A DNA stretch of 64,000 nucleotides. Origin: Zootoca vivipara (lineage: Eukaryota). The stretch lies in the NCBI RefSeq assembly GCF_963506605.1, contig NC_083288.1, positions 44,516,001 through 44,580,000 of the forward strand, given 5' to 3'. Below are positions 1 through 64,000 of this stretch, one piece after another. Below the pieces are notes generated by a model, which was given only the letters and a program-made list of their open reading frames with translations, had not been told where the DNA came from and did no database searches. The translations under genes and the position numbers were made by a program. Numbering within the stretch: position 1 is the stretch's first letter; each line of letters starts with the position of its first letter.

Positions 1-26467: not shown

Positions 26468-26797
<330 letters not shown>

Positions 26798-28479
26798 CTA
26801 ACGCAGACAACGAATATGAAGCAGCCCCCGAAAAACCACTTTTAAATAGGTTGGAATCGGACCAGAATGAAAACTTTAACAGAGAGTCTCGTATTTGCAT
26901 ACGCGTTACGCCTCCGTATGCATGAATCGATGCTATCCAATGAACGATGAACAGCTAATTTCAAACGAACCAATCAACACTCTCCCACAAATGGTAGCAT
27001 AAGCGCTGTTTGGCGCCTTTCTCCGTCTCTGATCAAAAGATGTTTTTGTGCACTCCTGGCCTACCCGGGCTTTGGGGCGGAAGTAAAAATCACGCTTGAA
27101 GTTACAGCTTCGAGAATAGTATCATATTCATTCTCGGCCTAGCCTCCTTCAGTCGAGGAGGAGGGACTTTTGATTGGCTTCGTGGGAGCGGGATTTCCCC
27201 TTTTAATTGCTAATTTTAACTCCACATCCTGCTGTGTGGACAACATGAATCTGCTTGTACGAAAATAAATGTAAGGAAGCAGGCATCGCCTTTGCTGTAA
27301 ATAGAAATCACCAATGCATGTGGTGATTAAAAGTAAAAATATAGATTCTGATTTTAGCTTTTAGAGGAAGCCATTTTTAGTACCTAACGTCAACCACAGG
27401 ATTAACAATACGTGCAGCACCACTGACAAAAATTACACACACCCCAGTAGAGCGTGGGAGCTATTTTCAATTTGGTGCTCAAAACATACTGGTGAGGGGA
27501 TATTATGAGGGAGAAGGGTATGGTTTGTATCCAACATTACAGGAACTGGGTTCCACCCACGCAATGGGACTTTCACGTCTCTCCTTTCACGTCAGACAAG
27601 CCTCTGGAGCAATTTCCAGGGCGCATGCGAGTTGCTTAGGGCGCCAAAATGGAGAGGGCACTGGCCAGCCTGCCCCCCCAACCCCTGCCACACTTCCTTT
27701 TGTATTTTTTTTTCTGAGGCTGCCGGGCTGGGGGCTGGGCTGGGGCCCTAGGAGGAGGTGAGGGGTGGGCTAGGCTAGCGAGACGCCACGTTAGTGGCTG
27801 GCTGGCGTGACCCGCTGGCACTTCACTCAAGTCCACAGCCTCCGGACTCGGCTTGCCTACCGGCGTTGCTTCTTCCCACTAAAGGAGTGGCTCCCAGTTT
27901 GGGTTGAGCCTTCTGGGGGGCTGGAGCCGAATAATATAAAAAAGCTAGAGAGGGGGGGTAATCATCAATGTGTGTCTGAGCTGGGCTGGGGGGGGGGTTG
28001 GACTTCCGGGGAGGAGGAAATTGAATGATTGGATTGCAAAGGAAGCTGGAGAGGTGTGTGCCTGCCTGCCTGGGGTGGGGTGGGGGCTGTTGACGGGTGG
28101 GGGAGGGGGGCTGCAGGCGATGCCCGATGTCTTAAGTGCCTGATTTCTTCAATGTACCAAGCAGACAGGTACACAAGTTTATGGGCCACATTTCTGAAGC
28201 AGCACAAAACAGCCCCTGAAAGAAACCATTTTTCACTCCAAAGGCTGACCAAATGTTTACTAAAGATTTCTCTGCAAGGAAGGAGGGGGTGGGGAGGGGA
28301 GGGGAAGTTTCCCATTGTCCCATAAATTAAAGTGATCAATGATTACCATTTTAAAGGAATGGCCAGGAGCCTACCTGGAAAGGCAATCAGATAAGATATC
28401 ATATAAGCTGGTCTGGCAAGGCTGGAGATTTATGGACTTTTAATGCAAGTAAAAAATTTTGTGGCCAAGACTGATACTT

Positions 28480-28612
28480 GGACATAGCTCTGTTGGTTAG
28501 AACACTGTGCAGATAATGCCAAGGTTGCAGGTTCTATTCAGCTGTATATTCCTCCATTGCAGGGGGTTAGACTAGATGAACCTAGAGGTCCCTTCCAACT
28601 CTGCAATTCTAT
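28480..28612 (+). mobile_element. CR1-tailed SINE with tRNA-Ile(AAT)-like head
   Basis: TAGCTCTGTTGGTTAGAACACTGTGCAGATAATGCCAAGGTTGCAGGTTC plus ATTCCTCCATTGCAGGGGGTTAGACTAGATGA...TTCCAACTCT tail. Confidence 0.75.
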
Positions 28613-29667
28613 CCAGTGCAGACAAACTTTCAAATCTCATTAATGGGTCCTACTTGCACATGAAGTGTTGTGAACACTTGGTACATTGCAATACTTATTA
28701 ATCAAGTTTACTTCAAAATGTCATAAATAGGACTTACTCCTGGGAACTGCATTAAGGAGTGTGAATTTGCAACATAATCCTATGCAGGTCTACTCAGAAT
28801 TAACTCCTGTTGATTACAGTGAGGGCTGTTCCCATATAGGACTGCAACCTTCATTTTCTGTCAAGATGATAAGTGCTTTATTTATATATAAAATTAAAAA
28901 ATTCCTTCCAGCAGCACTCTTTCCGCTTGCGTGTGGGAGCTTGATCCAAGGAGGAAAGATGACAAAAGTAACCAGAGAAATCCAAATGGCCTGAAATGAT
29001 TGGAGACCTCTCTGAATCTGGAGACCGCTGTTCTGGTATTCCTGGGTGTTGATTGACACTTAGTAAGTACAAATCCATAGTGGGGAGTGATGTTGTGCTC
29101 AGGTCTTGCTTGGGAACCTGGTGGAGCAGTGAGAGCAGAATTATTGGCTAGATTGGTCTTTTTTAGCCAGATCCAGCAGGGGAATTCCTACCATTTATGG
29201 GATTGCTGGAGTACATGGGCCCTTGGTCTGCACTAGCTCTACTTTGCTAAGTGTTACACCATTTTAGTAGAAGTAAAAAAGCAGCCAGCACACCTCACCC
29301 TGCATATCTAACACTATCCTGGTTACTTATGCCAGATAATTTCTAGGAGAAATAAACAGGAGTCCATCACATTGTCAAGATCAGGCAGGGCAGAATGTAT
29401 CAACTTGTACTCGTTCCTCCAAGTGATGGCATCTGGCTGAAGAGCCCTTCGCATAGCTGTGACCAAAGACATGCTACTCTGCTGTGATGAGAGCAGCTCA
29501 GGAGCAAGTGCTGAATAAAAGTCTGTTGCAACTCTGCCCAGGGTACACCCCTCACCAAGGCCCTGTTCTGCTTATTGGAGGATATTTGCATAGATGTCAT
29601 ATGCCCTTGGCCTGTATTAAGTCTTTGCCTTGCAAGGTAGAATATTGGGGGGGGGGTATTTTATATT

Positions 29668-30367
29668 ACATTTGTAGGGAAACCAAAATGCTTGTTTACA
29701 AAGCTATTGTACTACCAACCTTACTATATGCTTGTGAAACATGGACCGCTTATAAACGCCATCTCCAACTCCTCGAAAGATTCCATCAACGGTGTCTCCA
29801 AAAAATTTTACACATCATTTCGGAAGACAGGCCAACTAATATCAATGTACTGGAAGAAGCAAAGATCACCTATGTTGAAGCAATGATTCTTCAACATCAA
29901 CTTCGTTGGCCTGGTCATGTTGTGCGGATGCCTGATGATCGTCTTCCAAAGCAACTACTCTACTCCGAACTTAAAAATGGAAAGCGTAATTGCTGGTGGT
30001 CAACAAAAGAGGTTTAAAGACTGTCTCAAGGCAAATCTAAAAAAATGTAGTATAAACACTGACAACTGGGAAATACTGGCCTGCGAGCGCTCCAGTTGGA
30101 AAACAGCCTTTACCAAAGGTGTCACAGGCTTTGAATTAAAGGTAAGACACTTGAACTCAGGATGCAAGGGAGAAATGTGCGAAGAGGAAGGCACACTTGG
30201 CAAATCCACACCGTGATCAACTCCCTCCCGGAAACCAATGTCCCCACTGTGGAAGAACGTGTGGATCCAGAATTGGCCTACACAGTCACTTACAGACTGA
30301 TTGTTAAAACTGTGTTTATGGAAGACAATCTTACTTGGCTACGAGTGATCGCCAAAGAAGAGAAGAA
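29668..30367 (+). mobile_element. RTE-clade LINE 3' fragment (frameshifted)
   Basis: TKMLVYKAIVLPTLLYACETWT...RWPGHVVRMPDDRLPKQLLYSEL typical of the RTE C-terminal region; (GAA)n-like tail. Confidence 0.8.
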
Positions 30368-30871
30368 ATTACCAATTGCCCTGGCCCTACCCACAATTAG
30401 CATGTGGTCCCTGCAATACTACACGAGGCAATGCAGCCCTCTGGCTGAAAAAAACAAACACCCCACATTCCCAACCCTAACTTGGGGCAAATTGACAAGC
30501 CGACATTTTTCTGCAAAAGTGGGCTGGGCCAACTTGTTGGTACACAAACAGCACGTGAGATCTTTCATTTTATCCATTGCAAGTGCTTCACTTAGTTCTA
30601 TTTCAGCTACCGTATTTGTGGCTATGGTTTTATGCTCCACACATGAATGCTAATTGTAAAGAGAAGATACAGGCCATTAAAGCTTATATTATTATCTTTT
30701 TATTAAATTTGTATACCACCCTGTACCCGTAGATCTTAGGGTGGTTCACAGAGAAATGCAGAACCACAAACAGGGTCGGGGGCACCAATTGCTATTTGAT
30801 ATTGACTTATTGTAATGTAAGCATTTAGAGGAACAGTTGGATGTTTTATGCAGCTGCATAGATTTAAATGA

Positions 30872-31009
30872 TTGTTGTTGTTGTTCAGTCGTTTAGTCGT
30901 GTCCGACTCTTTGTGACCCCATGGACCAGAGCATGCCAGGCACTCCTGTCTTCCACTGCCTCCCGCAGTTTGGTCAAACTCATGTTCGTAGCTTCGAGAA
31001 CACTGTCCA
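30872..31009 (-). mobile_element. BovB 3' end fragment
   Basis: Near-identical to 59013-59148; (CAA)n tail. Confidence 0.88.
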
Positions 31010-31310
31010 CTGATTAGCGTTCCCCTATTCTGGTGTGTCAATATCATCATTGCTTTCAAACTTCGAAGGTTCAGCAACACCCAAAACACTCATGTCAATT
31101 GAGTGGTTTTGTACATTCATGTTGGACCACTTACGCAATCAAGGGAGATTGAGGCCAGACCATGCCAAATGCACAACACAAATTGCAGTTAGGAACACAG
31201 AAGTCATTACCTCAGCAACACTTGCAGCCAAGTGCTTTTTAAAAACATTACTAACCACCACCCACATTTGCATCACAACCTTTCAAGCGGGGTTCTCACA
31301 CGTTCTAACC

Positions 31311-31533
31311 CATGGGTAGGCAAACTAAGGCCCGAATAAATCCGGCCCGCAGATGGTCCGGGAATCAGTGTGTTTTTACATGAGTAGAATGTGTGCTTTT
31401 ATTTAAAATGCATCTCTGGGTTATTTGTGGGGCATAGGAATTTGTTCATTTTTTTCTTCAAAATATACTCCGGCCCCCCACAAGGTCTGAGGAACAGTGG
31501 AGCGGCCACCTGCTGAAAGTTTGCTGATCCCTG
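31311..31533. mobile_element. hAT MITE (same family as 24988-25304, inverted)
   Basis: Exact 8-bp TSD TTCTAACC; shared internal sequence. Confidence 0.85.
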
Positions 31534-32171
31534 TTCTAACCTCTTCCCCGCCTAATACCCCCTGCCCCCAGAACTGTTACTAGGTGTGGGGAAAATAGCT
31601 GCAGCATTGCTGGCTCTCGGGAGAGGATAATAAAAATGGAAATGTTAAGCTACTCTTCCATTTGTTTTACAAAATGATGTACTCAAGCCACTTCAGAAAA
31701 CTTTCAGTAATCCTTGCTGCCACCATTCTCATTTTTTGGGTGTGTGTTAATTTCTTGACTGAATAAGCGCTTTCTACAAGGAGACCGGCATTCGCTTACT
31801 TTTATGAGGGCACACTGTCAAAGTATACCCTATTATCAAGAAAATATTTGTGACTGTGAATTTACAAGACATGAAATTGTCCACAATTACCGTTTCCTTC
31901 TCAACAAGAAGCCTAGTGTGGACCCAGATGATAGTATTCCTATTTCCATCACCCGCCTTGAAGTGAGCTACAGAGCTCTGCAAATGTATTTATGAACACA
32001 CACATAACACCTTTTTAAAAGGGGACACGATTTAAATCTGGCCTCAGAGTACTGAAGGTCAGCCTTTGCAGCTAAGAACCGTAACGTCACACATTCACAC
32101 AGCCTGCATCCGAAGGCGCTCCCTCCCCACAAATAAACAAGAGGCAAGCCATCTAAAAACAATACGTCCTT

Positions 32172-32177
32172 TTTAAT
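32172..32177 (-). terminator. Probable HNRNPC proximal poly(A) signal (ATTAAA)
   Basis: Minus ...GATACCTCTTTATTGACTTAACAATTAAAAAGG followed by a GU-rich stretch. Confidence 0.6.
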
Positions 32178-32443
32178 TGTTAAGTCAATAAAGAGGTATC
32201 AAAATTAAAAGAGGAGAATTACAGGGGATTTAACTGAACTACTAGGAGATATTTCGGGGGTCTGGCCAGGGGGGGAGGAGAAAGGACAGGTGCAACAGAA
32301 GACACGCCATGAACACACGGGGCTCTGGGATGGAGGGAGGGAAGAGGGCAGTGAGGAGGCAGCCGACAAGGGGCTGGTGAGGCTCAATATCAGAAGAACG
32401 TCGGTGTTTGTTGAGGAGGAGAGAGGAGAGGTGTGTTGGGCGC

Positions 32444-38546
<6,103 letters not shown>

Positions 38547-39438
38547 TCAAGTATGCAGCAGGAACACAGGCTTGGTGCTGGAGGAGGAAGATTGTCAGAA
38601 AAGGGAAAGCAGTCACGTGGGATTTCAGCGTCTTGACACATGCGCACATGCGCACACACGCAGACAACAGAATACACACACAGCCTGGCAGGAAGCGCTT
38701 CCCCCTTTGAACGAGAAGCTATCATCCCTGAGGCATGCTGGAAAATCTCAGATCCATCCTGCAAGCAGTAAGGCATAGCAGAATTGCTAAGCAACTGCGT
38801 TTTCCTTTTTTTAAAAAATGATTGCCACTAGGCAAAGACCATTTCTCATAAGGCACTAAAGGAAGTGAGGTGGCTTTGCCATCAGCCTGCCACGGAACCA
38901 CCCACATTCTCCCACAAGAGACACCTGTGCCCATGTCAAGCATAGGCTGTGCATGATATTGTGTCTAAAGCTAGCAGTGGTATTCCAAGATGGGTGGGTC
39001 TCTTATCACGTCAACCGCTAAGACCCTTATTTCAACGACAAGCATCTTGTGGGTAGAATCAATTTTACTCCCAGCCCTCAATTTTGTTTTTAACCAGCTT
39101 TGTAAGTAACACAACTACAGAAAACCCAGCTCCAGATGAAACCGATACAAAAAGCTTAGTCACCACCTAGCGGAATTTCTAGTAGTGAGACAACTCAGAC
39201 AGTTTTCTCAACAAAACTTCTTTCAAAAACAGCAAGTGAATGCTATCTAACTTTGGACCTCCATTTATAGATGCTTAAAACAAAAGTGCCAAGACCTTGC
39301 TGTGATCTTTAGATTGTTAAACAAGGAAATGAGATTCTGGTTCGTGTCCCAGCCTCATTTCAACCACTTACATGGAGCAACAATGGAGCCTGCTCATCTA
39401 CACAAGTCTCTTGCGCACACCTAGTTAACATCATTATA

Positions 39439-39803
39439 AAAAAGGTAAAGGACCCCTGACAGTTAAGTCCAGTCACCAACGACTCTGGGGTTGCGGCGCT
39501 CATCTTGCTTTACTGGCTGAGGGAGCTGACGTTTGTCTGCAGACAGTTTTTCCGGGTCGTGTAGCTAGCATGACTAAGCCGCTTCTGGCAAAACCAGAGC
39601 AGCGCACGGAAACACCGTTTACCTTCCCACCGGAGCGGTACCTATTTATCTACTTGCACTTTGACGTGCTTTCGAACTGCTAGGTTGGCAGGAGCAGGGA
39701 CCGAGCAACGGGAGCTCACCCCGTCGCAGGGAATCGAACCGCCGACCTTCTAATCGGCAAGCTCTAGGCTCGGTGGTTTAGACCACAGCGCCACCCGCGT
39801 CCC
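39439..39803 (-). mobile_element. Sauria SINE
   Basis: Minus GGGACGCGGGTGGCGCTGTGGTCTAAACCAC...GGGGTCCTTTACCTTT; matches copies at 53.6, 55.1 and 63.9 kb. Confidence 0.88.
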
Positions 39804-40862
39804 TTTAACACAGTTATACAGTACTTAGAATATATTTTTAAAGCGACCAGTGGAAACTAACATAAATCAGTATCAGAACTTCATCTATGTACAAACTCAG
39901 AGTGGTCTTGTAATACATCTGAAAGTAGCCTGGGAAAGAAGTTTCAGCATGGAGGAACATTCAACGCTGCTCACGTTCTCTCTCACGCACACACATTCTC
40001 TTCCCCCCCCCAAGCTATTTACAAAAATCCAACATGGCAATGCCTTTTACTTTCCTGCTCCCACCTTGACACATTTAGTTCTGTTGCATGTGATACTCAA
40101 CAACCCAGACCCATGCCATCAAGTGAACAGAGTAGGGGACTGATTGTTAAGTTTCACTGCTGGAGGTCCATGTTAGATTCTCTGTCCAGCAATGAAACTC
40201 CCAGAGGCTCATGAACACTCTCTGTCTATACTTGCTTCACAGGACTGTTGCAATAACAAAATGAGAATGGAGAGCAACCTCTGGATAATGAATAGAGCCG
40301 CGGGGAAAATCCCAAGACCTTTCAAAAGATTCAACACTTTCAGTTCCAGCTAGCAGTTTTGTTTGAGATGGGCAGAGGAAAAGACTAGAACATGATTTTT
40401 GTGATCCGAAACAAGGTAAATGTGTTTGTGTGTGGTCACAGCATACACTGCAGCCAAAGGCCAGCAAACAGGATTAATAGCAGGAGGTGTATATGGGACT
40501 GACAATATGCAGCAAAGCACAGGGACAGAAATTAGATTTATGGTGCTATCACCTTTCTGTGCGACCTCAAGGTGGCATGAGTGTTTCGTTAATCATCCTC
40601 TACCGAAAACAATTCTAATGGCCAAACGCCAAGGGCAGTCAGAAGGCCCTCTGTTCAAGGCTCCGAGGAGACCCAGCTTTAGTGCTTGCAGGGCTTGATA
40701 AATCCACTTGCCTCCTCACTGTACGTGAGCGCTTTACCCCCAACTGATGACCACCCCTGCACTTCTATCACAAGTCCTGTTAGCAGGGAAGTACCCCCTT
40801 TCACCACCACCATCCCGCCCAATGCTTCAGGGGAAGAAACAAGGTGTTTTTATGTTATGTGG

Positions 40863-40949
40863 AAACAAAATAAAAAAAATTCCTTCCAGTAGCACCTTAG
40901 AGACCAACTGTAAGTTTGTCATTGGTATGAGCTTTCGTGTGCATGCACA
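40863..40949 (-). mobile_element. Penelope-like terminal fragment with truncated hammerhead
   Basis: Same family as 7675; lacks CTGANGA; flanking ATGTGG repeat. Confidence 0.65.
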
Positions 40950-41010
40950 ATGTGGTACTTGTAGTCTTATTTTTCTGGTGAATGTTGTATTTTGTATAAT
41001 GTATGCTTTT

Positions 41011-41066
41011 ATCATCTCAAGAAAGCAACAAATAAATTATCATCTCAAGAAAGCAACAAATAAATT
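41011..41066. repeat. Exact 28-bp tandem duplication
   Basis: ATCATCTCAAGAAAGCAACAAATAAATT twice. Confidence 0.9.
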
Positions 41067-42189
41067 CAGTAAGTAACAACAAAAACAACACACTCTCTTT
41101 CTCTTGCAAGTTGGGCTTTTGCGGCCCATGGCTCCCTCCTGCCAAAAACAGGGGAGAGGGATAAAGGAAGAAATGACACTATCTTTCTCTTTTCTGGAGG
41201 AATGAAGAGGCAATCTCTTTCCTGTCCAGTTCAATTCATGATGCAGGCAGCAAGGAGATGCTGACACTTTCTTTCAGAAGTCCAACTCATGGGGGACACC
41301 CCCCCCCTGAATCAGAAGAAAAGTGGTTTTGCTCCCAGGCGTTTCCACAGAAAGCATCAACTGTGCTTTGCTGTTCTCTCTTTAAAATTTCTATCTATCT
41401 ATCTATTATGGGAAGGAGGGGAGTATTAGCCCTCCTTTATTCCCTTTCCTGCATGGATAAAAGGGTCACTTCCATCCATTCCCATGGGTGGTTCTCATAC
41501 ATCAAAGCTGCAATTTTGCGGGAAATGCCAGGAGTCCCCCTCTGCTGATGCCTTCGGCAAAAACCCAACTGGAAGAAAAAACAAACATTCTCTCTCTCTC
41601 TCTCTCTCACAAGTTAGGCTTTGGCAAATTGCAGCAAGCTGAGGTGGCAAGGAATGACTAGGTTTCCTTCCACAGGTTTTTTGGAAGATGCAGAGGGGTG
41701 CTGCTTTCTTCAAAAGCCTGGTCCGCAAGCTCTCTGCACATTCTACTGCTCTCAGGGAAAGCAGAGTAGCAATGAATGGGTTTGACTCACAAACCAAAAC
41801 AAAATGTGCTGGCTGCCAATTACACGTCTGTCCATGAGTTACCAAAGCCATATTATGACCACCAAACTTGGTTCCAAAGAGAGGTCCCATGACTTTAGCT
41901 GGCACCTAGCATGCACTTCTTCCATTTGTTGCTGTCAGGATGGTGCTGTACCCAAGGCATAGAGAGTAGCTATTATTTCATTATTAACCAAAGCCTTTAT
42001 CAGCCACCACCACTACCTTTAATAATGATCATGATGTAACTTTTCACAAAGTTATTGCCTGAACTTGCTTGTTTCATTCCCGCCCCCGTTGCCTTTCTCA
42101 TGTCTATCCTAAGTCTGCTGGCAGAGACTTCTTTTAATCTCTGCAATGCATCAAGGTAACTTGGGCACTGTGACATACTCAATTATTTT

Positions 42190-42363
42190 TACTGTGTATT
42201 CCTGCGTATAAGAGTAGTGTACTTTTTAACCCAGGAAAATCTTCTCAAAAGTCGGCGGTCGTCTTATACACCGGGCCGTATTTCTTATACGGCGAGTATA
42301 TCCCAAACTCTGTATTTTGACTGGAAAAGTTGGGGGTCGTCTTATACGCCGGAATATACGGTA
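42190..42363. mobile_element. Tc1/mariner (Tc2-like) MITE
   Basis: TA-CTGTGTATTCCTGCGTATAAGA...TCTTATACGCCGGAATATACGG-TA. Confidence 0.65.
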
Positions 42364-43484
42364 TATATAACTCAACTGTTAAAAGAGATTGTTCAATCTG
42401 TTAATCAGGGTCAAGTAACGGGCAAAAGATTCCAAGTATGTGCGCATGCACTGCAATTTTTAACACAGAATTATACTCTGGGAGTGTAGTTTTGTTGCCA
42501 CTTTTTAAAAAAGAAAAGAGCCCACCACACAAAACTGGCCAGGTCACCCCCCCACCCACAAAGCCCAGTGCAACAAGATATACTGAGCTTGGTTGTTGAA
42601 CTTGGTTTTGCTCCCCAAAACAAGACAACCTCTCTCCCCCACTTCTGACCCTTAAAGTGGCTGCATGCACAGAAGGCAATGAAGACCTGAACAGTCCACT
42701 CAGATCTGCTAACAAGAGTTTTGCTTGAAGTGCAGGTGTGTACTCTTTTTCAGCAAGGCCTTTAAGAGGGATGGCTGCTGAAGCCTGGAAGTAAGCCAAC
42801 TCAGCCCCTTACCATCAGCCAAGATGGGTTTGTGTCTGCTCCATGCAAGGCTCCGCAGGTAACGGCCTCTGCCAATCCAGACTGGGCGTCCATGACGGCG
42901 TTTGTAAGGGAGGGACGGTGTGGAGGAAAAGATCAAGACGGGAACTGAAGGGTATGAGACAGGAAGGGGGGGGCAGGGTCTGACCAAGGGAAGGCTGTCA
43001 CTGCTAGCGAGCGATCAGCACCACAGACACATTGCAGCAACAGTTGAAAAATTGCACAGAAATGAAATATTAAAAAATAAAAAATAAAAATAAAAAAGTG
43101 TAGCAACTTCCTGAGATGTTCAAACAAGTTCTGGAGAGAAATTGGGTTCCGTTCTTAGCAGCCAGGCAATCAGGGAGGGAGGGAAAAAAAGAGTTAAACG
43201 CGATCAATCCACTTTTTAAAAAAATGTGTTTTAAAAACCTTGTTGTGTTTTCCCCCCCAAGGGGTTAAAAGCCCAGAGTCAGTTAGGACCACTCAGAAAA
43301 ACTCCATTTTCATCCGGTTAAAAATCAGCAGTCATTTTTTTAATCACCACCATCAGCAACACATCATCATAGTCACAGTCACCACCATCATAGTAGCAAT
43401 AATATCAATAAGTAACTAGCAACAACGATAAAAAGGAAATCAGTGGAAAGGCAGGAAAAAATTGGAAAAAATTGAATAACTTAC

Positions 43485-43510
43485 TGTAGCTGAAGATCAA
43501 AAAAATCTCG
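43485..43510 (-). other. HNRNPC: HNRNPC 26-nt 5'UTR micro-exon
   Basis: ttttttacag|CGAGATTTTTTTGATCTTCAGCTACA|gtaagt; matches the mammalian HNRNPC 5'UTR segment as I recall it. Confidence 0.85.
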
Positions 43511-46500
43511 CTGTAAAAAAACAAAAATAAAAATAGCCCAGATTAGAAAAACTGGAGGTGTAAAAAGGTCAAAGTCAGTAACGATTTTTTTTCTCTCTCT
43601 CTCTCTCTTTCATTTTTCTGTCCTTTTTCCCCCCTCTCACCCTCTTGTTCCAGCCACGGTTACTGCAGAACCAGGCAGGGGAGAGCTCCAGGCAGGAAAC
43701 AATCCAAGCCCTTTGAACACCATTTCTAAAAATGCCTGAGAGAGGTGAGCTCATGCGAGGCTAAAAGATTCCTCCTCTAACCCAGCTGCTGCAGGAAAAA
43801 AAAAAGTGATTTTTCCCCCCAAAATTAACATCTTTCAATCCAGCTCTGGCTTCACTGCAAGGCCAATGCTGGGCCGTAAAGCCACCGTTTTGATAAAAAA
43901 ACGGCTCATTCTAAGACATTGGGAGGGGTGTGCGTGCGGTGGGGCGGGTGGGGTTTTTTTTAAATAAAAAAACAAAACACGAAGCTGAGCTCCAGTGAAG
44001 GAAGGGTTGGGGGTTTTCGCCTTGCTGCCCTGTGAAAGGAGAAGGGACAGGGTGAGTCAGGGTACCCGATAAACCATTGCCCACATCTCCCAGTTCCCCC
44101 CTCCCCAGCGCAGTGAATGCCAGTCCCACGTGGCTACCCCAAGCTCACAGCTGATGTCAAAAGGCACCAGGAAGCTTGTGGTAGGAGGTGGAGTAAATTG
44201 AAGCTCATACACAGATACCCTGAAGCAAAGATGGAGGAGGAAGACTTCACAGAGATTCTGATGCATGCAACTGAAGGAGAAGCAACCTCATAAGCGTTAA
44301 GAGCATGAGGGCACTGCAACCTGATGCTCTATGCATCACTCGCCATAAGTGTAATGCATGCACCCACCCACTGGTTTTTAGCACCATGTTCAAAACTGGA
44401 AGCAATCCTAGTCCTGGGTACCAATTTTGATAAGCCATTAATTAAATTCTAGCCCAACTGCCTCCCCCCCCCACAGCATTTAAATGCCAGGAAAGTACCA
44501 GATAAACCACCCAGATTTACACTTTAAATAAATAATCCCCAGGTCTCTCAGAAGAGAAATTCATAGGCAGAACACTCCTTTTCTCTATTGTGCTATGCTA
44601 CCCCTGGAAGGATATAGGGTAAGTTTAGCGCAGTCAGCACAGGCAGGGAAAATAACAAAGGGCAGGTCATTTTGTAACTACTTGGCAAAAGTGATAAAGA
44701 AAACAGGTATAAGGTTGTTGATGCAAAACACATTTTGATGACAGCTTCAAGGAAACTGAAATGCTCTTTTGGACCAGATCTACTAACACTCTGGACAGGT
44801 ATGTGGTGGTGCTAGGAGGGAAGATTTCCAGCCACATTTCCTCAACGTTACTGGGGAAGATCAATGCATGGTCCCTGGCAGAAGAACCCAGACAATCAGT
44901 TCTACCTCTCCACCCTTTGTACAAGTTCTCAACAAATGGAAGGAAGCATGTTAAGAGAGAGAAGGCTAATGTATTCAGATTCTTCTACTAAGCATGACCC
45001 AGCATGTGGAAGACTTGGATTCAAACTCCTGGTCTTGTGCAAATCCTGTGGCAGCTCCTTACAGAACAGTTCAATCTTACACGAAGGGCTTCAGCTTTCA
45101 AAAAACGACACTGAAAGCTTGTAGCCTTTAAGGTACCATGAGACTCATGCCTCCCTCCCACCCCATTCCCGCTGCATGTAAACTAATACAACTAATTGAA
45201 TGGAATTTAAAGTAAATTGGCTATTAGTTCAGTGCTACAGGTGCCAATAAAGAGCAAGCTAGTGAGCACCCAGGACCTGTCCAGTCAATGAATGGGTTTT
45301 GGCACACCAGGGATAACTATTTTGCAATTTACACATCTGGACTTGTGCAAGGGCAATCACTGGTGCTACCCATACAGAAAGAATCCTGCCCTCACTATGT
45401 TCCCATTCCCCTCCTATGTGATTTACATATCTCTAGGCACCAGACGAAAACAGCCCAACAGCCCTCTTCTCTCAGACGTTTGGCTAATTATACTGCCTGA
45501 AATGGGGGGGGGGGGTGTTCTTGTTTGTTACTATGTTACACATTTCTGTATTTTTATACAGTATTGTGAACTGTCCTGTGATCTTTGGATGAAAGGTGGT
45601 ATAGAAATTTAATAAATAAGAATAAGAATACTGTAAACCATCACTGTAAACCTAACTTATGGCTAGGCATCAATGCCAGACCCTCACTCCTGATCTGTGC
45701 TGTGCTGCTTTTACTATCCATATTTTAACAGATTTATTTTTATATTGTTTTAATTCTATGTGTTTAATGACTTTTAAACTTCTGTGTTTTATCCATGTTG
45801 TTTTAATTTCTGTAAACCCCCTTGAGTCCTGGTTCTGTGAGAAAGGCAAGATAATATAGCAATCTTGCTGCAATCCTATCCACACTTACTTGGGAACAAG
45901 CCACATTAAGCTCAGTAATATGTACTTCCCAGAAAACCTACTTAAGATTGCAAAGCCTATTGATGTGCCACAAGGCACTCTGTTTTTGCAGCAACTGATT
46001 ATTTATTTAAAGAATGCATACCCTGCTTCTCACAATTGTATTCCTCAATGTGACAAACACGATCCCTCTGGAACTTTAATTTTTTTTAACAAAAAAAGTT
46101 CAGTATGTTCTCACCTCAAGCACGATTAAATCTTGCAAATTAATTGCATGCACGACAGAGTTTAATAGTGCCTTTTATGTTGTCTTTTCCCAGTGCGAAA
46201 AAGCTTTTAATCTCCAGGGCTTGCTTAGCAGGTTCTGGGAAGCTCTTGAGAGATCTCCCAGGAACTTGGGACGGCCCAGCAACAAGATCTCAAAAGAGCC
46301 TCCCGGAGCCTCATAAGCAAGGTGGAGAATTTAAAAGCTCTCTGCCTTGCTTGGTAGGCAAGCATGGTCACATGAGGGCAGTCTGAAGGAGGTGGTTCAG
46401 ATATGTAGTTTTCTTATACGCACCATCCCCAGATCGCAGCCCCCATGCAATATGCTACCATACTGTAGTTAAGCAACAGTCTGTATGACTTCTAATTTTT

Positions 46501-47057
46501 GCAGTGTCTTGCAGGCACAAAGGCTACAGAGGACCAGGAGACCTGAGCGTGTATTAACAGCTTTACTCCAGTTGTCACTAGAGAGCCTCCAAGCTCAATT
46601 CAATATGCTGATGCTAACCTGTAAAGCTCTGAATATTTGTGGCCCGCTTCTCTAAAGGACCACTCTTAGCTCTTATGATCCTCAGCATTTCTAAAAAAAC
46701 AACAAAGGCCCTTCTTGCATGCCCACAAGGGGAACACAGAAAACCACCTTTAACAATATCAGATTGCATGCCCATCTTGCTCAGCATTGCCCATTCTGAC
46801 TGGCAGCACCTCTTCCTAGGTTACAGGAACCAGACTTCATGACACCAGAGACTAAGCCTGGGACCTTACTGCCCTTCCCCTAAGCTATTAGGCTGGTGGG
46901 CTCATGTGTGGTGGTACCATGGCTCTGAAACTCCCTCCCTGCAGAGCTAACAAAGCCTTCAAGCGTCCCTGAAAAAACTTGATTTGTTGCAACCTGCTAC
47001 ACTTTTCCCGGTTGTTTATGTCACTCATTCCTGAGACTTGTTGGTTCGTCAGAATAC

Positions 47058-47058
<1 letters not shown>

Positions 47059-47113
<55 letters not shown>
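47059..47113. repeat. (TTA)n microsatellite
   Basis: Direct reading. Confidence 0.95.
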
Positions 47114-47116
<3 letters not shown>

Positions 47117-47189
47117 ACCCAAATGCATTTCAATTGGATCTCCTCCAATTGTGCACTGCCTTGTGAGGGTTAAGAGGCAGAATATATAC

Positions 47190-48140
47190 CGTATATGGCG
47201 CACCCCCGCAACTCTTCTGCCTTGTTTATTCATGAAGCAGGCCCACTGAGCTCAGAAAAGCGTGGCTAGGAGCGCAGCCTACATTAGACCACTAATCCGG
47301 ATTAGGCCAGGAGAGGAGGCGTGCGGGCGCCATGCCTTCTGCACGGGAAAGGGACACGCGGGCAGAAATGTCACTTCCTGACCCCAGCCAATAGCCTCAC
47401 GTGGGTCTTTGTCCCGCCGCCACCTAACTCTTTCAAGAGAGAGGGGAGGGGGGGAAATGAGGATTATTTCCTCCTCCTCCCCCGCCCAAGTACAATGGTC
47501 TCTTCCAGAGGCAACACATATGAATTAGCTCGGGGTGTACCATTAGGACTAAGGGGGGGAGGGGGAGAATCTCTCGGATCTTCCCATTTCCTTGCGAAGG
47601 CCAGGAAGGGAGATACCAAAGTGGCGGGGGAAGAAAACAAGAGAGAAAGGGCGGTACCATTATGACCCCCCCCCGCGGCCGAAGCGCGAAAAAGGAAAGA
47701 AACGTCACCGCTCCTTCCTTGGCCACCTGAGGCGTTAATATCCAGGCAACGAACTCACCAGGAGGCCCCAGCTCCGGAACGGCGTCGTTTTTCTTATCTA
47801 TAAGGCTTTTTATTTCCCTCCTTCTTCTTTCACATATACCTTCGCCTCATCCACGCTCCGGACTCTTCACAAAATGGCGCCCCCGCCGCCCTCTGCCTCT
47901 GCGCCGCGCAGCCCGGACGTAGCGCGGCGCGGCCCCTTTTCATGCTACGCCGCCTGTCATTGGAAGGGGGTTTTATATATGGACGTCCTTCATTGGCTAG
48001 TATTCACTCTCAATCAAATGGGGGACCAATAAGCGCCCGCTGAGGTTGTGAAGGTGAGGACGAAGCAATAAGAGGGAGAGGGAGAGATTTGCGACGTGAA
48101 AGGCGGGACTCGAGACGCGATAGGCCAGCAGGGGTGTCGC
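47190..48140 (-). promoter_or_regulatory. HNRNPC CpG-island promoter
   Basis: Dense CpG, GC boxes, CCAAT boxes (47960-48030), TATAAAA on minus at ~47971-47977. Confidence 0.8.
47759..47880 (-). other. HNRNPC: HNRNPC non-coding exon 1 (alternative donors at 47840 and 47759)
   Basis: Minus GCGCCATTTTGTGAAGAG (YY1-type start) ...GAAG|GTATAT and ...CCTG|GTGAGT; inside CpG island. Confidence 0.75.
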
Positions 48141-48204
48141 TCTGTTCGCTTTGTGATTTGACAACTGGACTGTCAGTCCAACCTTCCCTCGCAGTGATTT
48201 CTGC

Positions 48205-48310
48205 CAAAACAAAATAAAAAAAATCCTTCCAGCAGCACCTTAAAGACCAACTAAGTTTTTATTTTGGTATGAGCTTTCGTGTGCATGCACACTTCTTCAG
48301 ATACACCTGA
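48205..48310 (-). mobile_element. Penelope-like terminal fragment with intact hammerhead motif (48266-48306)
   Basis: Minus GTAT-CTGAAGA-A-GTGTGCATGCACAC-GAAA-GCTC-ATAC; 8-bp TSD ATTTCTGC. Confidence 0.8.
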
Positions 48311-49230
48311 ATTTCTGCTGTTCATTTATTCCCCCACCCATTTATTCCCCAACTTCCTTTTCTGAATAGTGTCCATCCCTGCCACTCATCTCTTCTTGGC
48401 TTGTGATAGGTCAAGGTCTTACAGGCAGGGACTAAAAGGGTGTTTCAATAAATAAATTAGGTAGCTTCACGTACATCCGGCTCCCTTGGGCAAGTAAGAC
48501 TCTATTTCCTACGGGAGAATGACGTAATTGAAGCCTCGCGTAGTCATTGGACAGCGCGCAACCATAACACAATTGGGCGCCGTTAAAAAAGGAGGCGTAA
48601 CTTCGGCTTTGCTCGACCAATAAGTGCTTGTCTTGTGCCTATACTCAAATTTTGATTGGTATGTTTGAAAAGTATCCCGCCCCATAAACCTGCTCCTTTA
48701 TTTTACCATAGATACCTCCTAGTACAGCCTCATTTTAATTGTCCACCTTCTCCCACATTCTATCTTGAGATTGCAGCTGCCTGTACATCATACATTTAAA
48801 GGAAATGACTTTGTCCCAAGAATCCTGGGAACTGTAGTTAGCCCTTCACAGAGGAGAGGAACTATAATTCCCGCATTTTTTTACAAACTTTTTTTGGGGA
48901 GGGAGAAGCATATATGTTAAATGTACAGTACTGTATGTACACAGCCTAAAAGCAGCTAAGTTTTTGCCTCCCCCTTTATGCTTTGTTTACCATTCTAGCC
49001 CTATAAAGAATTCTGGAGAACTTAGTTTGGTTCCTGTAAGTTATTACCCTATGGCGGATTTTAAAATCTTAAATTCTATTTGATTTTCTTGCAGGCAAAA
49101 GCACATAGGTCTGCAACTGTTCAGGGCTGTGCTATGCTATACATTTTACTGGGAAATACGTTCCACTGAAATCATCAAGAGCAGGTTCTTTTCATGTACA
49201 GTACTCTTGAAACTAACTTTAAGAAACTGA

Positions 49231-49374
49231 AGAATCTGAAGAAGTGTATCTGAAGAAGTGTGCATGCACACAAAAGCTTTTACCCAGAACAAACTTAGTT
49301 GGTCTTTAATTTGCTACTGGACAATTTTTTAGTTTATTTCGACTGCATCAGACCAACACGGCTACCTACCTGAA
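49231..49374 (+). mobile_element. Penelope-like terminal fragment with mutated hammerhead
   Basis: Exact 13-bp TSD TTTAAGAAACTGA; core GAAA changed to AAAA. Confidence 0.8.
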
Positions 49375-50580
49375 TTTAAGAAACTGAGTTTTCTTTTTTA
49401 AATTTCTCCTCCCTCCTGATCCCTTTTTATTTTGCATTGTGCATTTTAGGTTGCAAGCCTGAGGGTAGGGACTGCCTTATCGCTGACCTTTATAAACCAC
49501 TCTGGAAGTTTTTAAAAAGTTTTAAATAAATGAGTAGAATGTTTGGCATCACAGCTCACTTACAGTACTTAGAATTAAGTCCACTTTACTAAACCGGATT
49601 TGCTTCTGATTCAGCACAGATAGTTAGGAAACATAGTCTTACAAGTGCAAGAATTTAGTTAAGCTTTGGGATGTCAAAAGCTATAACTAGGCCCATGTGT
49701 GTATTTGACCTGTGTTTCTAAACACTCTGAAATTAGCATGCATTAAGGGCTATTTAAGGCAAGCAGGTACTTCCTGTGATATGTTGAAAGCAAATTCAAT
49801 CAGACTAATCCCCTCTGAGGTGGCAGCCTGAGGGTAATGGGTCACCAACACGGCACAGGTTTAGAAAAAGGGCAAAGTTTAGGTTAGTAAGGTTAGAGGA
49901 AGCTGGGATGTGACTTGAGAGAGCAAGGCAAGGTACAGTACAAGAAAGAAGCTAGACTTTCTTGGAATACTGATGCTCTGAACCCTAGCAGGCTCAGGTT
50001 GCATACATGTGTAAATAAACCATATAGTATAAAGACACTGCAGTTTCCTCTGTGTCTTGTTGTTCAAGAAGAAACACAGACCCCGTAAGCATGCTTGGAA
50101 CTCCCTGGAATCTCAAACTGCTGGCAGATTGCAGGTGGTGTGTAACAATTGCCAATGCCCAGTGGGTCACATGAGTAACTTTTCACCCACTAAACAGCTA
50201 CTCACACCTCAACTTGATGAACATCAGTGTGGCGGAAGCTTTGGAATATGGTTCACTTCCAAAAGTTCTCCATCCTCCTTTTTTGCCAATCCAATACAAA
50301 TAATGTTCTCGTCCTGCCAGCATGCTTCACTGCATTTCCCCCCTAGACTTGGATGGCTTATAAGGTCCCTGCTCTCCCACATCAAATCCTTACAAGTACA
50401 TTGGGCTCTGAAATTGCGGCTGGCCCAAAGTCACCCAGAGAGCTTCATAGCCAAGTGAAGATTTGAACCTGGGACTCCTTGTTCTTCGAATGTGCGCACA
50501 TTGTGTAAAAAGTGTTAGGGGAACAATGCATCAAAAAGCAGTGTTTCATAAGGAACGAAATGATAAGATACATGATCCAA

Positions 50581-50725
50581 GGGATAGCTCAGTTGGCAGA
50601 GCACGAGACTCTTAAACTCGGGGTCATGGGTTTGAGCCCCATGTTGGGCAAAAGATTACTGCACTGCAGGGGCTTAGACTAAATGACCCTTGTGGCCCCT
50701 TCCAACTCTACAGTTCTAAGATTCT
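50581..50725 (+). mobile_element. CR1-tailed SINE with tRNA-Lys(CTT)-like head
   Basis: GATAGCTCAGTTGGCAGAGCACGAGACTCTTAAACTCGGGGTCATGGGTTTGAGCCCCATGTTGGGC aligns to the tRNA-Lys at 22280; CR1-like tail follows. Confidence 0.85.
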
Positions 50726-51953
50726 CAGGATATGGGTAGATTGTTGCTAATGTCTGCACACTGCTTTGCAAACAAGTGGTGGGATGTACAAGCCACCACT
50801 TGTACACAGCAATAGTCTTGGCACTCTTAACTACTTTGATGCCACAATAGCTCCCAGGCTACCATAGTGAATCTACTTTTAAGTTGAGCCCACACCAACA
50901 AACTGCAAAGCAGTAGCAGGTATGCCATAATGAGCATCTTACACCATATGCTCATTTAATAAACTGGGCAATTTCTCTTGCATAGTGCTTTCTTCCTCCT
51001 ATATACATTCTGGTGGGACCGACTACTTTGCCCATCAACATTCTCCTTTTGGCAAGCTCCACACCATGTAATATCTCCTCTACCCCACCCACCCAGTATG
51101 TATAATCCCAAACTTCCCAATGACCTTGGGAGTGAAGTCACAATGCAACTTTTGTATATTTTTATTTTTTTCATTTGGGGAGGCTGGGGAGCTTTTGGTA
51201 TACAAACCCTAAAACACCATCATATTCAATCACAAATCCCACTGACACCATAAAACCGTCAGTGAAACGACAAATCACATTGCCACAGAATGATAGCTAT
51301 GTTATTTAGCTATCCCACAGTGGAGTCAGGATCTACATTTCTCCAGCAAAGGTCAAAGCTTTGATCATACCAAGTTACCAGAAATCAATCAAAGTGTTTA
51401 GAAAATCTGGGAACAAGAGTGCTTTCAACCACAGGTGGCAAATTTGGCTACAGCCCTCCAATAGGGCTGGGAGATATATCAATATATCATCATCCGAAAC
51501 CATTTTGAAGTCCATAATTGTGATATCAGTTTCATAATTTTTGACCTGGCAAATATATAAAATCGCAATGTGGGAAAAACCATGAAGCCAGCCAATGCTT
51601 CTCTTAATTCCTGCAGCCCCTGTTAACTCTGCTGGCTCAGTTCTCCCTCATGCAAGGGGGCAGCAAATCACAAGAGGGGGGGGGGAATCACAATGCAGGA
51701 AAAACTATGATGCCTCTACATAGCTCCATCCTTATTTCAGGCTGTGATATATAGGTATATCGCAATGTTTAAGTGGTGATATATCAAAATGTTGAAAACC
51801 AGATATCCACATATTGTTGGACTCCAACTCCCCTCGTTCCTGAGTGTCGGCCCATGTGGCTGCAGCTGATGGGAGTTGCGGTTCAGCAGCTTTTGGAGAG
51901 TGACACAAGTTCCTCGCTCCTGCTTTCAACCATCATACTTTGCATGTGGAGCG

Positions 51954-52985
51954 TTAGTCGGGTACGTCCTGTGCCCCAAGCTGCTCTTGCATCTGTCTAC
52001 CGGTGGTAAAGCACGGAGGAAAACCTTGCTGTTCTGACTTGTTTGAGACTCCTGCCCTGCGAGCCTTGAAAGTGAAGGTGTATTTGAACTCTGCCCGAAT
52101 ATCCTTGAGGAGCAGGATGTACAGAAGAGGATCAAAGATGTTGCCCAAGGTGGTAAAGAACAAAGTTGTACGTTGGTAGATGAAGATCTTCCTCACCAAG
52201 TCACAGCTTTCAACTGCCTTCCCGTGCAGCATCACTTCCCAAAAATACCTGTAATACGAAGTCACCTGGTGAGGAGTGAAGAGGACGAAAAAGGTGACGA
52301 CCGTGAGAGAGATGAAGCCGTAGATCTGCCTTTTTGTTTTCTGCTCCAGAGAGGCCACTTTCCTGAGTTCGTACAGGACCCTGAAGTAGAAGAACCCCAT
52401 GAGCAGGAACGGTATAAAGAAAGAGAAGACCGTGATGCTCACCCTAAACTGGGCGTATGGATAGTTCAGCCTGGAGCCATCCAGGCAGCGTTCCTGTGGG
52501 TGCTCCTCTGGCCACTGACCTTCGATCTGTATCCCGATGCCGACGGCACAGAAAACTGCCACCAGGAGCCAACAAACGGCACTCACTTTGGCAGCACCTC
52601 GCATGGTCTGCAGCCTGTGGAATCTGAACGGGTGGACCAGGCCGAAATAGCGCTCCATGGCGATAAGACACAAGAAGTTGTTTTTGGCGTAGAAGTTGGT
52701 TCGGAACGCCAGACCTGCCACTGCACACACCTCCTTCCCAAGGCTGGTTTTGTGATCGTGGTAACTGTAATAGATCCATAAAGGGAGCGTCAGGGTCTGC
52801 AAGATGTTGGCCAGCACCAGGTTTGCGATGTAAACGGAGAGGGTGACGGACCTCTTCATCTGGTGGCTCAGGGCCCAAAGCGCCAAGCTGTTCAGAGGCA
52901 GCCCAACCACCAACACCACAGAATAGATGGGGATTTGAAAGTACTTGGTGATGTTGACAGGCAAAGGGTGGCATGAGGTGTTCAT
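51954..52985 (-). CDS. Intronless class A GPCR, GPR4/GPR65/GPR68/GPR132-like orphan (343 aa)
   Basis: Seven hydrophobic segments; GLPLN (TM1), LPLWIYY (TM2), ERY, FFIP (TM5), FTPH (TM6), DPLLY (TM7); N-glycan sites NTS/NIT; GCCATG Kozak. Confidence 0.9.
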   Translation of the reverse strand: MNTSCHPLPVNITKYFQIPIYSVVLVVGLPLNSLALWALSHQMKRSVTLSVYIANLVLANILQTLTLPLWIYYSYHDHKTSLGKEVCAVAGLAFRTNFYAKNNFLCLIAMERYFGLVHPFRFHRLQTMRGAAKVSAVCWLLVAVFCAVGIGIQIEGQWPEEHPQERCLDGSRLNYPYAQFRVSITVFSFFIPFLLMGFFYFRVLYELRKVASLEQKTKRQIYGFISLTVVTFFVLFTPHQVTSYYRYFWEVMLHGKAVESCDLVRKIFIYQRTTLFFTTLGNIFDPLLYILLLKDIRAEFKYTFTFKARRAGVSNKSEQQGFPPCFTTGRQMQEQLGAQDVPD

Positions 52986-53635
52986 GGCGCCTATTGAAAA
53001 TTATTGTGCGTTTTCTCCCCTCTCTTCCCATGGAGCCCCATTGCTCCGGACTGTCTTCTCACAGCCGTTGCAGATTGCGCATATCTTGCTTGAACTTGCC
53101 GGCCGCTGGACTCATCCACAGGATGTGGAGGTGGAAACGAGGGACACTGCAGACAAGGGGCCAAATGCCCCTGCTGCCACTTCTCTTGTTTGTTGGCCTG
53201 CCCTTCTTTCTAATCCAGATCAGTTTTTAATTAAGAAAAAGAAAATAGAGAGGGCTTCTCAAGACCTGGAATGGGAGAGATTGCAGGAAAAATGGATCTG
53301 GTAATTCTCAGACTTGGAAATAAGTGATAGACCATGCTGTGTGTAACCGCCTCCCCACCCCCCACCCCCAAAAAAGGTCTGCAGTCCTAATGTACCTTTT
53401 GCACATGGTTATGTAATCCTCTTACCTGGGAATACAACCCTCCTGAATAGATAGGTGCCTAGGATTGCTGACCAGTTAGGCATCACCCCAAAAGGCATGA
53501 GTCACCCCTCCACAGTACACAACTTTGCATTTTTTAAAAAGGAGCATCTGATTATCTATCATTTACCATCCATTTATATGCAAATTTAAAAAGATTCACT
53601 ATAAGAAGAGTGGGAGAATGGGTGTAGATAATGGG

Positions 53636-54020
53636 AAAGGGAAAGGGTAAAGGACCCCTGGATGGTTAAATGCAATCAAAGGCGACTATGGGGTTGTGGC
53701 GCTCACCTCACTTTCACGCAGAGGGAGCTGGCATTTGTCCACAGACAGCTTTCCGGGTCATGTGGCCAGCAGGACTAAACTGCTTCTGGCGCAACAGAAC
53801 ACCGTGATGGAAGCCAGGGTGCATGGAAACACTGTTTACCTTCCCACTGCACTAGTACCTATTTATCTACTTGCGCTGGCGTGCCTTCAAACTGCTAGGT
53901 TGGCAGGAGCTGGGACAGAGCAACGGGAGCTCACCGTGTCGTGGGGATTTGAACTGCAAACCTTTTGATCAGCAAGCCCAAGAGGCTAGGTGGTTTAGAT
54001 CACAGCACCACCCGCGTCCC
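53636..54020 (-). mobile_element. Sauria SINE
   Basis: Same family as 39439-39803. Confidence 0.85.
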
Positions 54021-54759
54021 ATGAGTGTAGATACTACTGAGCTAGATAGACCAAGGGCCTGATTCGGTATGCTGTAAAGGCAGTTTCTGATATTCCTCAA
54101 ATTTAGGTGGATATCACCACCTTAATTGCCAAACAAAGGCTTTGCCCATTAGGCAACTGGAAGGCTAGCAGAACCCAGCGGACTTGGCTTCCCTCACATA
54201 TCCTGGCAATGTCCTGTTTCTGTTCTCAGGCCCTGTTTCCATCATCTGAACATCGAAGGAGCCACAGCAGGTGTCCCTATCTTATAAACTTGTACTGCCA
54301 AAGAGCTCCGTTTCACTGTCGCAGAACATGCTGCTGAGCATTGATGAATGAAAAGCCAAGCCTGCGCACAGGGAATTTCCATGACATTTGACTGCGGTGA
54401 GAACCTTCCTGTGGTTGTGTCCCTTCATAACCCACAGTCTGTCAGACTCTGACCTCATCTGTGCCAGCGATTGAATGGAAGTCTGCCCACATGCTCAGGG
54501 GCAACTTCCTCAATGTACAGAAGAAACCGCTTGGAGACAGGAATAAACAAGGAAGGGAGATGGTATTTACTGGTAGTTTTTTGGGTGATTTGCAATACGT
54601 TGGGCAAGGGTGTCTCATTACCAGCTTTTGGAAGCCACAGGAGGGGAGGGGGCTCTTGAGGCCAGATTCTGCTTGCTGGCTTCCCACAGGTGCCCGCTGT
54701 GGGGGACAGGATGCTGGACTAAGTGGGACATTTTCCTGATCCAGCAGGCTCTTATGCTA

Positions 54760-54895
54760 ACAATAATAATAATAATTTTATTATTTATACACCGCCCATC
54801 TGTCTGACTTTCCCCAGCCACTCTGGGTGTCTTACAGCACATAAAAAATTGTAAAAGATTAGACATTTAAAAATCTCCTGATACAGGGTTGCCTC
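54760..54895 (-). mobile_element. L2 3' end fragment
   Basis: Reverse complement of the L2 terminus at 9.4 and 63.4 kb. Confidence 0.65.
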
Positions 54896-55060
54896 ACAGA
54901 GCTACAAATCCCAGCACCCTTAAACTACAGTTCCAACGAGTCCTTTCTGAGGGGAGGAGGGGGATTGCTTTAACTGTGCTTCAAAAGAATGGGCTGAGTG
55001 AACAGCCGGGGCTGCATCCGGAATGAGCAGATTCCATTTTACACTTCCTTAGGTTGTATT

Positions 55061-55424
55061 AGGACGCGGGTGGTGCTGTGGTCTAAACCACAGAGCCTAG
55101 GGCTTGCTGATCAGAAGGTCGGTGGTTCGAATCCCCGCAACAGGGTGAGGTCCCGTTGCTTAGTCCCAGCTCCTGCCAACCTAGCAGTTCGAAAGCACGT
55201 GAAAGTGCAAGTAGATAAATAGGTACCACTCCAGCGGGAAGGTAAACGGCGTTTCCGTGCGCTGCTCTGGTTCGCCAGAAGCGGCTTAGGCATGCTGGCC
55301 ACATGACACGGAAGCTGTCTGTGGACAAACACCGGTTCCCTTGGCCAGTAAAGCGAGATGAGCGCCGCAACCCCAGAGTCGTTCACGGCTGGACCTAATG
55401 GTCAGGGGTCTCTTTACCTTTACC
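55061..55424 (+). mobile_element. Sauria SINE, full length
   Basis: GGACGCGGGTGGTGCTGTGGTCTAAACCAC...TTTACCTTTACC; TSD TAGGTTGTATT/TAGGTTGCATT. Confidence 0.9.
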
Positions 55425-55700
55425 TAGGTTGCATTTAAGCACACCCTGCTCAGAGCAGACCCATTCAAATCAATGAACCTAAGTTAGGCGTGCCTGTTAA
55501 ATTCAACGGGTCTGCTCTGAGAAGGGTTGAATACCATGGATTGTTACTGCTGTAAAAACAAGATTGCTGTTATCCGATAAAGAAGTAGAAGTGAATTATT
55601 ATTGTTAGAGCTTTCCTGAGCCATACCCCTGTAGTGTGTTCCCATGCTCTTAGTCTCCAAGAGGAAATTTTATTTTGCAATTGGTAGCCAAACACCGTAA

Positions 55701-55701
<1 letters not shown>

Positions 55702-55731
<30 letters not shown>
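55702..55731. repeat. (AC)n microsatellite
   Basis: Direct reading. Confidence 0.95.
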
Positions 55732-55735
<4 letters not shown>

Positions 55736-55773
55736 AGTAAGGATGCATTCTCCGACTCATACGTAGATTCAAA

Positions 55774-56146
55774 GAATCATAGATTCATAGAATTGCAAAG
55801 CTGGAAGGGACCCCAAGGGCCATCCAGTCCAACCCCCTGCAATGAAGGAATCACAAGCTAAAGCATCCATGACAGATGGCCATCCAACCTCTGCTTAAAA
55901 ACCACCAAGGAAGGGGAGTCCACCCCCACCCCCCGCCGAGGGAGTCCTTTTCCACTGTAGAGCAGCTCTCGCCATCAGAAAGTTCTTCCTAAAGAATCCC
56001 CTTGTAACTTGAAGCCACTTGTTTGGGTCCTACCCTCTGGAGCGGCAGAAAACAAGCTTGCTCCGTCTTCCATGTGACAGCCCTTGAGATATCTGAAGGC
56101 GGCTAGCATACGTCCTCTCAGTCGCCTCTTCTGCAACCCAACTCTC
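55774..56146 (-). mobile_element. CR1 LINE 3' fragment
   Basis: LQKRRLRGRMLAAFRYLKGCHMEDGASLFSAAPEGRT (CR1 ORF2 C-terminus) and ATTCTATG-repeat end. Confidence 0.85.
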
Positions 56147-56517
56147 TCAGTCATCATACATGGGCATTAAGAGAATGAACGATCAAGGCTGAGTTTGCTT
56201 GCTTGTTTCTTTCATGCTGCAAAACAGTAATAAAAAAAAAATTGAAGCACTCACCTCATTACTGACCCAAGAGATGATTCGCACACCTGCTTGCTTGTAA
56301 CTGCTTCATTCTTTGGAACGGCATCCTCTCTTTATGGTTGTGTCAGCCGCTGTGGTTTATTGTGACTCAGATAGCATGCAGAGAGTGCTAGTCTCAGTTA
56401 AGCGATAACCACCAAGTTGTACATCATAGGAGACAGCCGAGTAGGAACTCAAATAAAGCTGTTTGGGGTTTTACATATTGCTCTCAGGTTGCTGTGTGTC
56501 TCGGAAGGGACTTACCA

Positions 56518-56527
56518 ATAGATAGAT

Positions 56528-56563
<36 letters not shown>
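56518..56563. repeat. (GATA)n microsatellite
   Basis: Direct reading. Confidence 0.95.
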
Positions 56564-56980
56564 TAACATTTGGGAAGTCAGAGATTTGACTCTGAAAGAA
56601 CTGTTGCATTCCTGAAGGGCTGTAGGGTTTTGTTTTTTCTTAAATCCCTTTTCAAATGGGCAAATCACCTGCAGGTGTCAGAGAGGGACACAAGGGACTG
56701 GCTGATTTTGTGCAAGAAAAGTGAGAACTGGCAGCTTTGAAGATGTGGGGTGTGATTCTAGAGATTCATGATATCTGATTTTGACTCGGAAGTAGCAGTG
56801 AACACACAGAGAGAGACACTGGAGGGGGTTCTTTGTCCACGCAGAGGGTTAGGCCTTTCGCCTGAACCATTTCCCCAATCTGATTGAAGCCCCCTCCTCC
56901 ATACACCACAAGCTTCCCATAAGGGGGAAATGCAGGCACACAACGAAGAACTGCAGAGCTGGTAAAGACCCCATCTAGTC

Positions 56981-57116
56981 CAGGCATAGGCAAACTCGGC
57001 CCTCCAGATGTTTTGGGGCTACAACTTCCATCATCCCTAGCCAACAGGACCAGTGGTCAGGGGTGATGGGAGTTGTAGTCCCAAAACATCTGGAGGGCCG
57101 AGTTTGCCTATGCCTG
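56981..57116. mobile_element. Palindromic hAT-type MITE inserted in a CR1-like 3' end
   Basis: CAGGCATAGGCAAACTCGGCCCTCCAGATGTTTTGG mirrored at the other end; flanks ATCTAGTC/GACTAGTC. Confidence 0.8.
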
Positions 57117-57565
57117 GACTAGTCCAACTCCCTCCAATCACATCTAAAGAAACCCTGACAGATCCAATCTCTGTTTGAAAACTTCCAACAAAGCTCACCA
57201 CCTTCCAAGGGTGTCACAGGCCAGGCTCACCTGCTGAACAGCAGCCTGAAGAGGGAGAAGGCAGAGTGACTCCACCTGCAGCTGATCACCCTTGCAGGAC
57301 TTAGAGGAGAAGGCACGGATGAGAACTGGCTGGCTTCAGCCTTCTTAAGCAGAGCTTCCAGCAGCAGTCAGGTGCTGGAAACAACGCTTGTTATTCCCTA
57401 CCTTACCTTGCTGCATCCTGCTTGTCTTGGCCCTTGACCTCATGATCATTGGATTCTCTGACCCTTAGATTGTCTGACCATGTGCTGATCGCCCAACCTT
57501 TGGACTGGGCTTTACTTTGGATGCTCCAGGCAAAAATACACCTCAGTGACTCTTTGGGTTGGCTG

Positions 57566-57655
57566 CATAGCTGCCAAGTTATCCCTTTTTTTAAGGGAAA
57601 TTCCCTTATGCTGAATAGGCTTCCTCGTGAGAAAAGGGAAAACTTGGCAGCTATG
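57566..57655. mobile_element. 90-bp hAT MITE
   Basis: TIR CATAGCTGCCAAGTT; exact 8-bp TSD GTTGGCTG. Confidence 0.85.
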
Positions 57656-59012
57656 GTTGGCTGCCCTCCCACTCCACTGAGCTCTGCACACCGAGCCTCA
57701 GCAACAAAACTCCGGCAGTGGAGTCTGTCCCACTGTCAAACTGTCAGAGAGATTTTTCATTTAATCAGAATCTCCTGTCTTGTAATATGAATCCATTGGT
57801 TCAGGCCCAATAGCAGAAAGCAAGTTTGCTCCGTCCTCTGTGGGACAGCTCTTCAGATATTTGTAGGTGGCTATCATACCACTCCTCTCAGTCTACTCTT
57901 CTGCAGCCTAAACCATACCTAACTCTCTCAACCGTTCCTCTTAAGTGGTCTACTTTCCAGATACTTTGGCTTAACCAGGCCAAGGACTCTGGCCATTTGC
58001 TGGCTTAAGAGCTATGCTTGCCCTGTCTATCAAAAGGAAGGTGCAGGGAGCATGTCGTTTGTTGGATCAGCATCTTAACCAATGGTCAGAGGTGATGGGA
58101 GTTGTGGACGAGCAACATCCCTCGAGGGCCGCAGGTTCCTCATCCCTGAACTATTCCGTGATGGCTTCTGCTCTACATTGCTATGGGGCAAAGAGATTAG
58201 TTCTACATATCCCACAATGCATCGTTGCAGCTTATCACTGCTTGCTGATCCCCTTCCTCTCTCTTATTTACCAAAGGACATGGTTCACGCCATTCTAACT
58301 TTCTTAATACTCCCATTCCTTAAAAATTCCAGAGCAGTTAACCAATAAGAATATCAGGCCAATAAAATGGATTATCCTTTGGCCTAGATATGCTTCAGAT
58401 CGTTCCTTTCCCCCAACCAACCGAATTTTCTTGTTGTTGGCTTTTGATCTGATTTCATCCTGATGTGAATTCTGACAACATTGTTCCATATTTATTTATT
58501 TATTTATTTTATAATAATTTTTATTAATTTTATATATAAACAAATGAATACATAAAAAAATCAAGTATAATTCCCATGACATTATTCATACAAAAAAATA
58601 AACAATAAAAATTATAAAATAAAAACCAAATTAATTTTCAGCATTTAAACATTTCATATCATTTTCCATTAGGGACTTCCTCGGAGTCCCCCCTCTGCGT
58701 TTCATTACTAATTTTCCCAGCAAATTCTATATCTTAACTTAACTCATACAATTTACACTATTTTTTTCCACACCTTCTATCATAATTCAGAATCTGCATT
58801 TTCTAACATTGTTCCATATTTAGTTCTTACTAAATATTTCCCCATATTTATTTCTTAATGTCCTGATAGGCGCTGGGGATAGAACCTGGGACCTGCTGGT
58901 TGCAAAACAGATGATCTGCCCTTGAGCTACAGGGCTTTTTCCCCCAGCTGAAACCCAAAGAAGGGCATCCTCTCTGGGCACTGGAGAGGGTCTTCTCGTG
59001 AGCCACAGGTGC

Positions 59013-62000
59013 TTGTTGTTGTTTAGTCGTTTAGTCGTGTCCGACTCTTCATGACCCCATGGACCATAGCACGCCAGGCACTCCTGTCTTGCACTGGCTC
59101 CCGCAATTTGGTCAAACTCATGTTCGTAGCTTCGAGAACACTGTCCAACCATCTTGTCCTCTGTCGTCCCCTTCTCCTAGTGCCCTCCATCTTTCCCAAC
59201 ATCAGGGTCTTTTCCAAGGATTCTTCTCTTCTCATGAGGTGGCCAAAGTATTGGAGCCTGAGCTTCACGATCTGTCCTTCCAGGGAGCACTCAGGGCTGA
59301 TTTCCTTAAGAATTGATAGGTTTGATCTTCTAGCAGTCCATGGGACTCTCAAGAGTCTCCTCCAGCACCATAATTCAAAAGCATCAATTCTTCGGCGATC
59401 AGCCTTCTTTATGGTCCAGCTCTCACTTCCATACATCACTACTGGGAAAACCATAGCTTTAACTATACGGACCTTTGTCGGCAAGGTGATGTCTCTGCTT
59501 TTTAAGATGCTGTCTAGGTTTGTCATTGCTTTTCTCCCAAGAAGCAGGCGTCTTTTAATTTCGTGACTGCTGTCACCATCTGCAGTGATCAAGGAGCCCA
59601 AGAAAGTAAAATCTCTCACTGCCTCCATTTCTTCCCCTTCTATTTGCCAGGAGGTGATGGGACCAGTGGCCATGATCTTGGTTTTTTTGATGTTGAGCTT
59701 CAGACCATATTTTGTGCTCTCCTCTTTCACCCTCATTAAAAGGTTCTTTAATTCCTCCTCACTTTCTGCCATCAAGGTTGTGTCATCTGCATATCTGAGG
59801 TTGTTGATATTTCTTCCGGCAATCTTAATTCCGGCTTGGGATTCATCTAGTCCAGCCTTTCGCATGATGAATTCTGCATATAAGTTAAATAAGCAGGGAG
59901 ACAATATACAACCTTGTCGTACTCCTTTCCCAATCTTGAACCACTCAGTTGTTCCATATCCAGTTCTAACTGTAGCTTCTTGTCCCACATAGAGATTTCT
60001 CAGGAGACAGATGAGGTGATCAGGCACTCCCATTTCTTTAAGAACTTGCCATAGTTTGCTGTGGTCGACACAGTCAAAGGCTTTTGCATAGTCAATGAAG
60101 CAGAAGTAGACGTTTTTCTGGAACTCTCTAGCTTTCTCCATAATCCAGCGCATGTTTGCTATTTGGTCTCTGGTTCCTCTGCCCTTTCGAAATCCAGCTT
60201 GCACTTCTGGGAGTTCTCGGTCCACATACTGCCTAAGCCTGCCTTGTAGAATTTTAAGCATAACCTTGCTAGCGTGTGAAATGAGCGCAATTGTGCGGTA
60301 GTTGGAGCATTCTTTGGCACTGCCCTTCTTTGGAATTGGGATGTAGACTGATCTTCTCCAATCCTCTGGCCATTGCTGAGTTTTCCAAACTTGCTGGCAT
60401 ATTGGGTGTAGCACCTTAACAGCATCATCTTTTAAAATTTTAAATAGTTCAGCTGGAATATCATCACTTCCACTGGCCTTGTTATTAGCAGTGCTTTCTA
60501 AGGCCCATTTGACTTCACTCTCCAAGATGTCTGGCTCAAGGTCAGCAACCACACTACCTGGGGTGTACGAGACCTCCATATCTTTCTGGTATAATTCCTC
60601 TGTGTATTCTTGCCACCTCTTCTTGATGTCTTCTGCTTCTGTTAGGTCCTTACCACTTTTGTCCTTGATTATGGTAACCTTTGTACGAAATGTTCCTTTC
60701 ATATCTCCAATTTTCTTGAACAGATCTCTGGTTTTCCCCATTCTATTGTTTTCCTCTATTTCTTTGCATTGCTCATTTAAGAAGACCCTCTTGTCTCTCC
60801 TTGCTGTTTTTTGGAAATCTGCATTCAGTTTCCTGTATCTTTCCCTATCTCCCTTGCATTTTGCTTGCCTCCTCTCCTCCGCTATTTGTAAGGCCTCGTT
60901 GGACAGCCATTTTGCTTTCTTGCATTTCCTTTTCCTTGGGATGGTTTTCGTTGCTGCCTCCTGTATAATGTTACGAGCCTCCATCCATAGTTCTTCAGGC
61001 ACTCTGTCCACCAAATCTAAATCCTTAAACCTGTTCCTCACTTCCACTGTGTATTCATAAGGGATTTGATTCAGATTGTATCTTACTGGCCCAGTGGTTT
61101 TTCCTACTTTCTTCAGTTTAAGCTGGAATTTTGCTATAAGAAGCTGATGATCTGAGTTACAGTCAGCTCCAGGTCTTGTTTTTGCTGACTGTATAGAGCT
61201 TCTCCATCTTTGGCTGCAGAGAATATAATCAATCTGATTTCGATGCTGCCCATTTGGTGATATCCATGTGTAGAGTCGTCTCTTGTGTTGTTGGAAGAGA
61301 GTGTTTGTGATGACCAGCTTGTTCTCTTGACAGAACTCTATTAGCCTTTGCCCTGCTTCATTTTGAAACTGCCAAACTTGCCAGTTGTTCCTTTTATCTC
61401 TTGATTCCCTACTTTAGCATTCCAATCCCCTGTAATGAGAAGAACATCCTTCTTTGGTGTCATTTCTAGAAGGTGTTGTAGGTCTTCATAGAATTGGTCA
61501 ATTTCACTTTCTTCAGCACCGGTAGTTGGTGCATAAACTTGGATTACTGTGATGTTAAAAGGTCTGCCTTGGATTCGTATCGAGATCATTCTGTCATTTT
61601 TGAGATTGCATCCCATTATAGCTTTTGCCACTCTTTTGTTGACTATGAGGGCCACTCCATTTCTACTACGGGATTCTTGCCCACAGTAGTAGATATGATA
61701 GTCACCCGAACTGAATTCGCCCATTCCCTTCCATTTTAGTTCACTGATGCCCAGGATGTCGATATTTATTCTTGTCATCTCATTTTTGACCACATCCAGC
61801 TTACCTCCACTCATGGTTCTTACATTCCAGGTTCCTATGCAATATTTTTCTTTACAGCATCGGACTTTCCTTTCGCTTCCAGGCATATCCGCAACTGAGC
61901 GTCCTTTCGGCTTTGGCCCAGCCGCTTCATCAGCTCTGAATCTACTTGTACTTGTCCTCCGCTCTTCCTCAGTAGCATGTTGGACGCCTTCCGACCTGAG

Positions 62001-62230
62001 GGGCTCATCTTCCAGCGTCATAACTTTTATATGCCTGTTGTCTTTGTCCATGGGGTTTTCTTGGCAGGGTTACTGGAGTGGCTTGCCAGTTCCTTCTCCA
62101 GGTGGATCACGTTTAGTCAAAACTCTCCACTATGACCTGTCCATCTTGGGTGGCCCTGCATGGCATAGCTCATAGCTTCTCAGAGTTATTCAAGCCCCTT
62201 CGCCACGACAAGGCATTGATCCATGAAGGG
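59013..62230 (-). mobile_element. Full-length BovB (RTE) LINE, 3.2 kb, single frameshift
   Basis: APE endonuclease (IGTWNVRTM, LGISE, GDWNA; 62051-61341) and RT (QGCILSP, LRYADD; ORF ends 59023); (CAA)n tail; exact 13-bp TSD GAGCCACAGGTGC. Confidence 0.95.
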
Positions 62231-62738
62231 GAGCCACAGGTGCAGTGGTGCTTTAATGAGACTCTTCAGCCTCCTGGGCTAACAGCTGATGCACAGGAAG
62301 AAAGCCTCTCCTGCCTCAATTCCGTTAGTGGAGAAGCAGGAGGGGCAAGGCAAAAAAAAAAAGCACTAGGAAAAAAAGCACTGGCTACAACCCTTCTTCG
62401 CAACGTGGGTCCTGCTGGAGGTTTTACTTTCTGGCCTTTTTGTGCCCTGATGCTGGCTTGCAGGGGGGAGAAATGAAGTCATAGCCGATAGAGGAAGCTG
62501 TGACAGGGATTCCTTTTCTTTGCATGTTCCCTGCCCTACACAGATCTGCATTTGCAGGCCACTTCCCTGTTGAGGTTTGATCTCTGGTTCTTTAGAACTG
62601 CCTATTGTTCTTTTCTTGGAAGAGGAAGAGAAGCTCAGCTGTGCAGGCAGCCACAGCTCCTCTGAACTCCTCTGAAAAAAGAAAGAAGCAGGCCCCATCT
62701 GCGCTATACGTTTAGCTCCTGGGAACTGCGGTTTCCAA

Positions 62739-62772
62739 GCATTGGTGGTATAGTGGTTAGCATAGGTGCTTT
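62739..62772 (+). pseudogene. 5' half of tRNA-Gly(TCC)-like sequence
   Basis: GCATTGGTGGTATAGTGGTTAGCATAGGTGCTT versus canonical GCGTTGGTGGTATAGTGGTTAGCATAGCTGCCTT. Confidence 0.6.
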
Positions 62773-62774
62773 AA

Positions 62775-63456
62775 GAGTGCAGGTCAATTCTGTGTCCAGG
62801 GCAGCTGTCTACCAGCTCCATCTGGTACGTAGGCTGAGACCCTACCTGCCCACAGACTGCCTCGCCAGAGTGGTGCATGCTCTGGTTATCTCCCGCTTGG
62901 ATTACTGCAACACGCTCTACGTGGGGCTACCTTTGAAGGTGACCCGGAAACTGCAATTAATCCAGAATGCGGCAGCTAGACTAGGGACTGGAAGTGGCCG
63001 CCGGGACCACATAACACCGGTCCTGAGAGATCTACACTGGCTCCCAGTACGTTTCCGAGCACAATTCAAAGTGTTGGTGCTGACCTTTAAAGTCCTAAAC
63101 AGCCTCGGTCCAGTATACCTGAAGGAGCGTCTCCTCCCCCATCATTCAGCCCAGACACTGAGGTCCAGCTCCGAGGGCCTTCTGGTGGTTCCCTCACTGC
63201 GAGAAGTGAGGTTACAGGGAACCAGGCAGAGGGCCTTCTCGATAGTGGCACCCGCCCTGTGGAACACCCTCCCATCAGATGTCAAGGAAACAAACAACTA
63301 TCTGACTTTTAGAAGACAACTGAAGGCAGCCCTGTTTAGTGAAGTTTTTAATGTTTGATGTTTTCTCATATTTTTAATATTCTGCTGGGAGCTTCCCAGA
63401 GTGGCTGGGGAAACACAGCCAGATGGGCGGGGTATAAATAATAAATTATTATTATT
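62775..63456 (+). mobile_element. L2-clade LINE 3' fragment with open ORF2 C-terminus
   Basis: VHALVISRLDYCN...LQLIQNAAARL...HITPVLRDLHWLPV...RAFSIVAPALWN. Confidence 0.88.
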
Positions 63457-63581
63457 AGTGTGGTGCTAATAATGCCAAAAGTTGCAGGTTTGATCCCTGT
63501 ATAGGACAGCTGCATATTCCTGCATTGTGGGGGTTGGAGCAGATGATCCTCAGGGGCCCTTTCAATTCTACAGTTCTATGA
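63457..63581 (+). mobile_element. CR1-tailed SINE with partial tRNA-Ile(AAT) head
   Basis: GTGGTGCTAATAATGCCAAAAGTTGCAGGTTTGATCCCTGTA plus the shared tail. Confidence 0.75.
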
Positions 63582-63625
63582 ATGTTTTGGTTCAATGTGA
63601 CTTTAGGATATACGGTTTTAATTAT

Positions 63626-63837
63626 AAAAAATATTCCTTCAGTAGCACCTTAAAGACCAACTAAGTTTATATTTTGGTATGAGCTTTCGTGTGCATGCAC
63701 ACTTCTTCAGATACCCTGAAGAAGTGTGCATGCACATGAAAGCTCATACCAAAATATAAACTTAGTTGGTCTTTAAGGTGCTACTGAAGGAATATTTTTT
63801 ATTTTGCTTCGACTCAGACCAACACGGCTACCTACCT
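63626..63837. mobile_element. Penelope-like insertion with inverted terminal duplication and two hammerhead motifs
   Basis: 85-bp arms (63626-63710 and 63716-63800, one mismatch); exact 12-bp TSD GGTTTTAATTAT. Confidence 0.85.
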
Positions 63838-63864
63838 GGTTTTAATTATGTTTATGTACCACCA

Positions 63865-64000
63865 GGACCCAGGTGGCGCTGTGGTTAAACCACTGAGCCT
63901 AGGGCTTGCTGATCAGAAGGTCGGCGGTTCGAATCCCTGTGACGGGGTGAGCTCCTGTTGCTTGGTCCCAGCTCCTGCCAACCTAGCAGTTCGAAAGCAC
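63865..64000 (+). mobile_element. Sauria SINE 5' part (runs off window)
   Basis: GGACCCAGGTGGCGCTGTGGTTAAACCACTGAGCCTAGGGCTTGC... Confidence 0.85.

What the first reader, a model, noticed from the sequence alone, without database searches (positions are those of the whole stretch)
42813..43130. Candidate autoregulatory HNRNPC 5'UTR cassette exon creating an overlapping out-of-frame uORF
Seen (minus): acceptor TTTCTCTCCAG at 43131, long U-tracts (UUUUUUAUUUUUAUUUUUUAUUUUUU), donor ATG|GTAAGG at 42813. A strong-Kozak GTCATGG (42893) opens 27 codons (MDAQSGLAEAVTCGALHGADTNPSWLM). Spliced to the first coding exon (38577), this frame stays open across the main ATG and the whole RRM exon (ORF-track frame 38299-38679) and stops at AGA TAT TAA in the next exon, ~120 aa in total. 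Known: hnRNP C binds U-tracts, and many hnRNPs self-regulate by unproductive splicing. Inference: inclusion would block hnRNP C translation and trigger NMD, or make an alternative-frame microprotein.
Basis: partly seen in the sequence, partly recalled or inferred. Interest (0 to 1): 0.7.

Follow-up and report, generated by a model that had tools for sequence, protein, structure and literature searches.

The report
Poison leader exon of hnRNP C
Reads show that this lizard's hnRNP C gene is spliced at an extra donor site that places an out-of-frame start codon ahead of the real one; a likely matching human isoform is already listed as decay-sensitive, and hnRNP C likely uses it to turn down its own production by coating a uridine-rich kilobase just upstream.

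Summary
The gene is HNRNPC of a lacertid lizard. Donor 42813 is real: the 42813>38577 junction appears in 3 of 4 runs laid, from two species. The AUG, 27 codons and 120-aa frame are as described. The 318-nt cassette is not established. Its acceptor (43131) was not tested, and contig lengths and word shares point to longer exons ending at this donor: 1217 nt from acceptor 44030, probably also 698 nt from the 26-nt exon's acceptor. These carry 10-16 further upstream AUGs and cover a uniquely U-rich kilobase (23 U5 tracts versus 34 in the other 14 kb). A likely human counterpart (736 nt) is listed as NMD-sensitive in a 2021 supplement, and autoregulation around this exon was predicted in 2007. 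The microprotein is not supported: the sister species has a stop at codon 98, and the human leader has another phase. Autoregulation is likely but unshown; one low-count human knockdown dataset leans that way. Earlier scan notes held nothing on this.

The parts
47759..47880 (-). Exon 1 (5' end approximate); donor CTG|GTGAGT after 47759
   Evidence: sequence; start not mapped
44030..44060 (-). Upstream acceptor: branch-like motif, C-rich tract without U5 runs, CAG; would open a 1217-nt exon at 44029
43040..44029 (-). U-rich block, 23 tracts of 5 or more U; predicted hnRNP C platform; holds 15 upstream AUGs with short ORFs
   Evidence: binding not tested
43485..43510 (-). 26-nt exon 2 with U-rich acceptor tract and proximal donor ACA|GTAAGT
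   Evidence: same length as the human alternative exon 2; its splicing not read here
42813..43130 (-).
42813..42893 (-). Strong-context AUG and 27 codons; after splicing overlaps the main AUG out of frame
   Evidence: one synonymous change in the second species
42807..42815 (-). Distal donor ATG|GTAAGG, no U5 tract within 100 nt either side
   Evidence: joint 42813>38577 in 3 of 4 runs
38303..38577 (-). First coding exon: 34-nt leader, main AUG 38543, RRM
35999..36113 (-). Next exon (C1 donor after 36038, C2 donor after 35999); uORF stop 7 nt in

Best explanation
Position 42813 is a used distal donor of HNRNPC's 5'-UTR exon 2 that puts an out-of-frame AUG ahead of the main AUG, and it likely makes an unproductive, NMD-sensitive isoform that hnRNP C likely promotes on its own pre-mRNA as negative feedback. 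Steps: (1, shown) splicing 42813>38577. (2, inferred from contigs) the exon upstream is mostly long, 698 or 1217 nt, spanning the U-rich block; a 318-nt form may exist too. (3, from sequence and the 50-nt rule) scanning ribosomes meet 10-16 short uORFs that stop far upstream of junctions; the AUG at 42893 is the last gate because its frame overlaps the main AUG and stops 69-108 nt before the next junction. (4, inferred by likely orthology) NMD, as listed for the human 736-nt form. (5, inferred) abundant hnRNP C coats the U tracts around the 26-nt exon's proximal donor and masks it, so the U-free distal donor is chosen; scarce hnRNP C gives skipping or the 26-nt exon, both productive.
For: Joint in X24, X1, X5. 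Contigs starting exactly at 42813 are 1245 and 1248 nt; 44029-42813 plus a 30-nt overhang is 1247, while the 318 and 698 forms would give 348 and 728; the 30-nt overhang is seen on neighbouring contigs (records 7, 15). Word shares of 42700-43600 in 9 second-species contig sets (3 studies) are 0.61-0.62, above the 0.33-0.43 ceiling for models lacking 43131-43484. U5 enrichment p 2e-11; proximal donor has 6 U5 tracts before and 3 after within 100 nt, distal donor none. Human exon chr14:21262600-21263336, from the exon-2 acceptor to a distal donor, listed as NMD isoform (PMC8361881 Suppl. Table 1). 17 conserved U5 around the human 26-nt exon (PMC1877881). hnRNP C knockdown lowered use of the exon-2 acceptor from 20 of 69 to 1 of 27 reads in resting Jurkat cells (PMC7261192 Table S1).
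Against: No binding or perturbation data in the lizard. The Jurkat result is weak: paper's p 0.073, tiny counts, no effect after PMA (15 of 32 against 7 of 12), and the probe cannot tell the 26-nt from the 736-nt form. The isoform is about 18-29% of coding-exon depth in X24 and X5, high for an efficient NMD target. X23 shows none at about 28x local depth, so use is sample-dependent. hnRNP C is mainly a repressor at U-rich acceptors, which would predict the opposite knockdown effect at acceptor 43511. Human orthology rests on exon sizes and order, not on a DNA alignment. Constraint between the two lizards is not significant against the adjacent intron (1 of 81 against 9 of 227, p 0.21). Contigs X1 and X5 are only guessed to be RNA, and contigs drop minor junctions.
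Confidence: 0.6

Rival explanations
1. Same isoform, but silenced mainly by nuclear retention (a detained, hnRNP C-coated long leader), with the AUGs incidental.
For: High steady-state share (67.9 of 233.4 in X5; 14 reads at about 77x in X24); intron-retention-like architecture; FUS regulates itself this way (passage in PMC7547044).
Against: The likely human counterpart rises on SMG6/SMG7 knockdown; the downstream intron is spliced out.
Confidence: 0.15
2. Unproductive isoform controlled by other U-binders (TIA1/TIAR, ELAVL, PTBP, RALY) or by tissue, not by hnRNP C itself.
For: Present in X24 and absent in X23 of one study; no knockdown effect in stimulated Jurkat cells; U tracts are not specific to hnRNP C (own knowledge).
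Against: The densest U5 block of the window sits exactly here; resting-cell knockdown lowers exon-2 use.
Confidence: 0.15
3. One reading: a discrete 318-nt cassette (43130-42813) spliced to the 26-nt exon is the main unit, with AUG 42893 decisive.
For: A plausible AG with 12 of 18 pyrimidines; contig mean depths leave room for up to 40% (X5) or 62% (X1) of donor flux in a 318-nt form.
Against: Contigs run unbroken past 43131; word shares need 43131-43484 in the contigs; the human NMD form has no internal intron; the tract is weaker than those at 44030, 43511 and 42945.
Confidence: 0.07
4. The isoform exists to make a 120-aa alternative-frame microprotein.
For: In this genome 0 of 19 stop-risk sites use T against 13 of 47 safe sites (p 0.007; TpA avoidance not corrected).
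Against: Stop at codon 98 in the second species; 8 of 8 visible differences alter the alternative frame; frame open in 1 of 3 HNRNPC-like and 0 of 5 paralogue-like loci; no candidate among 50-160-residue proteins; human leader 36 nt.
Confidence: 0.03

Closest known systems
Human HNRNPC NMD isoform, exon chr14:21262600-21263336 (Karousis 2021, PMC8361881, Suppl. Table 1 row)
   Same: Between exon 1 and the first coding exon; starts at the exon-2 acceptor and ends at a distal donor; 736 nt against 698 nt here; classed as NMD-sensitive.
   Different: A table row only, no mechanism. Lizard contigs point also to a longer form from an upstream acceptor. Human leader 36 nt, lizard 34 nt, so a phase-0 uORF would not have the same frame relation.
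Predicted hnRNP C autoregulation at 26-nt exon 2 (Yeo 2007, PMC1877881, section read)
   Same: Same 26-nt exon, conserved U5 tracts in flanking introns, autoregulation proposed.
   Different: It blamed a frameshift by the 26-nt exon; here that exon lies before the main AUG, and the unproductive product is the distal-donor extension with uAUGs. Not tested there.
AS-NMD autoregulation of hnRNP L (exon 6A), PTBP1 (exon 11), hnRNP A2/B1 and D/DL (passages in PMC7547044, PMC11288931)
   Same: RNA-binding protein, dense own-motif block, alternative splice event giving an NMD-type transcript.
   Different: Those act by a stop in the coding region or a 3'-UTR junction; this one leaves the ORF intact and poisons the 5' leader. 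Feedback is shown for them, not here.
ATF4-type overlapping inhibitory uORF (recalled, no call)
   Same: Out-of-frame uORF overlapping the main AUG after short upstream ORFs.
   Different: Here it is added by splicing; stress-dependent bypass is untested.

Membership tests
Autoregulatory AS-NMD event of an RNA-binding protein | Alternative splice event is used in vivo | tested here: met
   Joint 42813>38577 in 3 of 4 runs, two species
Autoregulatory AS-NMD event of an RNA-binding protein | Translated ORF stops more than 50 nt before a junction | tested here: met
   By sequence only: 69 or 108 nt for the 120-aa frame, 62 nt in the second species, hundreds of nt for the short uORFs; translation not shown
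Autoregulatory AS-NMD event of an RNA-binding protein | Isoform rises when NMD is blocked | not testable with these tools
   Reported for the likely human counterpart; no lizard data
Autoregulatory AS-NMD event of an RNA-binding protein | Cluster of the protein's own motif at the event | tested here: met
   23 U5 tracts in 1217 nt, p 2e-11; motif per PMC3629564; binding itself not tested
Autoregulatory AS-NMD event of an RNA-binding protein | Event responds to the protein's own level in the negative-feedback direction | tested here: inconclusive
   Published RASL counts: 20 of 69 to 1 of 27 in resting, 15 of 32 to 7 of 12 in stimulated cells; probe shared by productive and unproductive forms
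Autoregulatory AS-NMD event of an RNA-binding protein | Deep conservation of the element | tested here: inconclusive
   Architecture matches human by coordinates; no amniote DNA orthologue could be fetched; lizard-lizard constraint p 0.21 against flanking intron
Cassette poison exon (own acceptor and donor) | Own acceptor at 43131 joined to the upstream exon | tested here: inconclusive
   Junction not read; contigs run through the site
Functional alternative-frame microprotein | Frame open and amino acids conserved in relatives | tested here: not met
   Nonsense change and 7 missense of 8 differences in the second species

The most novel reading that the evidence does not exclude
hnRNP C sets its own level through a conserved 5'-leader switch: tetramers wrap the U-rich kilobase, hide the micro-exon's donor and force a distal donor, so the protein's packaging activity is its own dose sensor. 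The product is poisoned by uAUGs rather than a coding stop. Blocking the distal donor would raise hnRNP C in haploinsufficiency.
Probability: 0.4. Interest if true: 0.65.

Novelty: new member of a known kind. Interest (0 to 1): 0.42.

Why it matters
hnRNP C is dose-sensitive: loss of one copy causes a neurodevelopmental disorder and overexpression phenocopies loss (second-hand, review PMC11288931). None of my 10 literature searches turned up an experimental account of its autoregulation, and a 2019 review of RBP feedback does not mention it. This joins a 2007 prediction, a 2021 table row and lizard junction data into one testable switch with a defined antisense target. The class of mechanism is well known, so surprise is moderate.

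Tried and rejected
No relatives in the genome collection. A 24-nt exon-2 donor motif found 0 matches in metagenome and genome contigs, so no amniote orthologue DNA was obtained. The RRM query found none in viral contigs and 10 loci in metagenomes; 8 were analysed, L010-L011 left out as weak; none aligned to the exon-2 region beyond short chance hits. No indexed holder is on record as RNA: no evidence either way. Alternative-frame protein search: no candidate. uORF peptide too short to search. Of 120 listed hnRNP C relatives (of 2596), 9 have N-terminal extensions, none like the uORF peptide. Rfam on 32000-43040: 0 matches. Searches by recalled human coordinates and event ids gave nothing relevant. 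I first thought hnRNP C would block the U-rich acceptor 43511; the knockdown counts lean the other way, so I moved the proposed target to the proximal donor, after seeing those counts. I first read the contigs as showing the 1217-nt form dominant; depth bounds allow shorter forms a large share. One search printed 128 aa through a one-base slip in my exon start; one search corrects it to 120. Divergence against synonymous sites (p 0.004) was discounted because it is post hoc, 6 of the 8 sites read CpG or TpG, and the intron comparison is not significant. Konig 2010, Niggl 2023 and a recalled ribosome-profiling ORF catalogue were not held; supplements of PMC3787261 and PMC13399680 were unavailable and bioRxiv supplements are closed; these may list the event.

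Full report
Gene and organism. The exon 38577-38303 (minus) encodes the hnRNP C1/C2 RRM (PDB 2MXY, E 1.8e-47, one difference in 79 residues; RALY lower). The C1 and C2 donors and the next exon give the expected protein. The C-terminal exons match a cluster named for Lacerta and Podarcis, so this is a lacertid lizard.

Observation. All coordinates in the finding check out: AG at 43132-43131, donor after 42813, AUG at 42893, 81 nt in phase 0, a 34-nt leader before the main AUG at 38543, and a stop 7 nt into the exon starting at 36113, giving 120 aa. The Kozak match (consensus recalled) is 9 of 10; the window has 7 such matches against 7.28 expected, about 2% for a 318-nt strand. The 318-nt exon holds 4 AUGs; the first (43032) opens 5 codons.

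Reads. I laid 4 of 24 listed runs on 35900-43040, so junctions upstream of 43040 were not seen directly. The joint 42813>38577 has GT..AG ends and occurs in X24 (raw RNA, 14 reads, 9 starts, all with the mate orientation of the constitutive joint), X1 (contig depth 23) and X5 (second species, 67.9). X23, from the same study as X24, has 0 such reads and no depth on 42831-43040, with about 28x on the start of the coding exon. Read-through of the donor into the intron is lower (4.7 and 23.9). Against coding-exon depth the isoform is about 29% in X5 and 18% in X24. X1 and X5 are guessed, not recorded, to be RNA.

Which exon ends at this donor. In both species one contig starts exactly at 42813 and runs 1245 or 1248 nt, past the end of the stretch laid. 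Neighbouring contigs overlap branch points by about 30 nt. It has a branch-like motif, 16 of 18 pyrimidines and no AG in the preceding 40 nt. Independently, 9 of 9 second-species contig sets hold 0.61-0.62 of sampled words of 42700-43600, whereas models lacking 43131-43484 allow at most 0.33-0.43 (about 3.5 standard errors); unspliced RNA could add to this. So long forms exist. They need not be all: contig mean depth (64.3, 14.9) is below donor flux (91.8, 27.7), leaving up to 40-62% for a 318-nt form or more for a 698-nt form, and contigs drop minor junctions.

The U-rich block. 44029-42813 has 23 tracts of five or more U; the other 14,096 nt of the gene have 34 (p 2e-11), and the next-best 1.2-kb window of the 64 kb has 9. 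All 23 lie upstream of 43040. The 26-nt exon's acceptor tract has three, its donor six before and three after within 100 nt; acceptor 44030 and donor 42813 have none nearby. hnRNP C prefers continuous U and competes with U2AF65 there (PMC3629564, passages).

Translation. Those before it open 2-59 codons and stop 200-1100 nt before the junction. AUG 42893 is in every form ending at this donor, and its frame overlaps the main AUG, so reinitiation cannot rescue the ORF (inference). Its stop is 69 (C1) or 108 (C2) nt before the next junction.

Conservation. In the second species 42813-43040 differs at 5 of 228 nt; AUG, context and donor are unchanged and the uORF has one synonymous change. That is not significantly below the adjacent intron (9 of 227; p 0.21). 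In the coding exon 8 of 9 differences were shown (2 are also in X23/X24): all silent in the main frame, all change the alternative frame, one to a stop at codon 98, 62 nt before the junction. The frame is open in 1 of 3 HNRNPC-like metagenome loci (probably fish, my reading) and 0 of 5 paralogue-like ones. For the microprotein, this genome avoids T at 19 of 19 stop-risk sites (p 0.007), but that does not outweigh the nonsense change. The human first coding exon is 277 nt, giving a 36-nt leader if its coding part is 241 nt as here, so phase differs. Two rabbit models carry M plus 12 residues before the usual start while other rabbit isoforms do not; that fits an alternative exon ending in ATG, in frame there, but exon structure was not seen.

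Literature. Yeo 2007 (PMC1877881, section 12 read) reports 17 conserved U5 around the 26-nt alternative exon 2 and predicts autoregulation, by a frameshift. Karousis 2021 (PMC8361881; passages, section 22, one supplement row) lists an exon chr14:21262600-21263336 between exon 1 and the coding exon as the NMD isoform; its start is the exon-2 acceptor probed in Mallory 2020 (one constant offset for three sites). I take it as the counterpart of 43510-42813 by order and size. Mallory 2020 (PMC7261192; passages and Table S1 rows): hnRNP C knockdown moved exon-2 acceptor use from 31.5 to 6.7% in resting cells (paper p 0.073; pooled 20 of 69 against 1 of 27, p 0.006 ignoring replicate scatter) and not after PMA. 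Term look-ups in PMC6884704, PMC6547761, PMC7547044, PMC11288931, PMC10264242, PMC10705803, PMC11914300, PMC13399680, PMC5115870 and bioRxiv 2020.05.20.107375 (passages only) showed no account of hnRNP C self-regulation. Ten searches found none; subscription papers and several supplements were out of reach. The scan's earlier notes concern a paralogue only.

Verdict. A real, used distal donor giving an unproductive leader isoform, likely shared with human; autoregulation by hnRNP C is the best explanation (0.6) but unshown. New member of a known kind; interest 0.42.

Noticed in passing
window 47850-47830 (-): Exon 1 region has a 6-codon uORF; whether it lies inside the transcript depends on the unmapped start.
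   Followed up: no
window 42980 and 42945 (-): Two further candidate acceptors that would give 167- and 132-nt exons with AUG 42893 as the first AUG; 167 nt is close to a human exon size I recall (168 nt, unverified). Depth in X24 runs on across both.
   Followed up: partly
P0067, P0051 (rabbit hnRNP C isoforms X3, X5): 13-residue N-terminal extension, M plus 12, absent from other rabbit isoforms; may reflect the same donor read in frame.
   Followed up: partly
window 42586-42842: The intron just past the distal donor is covered by contigs in both species (depth 4.7 and 23.9), unlike most of that intron in the second species.
   Followed up: no
window 860-6600 and 20700-24700: Histone H2A, H2B and H4 reading frames, recognised from translation.
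   Followed up: no
window 17755-15005 (-): 917-codon open frame in a CpG-rich region, unidentified.
   Followed up: no
window 53000-51957 (-) and 62069-59026 (-): A single-exon GPCR-like frame and an RTE-type LINE-like frame, named from recall of the translations.
   Followed up: no
window 39450-39800, 40860-40950, 42220-42350, 36440-36490: Intronic repeats that attract very high read depth from elsewhere in the transcriptome.
   Followed up: no
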